DNA of 64,000 nucleotides, from NCBI GenBank assembly GCA_000146045.2, contig BK006942.2:192001-256000 (forward strand), given 5' to 3'. Every line of letters starts with the position of its first letter. The first letter of the stretch is position 1. The position numbers and the translations under genes were made by a program. Origin of the DNA: TPA_inf: Saccharomyces. Its lineage: Eukaryota. Below are positions 1 to 64,000 of the stretch, piece by piece. The notes under the pieces are model-generated. The model searched no databases and was not told the DNA's origin. It saw only the letters and a program-made list of their open reading frames with translations.

Positions 1-11259: not shown

Positions 11260-11555
11260 CAATCTTGAAGACAATGCACACTGAGCTCTACAGTTTCTCT
11301 TGTTCTCTTAAAGCTTTTCCAAGGGTTCATTTTAGCTGAAAAATTGTTTGCGTTTTTTCTTCCTGAAATCTCAAGCGAAATGATCAATACATAAGCTAAA
11401 TTAAATAATGAGAAAAAAGATACCTGAAAACATAATTAAGGCATAGAAGAAAAAGATTTGATAAAAGATAAATTTTCAGTTCAATAAAAAGGTTTACATA
11501 CATCTAATTTTTTTTTTTGACGCAAATTTTTTTGATTACAGACAAGAGCTATGTT

Positions 11556-12653
11556 TTATTTCGTAGCTAGCTTAGTTTTCGAATGCGCCACCCATTTGTC
11601 ATGGCGTGCGATGACTTCTGGGATTATCATCTCTTCAATGCTATGGTGTTTTTCATCCAAACGTACCCAATCTCCCTTTCTGTTTTCAGGGGATACGAAA
11701 ATGACCTGTTTGTTTCTTGTCTGTAAAAGGTTTCCGATAACCAGTTGATGGTTGTATCTATCCAGGGCTTGTGTACATTTGTAAAGCAGCATGGATTCAT
11801 CAGTTTCTAATTTGAACGAAACGATCATCGCTTGAGTGGCCCATGATTCCACTAATCTTCTCAAAAACTTAGGGACAGGGTCAAGATTCACAATCAGTTT
11901 ACCATCAGGCGTAGTCCTAGTTGTACCTTCAGTGTCATTATTTGCTCCCATCTTACCGTTGTCTCCTGATTGAATCTTGTGCTGAGGTAGTCTTGAATAT
12001 GGAACAAAAAAATCACTGACAGCAGCAGCTAAATAAAACAAGCAACCACTATTATTCAATAGCTTGGCTATACTTTTCAGTGACCATAAGTATTGGTTGA
12101 CCGTGGTGAATGGTAGTAAAAGTAGTTTCTCCTCTTTCTCCATATACTTGTCATAAAGCTTTTTGTTCTTCAAAACATTCTCAGCAAATTCAGGTTTGAT
12201 TTTACCTTCAGAATCAATGTAGTCCAAGAATAAAGTATTAATGCTATGGGAGAAGGACCTATTATACGGAGTTAATGAGAATTCCCTATGTAAGAAAATA
12301 ACACTATATCCGTTCGCTAAGAACTGTTCAGCACTCGATGCACCACGAGTACCTGCAGAAAAATTATCGATAAAACGTACTGTATTGTTTTCCAATGGAA
12401 CAGTAGTACCACCAGAGGTGATAAGAACTATTTTGTTCCTTTTCAGGGAATACTGCAAATCAATAAACTCTTTAGCGTCCTTAATCAATTCATCGATATA
12501 GGCAGGTTTAGGGTTAGTTTTGAAATATTGCTCTTCTTCAGTAGTGTAGGCAACGGGAAAGAGCTCTTCCTTGATTGTACGATCAATTGCATGACTTATT
12601 TCAGTAACAGACGTATGAATTTGAGGTCTGTTGAGCACGGGTAGAGGTGGCAT
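11556..12653 (-). CDS. CAB2: Phosphopantothenoylcysteine synthetase (CoA biosynthesis), 365 aa
   Basis: DFP/PPCS-family motifs (VLITSGGTTVPLE...VRFIDNFSAGTRG) are present. 365 aa matches CAB2 (YIL083C). Confidence 0.8.
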   Translation of the reverse strand: MPPLPVLNRPQIHTSVTEISHAIDRTIKEELFPVAYTTEEEQYFKTNPKPAYIDELIKDAKEFIDLQYSLKRNKIVLITSGGTTVPLENNTVRFIDNFSAGTRGASSAEQFLANGYSVIFLHREFSLTPYNRSFSHSINTLFLDYIDSEGKIKPEFAENVLKNKKLYDKYMEKEEKLLLLPFTTVNQYLWSLKSIAKLLNNSGCLFYLAAAVSDFFVPYSRLPQHKIQSGDNGKMGANNDTEGTTRTTPDGKLIVNLDPVPKFLRRLVESWATQAMIVSFKLETDESMLLYKCTQALDRYNHQLVIGNLLQTRNKQVIFVSPENRKGDWVRLDEKHHSIEEMIIPEVIARHDKWVAHSKTKLATK

Positions 12654-13219
12654 TGCTATAGTATGAAGAAAAAAAGGAGTGTCTGCTGCTAATCTACACA
12701 GTTTATGACAACTAATAAAAGCGTTGTGTGCGTAATTGTCTTAGCCTCTTATACAGATGTCCTGTTGATGACAATGCCTTTAAAAAAAAAAAAAAAACGT
12801 TAACAATAGGTCACTCCTCCAGTTTTTGTCGTTTGGCGAATTCGGGTCATCGAATTCTTCCCTTGCCAATAAAGTTGGTGGAAAATACCCAAAACATCGC
12901 CTACATATCAAATCCGCAGATTTCAGGCACGCAATTTAGAGCCTACCATCTGTTCATAGTTAGGTTAGGCCATAGGTGGTCATCGTCGCCTCTACTTTCT
13001 TAGCATAATCAGGTTTTTTTCTTGATTTTTTTATCATAAATTGTAACTCCGATTTAAGTAGAAGTGAAAAAAAAAATACCCTGTTAATTGTCACAGCATC
13101 ACTTCTTCCTGTTACTTTCAAAGCTGTAAAGTGTTAGCATCTTTGTGCAAGAAGTAATAAGAATTTAATTGTTAACAGGGTTTGTAGCACTGGTATACGT
13201 TTTTCCATATCATGGAACA

Positions 13220-13559
13220 TGTTGTATCTCAAAATGAGATATGTCAGTATGACAATACGTCACCCTGAACGTTCATAAAACACATATGAAACAACCTTAT
13301 AACAAAACGAACAACATGAGACAAAACCCGACCTTCCCTAGCTGAACTACCCAAAGTATAAATGCCTGAACAATTAGTTTAGATCCGAGATTCCGCGCTT
13401 CCACCACTTAGTATGATTCATATTTTATATAATATATAAGATAAGTAACATTCCGTGAATTAATCTGATAAACTGTTTTGACAACTGGTTACTTCCCTAA
13501 GACTGTTTATATTAGGATTGTCAAGACACTCCGGTATTACTCGAGCCCGTAATACAACA
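13220..13559 (+). repeat. Ty3 5' sigma LTR, 340 bp
   Basis: Canonical sigma sequence with TG..CA termini and a TATAAA at about 13351. It is identical to the 3' copy. Confidence 0.95.
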
Positions 13560-13634
13560 CCTGGTAGCGTTAAAGGTTACTAATTGTTCAAACGAACCAT
13601 CGAAAAGCCGAACCTAGCTACACCACACCCCAGT

Positions 13635-14507
13635 ATGAGCTTTATGGATCAAATCCCAGGAGGAGGAAATTATCCAAAACTCCCAGTAGAATGCCTTCCT
13701 AACTTCCCGATCCAACCATCTTTGACCTTCAGAGGTAGAAATGACTCGCATAAACTGAAAAACTTTATCTCCGAAATAATGCTAAACATGTCTATGATAT
13801 CTTGGCCGAATGATGCCAGTCGTATTGTGTACTGCAGAAGACATTTATTAAACCCCGCTGCTCAGTGGGCTAATGATTTTGTACAAGAACAAGGTATACT
13901 TGAAATAACATTCGACACATTCATACAAGGATTATATCAACATTTCTATAAGCCACCAGATATCAATAAAATCTTTAATGCAATCACGCAACTTTCCGAA
14001 GCTAAACTTGGTATTGAGCGTCTCAACCAACGATTCAGAAAGATTTGGGACAGAATGCCACCAGACTTCATGACCGAAAAAGCTGCCATAATGACATATA
14101 CTAGGCTATTGACAAAGGAAACCTATAATATTGTCAGAATGCACAAACCAGAGACATTAAAAGACGCCATGGAAGAGGCTTACCAGACAACCGCACTAAC
14201 TGAAAGATTCTTCCCAGGATTCGAACTTGATGCTGATGGAGACACTATCATCGGTGCCACAACCCACTTACAAGAAGAATACGACTCTGACTATGATTCA
14301 GAAGATAATCTGACCCAGAATAGATACGTCCACACCGTAAGGACAAGAAGATCTTACAATAAACCAATGTCAAATCATCGAAACAGGAGAAATAACAACG
14401 CATCCAGAGAAGAATGTATAAAAAATCGGCTATGCTTCTATTGTAAGAAAGAGGGACATCGCCTGAACGAATGTAGAGCACGTAAGGCGAGTTCTAACCG
14501 ATCTTGA
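13635..14507 (+). CDS. Ty3 Gag (capsid-spacer-nucleocapsid), 290 aa
   Basis: MSFMDQIPGGGNYPKLPVECLPNF... ending with the nucleocapsid CCHC zinc knuckle CFYCKKEGHRLNEC. The ORF track begins 17 codons further upstream. Confidence 0.9.
   Translation: MSFMDQIPGGGNYPKLPVECLPNFPIQPSLTFRGRNDSHKLKNFISEIMLNMSMISWPNDASRIVYCRRHLLNPAAQWANDFVQEQGILEITFDTFIQGLYQHFYKPPDINKIFNAITQLSEAKLGIERLNQRFRKIWDRMPPDFMTEKAAIMTYTRLLTKETYNIVRMHKPETLKDAMEEAYQTTALTERFFPGFELDADGDTIIGATTHLQEEYDSDYDSEDNLTQNRYVHTVRTRRSYNKPMSNHRNRRNNNASREECIKNRLCFYCKKEGHRLNECRARKASSNRS
14487..14493 (+). promoter_or_regulatory. Ty3 programmed +1 ribosomal frameshift heptamer GCG AGU U joining GAG3 to POL3
   Basis: The exact heptamer GCGAGTT lies 15 nt before the GAG3 stop, and the POL3 frame is +1 relative to GAG3. 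Splicing the frames at this site gives a 1498-aa Gag-Pol fusion. Confidence 0.8.
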
Positions 14508-17500
14508 ACTCGAATCAAAAGACCAACAAACTCTTTTTATCAAAACCTTACCAATTGTACACTATATCGCCATCCCCGAGATGGACAATACCGCCGAAAA
14601 AACCATAAAAATACAAAACACGAAAGTAAAAACCCTGTTTGACAGTGGATCACCCACGTCATTTATCCGAAGAGATATTGTAGAACTTCTCAAATACGAA
14701 ATCTACGAGACCCCTCCACTCCGTTTTAGAGGATTCGTAGCCACCAAATCCGCCGTTACATCCGAAGCAGTCACCATTGACCTCAAAATCAATGACCTGC
14801 AGATAACTTTAGCCGCGTACATACTGGATAACATGGACTACCAATTGTTAATTGGAAATCCAATCTTACGCCGCTACCCGAAAATCCTGCACACAGTACT
14901 GAATACCAGAGAGAGCCCCGACTCCTTAAAGCCCAAGACTTATCGCTCCGAAACCGTTAATAACGTTAGAACCTACTCCGCTGGTAATCGTGGTAACCCC
15001 AGAAACATAAAACTGTCTTTTGCCCCCACCATTCTCGAAGCAACTGACCCGAAATCCGCTGGTAATCGTGGTAACCCCAGAAACACAAAACTGTCTCTTG
15101 CCCCCACCATTCTCGAAGCAACTGACCCGAAATCCGCTGGTAATCGTGGTGACTCCAGAACCAAAACCCTGTCTCTTGCAACCACTACTCCTGCAGCAAT
15201 TGACCCGCTTACGACCCTTGATAACCCAGGTAGTACTCAAAGTACATTTGCGCAATTCCCGATACCTGAAGAAGCGAGCATCCTAGAAGAGGATGGAAAA
15301 TACTCCAACGTTGTCTCAACCATTCAGAGTGTAGAACCTAATGCTACTGATCACAGCAATAAGGACACCTTTTGCACTTTGCCAGTTTGGTTACAACAGA
15401 AGTATAGAGAGATCATACGTAATGATCTCCCACCAAGACCTGCCGACATTAACAACATCCCCGTAAAACATGATATTGAAATTAAACCTGGCGCAAGACT
15501 ACCTCGACTACAGCCATACCATGTTACAGAAAAGAATGAACAAGAAATCAACAAAATAGTTCAAAAACTGCTCGATAACAAGTTCATTGTTCCCTCAAAG
15601 TCGCCCTGCAGCTCCCCTGTAGTCCTCGTCCCGAAGAAAGACGGTACCTTCCGACTCTGCGTCGATTACCGCACCCTGAACAAAGCTACCATCTCCGACC
15701 CATTCCCATTACCCAGAATCGACAACCTATTGAGCCGTATTGGAAATGCCCAGATATTTACCACGCTAGATTTGCATAGTGGTTACCACCAGATCCCGAT
15801 GGAACCCAAAGACCGCTACAAAACCGCCTTTGTCACCCCATCCGGTAAGTATGAATATACCGTCATGCCATTTGGCTTAGTCAATGCACCTAGTACATTC
15901 GCAAGATACATGGCTGATACATTTAGAGACCTGAGATTCGTCAATGTTTACCTTGATGATATATTAATCTTCTCCGAATCTCCAGAAGAACATTGGAAAC
16001 ATTTAGACACGGTACTAGAAAGATTAAAGAACGAGAACCTCATTGTTAAGAAGAAAAAATGTAAATTTGCATCTGAAGAAACTGAGTTTTTAGGCTATAG
16101 TATTGGAATCCAGAAAATAGCTCCACTACAGCACAAATGTGCAGCAATCCGAGACTTTCCGACGCCTAAAACAGTAAAACAAGCACAGAGATTTTTAGGA
16201 ATGATTAATTACTACAGACGATTCATTCCGAATTGCTCCAAGATTGCACAGCCAATCCAACTGTTTATTTGTGACAAAAGTCAATGGACAGAAAAACAAG
16301 ACAAGGCAATTGAGAAACTAAAAGCCGCCTTGTGTAACTCCCCCGTCCTAGTACCATTCAACAACAAAGCAAACTACCGACTTACAACAGACGCCTCAAA
16401 AGACGGCATTGGTGCTGTTCTAGAAGAAGTCGACAACAAGAACAAACTTGTTGGTGTCGTCGGTTACTTCTCTAAATCCTTAGAGAGTGCCCAGAAAAAC
16501 TATCCTGCTGGCGAATTAGAACTACTTGGAATTATCAAAGCACTCCACCACTTCCGATATATGCTTCACGGAAAGCATTTCACGTTAAGAACAGACCACA
16601 TTAGTTTGTTATCATTACAAAACAAGAACGAACCCGCACGACGCGTGCAACGCTGGTTAGATGACCTAGCCACATATGACTTCACCTTAGAATACTTAGC
16701 TGGACCCAAGAACGTTGTCGCAGATGCCATATCCCGTGCCATATATACTATAACCCCCGAAACATCCCGACCTATCGACACAGAAAGCTGGAAATCTTAC
16801 TACAAATCAGACCCATTATGTAGTGCTGTCTTAATTCATATGAAAGAATTGACACAACACAACGTCACACCTGAAGATATGTCAGCCTTCCGTAGTTACC
16901 AGAAGAAACTCGAACTATCAGAGACCTTCCGAAAGAATTATTCCCTAGAAGACGAAATGATCTATTACCAAGACCGACTAGTAGTACCAATAAAACAACA
17001 GAACGCAGTTATGAGACTGTATCATGACCATACCTTATTTGGAGGACATTTCGGTGTAACAGTGACCCTTGCGAAAATCAGCCCAATTTACTATTGGCCG
17101 AAACTACAACATTCGATCATACAGTACATCAGGACCTGCGTACAATGTCAACTAATAAAATCACACCGTCCACGCTTACATGGACTATTGCAACCACTCC
17201 CCATAGCAGAAGGAAGATGGCTTGATATATCAATGGATTTTGTGACAGGATTACCCCCAACATCAAATAACTTGAATATGATCCTCGTCGTAGTTGATCG
17301 TTTCTCGAAACGCGCTCACTTCATAGCTACAAGGAAAACTTTAGACGCAACACAACTAATAGATTTACTCTTTCGATACATTTTTTCATATCATGGTTTT
17401 CCCAGGACAATAACCAGTGATAGAGATGTCCGTATGACCGCCGACAAATACCAAGAACTCACGAAAAGACTAGGAATAAAATCGACAATGTCTTCCGCGA

Positions 17501-18132
17501 ACCACCCCCAAACAGATGGACAATCCGAACGAACGATACAGACATTAAACAGGTTACTAAGAGCCTATGTTTCAACCAATATTCAGAATTGGCATGTATA
17601 TTTACCACAAATCGAATTTGTTTACAACTCTACACCTACTAGAACACTTGGAAAATCACCATTTGAAATTGATTTAGGATATTTACCGAATACCCCTGCT
17701 ATTAAGTCAGATGACGAAGTCAACGCAAGAAGTTTTACTGCCGTAGAACTTGCCAAACACCTCAAAGCCCTTACCATCCAAACGAAGGAACAGCTAGAAC
17801 ACGCTCAAATCGAAATGGAAACTAATAACAATCAAAGACGTAAACCCTTATTGTTAAACATAGGAGATCACGTATTAGTGCATAGAGATGCATACTTCAA
17901 GAAAGGTGCTTATATGAAAGTACAACAAATATACGTCGGACCATTTCGAGTTGTTAAGAAAATAAACGATAACGCCTACGAACTAGATTTAAACTCTCAC
18001 AAGAAAAAGCACAGAGTTATTAATGTACAATTCCTGAAAAGTTTGTATACCGTCCAGACGCGTACCCAAAGAATAAACCAATCAGCTCCACTGAGAGAAT
18101 TAAGAGAGCACACGAAGTTACTGCACTCATAG
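14491..18132 (+). CDS. Ty3 Pol polyprotein: aspartic protease, reverse transcriptase, RNase H, integrase. Expressed as a Gag-Pol fusion by +1 frameshifting
   Basis: Protease active site LFDSGSPTSFI. RT motifs ...LDLHSGYHQIPM... and YLDDILIFS. Integrase HHCC zinc finger (H..H...CVQCQ) and DDE core (...DRFSKRAHF..., ...SDRD...). The frame stops at 18132, about 175 nt before the 3' LTR. Confidence 0.9.
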   Translation, partial: VLTDLELESKDQQTLFIKTLPIVHYIAIPEMDNTAEKTIKIQNTKVKTLFDSGSPTSFIRRDIVELLKYEIYETPPLRFRGFVATKSAVTSEAVTIDLKINDLQITLAAYILDNMDYQLLIGNPILRRYPKILHTVLNTRESPDSLKPKTYRSETVNNVRTYSAGNRGNPRNIKLSFAPTILEATDPKSAGNRGNPRNTKLSLAPTILEATDPKSAGNRGDSRTKTLSLATTTPAAIDPLTTLDNPGSTQSTFAQFPIPEEASILEEDGKYSNVVSTIQSVEPNATDHSNKDTFCTLPVWLQQKYREIIRNDLPPRPADINNIPVKHDIEIKPGARLPRLQPYHVTEKNEQEINKIVQKLLDNKFIVPSKSPCSSPVVLVPKKDGTFRLCVDYRTLNKATISDPFPLPRIDNLLSRIGNAQIFTTLDLHSGYHQIPMEPKDRYKTAFVTPSGKYEYTVMPFGLVNAPSTFARYMADTFRDLRFVNVYLDDILIFSESPEEHWKHLDTVLERLKNENLIVKKKKCKFASEETEFLGYSIGIQKIAPLQHKCAAIRDFPTPKTVKQAQRFLGMINYYRRFIPNCSKIAQPIQLFICDKSQWTEKQDKAIEKLKAALCNSPVLVPFNNKANYRLTTDASKDGIGAVLEEVDNKNKLVGVVGYFSKSLESAQKNYPAGELELLGIIKALHHFRYMLHGKHFTLRTDHISLLSLQNKNEPARRVQRWLDDLATYDFTLEYLAGPKNVVADAISRAIYTITPETSRPIDTESWKSYYKSDPLCSAVLIHMKELTQHNVTPEDMSAFRSYQKKLELSETFRKNYSLEDEMIYYQDRLVVPIKQQNAVMRLYHDHTLFGGHFGVTVTLAKISPIYYWPKLQHSIIQYIRTCVQCQLIKSHRPRLHGLLQPLPIAEGRWLDISMDFVTGLPPTSNNLNMILVVVDRFSKRAHFIATRKTLDATQLIDLLFRYIFSYHGFPRTITSDRDVRMTADKYQELTKRLGIKSTMSSANHPQTDGQSERTIQTLNRLLRAYVSTNIQNWHVYLPQIEFVYNSTPTRTLGKSPFEIDLGYLPNTPAIKSDDEVNARSFTAVELAKHLKALTIQTKEQLEHAQIEMETNNNQRRKPLLLNIGDHVLVHRDAYFKKGAYMKVQQIYVGPFRVVKKINDNAYELDLNSHKKKHRVINVQFLKSLYTVQTRTQRINQSAPLRELREHTKLLHS

Positions 18133-18307
18133 GAATAGATACTACACACAAAACTTACTTATGTCACATGCAAGACGTAGACCCAACACTTTCAGTAGAA
18201 TACTCAGAAGCTGAATTTTGCCAAATTCCCGAAAGAACACGAAGATCAATATTAGCCAACTTTAGACAACTCTACGAAACACAAGACAACCCTGAGAGAG
18301 AGGAAGA

Positions 18308-18647
18308 TGTTGTATCTCAAAATGAGATATGTCAGTATGACAATACGTCACCCTGAACGTTCATAAAACACATATGAAACAACCTTATAACAAAACGAAC
18401 AACATGAGACAAAACCCGACCTTCCCTAGCTGAACTACCCAAAGTATAAATGCCTGAACAATTAGTTTAGATCCGAGATTCCGCGCTTCCACCACTTAGT
18501 ATGATTCATATTTTATATAATATATAAGATAAGTAACATTCCGTGAATTAATCTGATAAACTGTTTTGACAACTGGTTACTTCCCTAAGACTGTTTATAT
18601 TAGGATTGTCAAGACACTCCGGTATTACTCGAGCCCGTAATACAACA
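18308..18647 (+). repeat. Ty3 3' sigma LTR, 340 bp
   Basis: Identical to the 5' LTR and directly preceded by the polypurine tract. Confidence 0.95.
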
Positions 18648-18664
18648 GAACATATGAAATATCT

Positions 18665-18738
18665 GGTCTCTTGGCCCAGTTGGTTAAGGCACCGTGCTAA
18701 TAACGCGGGGATCAGCGGTTCGATCCCGCTAGAGACCA
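18665..18738 (+). tRNA. tI(AAU): tRNA-Ile, anticodon AAU, 74 nt
   Basis: GGTCTCTTGGCCCAGTTGGTTAAGGCACCGTGCTAATAACGCGGGGATCAGCGGTTCGATCCCGCTAGAGACCA. Anticodon loop CTAATAA. A-box and B-box are present and a TTTTTTT terminator follows. Confidence 0.9.
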
Positions 18739-18922
18739 TATTTTTTTGTACAAATCTCTTCTACTACTGCTAAGACAGTAAGTAAGAAATACGAGACTCC
18801 AACAATGTACTTTTTTTTTGCTTTGTACTGCTCTATCGATACAAAAAATCCCTATAAAATAAACATATATATGTTTGCTGCAATGAGAATGGAAAAAAAA
18901 TTAAAAAAACTCACATATAATC

Positions 18923-20005
18923 TCAATAACGGCCATTTCTTTGGCTTTTGTTAGAAGATGATCGGCCCCTCTTATTCTTAGGACCCTTGGGGAAGTCGTC
19001 CCTATTATAGCTGAACTGGCTCGAATAATCGTTCGTTCTGTTGTTTTGGCTACTTCTGGGGAAATCTAAGGGGTGTGTCTGAACTCTTTTATTTTTCGTC
19101 ACTTTGTAGTTCTGTGCGCTAAATGGTGACTTCTTCTTCCTGTTATTACTGCTTTCATATCTATTATTGCTACTATTTTTGTTCCTTGTTGACTGCACTT
19201 TGCCCTTCCATTTCATTTTATCTCTATAAGTCCTTGAGCCAGGGAGGTCGTATGCATCGTCGTTATATTCATAGTCAAGCAGGTTGAATTCATGTTCGTT
19301 ATCAAAGTGTTGCCTTTGTGAAGCTTCACGTTTATAGTCTTTCAATTGGTTAAAATAGTGTTGTTTAAATTTTGTGGCTAAGTTATCACCGCAAAATGCA
19401 CTTCCATCAGTGTTCGGCACTCTCGATGACCTTCTTTCAGCACAGTCATCGCCAAAATGACCGGCATTCCCACAGTTATAACAGAAAACTGTTTGAAAAT
19501 CGAAGTCACCTTGGTTAGCATCTTTTGTTTTTAATAAATAAGATCTCCAAATACTAGGACATCTTTCTCTTGAGTGTCTTTTGCTATTGCAAAGCGTGCA
19601 GAACACCTTCTTCCATTTATGAGGACACTGTGATTTATAATGGCCGTTTGCATTACAATTAGTGCAAATAATAGCCTTAGGGCAGTGTTGTGAGTAATGA
19701 TCATCCATAAACCCGCAGTAAGTACATATCACATGGGGACAATTCCTTTTCAAATGACCTCTTTGCGAACAATTATTACACTTTGGCTCTGCCTCCATTA
19801 TCGCACCGTTTGAGTCATAATCTGTTATTCCAAAATACCGTCCTTGGCCACGTAAAGTCCTCAGTTCCTCTGGGTTAGCATCTACATCCTCTATGGAAGG
19901 AGCCAATAATTTATTAAATGATGACGAGTCACTTCCTGTCGGTGTTGTATCCTTCACATACGGCAAAGTATCGATACTTTCTACCTCAGATAACAATGTC
20001 GACAT
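18923..20005 (-). CDS. AIR1: TRAMP-complex RNA-binding protein with five CCHC zinc knuckles, 360 aa
   Basis: Repeated CX2CX4HX4C knuckles (CNNCSQRGHLKRNC, CTYCGFMDDHYSQHC, CTNCNANGHYKSQC, CTLCNSKRHSRERC, CYNCGNAGHFGDDC). 360 aa matches AIR1 (YIL079C). Confidence 0.8.
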   Translation of the reverse strand: MSTLLSEVESIDTLPYVKDTTPTGSDSSSFNKLLAPSIEDVDANPEELRTLRGQGRYFGITDYDSNGAIMEAEPKCNNCSQRGHLKRNCPHVICTYCGFMDDHYSQHCPKAIICTNCNANGHYKSQCPHKWKKVFCTLCNSKRHSRERCPSIWRSYLLKTKDANQGDFDFQTVFCYNCGNAGHFGDDCAERRSSRVPNTDGSAFCGDNLATKFKQHYFNQLKDYKREASQRQHFDNEHEFNLLDYEYNDDAYDLPGSRTYRDKMKWKGKVQSTRNKNSSNNRYESSNNRKKKSPFSAQNYKVTKNKRVQTHPLDFPRSSQNNRTNDYSSQFSYNRDDFPKGPKNKRGRSSSNKSQRNGRY

Positions 20006-20498
20006 AATATCTTAGCTCCGTGGTCCGCTTCCTTTGTATTCCTCATGTGAGAATGTTGGACCTTTCCCACTCATCGCATCGCTAATTTTTAGTAATTTTT
20101 CATTTTTTCATGGACCAAGAAATTGAAAAGCCTGTCAATGAGCTTTAACAGTAGCAAGAAACAAAGACAAAGGACAAGCGCCTATGGAAGTCACTTTAGA
20201 AATATTGAAGTCACATTTTCATATAATATATAAATGAATTTACAGATGTGCCATTGTATATGCTGACGCAAACGCTTTCTTTTTACTGTTTAAATGACTC
20301 TTACCTTGTGATATGTATAAATCATCATATACGGCTATCTTGCTAAAAAATTTTTTTCGAGGAATTTTCACTTGAAAAAAATACTTGCGATGGCAACAAA
20401 AGAAAGTTAGATAAATCGTGCATTAAATGATGTGTCATCTGAAAGATTACAGGTTAACGAAAAATTAACAGCTAACAGAGCAAGAAAATAAAACGGAG

Positions 20499-22703
20499 AT
20501 GAGTGCTAGTGAAGCAGGTGTCACTGAGCAAGTCAAAAAGCTGTCTGTCAAGGATAGTAGTAATGATGCCGTAAAACCAAATAAGAAAGAAAACAAAAAA
20601 TCCAAGCAACAGTCCTTGTACTTGGATCCTGAACCAACTTTCATCGAGGAAAGAATTGAAATGTTTGACAGATTACAAAAGGAATACAATGATAAAGTTG
20701 CTTCTATGCCACGTGTTCCATTGAAGATTGTCTTGAAGGATGGAGCCGTTAAGGAAGCCACTTCTTGGGAAACCACTCCGATGGATATTGCCAAAGGAAT
20801 TTCTAAATCTTTAGCAGACAGGTTATGTATTTCTAAGGTTAATGGTCAATTATGGGACTTAGATAGACCATTTGAAGGCGAAGCCAACGAAGAAATCAAA
20901 TTAGAACTGCTAGATTTCGAATCTGACGAAGGTAAGAAGGTCTTTTGGCATTCGTCTGCCCACGTCTTGGGTGAATCTTGTGAGTGCCACCTAGGTGCCC
21001 ATATTTGTTTAGGTCCTCCAACTGATGATGGGTTCTTTTATGAAATGGCTGTTAGAGATAGTATGAAAGATATATCTGAATCTCCAGAAAGAACCGTCTC
21101 CCAAGCTGATTTCCCAGGATTGGAAGGCGTTGCCAAGAATGTTATCAAGCAAAAGCAAAAATTTGAAAGATTGGTCATGTCCAAAGAAGATCTTTTGAAA
21201 ATGTTTCATTATTCGAAGTATAAGACTTACTTGGTACAGACAAAGGTTCCAGATGGAGGTGCTACTACCGTCTACCGTTGCGGTAAATTGATTGATCTAT
21301 GTGTCGGCCCTCATATCCCACATACTGGGCGTATCAAAGCTTTCAAACTATTAAAGAACTCTTCTTGTTATTTCTTAGGTGATGCGACAAACGACTCTTT
21401 ACAAAGAGTTTACGGTATCTCTTTTCCAGACAAAAAATTAATGGATGCTCATTTGAAGTTCTTGGCGGAAGCCTCTATGAGAGATCACAGAAAGATTGGT
21501 AAAGAACAAGAATTATTCTTATTCAATGAAATGTCCCCAGGTTCTTGCTTTTGGTTACCTCATGGTACTAGAATTTACAACACTTTGGTTGACTTGTTGA
21601 GAACCGAATACCGTAAGAGAGGTTACGAAGAAGTCATCACTCCAAACATGTACAACTCCAAATTGTGGGAAACCTCAGGTCACTGGGCCAATTACAAGGA
21701 AAACATGTTTACTTTCGAAGTAGAGAAGGAAACTTTCGGTCTAAAACCAATGAACTGTCCAGGTCATTGTTTGATGTTCAAGTCTAGAGAACGTTCTTAT
21801 AGAGAATTGCCATGGAGAGTTGCAGACTTCGGTGTTATCCACAGAAATGAATTTTCTGGTGCCTTGTCTGGTTTGACTCGTGTCAGAAGATTCCAACAAG
21901 ATGATGCTCATATCTTCTGTACCCATGACCAAATTGAGTCTGAAATTGAAAATATTTTCAACTTTTTGCAATACATTTACGGCGTTTTTGGATTTGAATT
22001 TAAGATGGAATTGTCCACTAGACCAGAAAAGTACGTTGGAAAGATCGAAACCTGGGATGCCGCTGAATCAAAATTAGAATCTGCCTTAAAGAAATGGGGT
22101 GGTAACTGGGAGATCAATGCTGGTGATGGTGCTTTCTACGGTCCAAAGATTGACATTATGATTTCTGACGCTTTAAGAAGATGGCATCAATGTGCCACCA
22201 TCCAATTAGATTTCCAATTGCCAAACAGGTTCGAATTGGAATTTAAATCTAAAGATCAAGATAGCGAGAGTTACGAAAGACCGGTCATGATCCATCGTGC
22301 CATTTTAGGGTCTGTTGAAAGAATGACTGCCATTTTGACCGAGCATTTTGCTGGTAAATGGCCATTTTGGTTATCACCACGTCAAGTTTTGGTTGTGCCA
22401 GTTGGTGTCAAGTACCAAGGGTATGCTGAAGACGTCCGTAACAAATTGCACGATGCTGGCTTCTATGCCGATGTCGATTTGACCGGTAACACTCTGCAAA
22501 AGAAGGTCAGAAACGGGCAAATGCTAAAATATAACTTCATTTTTATTGTTGGTGAACAAGAAATGAATGAAAAATCTGTTAACATTAGAAACAGAGACGT
22601 TATGGAACAACAGGGTAAAAATGCTACTGTTTCTGTTGAAGAAGTTTTGAAACAGTTGCGTAACTTGAAAGATGAAAAGAGAGGTGACAACGTCTTAGCT
22701 TAA
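20499..22703 (+). CDS. THS1: Cytoplasmic threonyl-tRNA synthetase (class II), 734 aa
   Basis: TGS-domain N-terminus, ThrRS editing-domain Zn ligands ([24 protein letters not shown]), class II motifs ([26 protein letters not shown]) and a C-terminal anticodon-binding domain. 734 aa matches THS1 (YIL078W). Confidence 0.9.
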
Positions 22704-22990
22704 TGAGATTTTATGTAGTTAAATTTTGACTTATTTAATTTATGTTTTGTAAAGAATAAAATGAGTATGATGAAGGAATCTTACCTCTATTAACTATTTC
22801 TTCTTTTTTTTTCCTTCGATAAGATGTGCGCGAATTCAATATGGAAGAAAGCAATTTGGTATGCAGATGGTGTTCACCGGCAGTGTTTAAGTTACGAATA
22901 TATAAAAACAAATTCAGGAACCCGCCGAATTTGGCCCAAACATATACCTATATACAAATTAGTGACCATACGCTATTATTACTCCGTCGT

Positions 22991-23956
22991 CTAGGAGCGG
23001 TTCCCACCATATCTCCCGCTCTGCAGTAAACGCTGATATTTGTCATCAGAAGAGGAATTATCGGTAGCATTACCATCGTCAGAAAATCCTGAGATAAATA
23101 TATCGGATTCATGATCCACTGAAGCATCTGATTCCTGCGACTGATCTCTACTGGTGTTCCTTATATTTTCCCATGATGAAGACGAACTGTTGTCGCCGTT
23201 CCTGATTTTTTCCCAGGAAGACAGAACAGGACTGTCGTTTTGCTCTCCTTCAATTGGGTCAGGAGATTTTCTACCCTTATTACGATACAATCCTATAGGA
23301 TCCCTTTGGTTCATAAAGGGCGAGCCGTTAAAAACTCCGCCTTTTTTCATTTGCTGCAGTTTGACTTTCGGGTCTGGCAATCTTCTCTCCGGATTTTGGT
23401 ACGTTATGTAAAAGTACATCGACCACCTTGAGGGGGAGCCTGAATCTAATAAGCGCATCATATTGTACTGCCTTTGATTTCTCGGAATTTCTTTTGTTTG
23501 ATCATGTTGAAAGGCTCCAAAGTCGTTGTCACCATATTTGTTGGAATAGTTATCCTTCAAAACACCTGTGGGGTCACGTTCGTTCAACTGTCGTGTATAC
23601 ATGGACCTACCAGCAAAATTTGTAGCAAAAAATAAAGCCATTACACCCAAGACAAAATTCCTCGGCACCTTAACACCTTTAATAGCCTTGGTCTTGTAGT
23701 AACGATAGGCAAATGGAGTTAAAAATACAGCTGAAAACCCAAGCCAACCACCCCACATCTCAGCTTTAGCAATGGATCTATAGGCCTTCGATAACTCCAG
23801 CCTGTCTCTTGCATCCAGCAATTCGTCTTTTTCATGAAATTCAATAGCATTTTCATAAGCCTTTTTAAACCAAGGCCTCTTCATAAAGGGTAGTTCATTT
23901 TCCATTCCCTTACCATTCTGGCCATATTGCTGTTCTTCTTCTTTTCCCAACATCAC
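22991..23956 (-). CDS. Uncharacterised mitochondrial membrane-associated protein, 320-321 aa
   Basis: The ORF has two adjacent ATGs (MMLGKEE...), a hydrophobic segment near the N-terminus and an S/D-rich tail. Length and position fit YIL077C. Confidence 0.6.
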   Translation of the reverse strand: MMLGKEEEQQYGQNGKGMENELPFMKRPWFKKAYENAIEFHEKDELLDARDRLELSKAYRSIAKAEMWGGWLGFSAVFLTPFAYRYYKTKAIKGVKVPRNFVLGVMALFFATNFAGRSMYTRQLNERDPTGVLKDNYSNKYGDNDFGAFQHDQTKEIPRNQRQYNMMRLLDSGSPSRWSMYFYITYQNPERRLPDPKVKLQQMKKGGVFNGSPFMNQRDPIGLYRNKGRKSPDPIEGEQNDSPVLSSWEKIRNGDNSSSSSWENIRNTSRDQSQESDASVDHESDIFISGFSDDGNATDNSSSDDKYQRLLQSGRYGGNRS

Positions 23957-24657
23957 CTTGTTCTACGCTTGAAATTAGGCTGCTCCTTAAAACGAAAATC
24001 ATATTAAGCATTGACACATAAAAAGTTCTGTTCTGCGTCAAAGTAGCATTAGCTCATAAGGCTTTCACCCTTGCTTGACTTACACCCGCGGAAATAAAAA
24101 CACAGAAAAAGAAGGAAATAATGTATAAACAAGTAACTATGAACGAAATTTCCTGTTACGGATTGTTACGCTAGCTATTAAAATTCGTCTCGTCAAAGAT
24201 CGACTGTAGCAGCGTGCTGCTGATGTCAAAGAATTGGGAGCCACAAGCTGGTGAAATGGTATCTGTCTTAGTACTCACAACATTCTAGGCTGCAAAAGAG
24301 GTTATACCGGAACAATAGTTGCTAAAATGGAATTCAGGAGATGGCTCCAACGCAACGATCAGGACGCCCGCTGATCTCACTCTTTAGTGTCCACACTATA
24401 TAGTAACATTACATTCAATTGGAACCGTAATGTTGTATAAAATCTTTTGTCTTGCTGTATAGGTGCGTATGCAGCGTCTTCAATGGGATAAAGATATTCT
24501 ATTTTTAATTTTTAAGGTGATCTTAATTTTTTGTTGGTTCTTTTTCAGTTTTTTGTCAAGCGAAAAACTACAGTTTCTACAGAAAAACACGTCAAGCTAC
24601 AGTATAAGAACGGATTGTGAAGAACTCGGTGGAGAACATAGAAACAGACAAAAAATC

Positions 24658-25548
24658 ATGGATTACTTTAATATCAAGCAGAATTACTACACGGGGAACT
24701 TCGTGCAATGTTTGCAGGAAATAGAGAAGTTTAGCAAGGTCACAGATAACACCTTATTATTCTACAAGGCGAAAACCCTTTTAGCTCTAGGCCAATATCA
24801 ATCACAAGATCCTACCTCTAAGCTTGGCAAGGTACTAGACTTGTACGTCCAGTTCTTAGATACAAAAAACATTGAAGAATTAGAAAATTTGTTAAAGGAT
24901 AAACAGAATTCACCATATGAATTATATCTGTTAGCCACGGCTCAAGCTATCTTGGGTGACTTAGATAAAAGTTTGGAGACATGTGTAGAAGGGATTGACA
25001 ATGACGAAGCAGAAGGGACTACAGAATTATTGCTGCTTGCCATCGAAGTCGCTTTGTTAAACAACAACGTTTCGACCGCGTCCACCATCTTTGATAACTA
25101 CACTAATGCTATTGAGGATACTGTTTCCGGTGACAACGAAATGATTTTAAACCTGGCTGAATCGTACATTAAATTTGCCACAAACAAAGAAACGGCAACA
25201 TCCAACTTTTACTACTATGAAGAGCTATCTCAAACCTTTCCTACTTGGAAAACTCAATTGGGATTGCTCAATTTGCATTTACAGCAAAGAAACATAGCTG
25301 AAGCTCAGGGTATTGTCGAGCTATTACTATCTGACTACTATAGCGTCGAACAAAAAGAAAACGCCGTATTGTACAAACCTACTTTCTTAGCAAACCAAAT
25401 TACGCTTGCTCTTATGCAAGGTCTTGATACTGAAGATTTAACAAATCAATTGGTTAAATTGGATCACGAACATGCATTCATCAAGCATCACCAAGAAATT
25501 GACGCAAAATTCGATGAATTAGTGAGGAAATATGATACGTCCAACTGA
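24658..25548 (+). CDS. SEC28: Coatomer epsilon subunit (epsilon-COP), 296 aa from the internal ATG
   Basis: Starting at MDYFNIKQNYYTGNF gives 296 aa with TPR-like repeats, matching SEC28 (YIL076W). The ORF track's upstream extension of 65 codons is hydrophobic junk. Confidence 0.75.
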   Translation: MDYFNIKQNYYTGNFVQCLQEIEKFSKVTDNTLLFYKAKTLLALGQYQSQDPTSKLGKVLDLYVQFLDTKNIEELENLLKDKQNSPYELYLLATAQAILGDLDKSLETCVEGIDNDEAEGTTELLLLAIEVALLNNNVSTASTIFDNYTNAIEDTVSGDNEMILNLAESYIKFATNKETATSNFYYYEELSQTFPTWKTQLGLLNLHLQQRNIAEAQGIVELLLSDYYSVEQKENAVLYKPTFLANQITLALMQGLDTEDLTNQLVKLDHEHAFIKHHQEIDAKFDELVRKYDTSN

Positions 25549-25862
25549 TTTACGTAATATCTCACATTAAACATGTAGGTTTTTTAGAAAAAGAAAAAAA
25601 TATTTCATGTATATGCCTATATACTATTTTGATAAAGCCGAATAAGATGGTACCATAAATGAGGTTGACATGGCTTGAACAAAATCATATAAAGTATAAT
25701 TAACAAAGCGGAAACAACATTTGTCACGTTAGAATTATGCGTAAAGTAGCTAATCCTGGCAGAATAATTCAATGATTTTTTTTTAAAAGTATGTACACTA
25801 TTATTTATTTTCTGGCATTTTGAACTAATTCTTCATTTTCTGTACGACCATGCACCCTTGAT

Positions 25863-28700
25863 CTAAGCACTAGGGAAGTCGACATTATCATCGACCTTAA
25901 ATGGGGTTGGAAGTGGAGCGTTAACATCTTTCATTTGCCTAACAGTTTCAATTAGTGCTACAGGTTCCTTGGGTTCCCTATCTCTTAAAACCACCACACC
26001 GTTATTTCCTTTGAATTTACGTACAGGAACAAATCTGTCGTCCTTAATAAAGGAAATATATCTCGATTGTTGTGGTAGTATACGGGTCATATTGTCGACT
26101 TTATAAGGTTTAGAAGAGTACTTATTTTTGTAAAATTCTTCGTCGTTTTCTTTTGTTTCTTTTATGCCTTTTTTATTCGTCTCTCTTTCCTTTTCTTTTT
26201 CCTCATGCTCTTTTTTCTTTTCTTCCTCATTTGGACCCTTTTCCTTCTTTGTCTTCTTTGCCCTTGCTTTTGCTCTTGCTGTCGTGGAAAGAACAGCTGT
26301 TGCTACCTTCTCTACCTCCTTACCACTTGCTTCCTCATACATCCTCGGATAACTGAATGCATCTTCTTTAGCGTAACAATTCATTTGAAATTTGGGTATA
26401 GCTTGATCGCTACCACGAATACCAATGACAGTTGTTGGTGTAAAAGAAAGGGATAAAAAGTGAGCCAGTGGGAACCAGTACCAGAATTGTGAGAACATGA
26501 CCAAACCAACTACGGACTTGGTATCCAATGTGCCTGTATCCGCATTTTCCAGCTGAATTGTAACATTACGCCCACCGGCATTCATTATACCTTGGGCCAC
26601 ACATGCACCGAATTTGGCTAAACCTTCTTGGTGTTTGTTTGTAATCACGCTCAAAAAATTTTTGTTAATATCAGCAACTTGAGGGTTTAGTTTTTCTGTT
26701 TGTTGAATCAAAATCATGGATAAAGCTATCATGGCAGCCTGACGAACAAAATCTACTGGGTCCTTTGTTAGCGGATCTAAAACGTCAATAGCTGATTGTA
26801 AACCCTTGCCGGCACAAGCAATCCCAAGAGCAAATGCGGTACCACATCTGACATGAGCGTTATGCGATTTAGATAGAAGTTGGACAATCCTTGGTACAGT
26901 GGTATAATCACGCAAGAGAACAAACCCTAATGCGATGACTGCTGCCCTTCTGACATCATCGTTAGAATCCGAGACTGCCACATGCAGTAATCTCTTGACA
27001 GCTGAATTATTTCCCGTACCCGCATACGCTAACGCGATTGTGAATGCACCTCCATAGCGTAACAAGGACTCATCACTTGCTAACATCTTAGTAATTAAAT
27101 CATCAGCTAACTCTTGACGGCCGTAATTTATCAGTGCTAAACCAACGGCTAGACCACGAGTAATATTGCCATGCTGCGTTTCTTGGGAATATGTAAACAT
27201 ATCGTGAATCGCTTCAGGCTTACCTGTTCCGAGCATACAGAGACCCATACCTAATGCAGCTGCTTCTCCAGATGTGGCAGAATCGTTGTACAGAACTTCC
27301 TTTAAGGCTTCATAAACTTCAATATTAGCAGAACCCATAGCAGCAAGACCGATACCCAGTGAAGCACCATGTAACAATACATCTACGTCTTCATCGCCTG
27401 AAGTTCCGCTATTCTCAACTATTATGTTTTTCAGATAGTCAGTTGTATCACGACCAAAGCCAGCATAAATTAAACCCAAACCATACAATGAACCACCTTT
27501 GATAAACCTAGAAGAAGCTCGACTGCCTGGCAAGTAAGGGGCCATGACTTTTTTACCCTCCAATAAATTGCCTTTATGAATTACACCTAAAGAGGCTGTA
27601 GCTGTAAATTTAGCCCAATTTTGAGCCTTACCTAACCATGGCAAGTTCGCCTTGATAAATGAATTGTCGGTAGTACCAGCGTGCATAAAACCGTTGGCAA
27701 CGCTGACTGCGGTGTGGAACAAAGAAAATTTCCCATCCAAAGATGATTTAGACTTGTTTAAAAGACCGATGTCAATGTTTTTATTATTCAAAAGGAAGGT
27801 ATTGTAATAATCACAAGTCGGTAGCCCAGATAGAATATTCAATAAGGCAGGATCGTAACCCTGGGCAGTTAGTTCGGTTACTAAAATCTCAAGCAACTGC
27901 TGAGACGCAGACGAAACCAAATCAAATGCAATTTGAGCAGATAATCCTTCATCGTTCTCTTCCTTTAATTTTTTAAATAGCTGAAGTGCCAATCCGGCGT
28001 CATTCAAATTTACAACTACTTTATTGAGCGTTAAGTAATCGCAGTTAGGCATATTCATTAGGAAATCAAATGATTTTCTCAATATCGAGGATCTGAACTT
28101 GGAATTTGTCACAGTAGTTATAGCTAAGGTCAATAAGTAGTTAATAATTTTAACGTTTTCAGAAGTGGAATCCTGATCCAATTTGCTCTTTAAAGCACTT
28201 TCAATGATATCCAATCTGTAACCTTCTAAGGCAATTCCTAAAGCTAATTTTAATTCTGAAGCTTTCAAACATTTTTCTATCATTCGCTCAAAAATAGAGG
28301 TTAATTTTGGGTCAATAATATCCTTGGTGTAAAATTGTTCGTCCTTAGTGTATTGCTTGGAAGCCTCTTGGACGTACATCTCAATACTCTTTGAGACTAT
28401 AGTTTCAACAAATTGTGACTTTTCGTCTATATCAAAACGATCCTTTGCGGCAAGTGCATACTTCACAGCCGATTCGTATTCACCAAGATTGTAATAAACT
28501 TTGGATGCAATCAAAGCAGCCATTTCACGGTCTGAAAAGGTATCGTCATCATACAATGCCTCAATATCCGGCAGTTCATTCGAGATCTCAGACCATAATT
28601 GGTCCACAACATTATTTATAGATTCTAGGGCATATGTTTTAACAGAATCTTGATTCTCTCTCAACAATGCTAAAAGAGGAGCAGCAGTCGTCAAAGACAT
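25863..28700 (-). CDS. RPN2: 26S proteasome regulatory particle non-ATPase subunit (PC-repeat scaffold), 945 aa
   Basis: Tandem proteasome/cyclosome (PC) repeats with a characteristic GA/GL-rich periodicity, and a C-terminal KEKE-rich tract (KEKGPNEEEKKKEHEEKEKERETNKKGIKE). 945 aa matches RPN2 (YIL075C). Confidence 0.9.
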   Translation of the reverse strand: MSLTTAAPLLALLRENQDSVKTYALESINNVVDQLWSEISNELPDIEALYDDDTFSDREMAALIASKVYYNLGEYESAVKYALAAKDRFDIDEKSQFVETIVSKSIEMYVQEASKQYTKDEQFYTKDIIDPKLTSIFERMIEKCLKASELKLALGIALEGYRLDIIESALKSKLDQDSTSENVKIINYLLTLAITTVTNSKFRSSILRKSFDFLMNMPNCDYLTLNKVVVNLNDAGLALQLFKKLKEENDEGLSAQIAFDLVSSASQQLLEILVTELTAQGYDPALLNILSGLPTCDYYNTFLLNNKNIDIGLLNKSKSSLDGKFSLFHTAVSVANGFMHAGTTDNSFIKANLPWLGKAQNWAKFTATASLGVIHKGNLLEGKKVMAPYLPGSRASSRFIKGGSLYGLGLIYAGFGRDTTDYLKNIIVENSGTSGDEDVDVLLHGASLGIGLAAMGSANIEVYEALKEVLYNDSATSGEAAALGMGLCMLGTGKPEAIHDMFTYSQETQHGNITRGLAVGLALINYGRQELADDLITKMLASDESLLRYGGAFTIALAYAGTGNNSAVKRLLHVAVSDSNDDVRRAAVIALGFVLLRDYTTVPRIVQLLSKSHNAHVRCGTAFALGIACAGKGLQSAIDVLDPLTKDPVDFVRQAAMIALSMILIQQTEKLNPQVADINKNFLSVITNKHQEGLAKFGACVAQGIMNAGGRNVTIQLENADTGTLDTKSVVGLVMFSQFWYWFPLAHFLSLSFTPTTVIGIRGSDQAIPKFQMNCYAKEDAFSYPRMYEEASGKEVEKVATAVLSTTARAKARAKKTKKEKGPNEEEKKKEHEEKEKERETNKKGIKETKENDEEFYKNKYSSKPYKVDNMTRILPQQSRYISFIKDDRFVPVRKFKGNNGVVVLRDREPKEPVALIETVRQMKDVNAPLPTPFKVDDNVDFPSA

Positions 28701-28810
28701 CTTTTCCGGTTATATTTGAACTCAATCTATTCTGGGTGGTCTTTTACTGGATAGAGTTCCACAATTTTTTTTCCCTTGGATTCAAAGCATTATACTTTTA
28801 TGTATCCAGT

Positions 28811-28819
28811 TTTGCCACC
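28811..28819 (-). promoter_or_regulatory. PACE element GGTGGCAAA (Rpn4 binding site) about 115 bp upstream of the RPN2 ATG
   Basis: The plus strand reads TTTGCCACC at 28811-28819, which is GGTGGCAAA in the RPN2 orientation. This is the proteasome-associated control element known from proteasome gene promoters. Confidence 0.6.
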
Positions 28820-29080
28820 GAAAATAAATGAAATGCGCCCTTCTCCTATTGAAAAGCAATATGCTATTACCCGCACTAAACCCTCGAAATAATGGCAATA
28901 AGAGGCAGATCGAAAAAGCTCGACAGATTATCGTCCATGAATCGTGAGACAGCACTTTGTGGAGTTTAATGGGCAATCAAAGGCTATTTTTTTACTCGAT
29001 TCCGTTTCAACATATCTTACATACTATGAAGATAGGGGAGGATTTTAAATCTATACATATATTTTTATTTATCTGAGTAA

Positions 29081-30490
29081 TTAGTATAATAACCTGATGG
29101 AAACTTTGGCAGAAGTTTGGTTCAACTTTTCATATATATCCTTGATTTCACTTTGATTAACAGAAGAGATGTCTGCCATTAGATAAGCGATCTCGCCGTG
29201 AGAATCAGAAAACTGTTTCTCGATATTATGATCGGATAAGATATCATTAACGGTCTTCAAAACACCAGGAACGTTACGATGAATATACAAGACACGTACT
29301 GTGTTCTCTTGATCGTAGTCCAAAGACTTCAAACTGACTTCTGGGAAGTTCACAGAACCGACAGAGTTACCTTCATTGATGTATTTGGACAATGCAGTAG
29401 CCACCTCAATACCGATTGAACTTTGAGCTTCTTCTGTAGAGCCACCAATATGTGGTGTCAGGATTATATTTGGTAATGAAACCAACTCAGAAGTCCAGCT
29501 GTTAAGTTCATCGTTAAATGAACCTTCACCGTTCTTAGCTGGTTCATGTGGATAAACATCTAAAGCAGCACCTGCAATTTTGTTGGCCTTGACGGCTTGG
29601 ATCAGAGATGGAATGTCCACGACAGTACCTCTTGAGGCATTAATAACATAAGCCCCGTCCTTCATAGCAGCGAATTGTGGAGCAGATAACATTTTTTCAG
29701 TTTCTGGAGTAGCTGGTACATGTAGTGTTACAAAATCAGATTTATTCAACAATTCATCTAATGTAGAAACTTGTCTGGCAGTACCTAAGGCCATAATTGT
29801 CACGATATCATAGTATAGCACATGCAGGCCCATAGCTTCTGCAAGAACTGATAATTGCGAACCAATGTGACCATACCCAATAATACCGAGAGTTTTTCCT
29901 CTTACTTCCCAACACCTAGCAGCGACTTTATTCCATGTACCTGTATGCAGTTCAATGGATCTATCACCTAATTGTCTTGCTAAACTAATGATCTCACCAA
30001 TTACCAATTCTGCTACGGATCTTGAATTGGAGAATGGCGAATTGAAAACAGCAATACCTTTACTAGCGGCATATTTTAGGTCTACTTGATTGGTACCTAT
30101 GCAAAAACAACCAATACAAACTAGATTCCTGGCATGCTGTAGTATTTTTTCAGTCAATCTAGTTTTGGATCTTATACCGATAGCGTGTACGTCTTTGATT
30201 TTTTCAATCAATTCATCCTCAGGTAGAGAAGACTTGTGGAACTCTACTTGGTAACCCTGATCCTTGAAGATTTTGATTGCAGTTGCATTGACATTTTCCA
30301 ACAGTAGAATATTCATGTCACCAGTAGAAAAAGGTTTTAAAGCCTTTGGTTGCTTTGTAATGCTTACACGACGAGGTAGTGTGTTCATAAATGACTGAGT
30401 TGGTGAGGTTGAGACTGCACCAGGAGAGCCAGAAAAGTTCATGGCACGTTGGAATGAATCTTGTAAATTATCGGCAGCTGAATAAGACAT
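29081..30490 (-). CDS. SER33: D-3-phosphoglycerate dehydrogenase (serine biosynthesis), 469 aa
   Basis: D-isomer 2-hydroxyacid dehydrogenase fold with Rossmann GIIGYGHIG, catalytic ...ASRG...H... and a C-terminal ACT domain. 469 aa. Chromosome IX context points to SER33 rather than its paralogue SER3. Confidence 0.85.
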   Translation of the reverse strand: MSYSAADNLQDSFQRAMNFSGSPGAVSTSPTQSFMNTLPRRVSITKQPKALKPFSTGDMNILLLENVNATAIKIFKDQGYQVEFHKSSLPEDELIEKIKDVHAIGIRSKTRLTEKILQHARNLVCIGCFCIGTNQVDLKYAASKGIAVFNSPFSNSRSVAELVIGEIISLARQLGDRSIELHTGTWNKVAARCWEVRGKTLGIIGYGHIGSQLSVLAEAMGLHVLYYDIVTIMALGTARQVSTLDELLNKSDFVTLHVPATPETEKMLSAPQFAAMKDGAYVINASRGTVVDIPSLIQAVKANKIAGAALDVYPHEPAKNGEGSFNDELNSWTSELVSLPNIILTPHIGGSTEEAQSSIGIEVATALSKYINEGNSVGSVNFPEVSLKSLDYDQENTVRVLYIHRNVPGVLKTVNDILSDHNIEKQFSDSHGEIAYLMADISSVNQSEIKDIYEKLNQTSAKVSIRLLY

Positions 30491-30936
30491 GTTAGGGAGG
30501 AAATACCCGAAATCAGTGTTTGTTACTTTTTAATGTTACAATAATCTACAGCTAAAACAGACAAAGTATTTTTTAATGTAGTAGCTCGTAACCTTCTTAT
30601 GTATTAAACCTGGGAGATTCCATTAGTTTTCATAACGGTGACTCGTTTCCAGCGTGAAGAATCTAGCCCACAATTAATCTGAGCGCTGTCCGGCTGACGG
30701 CCAAATTCTTCGGTGTAAAGAAAAAAATGTGGCATTTTGTGTATATTTGGCAAGAACAAGAGTGTAATATTATTGATAGTGCACGTGACATTATGAAAAA
30801 CAATAGCACTTATTAACTATGCTAAAAATTTTGTAGCTACCGATTCTATCACGCTTCCTGGTACGGGTGCAGGCAAAGATTGCTAGGGAATTAAGGGTCA
30901 GCCAGTATAAACGACAGTAAATGGAATAAAAAAGGT

Positions 30937-33900
30937 TTATTTAGCAATACTATTGATATCGATATTTGCCGAACTTGCTAAAGACTCCCATAAAGAGTAC
31001 AATTGCTCCTGCAAGCCTTCATTAACCATGTTTGCGAACCCCATTGAATGTTTACACCAAACAATTCCATTGCTTTTGTTGTCTTTGATTATGTAATTGA
31101 CGCCGATATTCCAACAGTAAGTGGCTATAGTTTCTAACTCTGTTTGAAGGACACCATCTGTGTCTTGAAGACTTGATTGATTTATATTTAGGATCTTAAG
31201 AACCCTATCCAATATGCGTAGTTCGACCTCATGGTTAAGATTAATTGCATTTTCCAGTAAAATTCGCAGCCAGCTACAGAGTTCCCGTTCTTTCACTTCA
31301 GGGCCCATGTTTCTTTTTAATACTGTTTCAAGTATCTCTATGAGAACTCCTTTAGGTAAATCTTCCATATTCGACGAGATATCAATAAGTAGCGCATCCA
31401 CGCGGCTATCTTGATACAATTCCGTTTTCTTCAATATGTCCAGAATCCTAGTTTGATCAGGCATCATTAAGGCACTTTCCAGATGTATAGTCAACGCCTC
31501 CAGGAAACATTCATGTAATGTATTTCTATCTTCCAATGATGACCCATCCTTAAATTCCGAGCTTTTCTTCATAACATTTATGCTATTAACCAACTCTTCT
31601 GACTTCTCATAAATATCCCAATCCTTTTGGTGTTGGTCTTGCTTTGCTTTTTCTTTGGCTATTATCAACTGCAAGATTGTGGCTTTGAACCTCCAATATG
31701 TGAAATGATACATTTTCGGGAAAGTGAAGTCTTGGACCGGAATAAGGTCAATAAATTGAATGCAATACTGGGGAAACTCGGAGATGGATTCACAGGACTG
31801 ATCAACTAAGCATTTTACAGCCACATTATAGGAAAAAGAGGCAAACCACTCGATTTCGTTTACAGCCACTGATTGCTGATATATTGCTTCCTTCTCAACG
31901 TCTGGTGGTAATTGATTTAGTAACTTTACAGTTTTGAGAAACTCGACAGCCTTCTGTAAAAGTTTCTGTACTGTTGGTAAATAATTTATGAAGGTTTCTA
32001 AAGGCTCCTCTTCCGATACTTTGACAATCATCTGTAGGGTATACCTGAGAATGCTCAGTGTCTGAGAACTCGACGTAGATGATATAGTTTGCGAATTGCT
32101 TTTAGATTGTAATTTGTCAAATATCATTAAGAGCCCTTGAACAGACAAATCTGTCTTTCGTTTGCATTCTGCTACTGCTAATATAAGAGCGTCTGTACTT
32201 TTTTCATCTTCAGACGACTTTATCTTCTGGAGGCACGTAAGCGCTTCCTCTGTTTTATCATCCGCTAGAAAAGACTGCAACATCAAAAGTTGACACAGAG
32301 GAGATTGTCTATCTACTTCGTCCATATCCTGATATACTCTAACTGTGTTGGAATAGTCTTCAATTTTGTTATATACGACTTGTAGAGCCCTTTGAATTTT
32401 CCCCCGGTCGGAATAATTTTGACTGATAATATCTTTGAGTGCTAATTTGTAAAATCTAATACTAACAACGTATTTTTCCATCTTTTCTAACTTTTTTCCA
32501 GTATTCCATAATAAAGTTATTATGCAAGAGATAGCATGTTTGGTGAGGGGTTCTGAAACTATTCTTTCCATCTGTGTGCTAAAATTCTCTAAGCTTTCCG
32601 CTATCTCGGAATCATTCATTGTTTTTGATTGTGTTGTAATTAAAAACCTGGAGCAAATGGCTTTTCCTAAGAATTTACTATCATTCTTAGAATTCAGTTT
32701 ATTGATTAACAAATAATCGAGACACACTATAGAGAATTTGGTGTTCATTTTTGATAAGTCATTGATAGAAGCTATGACAGCTTGAAAATTGGATATTACA
32801 TCTACTGACATAATCATTCGCATGAGAATTTCCTCTATGGTTTCTGCCGGATTTACGATATTTCTCCGTTTAGTTAAATTGATAGCCAATATAAAAGGGT
32901 CCACTTTGTTTGGATATTCATTTTGCAAAAGACTTAAATAGTGATCACATTGTTCAAGTTCAGAAGCTTGTGGGTGTCCTTCAACCAAACAATTTGCCAT
33001 AAAAATCAAAACTGAATACTTTAAATTACTATAATCAGTATGAGATTTTAAATTTTCCACAGGTAACTCCAAATATTTTTCCACATCCTTCAAAAAAGAA
33101 ATTATATTTACGTCTACTAACTGAGTTTCAGGATTATTAATTTCTTTCAACATAACTGTGGAATTATAGATCATTCTGCATAATTCGATGAGCAAATCTG
33201 CGTCCATATATTTGGAATTATCAGTGATGTTTACTTTTGCAGTGTAAATATTTGCTGTATCCAGGTCATTTTCCGAAAGATATAATTGAAAATTTACCAA
33301 GTAAAACTCGAACGTCAGTTTTTTAAACTCAGTTTTCTCTTCATTGGAGAAACTTTCCACATTCTCATTGATTATCTGTAAGTATTTCTCTGAATGCTGC
33401 TGTGTATTAGTTATTAAATCGTCAAAACGATACTCACTAGCGCTTTTGAAAGAACTGATATAACATTTGAAGTTCCGTAGGAGGTTGGTGTTTGTCCGAA
33501 ACAAAGCCTCATGGATGGAGAGAAGCTTGGTTGCGAAAATCTTACATTTGCAAAAGACTTCATTAAAATATTTGTCTGAAGCTTTTTCAGCTTTCATAGC
33601 AATAGTCAACGAATTCCATAGACTTGATGCTGCATTTTCCAATTTCAGGATAAGTTCTTCGTCTAATATAACTGTAGTGGTTCTGAATGATCTATCATAT
33701 TTTTCTGCAATGGGATACAATGCGCTTATTTTATTATCTACTGTAATCAAATCGTTTTTCTCTAAATTCTTAGCCGCATAAACTTGCGATGTTATCCAAG
33801 TTGCAGTTTCTTTATATTATTAAAATAATAAAGCTGTTAGTTGCTATTGCTCGTCCAGATAAAAGTTAATAAGGGTATGTTTTGCATTTTGTTATATACC

Positions 33901-33954
33901 GCATAACTCGACCAAAGTTTTTCTAAAAGTGGAGTTAACGTTGTGGTCTGACAT
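30937..33954 (-). CDS. SPO22: Meiosis-specific TPR-like synaptonemal-complex/ZMM protein, 975 aa, spliced. Exon 2 is 30937-33809, intron 33810-33899 (90 nt), exon 1 is 33900-33954
   Basis: A 2814-nt ORF continues upstream in frame (no ATG) until two TAA stops. A 55-nt exon 1 (ATG at 33954, MSDHNVNSTFRKTLVELC) joins it through an intron with 5' splice site GUAUAU, branch-point-like AACUAAC and 3' splice site AAG. The frames join in phase 1, giving 976 codons = 975 aa, the known Spo22 length. Confidence 0.75.
33871..33878 (-). promoter_or_regulatory. Mer1 intronic splicing-enhancer motif AUACCCUU inside the SPO22 intron
   Basis: The minus-strand intron sequence reads ...CAAAACAUACCCUUAUUAAC..., matching the Mer1 enhancer consensus AYACCCUY. 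SPO22 is a known Mer1-dependent transcript. Confidence 0.65.
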
Positions 33955-34070
33955 TGAAACTTGTTGATCACTTTAGAACATAGCCTTTTACTAATATTAC
34001 TAGAAGTGTCATTATTCATGGAACACTCACTAAAAAGCTTCGCTCTTTTCTCTTTTTATTTATTTGCAAT

Positions 34071-34080
34071 TAGCCGCCGA
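34071..34080 (-). promoter_or_regulatory. URS1 (Ume6 site) TCGGCGGCTA about 115 bp upstream of the SPO22 ATG
   Basis: The plus strand reads TTAGCCGCCGAAG, which is CTTCGGCGGCTAA on the SPO22 strand. This is a perfect URS1 core. Confidence 0.7.
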
Positions 34081-34428
34081 AGTTTGTATTCCGTACGAAA
34101 ATGAAAATGAACCAGGTAACAAATCTGGTGAAATCACCATTAAACATATAAAAAACAGGATGAATTAGTGTGAAAATTATATAAAAGCCGCTGGTCCAAG
34201 AAGACGTGATTTACAAGACATATACAGGACCCAAAGAAATGGATTTCACTCATGATTATTTCCATTGAAAATCAGATGATTGGCCTTTCATTTTCTTCTT
34301 GAACCAACTGAATTTTGAATGATTGCCCCCCTCAATTTAAAGCGCCAGGTTATCAAAACTTTCAACACACGCTAGTCTGTTGAAAGTAAAGGGAAGATCT
34401 ACGTGTGAAGTGATATATGTTTTTAACC

Positions 34429-34441
34429 TGGGCGGCTAAAT
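34429..34441 (+). promoter_or_regulatory. URS1 (HOP1-type) TGGGCGGCTAAAT at -173 relative to the HOP1 ATG
   Basis: Sequence TGGGCGGCTAAAT. The URS1 variant and its -173 spacing match what I recall of the HOP1 early-meiotic promoter. Confidence 0.7.
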
Positions 34442-34601
34442 TGTACTTTATATATAGTTGAAACAACAGAGAAAGGGCAGGATAAAGAAAGAAATTGACT
34501 GCAGTTTCCTATGATCATATTTCATTTTTGTAATTAACAATATAATATAATACACTTATAAACGGTTTAAAAACAGCTTTATCTCAGAAAAGTCAGGAAT
34601 T

Positions 34602-36419
34602 ATGTCTAATAAACAACTAGTAAAGCCAAAAACAGAGACAAAGACAGAAATAACTACTGAACAGTCTCAAAAACTGCTCCAAACAATGCTCACAATGTCT
34701 TTTGGTTGTTTAGCCTTTCTCAGGGGGTTGTTCCCTGATGATATATTTGTTGACCAACGGTTTGTACCGGAGAAAGTTGAAAAAAACTACAATAAGCAAA
34801 ACACGTCTCAAAATAACTCTATCAAAATCAAGACATTAATTAGGGGCAAATCGGCTCAAGCAGATTTATTACTGGATTGGTTGGAGAAGGGAGTTTTCAA
34901 ATCCATTCGTTTAAAGTGTTTAAAAGCCCTATCATTAGGTATATTTCTAGAGGATCCCACCGATCTCCTAGAAAATTACATTTTTAGTTTTGATTATGAC
35001 GAAGAGAATAATGTCAATATTAATGTAAACTTGAGTGGCAATAAAAAAGGGAGCAAAAATGCCGACCCAGAGAACGAGACAATTTCTTTACTAGATTCGA
35101 GAAGGATGGTTCAACAGTTAATGAGACGATTTATCATAATTACCCAATCCCTGGAACCTTTACCCCAAAAAAAGTTCCTCACTATGAGGTTGATGTTTAA
35201 TGATAACGTCGATGAAGATTATCAGCCGGAGTTGTTCAAAGACGCGACTTTTGACAAAAGAGCAACTTTAAAGGTCCCCACAAATTTAGACAACGATGCT
35301 ATTGACGTCGGTACTCTGAACACGAAGCATCATAAAGTTGCTCTTTCTGTTTTGTCGGCGGCAACATCCAGTATGGAAAAAGCTGGGAACACGAACTTTA
35401 TTAGAGTAGACCCCTTTGATTTAATTTTGCAACAACAAGAAGAAAATAAACTTGAAGAATCTGTTCCTACAAAACCCCAGAATTTTGTCACAAGCCAAAC
35501 AACCAATGTGCTTGGAAATCTTTTAAATTCTTCGCAAGCAAGTATACAACCAACTCAATTTGTTTCAAATAACCCAGTCACGGGCATTTGTAGTTGCGAA
35601 TGTGGATTGGAAGTTCCCAAAGCAGCCACCGTGTTAAAGACTTGTAAAAGTTGCCGTAAAACACTACACGGCATCTGTTATGGCAATTTTCTACATTCGT
35701 CAATTGAGAAATGCTTTACTTGCATTTTTGGACCTTCCTTGGATACTAAATGGTCTAAATTTCAGGATCTTATGATGATTAGAAAGGTTTTTAGGTTCTT
35801 GGTGAGAAAAAAGAAGGGATTTCCGGCCTCTATAACAGAACTCATTGATAGTTTTATCAACGTCGAAGATCAGAATAACGAAGTAAAAGAGAGAGTTGCA
35901 TTCGCCTTATTTGTATTTTTCTTAGATGAAACACTATGCCTCGATAATGGGGGAAAACCTAGCCAAACTATTAGGTACGTTACGAGCTCTGTACTCGTTG
36001 ATGTAAAGGGAATTGTCATACCAAATACTAGAAAGCAACTGAACGTAAATCACGAATATAAATGGCACTTTACCACCAGTTCCCCTAAAGCCGAGAGCTT
36101 CTATCAAGAGGTTCTGCCTAACTCAAGAAAACAAGTCGAGTCGTGGTTACAGGATATCACTAACTTAAGAAAAGTCTATTCTGAAGCTCTTTCTCCGTCG
36201 TCAACCCTACAGGAGCTTGATCTTAACTCAAGCTTGCCTACGCAAGATCCAATAATTTCTGGCCAAAAAAGGAGACGTTACGATCTTGATGAGTACTTAG
36301 AGGAAGATAAAAGCTCAGTTGTTAATGATACGATAAAAGCAAAAGATTTTGATGAAAGTGTACCAGCAAAGATTCGCAAAATCAGCGTCTCTAAAAAGAC
36401 TTTGAAAAGTAACTGGTAG
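34602..36419 (+). CDS. HOP1: Meiotic chromosome-axis HORMA-domain protein with a central Zn finger, 605 aa
   Basis: N-terminal HORMA domain and a Cys-rich zinc finger (CSCECGLEVPKAATVLKTCKSCRKTLHGICYG). 605 aa matches HOP1 (YIL072W). Confidence 0.9.
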   Translation: MSNKQLVKPKTETKTEITTEQSQKLLQTMLTMSFGCLAFLRGLFPDDIFVDQRFVPEKVEKNYNKQNTSQNNSIKIKTLIRGKSAQADLLLDWLEKGVFKSIRLKCLKALSLGIFLEDPTDLLENYIFSFDYDEENNVNINVNLSGNKKGSKNADPENETISLLDSRRMVQQLMRRFIIITQSLEPLPQKKFLTMRLMFNDNVDEDYQPELFKDATFDKRATLKVPTNLDNDAIDVGTLNTKHHKVALSVLSAATSSMEKAGNTNFIRVDPFDLILQQQEENKLEESVPTKPQNFVTSQTTNVLGNLLNSSQASIQPTQFVSNNPVTGICSCECGLEVPKAATVLKTCKSCRKTLHGICYGNFLHSSIEKCFTCIFGPSLDTKWSKFQDLMMIRKVFRFLVRKKKGFPASITELIDSFINVEDQNNEVKERVAFALFVFFLDETLCLDNGGKPSQTIRYVTSSVLVDVKGIVIPNTRKQLNVNHEYKWHFTTSSPKAESFYQEVLPNSRKQVESWLQDITNLRKVYSEALSPSSTLQELDLNSSLPTQDPIISGQKRRRYDLDEYLEEDKSSVVNDTIKAKDFDESVPAKIRKISVSKKTLKSNW

Positions 36420-36659
36420 CGAAAACCGAATTATATTATGCTCATCATTTAAACAGGCACTTCTTCAACAGATTGAAGAAAGTGCTTTAAATATACCTAA
36501 TTTCTCTTTAGCGAGGATTTGCTTAAAATAGTTTCTTTATACAATAATAATGAATAATAAAGTGACGTTACTTCCCCCCAGAGTTTTTTTCTGCCTGTCA
36601 TGGTCTGTCATGGTGAATATTGATCGAAGGAAGAGTGATCGCTCCGTAAATCTAGATGA

Positions 36660-37994
36660 TCAGCATTCAAACAAACCTCCCTCTGAATCACTAATATCAC
36701 TTCTATCGTTAACTTCATCTATGTCCATATCGTCACTGCTTTCATTATTGATAATAGTCGCTGTATTGTTTCCACCGCTATACATTAGTGGATTACCTTG
36801 GATAATGTCTTTCAAATCCGTGTTTTCATTTTTTAGTTTATCTATAACCTCGTTTATCATGGTGCCATTTCTGCTAATTTCGTTAACAATACTTTGTAAA
36901 ATAGAACTATCCTCAAAGTGTATCACGTCCCCGTCAATTTCGAAATTTAACTGCCCTGATATTATTAACTTTGTCAATTCTTCCTTAATATCCTCCAAAT
37001 CAATACCTAGTGTAGATGATAAATAAGAAAACTGTAGCTTTTTTGATATCCTTAAGTAAAAGAAATATATTTTGCACCTCATGATAACAGCAGCCGACGA
37101 CGACCAGCTAGGTTCCAAAAAAAGGCTTTCCATGCATATTTTATTTATTTCACCATGCCAAATTTTGAAAAATTTGTTGAAATTAGTGTTTATCAACAGT
37201 TCGAGACAATTAACCAATAAGGGTGTCATCTGAAAAAATTGCTTTAAATCACTCAAATAGATAAAATCATCATAATTATCCAAAGGTATTGAAATAAGTA
37301 CGGATATATTCACCATCATTATAAACTCCTCTTTCGATATAAAATTCATGCAGTCTAAGTGTTCTGACAGAACTTTCAATGTTAAAGGTTCCGAAGTCAT
37401 CATTGTAAAAAATTTTGTGCAACAGTCAAAATACCTTTCCTGAAGGAAATATGAGACGCAAAGCAACATTTGTATCCTGAGAAGTGAGAAGGAATCATCT
37501 TGAACAACTTCATGACTTATCCGATCTTTTTCCATGGAATTTAACATATCAAAATTTTTACGGCCTTGAATGATATTTTTCACATTATATTCTATTTCTT
37601 CAATGCCTTTGAAATTCTTGCATAGTAGGGATATTTGGGTAATTTTTTCTAAATGCTGATATCGTTTAGTCAATGGAACCTCTTCTGACTCCATTTGAAA
37701 TATTGCGTTCTGAAAATTATGTGAAATTATATCTCGTGCGATGTTTTCATCGAATCCTCCAAGCAATGAAAAATGAGGTTTTCCTACTAGTTGGCTGTTT
37801 AGTAGGCTCACAGGTCTTAATCCGCTCTCTTCTACCAAAATTTCCAAATAGGGAGTGCTTGTACACTGGACTTCCTGTAAATAACTAATGCCTTGCATGG
37901 CCCATCGTTTTCGTTCCTCTTTCTCGCCATAATTGATAGAAAGTAAATGACCAATGCGTTCTATCAATAAAGGTCCTTTAGCGCCATGAAACAT
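36660..37994 (-). CDS. PCI8: PCI-domain protein, COP9-signalosome-like subunit / eIF3-associated, 444 aa
   Basis: Helical-repeat body with a C-terminal PCI/winged-helix region followed by an acidic S/D tail. 444 aa matches PCI8/CSN11 (YIL071C). Confidence 0.75.
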   Translation of the reverse strand: MFHGAKGPLLIERIGHLLSINYGEKEERKRWAMQGISYLQEVQCTSTPYLEILVEESGLRPVSLLNSQLVGKPHFSLLGGFDENIARDIISHNFQNAIFQMESEEVPLTKRYQHLEKITQISLLCKNFKGIEEIEYNVKNIIQGRKNFDMLNSMEKDRISHEVVQDDSFSLLRIQMLLCVSYFLQERYFDCCTKFFTMMTSEPLTLKVLSEHLDCMNFISKEEFIMMVNISVLISIPLDNYDDFIYLSDLKQFFQMTPLLVNCLELLINTNFNKFFKIWHGEINKICMESLFLEPSWSSSAAVIMRCKIYFFYLRISKKLQFSYLSSTLGIDLEDIKEELTKLIISGQLNFEIDGDVIHFEDSSILQSIVNEISRNGTMINEVIDKLKNENTDLKDIIQGNPLMYSGGNNTATIINNESSDDMDIDEVNDRSDISDSEGGLFEC

Positions 37995-38271
37995 GAGTTT
38001 TTAGATGTCGAGAAGCTGCCTGTTGCCAACTATTTTATTGTGCGGTTCAAAATTGTTTTTGTCTGCACGTTATGCCCTTTCAAAAATTAATCTATTGAAT
38101 TTAGGGGCCAGTCAGAAGATAAGAAAAAAGGAAAATGTTATCATTGTTAAAAACATAAAGTTGTTGAAAATGTATTAACATGTGTATTATATATATAAAT
38201 TATTTACAGTTAAATTTGACTACAAACTAAGTAACCCCGAGTCGCGAAATAAAGCAAAGGTATCTTGTTTC

Positions 38272-39072
38272 TTAGTGGAAAAACTTCTTCATCTTTTCCA
38301 ACCAAGAAATATACTCGTTATTCTCTTTGAACTCGGAATATGCACTAATGAAAGAGGCTAGCTCTTCATTGACACCTCTACTTTCCAAATAAGCTTCCAG
38401 AGATTCTTGTAGTTCTTCGTCCAAGTTTGAAAAAGGTGGGCCATGGTATACCAATTCTCTTGTTATTTCGGCCTCAGCAGACTGATTCAAAGCAGCATCA
38501 ACTGAGGGGTATGGAGTAGCACTATCAACATAAAATGAACCTTCCTGTAAATTCATTAGTAATTCAAATGAGACTGCAGGTTCGCTTGCGCTTTCTTTAG
38601 AAATAACAACATTAACGTTGGCAAAGTTGTCTGATAAAGCATCAAAATCATCCTCATTAATGCCGTCTTCATTTTGCTCGGTATTTTCATCCATTGCGTT
38701 GTTGTAAGGCAGATTAGCAATCTGAGCTACGTCAAAAAAAACATGAACTGTTTCGCCTGATTCGGTTCTTCTAACTATTTCAGCTTCATTCTTACCGGGT
38801 GTCTCTACTAATGAGAACTTATATTTGTTCAAAAAGTCATTAAATGAGTCTAACGACGTTGACTCTGGTAACGTTTCCTTCTCAATTTTCAATTCAGATT
38901 GCAAAATATCACCTACTCTTTGGGTCTCTTGGTTCCTCATGATTGCAGCGGGTGTGAAACATCTCTTAGAGTTAGCAACAGTAAAAACTCTCCACGATGA
39001 TTTTACTACGGCTGGCTTGGGCGTAGTCAAAATGCTTCTAGTGACGGCACGGTTAACGCTTCTTAAGAACAT
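38272..39072 (-). CDS. MAM33: Acidic mitochondrial matrix protein, p32/gC1qR family, 266 aa
   Basis: Mitochondrial presequence ([13 protein letters not shown]...) and a highly acidic MAM33-family body. 266 aa matches MAM33 (YIL070C). Confidence 0.85.
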
Positions 39073-39552
39073 TATTTGTTATTTGTTAGTATATGTGATA
39101 GTTTATGTATCTTTGGTAAATGAAGTTAACCTTTACTAAAATAATGTGTTAACAAAATCGATCCCTATCAACTAAAATGCTCCGGATTGTTGTGCTAAAT
39201 ATCCAATTCGCGTTGGTTTTATTTTACTGGAAAATTGAAGCACCGCCGGGTATTGGTAAAAAGTGTATAACAGGAATCGCAATAGTAATATAAAATAATT
39301 TAACAACATTCATTCGCTCTTCCACCCACTTCTTAATCTTAATACATGATACGATTACTCTTTTTGAAGTTTTGAGGTTTTTGCTTTATAATTATGCAAA
39401 AAAAATTGTTTACGTAGCTGTACAACCTACATAGAAATATGAATTATATTATGAAGGGTTCGATGATGAGGAAATAAAAAGGACAAGATGAACGTCAAAA
39501 AAAAATAGTCGGGGACATAACCGATACAAATATGTGTATACTTGAGAACTTC

Positions 39553-40369
39553 TTAATCAGCGTTACGACGAGCAACCTTTTTGGCCAATCTTTTACCAGT
39601 ACCAAAGATCTTCTTGTCTCTGTTCTTCTTTTGCTTTCTTTGTTGTCTGGAAGCCTTTTCAACCTTTTCAGCCAAACCGTATCTGACTAATCTGTAAGTT
39701 GGTTCGAACTTCTTAGCTTCGGCAACAGAGTTGTAGACCAAACCGAAACCAACAGATTTACCACCACCAAATTGGGTTCTGAAACCGAAAACGGAGACAG
39801 CGTCCTTTTCAGCCTTGTAGACTTCAGCTAATTTTTCACGTAATTCATCCTTGGAGACATTAGCTCTGTTTGGGTGCAAGACGTCAACAACGAATTGCTT
39901 TCTGGCCAACAATGGGTTGGAGATAACCTTTCTGGTACGAATAGTGACAGCGTCAGACTATAAAAAATAAAATGAATGGAAGCAAAGCTCACCAGTCATT
40001 TTTAGCAGAATACGTTAGTAATCTAAACAGAACAATTAATCAGAAAAATAATCCAGAAACATTACAGCAGTACTTTTTTTTTTATTCTTTCCAACCCTGG
40101 GAATTTGTTCTCGCTGATCTTACGTTACTGAGGAATACACAGAATAAATATTAGCATTATTGCAATTCTTGTGTTTTAGCCGTAAAGTCCTTTAACCAAT
40201 TTGTATTTTAAACTTGTGGCACCAAACGTATCACTAGATCTTTTTTGTTGGAAATTTCTCCCGTGATTGTATTGTATTTATACAGCCACCCATAATGCTA
40301 TAACCGGAATAGAGCTTACTTGCAGTCTGTTTCAATTTCTGCTGGTTCAGTACAAGTTCGACATACCAT
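39553..40369 (-). CDS. RPS24B: Ribosomal protein eS24, 135 aa, spliced. Exon 1 is the ATG only (40367-40369), intron 39958-40366 (409 nt), exon 2 is 39553-39957
   Basis: Exon 2 encodes [50 protein letters not shown]..., the eS24 sequence. On the minus strand, ATG is directly followed by GTATGT at 40361-40369 (plus-strand ACATACCAT). A UACUAAC branch point is at about 40015 (plus-strand GTTAGTA) and the 3' splice site UAUAG is at 39958. Chromosome IX context points to the B copy. Confidence 0.85.
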
Positions 40370-41056
40370 TTTTATTGATCTTCTGTAGGTACCTTAGCGT
40401 TTGCAGTGAGCTTCGAATAAGATGGCTTAAGAAAAACAACTAGCTTACGCCATTGTCTCATCACTACAACTGTTTAGCTACTAACTTGCTTGACATCCAA
40501 AGAGCAGGCCAATCACTAGAGAATGTCTGGGATCACTCAGATGGGTACACACAAGGCAGTGGATGTGGTTGTTACCGCCACGACTAGGGTCACTCTCTAC
40601 CGTGAATTTCGAAATTTCGCGAACTGAGTGCGCCAGCTAGCCATTGCTACCAAGCTAACAAAAGGATCAGGCTGCCCAAACGGACGTAGACTCACTGGGC
40701 TCCGTCTAGAGAATGACACGAAACCTCACTCGTTGTTTCCTTCCGAGTGATTAACTAGACGGGAATACTGCCTGGAAATTTTTTCGGAAGAGAAAGTTTC
40801 GAATTTTAGTTATTCAGTTTCCCGAAAAAGGAATAAAATATGTACAGATGTAGTTGATCAAAAAAAAGTCTATGGACATCATTCCTACTGAAGGCACAGC
40901 TAGTACCTTATTTATTGCTGATGCTTTAGCAGATTTAATCAACTGTCAACAGCAGTGATATTCATAAGATTGTTAAATAATAACAATACACGAATGAAGG
41001 GAAAACTATACTATGTTATATGTAATCAGTGAACTTTTTTTTTTTCTTGTATATCG

Positions 41057-43474
41057 TTATTGCTTTTCGAATTCTAATACAAACCGCCTCATCAAAGTAG
41101 GTTCGCGATCCACACCGTTGGCCTCCATGTTACGGCGGTATTCATGTAACATTTCCGTAGCCTGTTGTACGATCTTCTTTCTTTCTGAGCTACTCACATC
41201 TTTCCTACACTTCAATATTCCTACCAGTAAATCTATGCGCGAGTCCCAGTATACTTCAAGATACTTTTGCCAAATATCTAATATGCTATCTATCGGCTCA
41301 CAGCTTAGGTCCATGAAGAACTCCATTACAGTAAAATTTTGTGTAATTAGCGTATCCTTGCTTTCATTACCATCCAGCACCTTGACAAAGAGCTGATAAA
41401 AAATTTCAAAATCCCTCTTCATCGCCTCTAAAAACTTATTGTTTTTGTTTTTGAATGAATGCTCGAACGATAAAGCAGTCAAAAATTTTATAATTGTCTC
41501 ACCAATAACATTGTCTATGAAGTTCACGAACAGCACAGAATTCATCTGAGGTTTGATATCCAAAAGATATTCATCTAGTGTGTCCGCAATTTGCTGCGCT
41601 TGGCTCCCCATATACCATGTCTTGCTAAAAATCTCTTGGTAGGGTTTTCTCAGATCATCGAACATCAATGTGATTAGGCCTAAAGAACTGCACTGAGCAA
41701 CTTCAGCAAAACCATCTAAAGTGCCCTCCAAGTGATTTGTAATTTGCTTCTCATAAACTTTAGAAACCAGTTTACCATACTTGGATGAAATGGCAACGGC
41801 ATAGTCCGCAGCTTTCATTTGGTCGTTTGATACAGCAATTAAGTATTCCACCAAACCTCCTGGACACTCATCTTCAGGAGTTATACTCTCTGGATCTATA
41901 TCATACTTGTGATTGTAATTGATTTGCTTTTTGATTTCTTCACTTATTTTAGAAATCCAGTTTTTTTGCCTCTTTGTTAGTAGATCACTGAACCTTTCAA
42001 CCACACCCACAAGTATTTTGGCCTGATTAGTACCTGCAGCCACTTCCACTTGCTGTGTAAACATTTGAAAACAAGTCTTAGTACCATCAAGAAAAAGCAA
42101 TCCATCTGAATCAGAATGTGGCGGGGTACTTCTTTCCAAGAATACATCAAATTCTGCTTTTTCTAAATTACCTATCCACTCGGTCATTTTAACCACTATC
42201 AAATTCAAATAGTCTTTAAATAGTGTTTCCTTTTCTTTATCGCCGATGACAGATTTGACTTCGCTTTTGGTAAATCCAAAATCTTGCTTAAGTGTATCTT
42301 GAAACGTCTTATCGAATGCAAGAATATCAAGAATAATAATGGTCTCGGGTTCGGACTCCACGAGATCCGTAATTAATGAATGCAATTCCTTATAGTATTG
42401 GTCAAAGTATACTTCAAATATGTTCCAATGTGGTGGACAGCAGTTGGCAATATGTTCCTTTACAATAATCAATTCGTTGAAAATCCAATCCATGTTATCA
42501 AGAACATCAAATTTTTGATCACCAACGTATTTTTCTCTCATTTCACCAAACATTTCAGAAATGGAATTATTTATACCATTTATTAGAAAATGCTTGTAAC
42601 CTCGAGGTGCTGTTCTTGTTGAGATGGTACCGCTCATTATTTCTTGGTATAATCCCTTGTTTGTCGGATATTCTATAACTTTGGGTGTCTCATCTTGTAA
42701 CCTTGCGGTGTTTTTGCTATTTGGAAGTTTTTTAATTGAGGATTTTTCTATTTCAATTTCTTTCTTCTTGATTATATTTCTGATAGCTTCAATTCTCAAA
42801 TCTTCCCTTTCTTCTAGGTCATAAATTTTAAAAAGTCGAATTGCTAAAGATATTTGCTCAGCTCTGGCCATTTCTACAATATCGTAAGTTAAGCCGTCCA
42901 GCAATTTATCAAATTTTGATATTATTCCGGATAATCTTGAAAACAATTTCATGACTGTACGTTGTGCATCTTCAGTTGCTTCTTTAGCCATAACAACAAC
43001 CTGCTCTTGAAAGTCGCGTGCTGAAGTTAATAGGAAATGAATTTCCAAAAGATGGGGACAACCAGTTTCCAGGGCATCTTCCGCTAATTCCGCCACTAAT
43101 AGTCTTTCTATATGCTCCATTAGTGCAACAAAGTTATATATTCGATCATAAATCGATGATGTCGTATTGACCGTTTCATAAAGTTTTGTGGCTCGGAAAA
43201 GTATATCATAACGATTAATTGCAAATCGATTATCATTACCCAATTTATTAACTTCATTGATTTGTTGTTTGATTGAAGTGACCGAATTTTTGGACAGATT
43301 CAGTAGTTTGAGGGATTCTTCGACTTCGCCATAGTATTTGTCTGATTCTTTATTCAATTGGTATTCTACAACGGATTTTTCTTTTAGCAACTGTTCCTTA
43401 ATATCTCGTACCCTTTCAAGTGATAGATCTCCCTTTATTAAATCACAAACTTGCTGCAAGGGATCTGAAGACAT
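41057..43474 (-). CDS. SEC6: Exocyst complex subunit, 805 aa
   Basis: Large helical-bundle protein of 805 aa beginning MSSDPLQQVCDLIKGDLSLERVRDIKEQ. Length and context match SEC6 (YIL068C). Confidence 0.85.
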   Translation of the reverse strand: MSSDPLQQVCDLIKGDLSLERVRDIKEQLLKEKSVVEYQLNKESDKYYGEVEESLKLLNLSKNSVTSIKQQINEVNKLGNDNRFAINRYDILFRATKLYETVNTTSSIYDRIYNFVALMEHIERLLVAELAEDALETGCPHLLEIHFLLTSARDFQEQVVVMAKEATEDAQRTVMKLFSRLSGIISKFDKLLDGLTYDIVEMARAEQISLAIRLFKIYDLEEREDLRIEAIRNIIKKKEIEIEKSSIKKLPNSKNTARLQDETPKVIEYPTNKGLYQEIMSGTISTRTAPRGYKHFLINGINNSISEMFGEMREKYVGDQKFDVLDNMDWIFNELIIVKEHIANCCPPHWNIFEVYFDQYYKELHSLITDLVESEPETIIILDILAFDKTFQDTLKQDFGFTKSEVKSVIGDKEKETLFKDYLNLIVVKMTEWIGNLEKAEFDVFLERSTPPHSDSDGLLFLDGTKTCFQMFTQQVEVAAGTNQAKILVGVVERFSDLLTKRQKNWISKISEEIKKQINYNHKYDIDPESITPEDECPGGLVEYLIAVSNDQMKAADYAVAISSKYGKLVSKVYEKQITNHLEGTLDGFAEVAQCSSLGLITLMFDDLRKPYQEIFSKTWYMGSQAQQIADTLDEYLLDIKPQMNSVLFVNFIDNVIGETIIKFLTALSFEHSFKNKNNKFLEAMKRDFEIFYQLFVKVLDGNESKDTLITQNFTVMEFFMDLSCEPIDSILDIWQKYLEVYWDSRIDLLVGILKCRKDVSSSERKKIVQQATEMLHEYRRNMEANGVDREPTLMRRFVLEFEKQ

Positions 43475-43723
43475 CTTAGTAACTAGATACTTGATAATAT
43501 CTCTGCTCTCGGCCCAATTTTACTTCTTTTCCTGCTTCCCTACGGGTGTTCTTAAGGTGCACTAGTTGCTAGAGTTTACAGTATGTTTTCTTATTTTCCG
43601 ATCCCCAAAGCTCGGCAAGATTAAGAAAAAAAGGCTAGCTGTACATAAGATTAATAACATCGTATTAATGAATCTATCACTTCCAGGCCCATTCTATGTA
43701 TAGTATGTAAATATGTATTTAGA

Positions 43724-45760
43724 TTATGATACGCCTGGTTCAGGCTTTTGCCACATTCCGTTCGGCCACTGTAAAACTCCTGCATTCGTATAGTCACCTC
43801 TATTCGTTGGAGACCGTACAGAGGCACGAGCCACTCTTAAATACAAGTCTATTGTCCCGTTAGAGGCATCAAGAGCATCGTCCATCATTTGAGCAAGTGC
43901 TGGATTCTCCATCCGAAGAACATCGATACTCACAGTCTCATTCTTGCCTACGTACACTTCCACATCGTTCAAAAGTAATGAAAAACCGTCGATGTTTCCT
44001 ATTTGATCAATTACTGGATCAGTTGCATTTAGATGCCACGACAGAGAATGGTTTTGATCGTCGTTAAAATCCAGTATAGGTGGCTTCAAAGAAGCACCTG
44101 CTTCTCCTCTTAACAAGGCCGTATCTGTCTCAACTATGCTTGCAAAATCCCATCTTGCTACACCAGACAGAATTAACCCGACTAAAATTCCTTGGAACAG
44201 ATATGCAGATGATCCTCTCGTGGCACAGCCTGGAACCAGTATAGAACCTAAGATGTAGTGATGTATCCTCAAGTTCAGTCCCGGCAAAGATCCCAAAGCT
44301 ATTAATCCGCCAATGAAACAAATGTATATTTTAAAATACTTTTTGAATCTTCCTGATTTCCAGAGTGAATAAGCCTGTATAACTGCGCATGTAAGAATAG
44401 TGGCTGCAATAGATCCCACAGCAGTCAGTGCTCCAGCCTGCTCTTTCAAATCCGTCGTCGTAAGTCTATCAACAGGTAATCGGTCAAATGTGACATTATT
44501 TGAGATTCCCAACCAAAATGTGGGGTACCAAAGTATTACTTTTGCTATGGGCGATCCATTTTCTAGTGTTCTTTTCACCGCACTCTTCCAAACGACGTAT
44601 AAAACAAAGCATAAAGGTAAAAGTCTTTGAAATCCCACACTGAAAAGCTCATACACGCTAGCTGGGTCATGTGCATCCGTTAGTAATGGAGGGTCTAGAG
44701 ATAATACAAGAGTCCAATAGCCCACTATCGTGTTTATCCAGTACCCGTAAATACTGTCATACAAATAAAATATTGGCAGTCCAAAAAGCATATTCAATGC
44801 GACCACAGCTGCTCGAGGATCATAACAGCCCGACAGGATACCGCCTTGTATATCTCTGAATGAATATGAACCGGGAAAAAATGAATTGAATGCTACTGAA
44901 AACCCAGTGTTATACATTCCTTTTTTTGATGGAAAAGAATTTTGGGCCCCTTGCATAGAAACTTTGGTACAGCCACCGTAAAATGGTGAGATAACACCTG
45001 CATGTACTGCAGAGGCGCATGGAAACGAGTCACTTCTATAAGGGTAGGACACGACCATCGGGTCTTCTTCGCTAAACAGGGCACCTCCGCCAATTTCATA
45101 CCCTGTATATTTGACTCTCCTATTCCCTACGGCAATGGCGGAGTATGTCCATCCACCTCTATCACACAGTGCTGGACATCTGATCATGTATTCTTTATTA
45201 TCAAGTGGACCGCAGTTTTTAGCATTTAAACCACATTCGTTATTGGTACCCTCCCAGTTCAAGTAGGAATTGCAACTTAAAGACAATATAGGAATCTTTT
45301 CTGAGCCATCATTTGGATGGAAGTATGGCGGCTTGATAAGATAGGGGTATATGAGAGAATAAAAAATGCGCATCCAAAAGCAGCAGTACACAATCAGTAG
45401 CAACAGTCGTATCAACTTACTTGGTATTTTAGTTTTGAATGTAGTCTGCGGAAAATCATCTATCTTCTTCAGCCATCCCCAACGTTTAGGAAAGCTAGGC
45501 GGTTCGTCACTTGGCTCAACAGGGCCATTCCAAACTCTTTCAATAAACTTTTGTATAGGATGTTTCCTTTTTAATAGTAACCATTTTGACTTACTGTTTT
45601 CTCTCCCTTCTTCATCAAGCATACTTTCCATGTCTGTATTGGAAAAGTTCTGCAGTTGTATAGACTCAGTCACACGGTGCTGTCCATCGCAATCACTTGA
45701 AACGCCAGGGTCTGTGGCTTCCCACGTTGTGTTAGCATTATCATCAAAATGCACACCCAT
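43724..45760 (-). CDS. Uncharacterised polytopic membrane protein with a Cys-rich lumenal domain, 678 aa
   Basis: 678-aa ORF with multiple TM helices and a cysteine-rich extracytoplasmic region carrying several N-glycosylation sequons. Length and position fit YIL067C, a conserved fungal protein of unknown function. Confidence 0.7.
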   Translation of the reverse strand: MGVHFDDNANTTWEATDPGVSSDCDGQHRVTESIQLQNFSNTDMESMLDEEGRENSKSKWLLLKRKHPIQKFIERVWNGPVEPSDEPPSFPKRWGWLKKIDDFPQTTFKTKIPSKLIRLLLLIVYCCFWMRIFYSLIYPYLIKPPYFHPNDGSEKIPILSLSCNSYLNWEGTNNECGLNAKNCGPLDNKEYMIRCPALCDRGGWTYSAIAVGNRRVKYTGYEIGGGALFSEEDPMVVSYPYRSDSFPCASAVHAGVISPFYGGCTKVSMQGAQNSFPSKKGMYNTGFSVAFNSFFPGSYSFRDIQGGILSGCYDPRAAVVALNMLFGLPIFYLYDSIYGYWINTIVGYWTLVLSLDPPLLTDAHDPASVYELFSVGFQRLLPLCFVLYVVWKSAVKRTLENGSPIAKVILWYPTFWLGISNNVTFDRLPVDRLTTTDLKEQAGALTAVGSIAATILTCAVIQAYSLWKSGRFKKYFKIYICFIGGLIALGSLPGLNLRIHHYILGSILVPGCATRGSSAYLFQGILVGLILSGVARWDFASIVETDTALLRGEAGASLKPPILDFNDDQNHSLSWHLNATDPVIDQIGNIDGFSLLLNDVEVYVGKNETVSIDVLRMENPALAQMMDDALDASNGTIDLYLRVARASVRSPTNRGDYTNAGVLQWPNGMWQKPEPGVS

Positions 45761-46098
45761 TCAATTCAATGCTAAATGGTCTATCTCTCACAAGTCTAAT
45801 ACTGGTTGAATTGTGCCTTAGTTATTTATATAATTGAATGTATTTTGCGATTTTACACTCTTTACGGTATTTAGCTGTTTTCTTCTACACCCCAGAGTAA
45901 TTTTTTTGCGACGGTAAATCTGGAAAATAATCATAGAATACAATGAGAAAGAATGTAAAAGAAATAATTTTATTAGCGTACATGATTGTGTATATGTTTT
46001 GTTTAAAAAAGTTTATTTAAAAAAGGTCTTAATACATACTAACGAAAAGAAACCGCTCCAAGTTAGATAAGGAAAGGGAAAAATGCCACCAGAAAGAA

Positions 46099-48708
46099 TC
46101 AACCGGAACATGACTCACAAGCTTCTGGAGTAGGAGCAGTACAAGCAATCACCTTTTCATTGTAAATGTCACATTTCTTCTCGTCGGAATCTTCTTTTAT
46201 TGTTTCCGTTGGAACTGCTGGGGCAACACTATCTTCCAATTTCACATTTGACATGGCACTCGACACCGATGATTGTTCGGATGGAACTGGAGATGCATCC
46301 TTCTCATTATCTGAGCTTTCGGTAAGCGCAGATGCCGCCTTTTGTTCAGAGAATTTTGTACCCTTTGGAACATAAACTGGACGATCCAATTCTGAGACGG
46401 AAGCAATATGTGTAGCGGCTTGATCGGCAACCTCTTGATCAATGGTAAATTGAATAGCAGCGGAGGCGGCTTGCGTTCTTAAGTAGTACATACCAGTTTT
46501 TAAACCCTTCTTCCAACCGTAGAAATGCATACTAGTAATCTTACCCATTGATGGTGCTTGCAAGAAAAGATTCAAGGAATGAGACTGATCGATGTAGATG
46601 GCACGATCAGCAGCCATATTGATAATGGTCTTTTGAGAGATTTCCCAGACGGTTTTGTATAATTCCTTCAATTCTTGTGGCACATTTGGTAAGCCTTGAA
46701 TAGAACCATTTTGTGTAATTAGATATTGTTTCATACTATCATCCCAAATACCCAGGTCGACTAAATCACGTAGTAAATATGGATTAACAACTTGGAATTC
46801 ACCAGACAGGACACGACGAGAGTACATGTTTGAGGTCACTGGTTCGAAGCATTCATTATAACCAAGAATTTGGGAAGTTGAGGCGGTTGGCATTGGTGCC
46901 ATAGTCAAAGAGTTTCTTAACCCATGTTTAACAATGTCCTTTCTTAAGGTTTCCCAATCCCACATGCCAAATGGTTTAGCGTTCCACATATCGAATTGTA
47001 AAATACCCTTAGAAGCTGGAGAACCTTCAAAAGTAGAATATTTACCTTCTTTTTGGGCCAATTCACAGGAGGCTTCAAGAGTAGCATGGTAAATAGTTTC
47101 GAAGATTTGTTTGTTTAGAGTTTGAGCTTCTTCCGATTCAAAGGGTAGACGCAACATCATATAAGTATCGGCCAAACCCTGGACACCAAGAGCAATAGGT
47201 CTATGCTTCATATTTGAATTTCTAGCCTCGGGAACTGGATAGTAATTACGGTCGATAACTCTGTTCAAGTTGTGAGTAATGACTTTAGCAATCTCGTGTA
47301 ATCTCTCGAAATTATAGCTTGCAGTTTTACCATCTTCTGAAACCTCAACGAATGCTGGTAGGGCAATAGAAGCTAAATTACAAACTGCAGTTTCATCCGG
47401 GGAGGAATATTCGACGATTTCACAACATAAATTAGATGATTTGATAGTACCTAAGTTCTGTTGGTTTGTCTTCCTGTTACATGCGTCCTTATAAACCATG
47501 AAAGGTGTACCTGTTTCTGTCTGTGCTTGCAAAATGGCATACCACAACTTTTGGGCTTTAATTGTTTTACCACGACCTTCTCTTTCGTAACGAGTATATA
47601 GTTCTTCAAATTCATCACCCCACACATCATCTAAACCTGGGGCAGCACTGGGCGAAAACAAAGTCCAAGGCCCATCCTCTTGAACACGTTTCATGAAAAG
47701 ATCAGGGATCCATAGAGCAGGGAACAAATCTCTTGCACGAATTTCTTCCTTACCATGTGTTTTTCTGATATCGACAAAGTCGAAGATATCTGCATGCCAT
47801 GGCTCCAAGAAAAGGGCGAAAGCACCAGGTCTCTTGTTACCACCCTGGTCCACATAACGGGCAGTATTATTGAAAACACGAATCATAGGAATCAACCCGT
47901 TTGAAGTACCGTTGGTACCAGCGATATAAGAACCTGTGGAACGGATGTTGTTGATATGAAGACCAACACCACCTGCAGTTTTGGAAATCATAGCACATTC
48001 TTTCAAAGTATCATAAATACCTTCGATAGAGTCATCCTTCATGGCAATTAAGAAACATGAAGACATTTGAGGATGTGGCGTACCAGCGTTGAATAAAGTT
48101 GGGGAAGCGTGAGTGAAGTATCTTAACGACATCAAATTATAAGTCTTCAGCACAGATTCGATATCGCTACCATGGATACCTAGCGCCACACGCATTACCA
48201 AATGCTGAGGACGTTCTGCCACTTCACCGTTCAGTCTTAGCAAGTACGAACGCTCCAGTGTCTTGAATCCGAAATACGTATACTGGAAATCCCTATCGTA
48301 CACGATGGCCGAGTTCAAAGTATCTTTGTTTTCCATGACAATGTTGTAAATTTCGTCCGAAATCATAGGAGCATGCTTTCCAGTAGCTGGGTTAATCCAG
48401 TCGTGTAAATCCTCAATAACTTTGGAGAATTGCTTTGTGGTTTGCTTATGTAAGTTAGAGATGGCGATTCTAGCGGCTAGAGTGGCATAATCAGGGTGCA
48501 CAGTGGTCATGTATGCACATGTTTCAGCTGCAAGATTGTCCAGCTCAACGGTAGTAACACCGGAGTACACACCAGAAATAATACGTTGGGTTACCTTAAC
48601 AGCATCAATACGGTTTGGGTCTAAACCGTATGACAAACGGGTGATACGGGAGGTAATTTTATCGAATTGAACGGGCTCTTTGCGGCCGTCTCTTTTAATA
48701 ACGTACAT
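46099..48708 (-). CDS. RNR3: Ribonucleotide-diphosphate reductase large (R1) subunit, DNA-damage-inducible isoform, 869 aa from the internal ATG
   Basis: ATP-cone N-terminus ([22 protein letters not shown]), the class Ia R1 active-site region (...[11 protein letters not shown]..., [10 protein letters not shown]) and a C-terminal CxxC tail (CESCSG). 869 aa. The ORF track's 57-codon hydrophobic upstream extension is spurious. The promoter carries X-box/DRE sites. Confidence 0.9.
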
Positions 48709-48966
48709 TTGTGTGGGAGTATTTGATTTATTGCTGCTGCTATTCTTGCTTGTCATATTTATTTCAACTTGGATATGAGATGAGAGAAAGGCAAGGAAGA
48801 AGGCAAAAGAAGGCAAAATAGCAGTGCGTTTATATACGTTTTGCAGCAGAACACGAAACAATATAAAGAACGCTGACACGAAAAACGAAACGCGTCAGCA
48901 TCTCACAATACAGTATTACGATTTAACAATAGACTATTGTTTTTTTCCCATCTTGTCGTTTGGTCC

Positions 48967-49090
48967 TCGCCATGGCAACCGGGTTTTTGCCCCTTTGAGC
49001 AGCGCCTAGGTGTCGTTGCTGCGACAACCACGAAAAAAAAAAAAAAAAAAAAACAAAAGAACAACGGCACGCAATGTTGCTGTGACAACC
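48967..49090. promoter_or_regulatory. Cluster of three RFX/Crt1 X-box (damage-responsive) elements with an adjacent 24-nt poly(dA) tract in the RNR3 promoter
   Basis: TCGCCATGGCAACC (48967-48980), GTTGCTGCGACAACC (49015-49029) and GTTGCTGTGACAACC (49076-49090) all match the X-box consensus GTTNCC(A/T)NGNAAC in paired half-sites. A poly(A) run lies at 49034-49060. They sit 260-380 bp upstream of the RNR3 ATG. Confidence 0.7.
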
Positions 49091-49307
49091 GTAGGCAGAT
49101 AACTTGGCTTTTTTTACTACTTTAGGAAAATTAGCAGCCAAGAACGAGGGCTTGCTCTGCTACCTAGTTCAAACTGAAACAAGCCTTCACTTTCTTTTCT
49201 TTTCTTTTTTTTTTTATCTAACAACTGAAGATTAAATGATAAATGTTTACGCGTGCGTGCGATTCATTCTTATGTATGTACGTATGTGCTGATTTTTTAT
49301 GTGCTTG

Positions 49308-49775
49308 TTACCTTCTCTTGTTTCTTAAGAAGAAACTAGCCACGGCCACAGCGCCGGCTAGTACGCCTCCAGCGACGACAACACCCTTGAGTGTTTCCTT
49401 CTGGATCTTATCCTCTACCATACTCTTCAAAGCGCCCACCTGCTTGTTATTACGCTCATGCTCAAATAAAGTGTCTACATATCTCTTCGCCATAGAGTAT
49501 TCACCGAGTTTGTAGCAACCTATGGTCAGATAATATAGGCATTCTCGTCTACGGGACTCGGCCTCTTTGTAAATGTCTGTGAGGATTTTCACACCAAGCC
49601 TTTCGTCATTCACGTCAGTGGATTTGATCAGCCCCCATGCGTAGTTAAACCTTGACTGTATGGTAGCGGTGGGCCCCCCCTCGGAGACGACTTGCTGGCG
49701 CAGAATCTCCAGCTGCTGCGGATAGAGTGGTTCGTATGCGTCCTTAAGAGTTGGCCAAAAATCTACTTTGGTCAT
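49308..49775 (-). CDS. FIS1: Mitochondrial/peroxisomal fission tail-anchored TPR protein, 155 aa
   Basis: TPR-like helical N-domain (YYLTIGCYKLGEYSMAKRYVDTL) and a C-terminal TM anchor (VVAGGVLAGAVAVASFFLRNKRR). 155 aa matches FIS1 (YIL065C). Confidence 0.9.
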   Translation of the reverse strand: MTKVDFWPTLKDAYEPLYPQQLEILRQQVVSEGGPTATIQSRFNYAWGLIKSTDVNDERLGVKILTDIYKEAESRRRECLYYLTIGCYKLGEYSMAKRYVDTLFEHERNNKQVGALKSMVEDKIQKETLKGVVVAGGVLAGAVAVASFFLRNKRR

Positions 49776-49942
49776 ACTTATGTTGTATGGCTGTGCTCTG
49801 ATCTGTGCTTCTATGTGCCGTTTTTACGCAAGGTATATGATAACTTCTGTGCAGAATAGTGGCAATGGCAGCTTTGCTTTGAAAGGGGTCCAGCCTAGCC
49901 CGCTTGCGGTGTTCCGGCATAAATGCGCAAAAAGATTGGTTC

Positions 49943-50716
49943 ATGAAAAGAAGTGAAAAAAAATCGATGAGCTCAGCTCTTAAGAACGGTATTATGGAAC
50001 GAACTCAACCCGAAAAGGTAGTACAGATGCAGGGCACGGCAGATTTGAGCACTTCGAAACTTGGTACGAAAAAATACTGGGATGAACTGTATGCCCTGGA
50101 GCTGGAGAATTTCAGGCGGAATCCGCAGGATACCGGGGACTGTTGGTTTAGCGATAGCGATGCTGAACAAAAGATGATTGATTTTCTGGTAGATAACATT
50201 GGTGCGTACAGAATTTCTGAGAATGCTTCTGTTGTAGACCTCGGTACAGGTAATGGACACATGTTATTTGAACTGCATCAAACGGAATTCCAAGGGAAAC
50301 TGGTCGGGATAGACTATTCTGAGGAAAGCGTCAAACTCGCTAGTAATATAGCCGAGGCCACCGGTGTTGACAATTTCATCAGTTTCCAGCAAGCAGACAT
50401 CTTTAGTGGTGACTGGAAGCCGGGAAAGTATGACATTGTGTTGGATAAAGGGACCCTAGATGCCATTTCATTGAGTGGCATGAAGATCAACGGTAAACTT
50501 GATGTAGTCGATGTATACGCCGGAGTAGTGGAAAGGATTTTGAAAAAAGACGGTATTTTCTTGATCACTTCTTGTAATTTCACACAAGATGAACTAGTAA
50601 AGATCATAGAGACTGATAATTTGAAAATGTGGAAAACAATAAAATACCCTGTTTTCCAATTTGGCGGGGTCCAGGGTGCGACCATATGTAGTGTAGCATT
50701 TGTTAAACAAAACTGA
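49943..50716 (+). CDS. EFM4: SAM-dependent (class I) lysine methyltransferase, eEF1A-methyltransferase-like, 257 aa from the internal ATG
   Basis: Motif I VVDLGTGNGHMLFEL and post-I LVGIDYSEESV. 257 aa matches EFM4/SEE1 (YIL064W). The ORF track starts 13 codons further upstream. Confidence 0.75.
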   Translation: MKRSEKKSMSSALKNGIMERTQPEKVVQMQGTADLSTSKLGTKKYWDELYALELENFRRNPQDTGDCWFSDSDAEQKMIDFLVDNIGAYRISENASVVDLGTGNGHMLFELHQTEFQGKLVGIDYSEESVKLASNIAEATGVDNFISFQQADIFSGDWKPGKYDIVLDKGTLDAISLSGMKINGKLDVVDVYAGVVERILKKDGIFLITSCNFTQDELVKIIETDNLKMWKTIKYPVFQFGGVQGATICSVAFVKQN

Positions 50717-50760
50717 TTTGTTTTTATCTTTGATTTATTTTTAACGTTATTTCTCTTTAC

Positions 50761-51744
50761 TTATTTAGGAACGGATTTAACTATAATGTTATACAATTCA
50801 TCCGTGGTTTCCTTCTTACCAGTCTTTATGGCGTACTGTGCAGGATCACCGTTATCATCTACTGCTAGTAATCTTATGAATTTTTCGCTTTGCAAAGAAC
50901 CTGTAAATCCTTTTTGCACAGTGAACCCCTTGACCAGTTGGATGTTTAAAATGACTTTTAAGATACCACGAGACCTCATAACAATACGCGTCTTCTCGAC
51001 GTCGTCCTTACTTTTATTGATTTTGATGATACCAACACCTCTTTCCTTCCAGCCTTCTTTTATGTTGGAAAGTTGGTACAGCTTCGCATTGACTTGATAT
51101 ATGCACTCCTCAGACTCTTCACCAGACTTGACTTCCTGTTTCTGCAATTTGAGGGGTTTTGGTTTGTCTTTTGTATCTTCTGAGGCATTCGCTAGTTGTT
51201 CAGATCCACTATGGACTTTATCTTTGTCAACATCAGTAGCTTTCTTTTCACTTTCAGAGTTATTTTCTGTTTTGTTTTTCAGTATGTTGAAGCCGCTGCC
51301 AAATGATAAACCTGAACCAAATGCAAATGGCTTCTTTGTTTTGCTGTCAGAGGCTGGTAAACTTTCAGTACTGGTAGTTGCATCTCCATCTTTCGTGTCC
51401 TTTTTGGCAACACCAAACCCAGTTCCAAATTTAGATGCGGCACCAAACACGAATTTATCCTCCTTTTTGTCATCTTCCACAATACCAGATTCTACGGTCT
51501 TTCCGTCGTCAACCTTGATCTTCTTATGCGATGGTTCTTGGTCTTTTTTACCTTCCTCCTTTTTCTCCTCATCATTTTTATTGGGTGCTTCTGATTTGTC
51601 ACTCGTTTCTTCCGCTTGTTCATCCTGATCTTTTTCCCTCGGTCTCTTAGGAGTTCCATCTAGTTTATCGATAGGATTTTCAACTGCAGTTTGTTTCACC
51701 TCAGAATTTTCCCTGGCTGCATTGCCACCATTGGTCTCACTCAT
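50761..51744 (-). CDS. YRB2: Nuclear Ran-binding protein with FG repeats and a C-terminal RanBD, 327 aa
   Basis: FxFG/FG repeats (FGFGVAKK, FAFGSGLSFGSGF, FVFGAASKFGTGF) followed by a Ran-binding domain. 327 aa matches YRB2 (YIL063C). Confidence 0.85.
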   Translation of the reverse strand: MSETNGGNAARENSEVKQTAVENPIDKLDGTPKRPREKDQDEQAEETSDKSEAPNKNDEEKKEEGKKDQEPSHKKIKVDDGKTVESGIVEDDKKEDKFVFGAASKFGTGFGVAKKDTKDGDATTSTESLPASDSKTKKPFAFGSGLSFGSGFNILKNKTENNSESEKKATDVDKDKVHSGSEQLANASEDTKDKPKPLKLQKQEVKSGEESEECIYQVNAKLYQLSNIKEGWKERGVGIIKINKSKDDVEKTRIVMRSRGILKVILNIQLVKGFTVQKGFTGSLQSEKFIRLLAVDDNGDPAQYAIKTGKKETTDELYNIIVKSVPK

Positions 51745-51997
51745 GCTCTCAAAGTTTATGCGTACTTGTTTTGTGCAAATTGATTTGTTGACATTTTGGT
51801 TTGAGTAGCAACTGAGCTTTTTAAAATCCAGGCATTTATATCTTCAACCTCGCCAAACAATGTCAATTTTTTTAAAAAAAAACTCAATACCTACATCACC
51901 GCGAAATGCCTGAAGTAAAAGCATATAACAAACGCGACCCTTAAAATTACGTATATATATGTATATTTCTTTATACTAAGTTTTACTGGGCAGAGTA

Positions 51998-52462
51998 TCA
52001 TACAGTTCTTCTATCCGATATATAATGAACGATAGGTGTGACACCACTGACTTGAGTAATTCTTTCCAGCCACGCAAGCAAGACACCCCCTTGTTTCTGG
52101 CCCTGAGGTACGGACATTCCTTTGTAGAGATACTTTACCAGCACGTCCCTCTGAGAATCACTCAAATTTTTGATTACATTACCAATATCGGCTTGCCTGA
52201 CTTGTGTCAATGCTTCAAGGACGCTCTTAAAATATTGCTCCTTTGTTGGAGCATCTGCACTGTATGGAGGATCGGTTGTGAGTAATTGAACGGCTCCCAA
52301 AGAGTCACCACTTGTGGCAAGCGAGCGCAATTGATTCATTCGAGGTTGTAATTCTTGTAATGTGACAGTAGTTTCGTATGGTGGTACCAGATCGGCAGCG
52401 GTTAGTCTGCCACTCTCTGGATCAAATGCATCGATGTCAATTCTCCTCCAATCGGCTTCCAT
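51998..52462 (-). CDS. ARC15: Arp2/3 complex 16-kDa subunit (ARPC5), 154 aa
   Basis: 154-aa ARPC5-family ORF matching ARC15 (YIL062C). Confidence 0.8.
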   Translation of the reverse strand: MEADWRRIDIDAFDPESGRLTAADLVPPYETTVTLQELQPRMNQLRSLATSGDSLGAVQLLTTDPPYSADAPTKEQYFKSVLEALTQVRQADIGNVIKNLSDSQRDVLVKYLYKGMSVPQGQKQGGVLLAWLERITQVSGVTPIVHYISDRRTV

Positions 52463-52656
52463 TGCTTGATCGTTCGCGTGTGTTGTGTTGAGTCTTCTCT
52501 GGTCTCCTTTGCTATAGTATCTTGTGTTAAATGCGGGCTGTTTTTCTCTTATTTTGTTATAGGGGCAAAGTCTGAGAAAGGGAAAAAAGTATCCAAATTA
52601 ACTGATGTGCGGGTAATCATAGACAACAAGTAGCAGAGTTTAAGTATTACTTATAT

Positions 52657-53559
52657 TCAATAGTCGGGCGCTTCTTTGGGAGCTGGTTGAGACTCTCGAG
52701 TCCGTGAGTTTCTAGATTTATATACAGAAGTAACAGCAGCAGTAGGAGTGGCGGCGGAGAGCAATGGCCTGTTTCCACGGTACCTCGCGTCCAATGTGGA
52801 ACTGCCGTATCTATCAGCGCTATATGCGGAGGAAGAAGTTTCCCTGCGTGGCAGCCTGGGAGCATAATTTCTTTCGGCGGGATTTGATGTACTTGCGCTT
52901 GCAAACCTTCCTGGAAGCCTGCTGTCTCTGTTGGAATAGCCTCTGCCTCCTAGGCCGCCGCCCAATCTTCTTGGCTTGAAATATTTAACGGTTCTGCCTC
53001 TTTCTATGTCGACTATGCAGATTCTGTCTTTGATTTGGATACCTCTGTGTACTCCAATCTCCTTGAATGCCATTTTACTACTTATTGGGTCTTTGAAAAC
53101 TATGAAGGCGTAGCCTTTACTCTTCTGGGTTATCTTGTCCTTGACTATCCTAATTTTTTCGATCTCGCCAAACTTAACAAAATACTTTTGCAGTTCAATT
53201 TCGTCAAGATCGTATGGTAGCCTCCCAATAAATATCGTTCTGTAGGGATCTGTGTCCTTGATATGAGGGTCAACGTTAGGATTCCAATTTTGTAGTCTCC
53301 GGTCTAACAATTGAGCATTTTTGATCTTGGAAAGTTTGATGTCTTCGTATCTTTGGAGATGGTTGTTTGGAGATCCTTCAGGAAACTCCTCCATATAGTG
53401 CTTCAAAGAGGTTGATAGTAAGTTTGCAACGCCAGTGATATTTGGATTTGTTTGTCTCTTCGCATATGGGTAATCGGTTGGTCTTTTGTAAGATAAAGGT
53501 GGCCTTGGCTTGAAAAGTCTCGACACGTCGTCTGGATACTTGGATAGATTATAATTCAT
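52657..53559 (-). CDS. SNP1: U1 snRNP 70K protein (RRM), 300 aa
   Basis: U1-70K N-terminal region plus RRM with RNP2 IFIGRL and RNP1 KGYAFIVF, and an RG/RS-like basic tail. 300 aa from the second ATG matches SNP1 (YIL061C). Confidence 0.85.
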   Translation of the reverse strand: MNYNLSKYPDDVSRLFKPRPPLSYKRPTDYPYAKRQTNPNITGVANLLSTSLKHYMEEFPEGSPNNHLQRYEDIKLSKIKNAQLLDRRLQNWNPNVDPHIKDTDPYRTIFIGRLPYDLDEIELQKYFVKFGEIEKIRIVKDKITQKSKGYAFIVFKDPISSKMAFKEIGVHRGIQIKDRICIVDIERGRTVKYFKPRRLGGGLGGRGYSNRDSRLPGRFASASTSNPAERNYAPRLPRRETSSSAYSADRYGSSTLDARYRGNRPLLSAATPTAAVTSVYKSRNSRTRESQPAPKEAPDY

Positions 53560-54180
53560 CAAGGTTGAGGTGCCGATTACTTTTTTAAGGTTTCCTTTCG
53601 ACAGTCGATGACCGTGCTGTGTGTCATTATCTTGCAGTTCTTTTTTTCTTCAGATGCGTTAATTTCCTACGAAGGGCGCATACAATGGTGCTGATGGGAT
53701 TTATGAGCAAAACAAGTAGGCGAGCAAGACATGAACGAAATTGTAATGAAGCGTACTTCCTTTTCCCTACAACCTTAAAAAGGTCTCACTGATATATCCA
53801 TTCGCAATAATGACAAGATTTTTGCATGGGACTTCTTTTTTTCTTTTGAATAAGTCGCGTTATAAGGACAAAACATTAAAAAAAAATATGTATTGATTCA
53901 CTGATTTATATATACAGAAGTAAGTACCGGGGTACCTAAATATACGCATAAAAGTCTCTTTCTTTTTTTTTTTTTTTTTTTTAGCTTCCTACATTTCGTT
54001 AATAATATTATATAGATTATATTTATATTTAAGAAAAGTAATATCAGCATATTATGAATAGACAAAAAAGTCTAAGGTCAAGATTTATTAAATGTTAGAT
54101 TATTAAGATTACAATTAACAACATTTGTTGTTACTTCATAAAATTTCGTTACTTCATAAAAGAACTACAGTCCCCCACTT

Positions 54181-54219
54181 CTAAATGAGTGGTTGTAGGG
54201 GTTCATATACCTCCCATAC
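54181..54219 (-). pseudogene. Relic of the last 12 codons plus stop of an RGI2-like gene (VWEVYEPLQPLI*), part of a diverged duplicate of the RGI2 3' region
   Basis: The reverse complement GTATGGGAGGTATATGAACCCCTACAACCACTCATTTAG translates to ...EPLQPLI-stop, matching the Rgi2 C-terminus (...DVDYKTEPLQPLI*). Of the 600 bp below it, 53590-54180 aligns with the region 3' of RGI2 at 55430-55900. Confidence 0.55.
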
Positions 54220-54552
54220 TGTTGGAATAAAAATCAACTATCATCTACTAACTAGTATTTACGTTACTAGTATATTATCATATACGGTGTTAGAAGATGA
54301 CGCAAATGATGAGAAATAGTCATCTAAATTAGTGGAAGCTGAAACGCAAGGATTGATAATGTAATAGGATCAATGAATATTAACATATAAAATGATGATA
54401 ATAATATTTATAGAATTGTGTAGAATTGCAGATTCCCTTTTATGGATTCCTAAATCCTCGAGGAGAACTTCTAGTACATTCTACATACCTAATATTATTG
54501 CCTTATTAAAAATGGAATCCCAACAATTATCTCAAAATTCACCAACTCTTCA
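54220..54552 (+). repeat. Solo Ty1 delta LTR (333 bp) with a perfect 5-bp target-site duplication CATAC
   Basis: TGTTGGAATAAAAATCAACTATCATCTACTAACTAG...GAGGAGAACTTCTAG...AATGGAATCCCAACAATTATCTCAAAATTCACCAACTCTTCA. CATAC lies at 54215-54219 and 54553-54557. It contains the Ty1 TYA initiation codon (MESQQLSQ...). Confidence 0.9.
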
Positions 54553-54826
54553 CATACATACCTGCGGTAGCAAGATAGGTACACTTTTTCTACGTTTCAC
54601 GAAGGTAGCGATAGGTACCTCACTCATTGTAGGTGCGGGGGTAGCGATGGAGGTTTCTGTACCATTACCACCACAGCCACTATACTCACGTAGTGAAGTC
54701 CCTAGCGTGGAATTGTGTGGTATCGTTGCTATCTGTCGTTCGCCACCCTCGGTATATCCAACGTGCAGGCCAATATCACTCTCTAAGAAAATCGTATCAG
54801 GATTGGTACGGACAAACTCTTCATAG
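54392..54826 (+). CDS. Small ORF (144 aa) initiating inside the solo delta LTR and reading out into flanking DNA. Corresponds to YIL060W (reported mitochondrial protein of unknown function)
   Basis: The ORF begins at 54392 within the delta and includes the Ty1 Gag start [17 protein letters not shown] at 54512. The remainder is non-Ty sequence. 144 aa matches YIL060W. Confidence 0.45.
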
Positions 54827-55901
54827 CCTACGTCGAAATCAAATTCTGCTAAAGCTGTGACTGTAGTTAAACCTAAAACCGCGATTATTGCTTGAAAAAC
54901 TGTGGAGAAATTCATGATGGACGGTCACGTTCAGGGTCTGAGAAAACCACTCATTCCTATGTCCCATGTGGTTGGTTGCAATTTGCTGCTATATATACGA
55001 CTTGGCTGTAGAGAGATCTACGTAGGATGTGTCCACTATCAAGGGGGGTTTACCAACGTTATCTTCTATTTTAAGTGCTCAAATGAAGGTTGCATTATAT
55101 CCCTGGCAGTTTTCCCGGCAATTTTGCCGGCCGCTTATAATAGTCATGGTGAAAGGATTGTTGCTTGTTGTGGTTGCAACATGACAGTTGCCTACTAACT
55201 AAATAATAATCAAAGTCAGTTTCTCAACAATGGAAAACCTGTTGTGACCTTATCGAAGTAACAACATCGTATAATAATTAATCTGGAAAAAATACCATAG
55301 TTACTGCCGATACAGGTCTACGTGACTTACTGACAAACAGACTGAGTGACTACGAGTCCAGAAATTTAGTATACCATATTGTCGCTTCTTCTTATAGCCC
55401 AGCTCCAGGTCTGGATACGGTTCTGTATAACTCGTTAAGGTTTAAGTGTCCGGCAATTTTTTTGAAGTTTCATTTCTTCACTCGATGACCAAGCCGTGTG
55501 CCATCTTTTCGTTTTCTTTTTTTTCAATGTGTTTAATTATCTACAAAGAGGGCACACACAATAGAGCTGATGAGAACCCATGAGCGAAACAAGTAGAAAA
55601 GCAAGACGTAAACGGAATCATGGTGGTGTGTACATTTCTCTTTTTTTATTACACCAAGAAAGCTTAATTGGTACGTATTGTTCGTGATAGTAGCATGAAT
55701 CTAGCGTGGAATTCTTTTATTTAAGGTCGCGTTGTGACGACAAAACATTAAAAAAACCACATGTGTTGATTTGTAGACTTGTATACACTCCAGTAAGAAG
55801 GTGCACACCAAAATACATGCGCATATAAATTATTTTATATAGCATGCTATATTTCGTAAATTCATAAAATTTCGTTAATTCATAAAAACAGCTCCCCAAA
55901 C

Positions 55902-56396
55902 TTAGATGAGTGGCTGCAAGGGTTCTGTCTTGTAATCAACATCTACCATTGCGCCATCGTGTTTACATACAACTTCGACAGACACCTTGAATTTCTTGGC
56001 GTTCAACTCCGTTTCTTCGCCATAATTCCAAACAATCCGGTCAAAGGATTCCTGCTTTTTCTTATCGTGGAATTTCAATTCTGGCTTGTTGATAGCGGTT
56101 TTGATGTCCTTTAGCAGGTGCTTCTCAACATGCTGGTGTAAATGGCGAACAAACTTCTTAGAGTGCGAATTGGCAGTCTCTTTGATCTTTTCCGGATCAT
56201 CATGCGCATCATGCAGGACAAAGGGTGGATAGTACTTCAGTTGGCAATGGACATGGTCGAACTCTTGATCTTCCGTCTCACCCTTTAAATATGTTTCAAA
56301 ATCATGCAAATCCTCAAAAACCTTTAAGGACTCACCACTTTTTGTAGTGATGGTGGACATCTTAGGACCCTTTGCTTTCTTATCCTTTTTCGTCAT
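55902..56396 (-). CDS. RGI2: Respiratory-growth-induced protein, 164 aa
   Basis: 164-aa ORF MTKKDKKAKGPKMSTITTKSGESLKVFEDLHDFETYLKGETEDQEF...KTEPLQPLI. Length and sequence match RGI2 (YIL057C). Confidence 0.85.
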   Translation of the reverse strand: MTKKDKKAKGPKMSTITTKSGESLKVFEDLHDFETYLKGETEDQEFDHVHCQLKYYPPFVLHDAHDDPEKIKETANSHSKKFVRHLHQHVEKHLLKDIKTAINKPELKFHDKKKQESFDRIVWNYGEETELNAKKFKVSVEVVCKHDGAMVDVDYKTEPLQPLI

Positions 56397-56849
56397 TCTT
56401 ATTATTTAAAATACTTTGTTATATACTGTACGTTGTTTCGTTTGCACTTAATCGTGTTTCGACAGATAGGTGAATCAAGATCTACCTTTACGCGAAAGAT
56501 ACGAAGAATTGAGAAGGAGGTGCAAGGGAAAAGGGCAATAGAGGATTGGGACAGCCGATGCTTATATACGGACGATTGCCAACCGCCGAAAAGGTTCAAG
56601 CCAAGAACAAAAAGTAGAGAGAATACCCCAACAATAGCATTTGATGGCTAAACGGCAGTGCCCGTTAATACTATTCAAATTATACCCCGCATTAATAATT
56701 CCTGTCCCTTTAGTCTCGTCCTTCAGCCGTATAGCCGCAAAACTTCGTTCAATGATTTCATGCCATCATTACACCGCGAGTCGTGGGTGCATTGTAGTTT
56801 ATTACGAAAAGTATCTACAATACTTGCTTAAATAACCTACATTGTTTTA

Positions 56850-56931
56850 GGCACTATGGCCGAGTGGTTAAGGCGACAGACTTGAAATCTGTTGGGCTCT
56901 GCCCGCGCTGGTTCAAATCCTGCTGGTGTCG
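56850..56931 (+). tRNA. tS(UGA): tRNA-Ser, anticodon UGA, 82 nt, long variable arm
   Basis: GGCACTATGGCCGAGTGGTTAAGGCGACAGACTTGAAATCTGTTGGGCTCTGCCCGCGCTGGTTCAAATCCTGCTGGTGTCG. Anticodon loop CTTGAAA (TGA), a type II variable arm, and a TTATTTTTTTATTTTT terminator. Confidence 0.9.
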
Positions 56932-57990
56932 TTATTTTTTTATTTTTATTTTTTTTTTATCGCTTACTGATTATCAGATATCTTCGACAGCCTCACACAG
57001 ATTGGTGATCACGCACCCATAATCATTTCTTCGGGCATGCTCCTATTAGCCACGGTTCGCAGAATAATCTGCGCGATGTTATTCACCAAGACCGTGGAGT
57101 CTCCTTTTCGGTGGGATCCGCTTATATCCGTATGCGTCGGTTGCTTTCTCGGGGAAAGGAAAAGGAGAAAGCCCGGATAACACGACACAAGAGTCATTCG
57201 TTATGCACGGACACAGGGAATCGTGCGGAGCCGGGGATAAGAGGCCGTGCTAATTTCCGCGGAACATCGGAATGCAGTGGACAAGTGCCCTGAGAACAAG
57301 CGGCGGGCGGGTAGCTGCCACGGAATAGGCGCCACGTTTCCGTGGGTGACTATGACTTTTGATCGATTCCATGTTGTTTTGCCCTGAATTCTGCGCCCCT
57401 CGGAGAAGTTTCTTTTCTTTTTTATCTCTTTTTCATCTCTGACCTTCGTTTCCTTTCATATAGACTACGCAGCAGAATCATGGCAGGAGCTATTAGCTGA
57501 GTGGGCAGATTACGTTTGCGCACTGTGCATTGTGACAGATTATATTTGCTTCGCTTCTCCCTCTTACTTCTTCAGCATAAGTGTAAGCCATATGTTCCCT
57601 GAAATCTTTCTACCGTCGTCTTCTCTTTTTTTTTTTTTTACTATAAATCAATGTGCTCTCTTCCATGATTCTTGCCTTTTGGATCTTCGGTACTTGTGTG
57701 GGTGAGAATGGTGTTATTGAGTCAATTCAGGTCAGCTTGGTTCAGTTCTAATCTAGCCCTTTCCCTACTATACAAATACTACTAGCCTTTTTTTTTCTCT
57801 CTCTTTCTCTATACCACTACCTCTTCCTCTTCCTTTTTTTTCTCTTCTTTTTCTATTGTCCCCATCGCATCTTAGCATAAACGCATCCGCATTCCCTTCC
57901 TACATTTTTCTTTTCTACTAGTTATAGCTTTAAAACCTTCTTTATTCTCTTTCTACCTATTCTTCTTCGTTGCTTATATCCTATACACAT

Positions 57991-59913
57991 ATGAACGGTC
58001 CTCCAACATTCACTCAATATAGAATAAATAAGTTTTCTGGGAATGGAGCAACTCATAAGATTAGAGAATTACTCAATTTTAATGATGAAAAGAAATGGAA
58101 ACAGTTTTCGAGCAGAAGGCTGGAGCTGATAGACAAATTCCAACTAAGTCAATATAAGGCAAGCGAACAAGATCAAAACATAAAGCAGATTGCTACAATA
58201 TTAAGAACGGAGTTTGGATACCCTGTAAGCTGCTCTAAGGAATTCGAAAAGTTAGTCACTGCTGCTGTGCAATCAGTGAGAAGGAATAGAAAACGATCAA
58301 AAAAACGCTACGCTCTCAGCATAGCCAATGGCAGTGGCGGCAATGTCAACAACAGCATCTCGTCAAATTCTACTTCTGACGACGAGATCTCTCCGTCGAT
58401 CTACCAGCGCTCCAATTCGGACTTCCTGCCTAGTTCTAATTATGCTGCAGATTTCCAGTTTTCAAACAAGTTCCAGCCTCTCATGAGTCACCAGAGTCAT
58501 AACGGAACCATTTTTCCAACCGTGGGCACCCAAAATGACTCATCTCCATCGGTTACTTCGACCCAACAAAAGTATAACGATATAGTCACCATGCTAGTGC
58601 ACGATCTTGTTACGAATGTCGTACCCCTATCAGAACAAGCTCTCAAGGACCCATATACTGGGCCAAACCTGTCACATTTTGCTACGTCTTCACTCAGCCA
58701 GCAACCTAACATTACCACAAACATCCCGATAGATTCTACCGTGCCATTTTTCCTGAGGGAAAAGTTACTCCTACAAATCCAAAGATCAAGAACTTGTCAG
58801 GACATTTCGCAGGCTGCAGGATCCATTGATATATACGCAAATCTGGAGATTTTGGGTGAAATGTCAATCCGAATGTCTATTGCATTCGTTATCGAACGAT
58901 TTTTCTCCAACTTGGTCTCTTCTTCAATGAAGTATATCACTGCCAAGACGTGCTCTCCTGAAAATCTGGCTTTGTTGTCTCAAAGACTGTTCGGTGCCGC
59001 TACAAGACATAACTTATCTCATTTCCCCGCGGCTCAGGTACAACTAAGGCTACTGTATTTGGTCATAGGTGGTATTGTCAAGGATTTTGGCTTCGACCCC
59101 ACGCTTTACCCTTTAAGTGAAATCATACATCATATTGTGATGGTTCAGTATCCTTTGGCTAGTTCCTGTGCGTCAGAACCACCATCATCTTCACCTAACA
59201 AGAGGGTTAAGAGAAGCCCTCCTGTCGTTTCAAGTGACGTTATGTTGAATAATAATAACACTCTATCGAATAGAGCTACACTTTTAACTACGCTACCAAT
59301 GAAGCCTCAATCGGCCAATAAAGATGTTAATCGCAGAGTGATCATTAGATTTAATGATCGCGAGCAAGCCTTTACTTTCCACCAGTTGAGCAATGGACCA
59401 CCCACGGTGTCTGAAGTTTTGGAAAACTGTAAAAATTTATTTAATATTATCAACAAGAACAAGAATTTTGGTATTTTCCATAACGATAACCTCTTGAACG
59501 ATGAAAGTTTGGCAAAGTTATTTGATTCCTTTTCCACGAGCGAGATTCATCTCGTAATTAAGGACATTTCCACCATTCCACTACAAGATGCAAAAATACC
59601 AGTGCCCATTACGTTGCCCAAAATGTCATGCATAGGTGAAAACCCCTCTATGCCTTCTATTCCATTGGTACCACAAGAAAAAGATGATCCAAAAAAATCA
59701 AGCTTAACTGCCTTTGATAACATCCTTAATAGGATCTCTAAATCGCCAATGAATGAAGAAAATAGCAACACTACTTTAAACACTGGCACCTCCACCTCCA
59801 ACACAAATAATAATGACCACAACGAGTCTGTGCCAGCGCCATACGTTACAAAGAACAAAAATTCTTTTCAAAATGGCAATTTACCACAGCCGGTTTTCCA
59901 GCCTTTACTTTGA
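57991..59913 (+). CDS. VHR1: Transcription factor (biotin/vitamin-H response), 640 aa from the internal ATG
   Basis: Starting at MNGPPTFTQYRINKFSGNGATHKIRELLNF gives 640 aa with an N-terminal DNA-binding region and S/N-rich low-complexity segments. This matches VHR1 (YIL056W). Confidence 0.8.
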   Translation: MNGPPTFTQYRINKFSGNGATHKIRELLNFNDEKKWKQFSSRRLELIDKFQLSQYKASEQDQNIKQIATILRTEFGYPVSCSKEFEKLVTAAVQSVRRNRKRSKKRYALSIANGSGGNVNNSISSNSTSDDEISPSIYQRSNSDFLPSSNYAADFQFSNKFQPLMSHQSHNGTIFPTVGTQNDSSPSVTSTQQKYNDIVTMLVHDLVTNVVPLSEQALKDPYTGPNLSHFATSSLSQQPNITTNIPIDSTVPFFLREKLLLQIQRSRTCQDISQAAGSIDIYANLEILGEMSIRMSIAFVIERFFSNLVSSSMKYITAKTCSPENLALLSQRLFGAATRHNLSHFPAAQVQLRLLYLVIGGIVKDFGFDPTLYPLSEIIHHIVMVQYPLASSCASEPPSSSPNKRVKRSPPVVSSDVMLNNNNTLSNRATLLTTLPMKPQSANKDVNRRVIIRFNDREQAFTFHQLSNGPPTVSEVLENCKNLFNIINKNKNFGIFHNDNLLNDESLAKLFDSFSTSEIHLVIKDISTIPLQDAKIPVPITLPKMSCIGENPSMPSIPLVPQEKDDPKKSSLTAFDNILNRISKSPMNEENSNTTLNTGTSTSNTNNNDHNESVPAPYVTKNKNSFQNGNLPQPVFQPLL

Positions 59914-60041
59914 TAAAAATACAAAACAAAATTGTCTACATACATAACTGCCTAATACACATTCTACACAATATTTTTTTCTTTTTCAATTCGCGTACAT
60001 ATTTATGTAAGATAAAATAATAATATCCTCTTAATCCATGC

Positions 60042-61925
60042 TTAGAACTGCTGCCGTTGATTTTCAAATTCATCCTCGTCAAATGGTGGCAGTTCCATTA
60101 CATGAATTTTGTACCCCAGTGAATATTCCTGGTCTTGTAAGGATTCGAACGTCAAATCAGACAGCTCTTTATCGTGGAACCCAACAATGGCATTATACAC
60201 AATTGTGCTAACTTTAAAGTATTTCGCCTTGCTATCACCTTCGGAGTCAGAGACGTTTCCACTTTGTGCAAAAGTAGTTGGCAAATTTCTATTAAACTCC
60301 TCTAATTCATCTTCCGGTAATTCAAACCTCAGTAGAGTTGCTTCTTCATGATCTTCATAAACCCCTACATAGAATTCCCTTGTATTATTGATAGATGTTC
60401 GAGGTCCGCCATTTGTGTATGTGCTATTATTTGCACTCCCGTTGGTGTTCTCATTTTCTGATATCTTTAGAGCGTCCATAGATTCATTGAGTAAAGATGC
60501 TTCGTTTTGTTGCTGTAGAAACTGTCTTTCCTGTAGTCTTAATAGCTTGGGGCATTTCAGTTTTATAAAATCTTTTAGAACTGTCCATCTTAGCCTTCCA
60601 AATTTTTCCAATTGTCCTTTCTCTTTAATTTCAATAACTGTGAACTTCTCTTGGTTCATTAACTCATTGAAATCAGACTCTGATAATTTCTCCAAGAATT
60701 CTATAGGTATATAGGGTGGGAAATTTATGATCTTCAGCTGCCACATACCTCTATTCGTCATTTGTTTTCTAAAGCTTTTCTCGTTAAAGATATGCTTTAA
60801 TCTTTTGTGATTTATTTGAGTTTGTGAAGGTGTAATTGTTCCACCATTCTTTGCTTGGAGGGCACGGTCATCACCATTCGTACTTGTAGTGGGAATATTA
60901 CCATTATTATTGGAATTTGAGGCCATGTTCAAGTTGTAAAGGGCAGATATTTCGTTATAAGAGGGATTTATCTTATTGTTCCTTAAGGAGAGGTGATGCT
61001 GCTGAGAAAGACGAGGGCCTGTGCCAGTATCTGGATTCCTGGGGCTATTATGCATGTATTTTTGAAACTGGCTTTGGTTCTGGTGATAGAAATGCCGACG
61101 ACGGGGATAGTGTGTAGGGGAAGCAAGTGGACCACCAGCAGTAGCAGCAGCTGTTGGTGAAGGTAGAGTAGTTTGATAGGGCATCTGCATATTAGGTACC
61201 GTTCCCGGAGGAGCACCCAACATAGGTAGCATCGAAGTCGAAAATGGACCATGAGGCGGGGGAGCAAGAGGTGGCACACCAACAGGTACGGGAACAGGCG
61301 TGGGCAATGGCGTTATGTTCTCATTCTTTCGAAGGCTCACTTCAGGAGAAAAACTGAAAAATTGAGAAGGTGGGGTAGAAGCGGATGGTGGCTGCGGTGT
61401 CACAGATGAAACATGGCTTGCATATCGAGGAGAAATAGATCTTTTAGTTTCATCGGGAGCACTCCGGACGTCATTGTTGCTATCACTGATTTCTGGATAT
61501 CGCAGTGAAGGAGAATCATTAGTGTACGGCAACAGGTAAACGAACAGATCATGATAATCCCATTGGTAGGTGTTCAAAGTAAGTAGTAAGTTTTCCAGGG
61601 ACTCGTTATCTATCGAGTTCTTCAGAATGACAATGCAACTCTGAAAAGTAATAAAAGGAGGAACCATGGAAGTCATTGGAGGCAGCATTTTCACCTGTAA
61701 AATATTGGTATGGTATATGATTCCGCCTATCAAATATTTTACCTGGGCCCAAGTCTTGCCCGGAGGGAGATTATCAATCCTTATGGGAATACCATTTGAC
61801 TGCGAGTACGTCTTTTTCCTAGGAGCAGCTTTTGTGCTTGCTGTTGAGCTTTCGGTCGCAGAACGGGCAACAAAGGCACTGGCTGAAGCAGCCGACTTGG
61901 CACTATAGTGTGGTTCTAGAGTCAT
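60042..61925 (-). CDS. Uncharacterised low-complexity (P/S/T/N/Q-rich) protein, 627 aa
   Basis: 627-aa ORF with long proline-rich and asparagine-rich tracts (PLPTPVPVPVGVPPLAPPPHGPF..., NSNNNGNIPTT). Length and position fit YIL055C. Confidence 0.7.
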   Translation of the reverse strand: MTLEPHYSAKSAASASAFVARSATESSTASTKAAPRKKTYSQSNGIPIRIDNLPPGKTWAQVKYLIGGIIYHTNILQVKMLPPMTSMVPPFITFQSCIVILKNSIDNESLENLLLTLNTYQWDYHDLFVYLLPYTNDSPSLRYPEISDSNNDVRSAPDETKRSISPRYASHVSSVTPQPPSASTPPSQFFSFSPEVSLRKNENITPLPTPVPVPVGVPPLAPPPHGPFSTSMLPMLGAPPGTVPNMQMPYQTTLPSPTAAATAGGPLASPTHYPRRRHFYHQNQSQFQKYMHNSPRNPDTGTGPRLSQQHHLSLRNNKINPSYNEISALYNLNMASNSNNNGNIPTTSTNGDDRALQAKNGGTITPSQTQINHKRLKHIFNEKSFRKQMTNRGMWQLKIINFPPYIPIEFLEKLSESDFNELMNQEKFTVIEIKEKGQLEKFGRLRWTVLKDFIKLKCPKLLRLQERQFLQQQNEASLLNESMDALKISENENTNGSANNSTYTNGGPRTSINNTREFYVGVYEDHEEATLLRFELPEDELEEFNRNLPTTFAQSGNVSDSEGDSKAKYFKVSTIVYNAIVGFHDKELSDLTFESLQDQEYSLGYKIHVMELPPFDEDEFENQRQQF

Positions 61926-62542
61926 TATAAAGCAAGCGTATTGTAAGGAGAGACAGCAAACTCTCGTGTATCAGCCAACTGAACTGGAGGCCAAGACCAA
62001 TCTAAAAAAAAAAAAAAATGAAAGAAACAAGTGTGGGAGGAAGTCTTGTTAACTTAACAGTTAAGCAAGCGTAAAAACCTTTAGGAAAGCGCACGAAAGA
62101 AGGCCAACATTACGACTATGGAATAATACAATGCACACAAACAAAAGGTAACATTTGAAAAATGGAGTAGAGAATATATTCCATTCCCCTAATTTTTTGC
62201 GGGTCTTCCAGGGCTGCGAACCCATCGCTCAAAACAAGCGCAGTGTCAATTAAGACATCATTGAACTAAAACGGAAAATTTGCTTGCGCCACACACCCTG
62301 GTCAATCGTACCAAGGGATATCACTCTGTACGGGTGGGAGGAAGGCGCGGCAATTAGAATGTGTGGGTGCGGAAGCTCGCCGCTCCCATCAAGAGAGTGG
62401 AAGACGTATGGTCTGGGTGCGAAGTACCACCACGTTTCTTTTTCATCTCTTAAGTGGGATTCTTACGAAACACGTCACAGGGTCAAAAGAAAGAGAACAA
62501 AAGCAATATTGTAATTGTCTCAGTCCACGGCAATGACATGGC

Positions 62543-62860
62543 ATGGCCCCGAAGGCTTTTTTTGTCTGTCTTCCTTGGGTCTTACCCCGCCACGCGTTAA
62601 TAGTGAGACAAGCAGGAAATCCGTATCATTTTCTCGCATACACGAACCCGCGTGCGCCTGGTAAATTGCAGGATTCTCATTGTCCGGTTTTCTTTATGGG
62701 AATAATCATCATCACCATTATCACTGTTACTCTTGCGATCATCATCATTAACATAATTTTTTTAACGCTGTTTGATGATGGTATGTGCTTTTATTGTTCC
62801 TTACTCACCTTTTCCTTTGTGTCTTTTAATTTTGACCATTTTGACCATTTTGACCTTTGA
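62543..62860 (+). CDS. Small hypothetical ORF, 105 aa. Corresponds to YIL054W. Weak coding evidence
   Basis: Hydrophobic 105-aa ORF in a low-complexity intergenic region. Supported only by the ORF and a length match to the annotated YIL054W. Confidence 0.3.
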   Translation: MAPKAFFVCLPWVLPRHALIVRQAGNPYHFLAYTNPRAPGKLQDSHCPVFFMGIIIITIITVTLAIIIINIIFLTLFDDGMCFYCSLLTFSFVSFNFDHFDHFDL

Positions 62861-63114
62861 TGATGTGTGAGTTCCTCTTTTCTTTTTTTCTTTTCTTTTT
62901 TCCTTTTTTTTTCTTTTCTTACTCTGTTAATCACTTTCTTTCCTTTTTGTTCATATTGTCGTCTTGTTCATTTTCGTTCAATTGATAATGTATATAAATC
63001 TTTCGTAAGTATCTCTTGATTGCCATTTTTTTCTTTCCAAGTTTCCTTGTTATGAAACGTTTCAATGTTTTAAAATATATCAGAACAACAAAAGCAAATA
63101 TACAAACCATCGCA

Positions 63115-63867
63115 ATGCCTTTGACCACAAAACCTTTATCTTTGAAAATCAACGCCGCTCTATTCGATGTTGACGGTACCATCATCATCTCTCAACCAGC
63201 CATTGCTGCTTTCTGGAGAGATTTCGGTAAAGACAAGCCTTACTTCGATGCCGAACACGTTATTCACATCTCTCACGGTTGGAGAACTTACGATGCCATT
63301 GCCAAGTTCGCTCCAGACTTTGCTGATGAAGAATACGTTAACAAGCTAGAAGGTGAAATCCCAGAAAAGTACGGTGAACACTCCATCGAAGTTCCAGGTG
63401 CTGTCAAGTTGTGTAATGCTTTGAACGCCTTGCCAAAGGAAAAATGGGCTGTCGCCACCTCTGGTACCCGTGACATGGCCAAGAAATGGTTCGACATTTT
63501 GAAGATCAAGAGACCAGAATACTTCATCACCGCCAATGATGTCAAGCAAGGTAAGCCTCACCCAGAACCATACTTAAAGGGTAGAAACGGTTTGGGTTTC
63601 CCAATTAATGAACAAGACCCATCCAAATCTAAGGTTGTTGTCTTTGAAGACGCACCAGCTGGTATTGCTGCTGGTAAGGCTGCTGGCTGTAAAATCGTTG
63701 GTATTGCTACCACTTTCGATTTGGACTTCTTGAAGGAAAAGGGTTGTGACATCATTGTCAAGAACCACGAATCTATCAGAGTCGGTGAATACAACGCTGA
63801 AACCGATGAAGTCGAATTGATCTTTGATGACTACTTATACGCTAAGGATGACTTGTTGAAATGGTAA
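63115..63867 (+). CDS. GPP1: DL-glycerol-3-phosphate phosphatase (HAD superfamily), 250 aa from the internal ATG
   Basis: HAD motif I FDVDGTII, motif II ATSGT and motif III/IV ...K...FEDAPAGIAAGKAAG. 250 aa from MPLTTKPLSLKINAALFDVDGT. Chromosome IX context points to GPP1/RHR2 rather than GPP2. Confidence 0.85.
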   Translation: MPLTTKPLSLKINAALFDVDGTIIISQPAIAAFWRDFGKDKPYFDAEHVIHISHGWRTYDAIAKFAPDFADEEYVNKLEGEIPEKYGEHSIEVPGAVKLCNALNALPKEKWAVATSGTRDMAKKWFDILKIKRPEYFITANDVKQGKPHPEPYLKGRNGLGFPINEQDPSKSKVVVFEDAPAGIAAGKAAGCKIVGIATTFDLDFLKEKGCDIIVKNHESIRVGEYNAETDEVELIFDDYLYAKDDLLKW

Positions 63868-64000
63868 TTTTCTTTTATTTTTTTGATAAAACTACTACGC
63901 TAAAAATAAAATAAAAATGTATGATTTCCCTCCATTTCCGACCAATTGTATAATTTTATATCTGCATGACTTAATAATATAATATAATACTTATAAAATA

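Follow-up and report, generated by a model that had tools for sequence, protein, structure and literature searches.

The SNP1 and RGI2 genes of Saccharomyces cerevisiae chromosome IX are separated by an interval in which two stretches resembling each other flank a solo delta and the small open reading frames YIL060W, YIL059C and YIL058W, raising the question of how this arrangement was assembled and where the DNA in its middle came from. A first-pass annotation of the 64,000-nucleotide stretch analysed here (the window, whose own coordinates are used throughout) had read the interval as an old local duplication of the RGI2 3' region, whose gene copy decayed and was later targeted by a Ty element. 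The analysis presented here leads us, with moderate confidence, to a different reading, in which the locus would be an old tandem duplication with a Ty-associated gene cassette captured at its junction. The kind of event is known, and so is the gene; a literature search for the SNP1-RGI2 duplication itself found no description of it. The features of the locus are listed in Table 1.

Table 1. Features of the SNP1-RGI2 locus, in window coordinates.
Feature	Position	Strand	Basis	Remarks
SNP1 (YIL061C) CDS	52657..53559	-	ORF list and translation	First codons bound copy A
Copy A, SNP1-proximal spacer copy	53560..54180	-	BLASTN and alignments	Present SNP1 upstream region
RGI2 relic (EPLQPLI*)	54181..54204	-	Sequence	Last 7 codons and stop
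X9 end (...GGGAGGTATA)	54206..54220	-	Allele and paralogue alignments	Delta lies between it and the X9 core
Solo delta LTR (Ty1/Ty2 type, TGTTGG...TCTTCA)	54221..54552	+	Sequence, empty sites	332 bp
X9 core	54553..55266	-	BLASTN	TATA box 54990-54997; YIL059C ORF 54550-54915
Piece of ~150 bp between SNP1 relic and X9	55267..55418	-	Alignments	Also in S. mikatae; not in the chromosome VII copy
SNP1 5'-end relic in copy B	55419..55435	-	Alignments	Remnant of a relic ~330 nt long
Copy B, RGI2-proximal spacer copy	55436..55901	-	BLASTN	RGI2 3' flank
RGI2 (YIL057C) CDS	55902..56396	-	ORF list	Intact version of the relic in the last 24 bases
tRNA-Ser(UGA)	56850..56931	+	ARAGORN and Rfam	Context: Pol III gene, upstream side a Ty landing zone

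The duplicated spacer and its gene relics

Copies A (53530-54205) and B (55409-55925) are homologous, collinear direct repeats with 66-74% identity. Same-strand BLASTN alignments pair 53530-54003 with 55409-55879 (66.4% over 488 columns, E 1e-50) and 54123-54204 with 55849-55925 (74.4% over 82 columns, E 6e-12), and the Smith-Waterman score between the copies is 119, compared with 13.2 ± 1.6 for 200 dinucleotide shuffles (maximum 20; z = 65) and with a maximum of 23 for 34 other segments of the window. Elsewhere in the window, BLASTN found nothing similar to either copy. The diverged, same-orientation counterpart of the RGI2 3' region pointed out in the first-pass annotation thus stands far above shuffled sequence, but its left limit has to be moved, as the homology runs ~30-60 bp further left, where copy B has a relic of the beginning of SNP1. 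The repeat unit, taken by that annotation to be the RGI2 3' region, is instead the entire RGI2-SNP1 spacer together with the adjoining ends of the two genes.

The two gene relics sit at the inner ends of the copies, facing the junction, and each gene kept one intact copy because the breakpoints fell inside both genes. Pfam searches place SNP1 orthologues in U1snRNP70_N/RRM and RGI2 homologues in the RGI1 family. At the inner end of copy A, the relic reads GAA CCC CTA CAA CCA CTC ATT TAG, against GAA CCC TTG CAG CCA CTC ATC TAA in RGI2. The relic is in frame, as previously noted, but comprises seven codons and a stop instead of the twelve codons initially counted, the next five "codons" (54205-54219) being part of the cassette described below. 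Its EPLQPLI tail is of the RGI2 type and does not match that of the chromosome V paralogue RGI1, which ends in ...KTHPVGAN. All five base differences between relic and RGI2 are silent (simulated P ~0.0004-0.0015 for random changes), a pattern that would be unexpected in a sequence that had been non-coding since an ancient duplication.

In the SNP1 relic of copy B, codons 1-3 are fused to codon ~108, and the start codon has changed from ATG to ACG in this strain while remaining intact in others. The S. mikatae relic is longer, reaching up to SNP1 codon ~110 (TBLASTN E 2e-13). The segment GTATCCAGAC in copy B was first read as SNP1 codons 8-11; comparison by way of S. mikatae accounts for it better as the sequence that follows codon ~108 after an internal deletion, and the first reading was dropped.

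Divergence between copies A and B amounts to a K80 of 0.38-0.44. Copy A evolves fastest, having accumulated 57 unique changes where copy B has 21, and around 53960-54122 it contains a T23 run and ~125-155 additional AT-rich bases that are missing from copy B and from the other species. The single S. paradoxus spacer is nearer to copy B (K80 0.23) than to copy A (0.36), and a comparison of distances places copy A near no sampled species. Distance trees and a four-point test hinted at copy A being a basal, pre-speciation lineage, an idea abandoned after polarisation of the unique sites with S. kudriavzevii revealed no surplus of ancestral states; copy A is mainly a long branch. Gene-conversion tracts between the spacer copies are visible in S. 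cerevisiae.

The X cassette and the origin of YIL059C

According to the first-pass annotation, RGI2 was duplicated together with its downstream region and the extra gene body decayed, leaving a C-terminal relic. The in-frame RGI2 tail at the end of copy A agrees with such a history, but neither DNA nor protein comparisons reveal any resemblance to RGI2 or SNP1 in the 0.85 kb that separates the copies: TBLASTN (word size 2) and BLASTN (word size 7) yielded only chance matches to the bodies of both genes in 54556-55420, whereas the non-coding copies on either side have retained 66-74% identity. The relic is bordered by bases of a cassette, and the interval is homologous to DNA on chromosome VII and at a third locus, which already refutes the decay of a gene copy in place. 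We therefore consider this explanation extremely improbable.

This cassette, designated X9, matches a paralogue in the MTC3-VRG4 interval of S. cerevisiae chromosome VII (X7; L004, L005 and L014) with 75-79% identity in BLASTN searches, and a third locus (L017), situated upstream of a tRNA gene, with 64-70% identity. X7 was identified on chromosome VII in 7 S. cerevisiae assemblies, and one assembly contains both X copies. With a K80 of 0.28-0.30, X9 and X7 have diverged to an extent comparable to copies A and B, and conversion tracts between X9 and X7 are visible. What X9, X7 and S. mikatae have in common includes the TATA box and extends ~350 bp upstream of the ATG. The X copies adjoin LTRs or tRNA genes, and a search for a duplication flanking X7 on chromosome VII found none.

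These surroundings bear on whether the duplication and the insertion were separate events, with a plain tandem duplication of the spacer and gene ends coming first and the X cassette arriving later, with or near a Ty element, at or near the junction. The site lies upstream of tRNA-Ser, where Ty elements integrate, an old LTR fragment directly adjoins the cassette in a Chinese-lineage allele and in S. mikatae, and a second, recent delta is found in the same 1-kb stretch; X copies elsewhere, moreover, adjoin LTRs or tRNA genes without a flanking duplication. Against this sequence of events, the duplication never occurs without the insert among the genomes examined, and the cassette lies exactly between the gene relics and not within a spacer copy. 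We regard a two-step origin as unlikely, and favour capture of the cassette at the junction of the duplication.

Ty-mediated retrosequences, which are processed gene copies embedded in Ty cDNA, resemble the Chinese-lineage allele, in which the cassette ORF is followed by ~70 nt, an A31 run and an LTR fragment. This succession is restricted to that allele, with a deletion at this point in S. mikatae and no A run in X7. The cassette differs from retrosequences in that its own TATA box and conserved upstream DNA, 350 bp in length, also occur in the chromosome VII copy. An mRNA-derived copy would be without such upstream sequence, which speaks against a processed retrogene.

YIL059C, the cassette ORF, has a dN/dS of 0.16-0.34 and a paralogue with 77% identity on chromosome VII; the homologous ORFs at the two other loci have values of 0.24-0.34, with no stop codon in L017. 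Given these homologous ORFs, YIL059C is not a de novo product of this site but belongs to a small family maintained by selection, and has been relocated here. An HMMER search with YIL059C against 1.8 billion representative proteins returned only Saccharomyces-type short ORFs and one weak repetitive match, and Pfam searches with YIL059C, YIL060W, YIL058W and the paralogous ORFs gave no match. No RNA gene other than tRNA-Ser was detected over 51000-58500 with Rfam (E <= 1), and ARAGORN gave the same result.

YIL059C is translated, has been observed by mass spectrometry and has its signal peptide cleaved (Wacholder and Carvunis, 2023; PMC10721188), and its SGD status became Verified in 2024 (PMC11430078). 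The suggestion that the duplication explains an interval filled with dubious ORFs is consequently not supported for YIL059C, nor for YIL060W, which needs the delta to exist. Wacholder and Carvunis (2023) described YIL059C as a young protein-coding gene adjoining a Ty LTR and proposed its transposon-mediated horizontal transfer before the split of S. cerevisiae and S. mikatae. Our results agree with theirs on the DNA homologues in S. mikatae, the broken S. mikatae ORF and the adjacent Ty sequence; the duplicated spacer, the gene relics, the S. cerevisiae chromosome VII paralogue, the two haplotypes and the conversion tracts do not feature in that work.

Delta insertion, haplotypes and other species

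The solo delta is a recent polymorphic insertion. It is flanked by a CATAC target duplication (54216-54220 and 54553-54557), is 95.8% identical to another delta on chromosome VII, and is missing from three S. cerevisiae assemblies (including L009 and L018) that have an empty site with a single CATAC, confirming the earlier description of a solo delta with an intact duplication left by a later Ty insertion. Its length (~330 bp), TG...CA ends, 5-bp target duplication, strain polymorphism and location upstream of a tRNA gene are those of a Ty1/Ty2 solo LTR, with nothing unusual in this instance; its distance of 2.3 kb from the tRNA is due solely to the earlier expansion of the interval. The end of X9 on the far side of the delta was placed by aligning delta-less alleles, the Chinese-lineage allele, S. 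mikatae and the chromosome VII paralogue. The stop codon of YIL059C consists of the last three bases of the delta, and the reference protein is truncated by the insertion. YIL060W starts within the delta and is therefore impossible in delta-less strains; given that its start codon needs a polymorphic element, yil060w deletion phenotypes most likely belong to YIL059C. Respiratory and glycogen phenotypes have been reported for this pair of ORFs.

The proposal of an old local duplication is borne out by the homology of the direct copies and by the single, insert-free spacer of S. paradoxus CBS432 and a second S. paradoxus lineage (457 and 478 bp), S. kudriavzevii (476 bp) and S. uvarum (509 bp). 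S. paradoxus CBS432 has no X homologue at either the SNP1-RGI2 or the chromosome VII locus. The event was first read as specific to S. cerevisiae, until the insert was found at the same place in S. mikatae, with the same left junction (...CAGAACC/GTATCC...). SNP1 of S. mikatae IFO1815 is S. paradoxus-like (96% identity, with 92% at third codon positions versus ~70% in neighbouring genes), so gene flow may take the place of shared descent followed by loss in S. paradoxus. This resemblance also explains why SNP1 of one genome (L010) clusters with the S. mikatae protein; L010 was initially taken for S. mikatae on that basis and is a diverged S. paradoxus lineage.

Within S. cerevisiae there are two old structural haplotypes at the locus. 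Copy A is complete but very diverged in the reference type, whose right junction stems from a secondary deletion, for it lacks the cassette tail found in the Chinese-lineage allele, S. mikatae and X7. In the other haplotype, the right junction has been replaced by an LTR fragment, and the Chinese-lineage allele and S. mikatae have in common the junction of this fragment with spacer position ~137. As neither haplotype kept the primary right junction, a one-step origin cannot be read from the junctions. Derivation of both haplotypes from one simple ancestor would seem to need either an old polymorphism or a third spacer copy.

The distribution of the insert could also reflect hybridisation or introgression, with the insert haplotype moving from the S. 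cerevisiae lineage to the S. mikatae lineage or the reverse, in which case the reference-type allele would have arisen on a haplotype lacking the insert, by fusion of the cassette to the 3' end of an RGI2 gene that was still functional. [quoted passage not shown] The S. paradoxus-like SNP1 of IFO1815 implies that interspecies exchange did occur at this locus, but the S. mikatae SNP1 relic has S. mikatae-type states, and copy A is close to no sampled species. Such a transfer would fit the exclusively silent changes in the RGI2 relic, would require no loss event in S. paradoxus, and is in line with the horizontal transfer likewise invoked by Wacholder and Carvunis (PMC10721188). On this mixed evidence we consider introgression possible but doubtful, and retain junctional capture, with the insert inherited or lost thereafter, as the preferred reading.

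Assembly of the locus and its implications

Under the preferred reading, at least 0.8 kb, from the last codons of RGI2 across the 460-bp spacer to about SNP1 codon 110, would have been duplicated in tandem, with ~1 kb of unrelated DNA placed at the junction. This DNA would have comprised the 150-bp piece and the X cassette, a small gene with its own TATA box whose product is the secreted protein YIL059C, and the truncated ends would have become the relics, with the tail of RGI2 in copy A and the beginning of SNP1 in copy B. Duplication and insertion were most likely a single repair or replication event, for instance template switching, or a joining of two staggered breaks in which a filler fragment was captured, and the cassette may have come from another genomic X copy within a Ty/tRNA landing zone. 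An integration of the Campbell type would lead to a similar product: a circle carrying X and a segment with the RGI2 3' end, the spacer and the SNP1 5' end would, by one crossover in the spacer, leave a direct repeat around the rest, as an integrating plasmid does. A repeat-cassette-repeat order with relics at the inner ends only is the exact product of a single crossover, yet we found no evidence of such a circle, nor of how X had joined the segment beforehand, and one more step is required than for junctional insertion, making this route improbable.

Following junctional capture, microhomology deletions would have shortened the SNP1 relic and an old LTR would have landed beside X, with further deletions producing the two structural haplotypes that are both extant in S. 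cerevisiae. Conversion tracts would have been swapped between the spacer copies and between X9 and X7. S. paradoxus would either have lost the insert through direct-repeat recombination or never have had it. Finally, in the lineage of the reference strain, the delta would have inserted 15 bp from the cassette end, cutting off the end of YIL059C and creating the start of the spurious antisense ORF YIL060W.

Tandem segmental duplications with inserts at their junctions arise by template switching, break-induced replication, or end joining with filler such as Ty cDNA or mitochondrial DNA, and are described in yeast double-strand-break repair and among human copy-number variants. The SNP1-RGI2 locus has in common with them two direct copies with breakpoints in unique sequence, unrelated DNA at the junction with a homologue elsewhere, intact flanking genes and truncated relics facing the junction. 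It differs in being small (~0.8 kb), old (K80 ~0.4) and heavily reworked, and the diagnostic microhomology is unreadable here because the primary right junction was lost.

A broader interpretation, which we put forward only tentatively and consider unlikely, is that X is an unrecognised mobile cassette of ~0.8 kb for a small secreted protein, kept by purifying selection, repeatedly relocated into Ty/tRNA landing zones (on chromosomes IX and VII and at the third site) and moving between Saccharomyces species. [quoted passage not shown]

The locus provides a compact natural case in which direct repeats drive later change, with conversion in both directions, a likely route to clean loss of the insert in S. 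paradoxus, and alternative deletions that persist as structural haplotypes. YIL059C is among the few yeast ORFs lately moved from dubious to verified, and its origin had stayed a matter of conjecture. The architecture of the duplication makes that origin concrete and testable, with the relics of the neighbouring genes serving as a dateable footprint.

The duplicated spacer and the relics at its ends

The spacer between SNP1 and RGI2 occurs twice in direct orientation, as a SNP1-proximal copy (copy A, ~53530-54205) and an RGI2-proximal copy (copy B, ~55409-55925). BLASTN aligned 53530-54003 with 55409-55879 (66.4% identity, 488 columns, E 1e-50) and 54123-54204 with 55849-55925 (74.4% identity, E 6e-12), and the globally aligned copies are 68% identical (K80 0.43). 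Their local alignment score was 119, compared with 13.2 +/- 1.6 for dinucleotide-preserving shuffles (n=200) and at most 23 for 34 other segments of the window. The two stretches paired as a diverged duplication in the first-pass annotation are thus homologous and collinear, but the homology does not stop at the edge of the spacer: in copy B it takes in a relic of the SNP1 5' end that had gone unreported.

Features of the SNP1-RGI2 interval and its surroundings (coordinates of the window, S. cerevisiae chromosome IX)
Feature	Position	Strand	Remark
ARC15	51998-52462	-	
SNP1	52657-53559	-	
X9 cassette	54206-54220 plus 54553-55266		
delta	54221-54552		CATAC on either side
YIL060W	54392-54826	+	begins within delta
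YIL059C	54550-54915		
150-bp piece	55267-55418		between copies, beside X9
RGI2	55902-56396	-	
tRNA-Ser(UGA)	56850-56931	+	
VHR1	start at 57970		

Copy B and all other species compared lack the ~125-155 additional AT-rich bases, with a T23 run, that copy A (~53960-54122) contains inside a short TATGAAnTAACGAAAT repeat. The reference-type copy A forms the longest branch, with 57 unique sites versus 21 in copy B. Four-point distances favor a basal position for copy A; its unique sites, polarized with S. kudriavzevii, show no surplus of ancestral states, and on this ground we read it as fast-evolving, not demonstrably basal.

The RGI2-like tail in copy A (54181-54204) is in frame, as first proposed, and reads EPLQPLI-stop. 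Its homology to RGI2 ends after seven codons, not twelve; the bases beyond it (…GGGAGGTATA, 54206-54220) are inserted DNA aligning with the Chinese-lineage allele, S. mikatae and the chromosome VII paralogue described below. All five base differences between this relic and RGI2 are silent (P about 0.0004-0.0015), a pattern suggesting that the relic remained coding for most of the time since it separated from RGI2. The reference strain has ACGAGTTATA at the SNP1-start relic of copy B (55426-55435), where other strains have ATGAGTTATA; the start codon of the relic (55433-55435) is ACG in the reference and an intact ATG in two other S. cerevisiae alleles (L006 and L009). The S. mikatae relic is longer and shows the former extent of the SNP1 relic: it retains SNP1 codons 1-7 together with codons ~74-110 (KNAYLLDRRLQNWNPNSNPHIKNTYPYRTV; tblastn E 2e-13; 83% DNA identity). 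The junction after SNP1 codon ~109 (…CAGAACC/GTATCC…) is common to both species, the relic having later been shortened by differing internal deletions, between two TCCAAG repeats in S. mikatae and between TA microhomologies in S. cerevisiae. The duplicated unit therefore ran from the RGI2 3' end across the whole spacer to ~nucleotide 330 of SNP1, at least 0.8 kb.

The inserted cassette, YIL059C and the delta

No similarity to RGI2 or SNP1 was seen in the 0.86 kb that separates the copies once the delta is excluded. This DNA consists of two parts, the 150-bp piece and X9, the chromosome IX copy of a cassette (X) carrying YIL059C. X9 is 75-79% identical to X7, a copy located between tRNA-Val(AAC)/MTC3 and VRG4; the proteins flanking X7 are identical to those of S. 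cerevisiae S288C, which places it on a native chromosome VII. X7 was found in seven independent S. cerevisiae-derived assemblies, one of which carries both X9 and X7, and X is missing from both loci in S. paradoxus CBS432. X7 shows no flanking duplication and lies within an S. cerevisiae-specific block of 2.25 kb (L014 3542-5796, MTC3-VRG4 interval) that adjoins two LTRs and is missing from S. paradoxus. In this block the X7 ORF has two in-frame stop codons, and another 1.2 kb besides X7 includes a 99-codon ORF. A third, more diverged copy (L017 1-1152, ENA assembly ERZ922845; 64-70% DNA identity) has an intact ORF with no stop codon (dN/dS 0.24, dS 0.8). This copy ends ~330 nt upstream of a putative tRNA start seen by eye (GTCCCAGTGGCCGAGTGGTTAAGGCG…, perhaps tRNA-Ser), within which the contig stops, and neither ARAGORN nor Rfam confirmed this incomplete sequence.

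Cassette X is a small gene. A TATA box ~75 nt upstream of the YIL059C start codon is conserved in X7 and S. mikatae, and dN/dS for the ORF is 0.16-0.34 across all comparisons, including L017. Searches of Pfam and of 1.8 billion representative proteins returned no homologues beyond these Saccharomyces-type sequences. YIL059C, placed at chrIX:246550-246915 (PMC10721188; offset to the window 192000), is translated, with 14 in-frame ribosome-profiling reads per codon versus 0.48 for the antisense YIL060W, and a mass-spectrometry peptide starts exactly at its predicted signal-peptide cleavage site (PMC10721188); its SGD status changed from Dubious to Verified in 2024 (PMC11430078). Our data and the literature agree that YIL059C is a real gene. 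The three known X copies lie in Ty/tRNA landing zones, next to LTRs or tRNA genes (the tRNA of L017 being putative), and this position suggests that the cassette travelled by a Ty-associated route. The promoter belongs to the copied unit, which makes a simple mRNA-derived retrocopy unlikely.

The delta is an ordinary solo LTR. The intact CATAC duplication attributed to it is present on both flanks, with a single CATAC at the empty site of the delta-less S. cerevisiae assemblies (L009, L018), and the annotated ORFs at the locus have been reshaped by it. In the window, YIL059C takes its stop codon from the delta, whose terminal TCA (54550-54552) supplies all three bases; the reference protein, 121 residues long, is therefore truncated, and the alleles of delta-less and Chinese-lineage strains give forms of 142 and 160 residues. 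As YIL060W begins inside this polymorphic element, delta-less strains have no YIL060W start codon.

Species distribution, structural haplotypes and exchange

The RGI2-SNP1 spacer is single (457-509 bp) in S. paradoxus CBS432, a second S. paradoxus lineage (L010), S. kudriavzevii and S. uvarum. In S. mikatae IFO1815 the interval spans 1761 bp: besides the SNP1 relic and the 150-bp piece, it contains X9, whose ORF is broken, a fragment of an old LTR and a truncated form of copy A. The duplication first noted in S. cerevisiae is therefore common to S. cerevisiae and S. mikatae and missing from S. paradoxus. Wacholder and Carvunis proposed an arrival before S. cerevisiae and S. mikatae split, with later loss in S. 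paradoxus (PMC10721188), and this distribution agrees with their view; recombination between the direct repeats would restore a clean single spacer. The SNP1 protein of L010 (Logan SRR10997049) clusters with that of S. mikatae, yet its coding DNA is 94-98% identical to CBS432, identifying it as a diverged S. paradoxus lineage and not S. mikatae.

Two arrangements segregate in S. cerevisiae. Copy A is full length in the reference type, represented by the window, L009 and L018, where it includes the RGI2 relic but the cassette tail is missing. In the Chinese-lineage type (L006-L008), the cassette is longer by 77 bases homologous to X7, an A31 run and an old LTR fragment are present, and copy A starts at spacer position ~137. 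The junction of LTR fragment and spacer is exactly the same in S. mikatae, which makes both arrangements old. In L006 (5441-5647), ~110 nt of unique sequence come after the cassette, then the A31 run, a further 60 nt and the LTR fragment; S. mikatae has lost this stretch by a deletion between two …GTGGC… repeats. The A31 run may be a poly(A) tail. The two haplotypes could, speculatively, be reconciled if their ancestor had three spacer copies and each then lost a different part by deletion between repeats.

Gene conversion is evident in S. cerevisiae. Within the Chinese-lineage allele, copies A and B are 91% identical over 366 bp, and copy B of L006 and L009 carries a copy-A-like tract of ~100-150 bp (window about 55440-55680) with 23-24 differences from the reference per 200 bp, against a background of 1-3. 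Polymorphic conversion between the spacer copies explains the clusters of 17-67 differences per 200 bp (background 1-3) separating reference and other S. cerevisiae alleles at about 55440-55680 and 53650-53885. In strain CFC, ~210 bp of X7 (L005 about 8090-8300) are identical to X9 (window about 54620-54850), where X7 of other strains is about 75% identical; this tract is an ectopic conversion between chromosomes and brings back an open 121-codon frame.

In the insert, S. cerevisiae and S. mikatae differ less than in neighboring neutral spacers (0.29-0.30), and this low divergence challenges a purely vertical history: the 150-bp piece gives 0.19-0.25, the LTR fragment 0.14, the non-coding 5' part of X9 0.13 and the ORF 0.07. 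Constraint on a functional gene accounts for part of the low cassette divergence, but not easily for the LTR fragment. S. mikatae IFO1815 and S. paradoxus share 96% identity in SNP1 (92% at third codon positions, versus about 70% in the adjacent VHR1, RGI2, ARC15 and YRB2); this ~1-kb chromosome IX tract of S. mikatae (L016 about 5957-6950) looks like an introgression or conversion from S. paradoxus, so inter-species exchange has taken place at the locus itself. Given this exchange, the low divergence and the silent changes in the RGI2 relic, introgression of an insert-bearing haplotype between species is a serious rival or complement to our main explanation.

Origin of the arrangement

The locus reads, in order, gene, spacer, 5' relic of the neighbor, foreign DNA, 3' relic of the gene, spacer, neighbor, the order that a tandem duplication would leave if DNA were captured where its copies join; such duplications are a well-known kind of event. 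Possible routes would be template switching during replication or break-induced replication, or staggered breaks on two chromatids joined with a filler fragment; the same picture would follow from one crossover with a circle that carried both the segment and X. The A-B (0.38-0.44) and X9-X7 (0.28-0.30) divergences are of similar order and compatible with one event. As the primary right junction is no longer preserved, duplication and capture in one step is what we infer.

The YIL059C gene and the idea of its transposon-assisted arrival were already published; the searchable literature yielded no account of the duplicated spacer and its relics of the two neighbors, nor of the paralogue on chromosome VII, the two structural haplotypes or the conversion tracts. 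These features flag consequences for the annotation of YIL059C and YIL060W, and turn the origin of YIL059C, a newly verified young gene, into a concrete, testable history.
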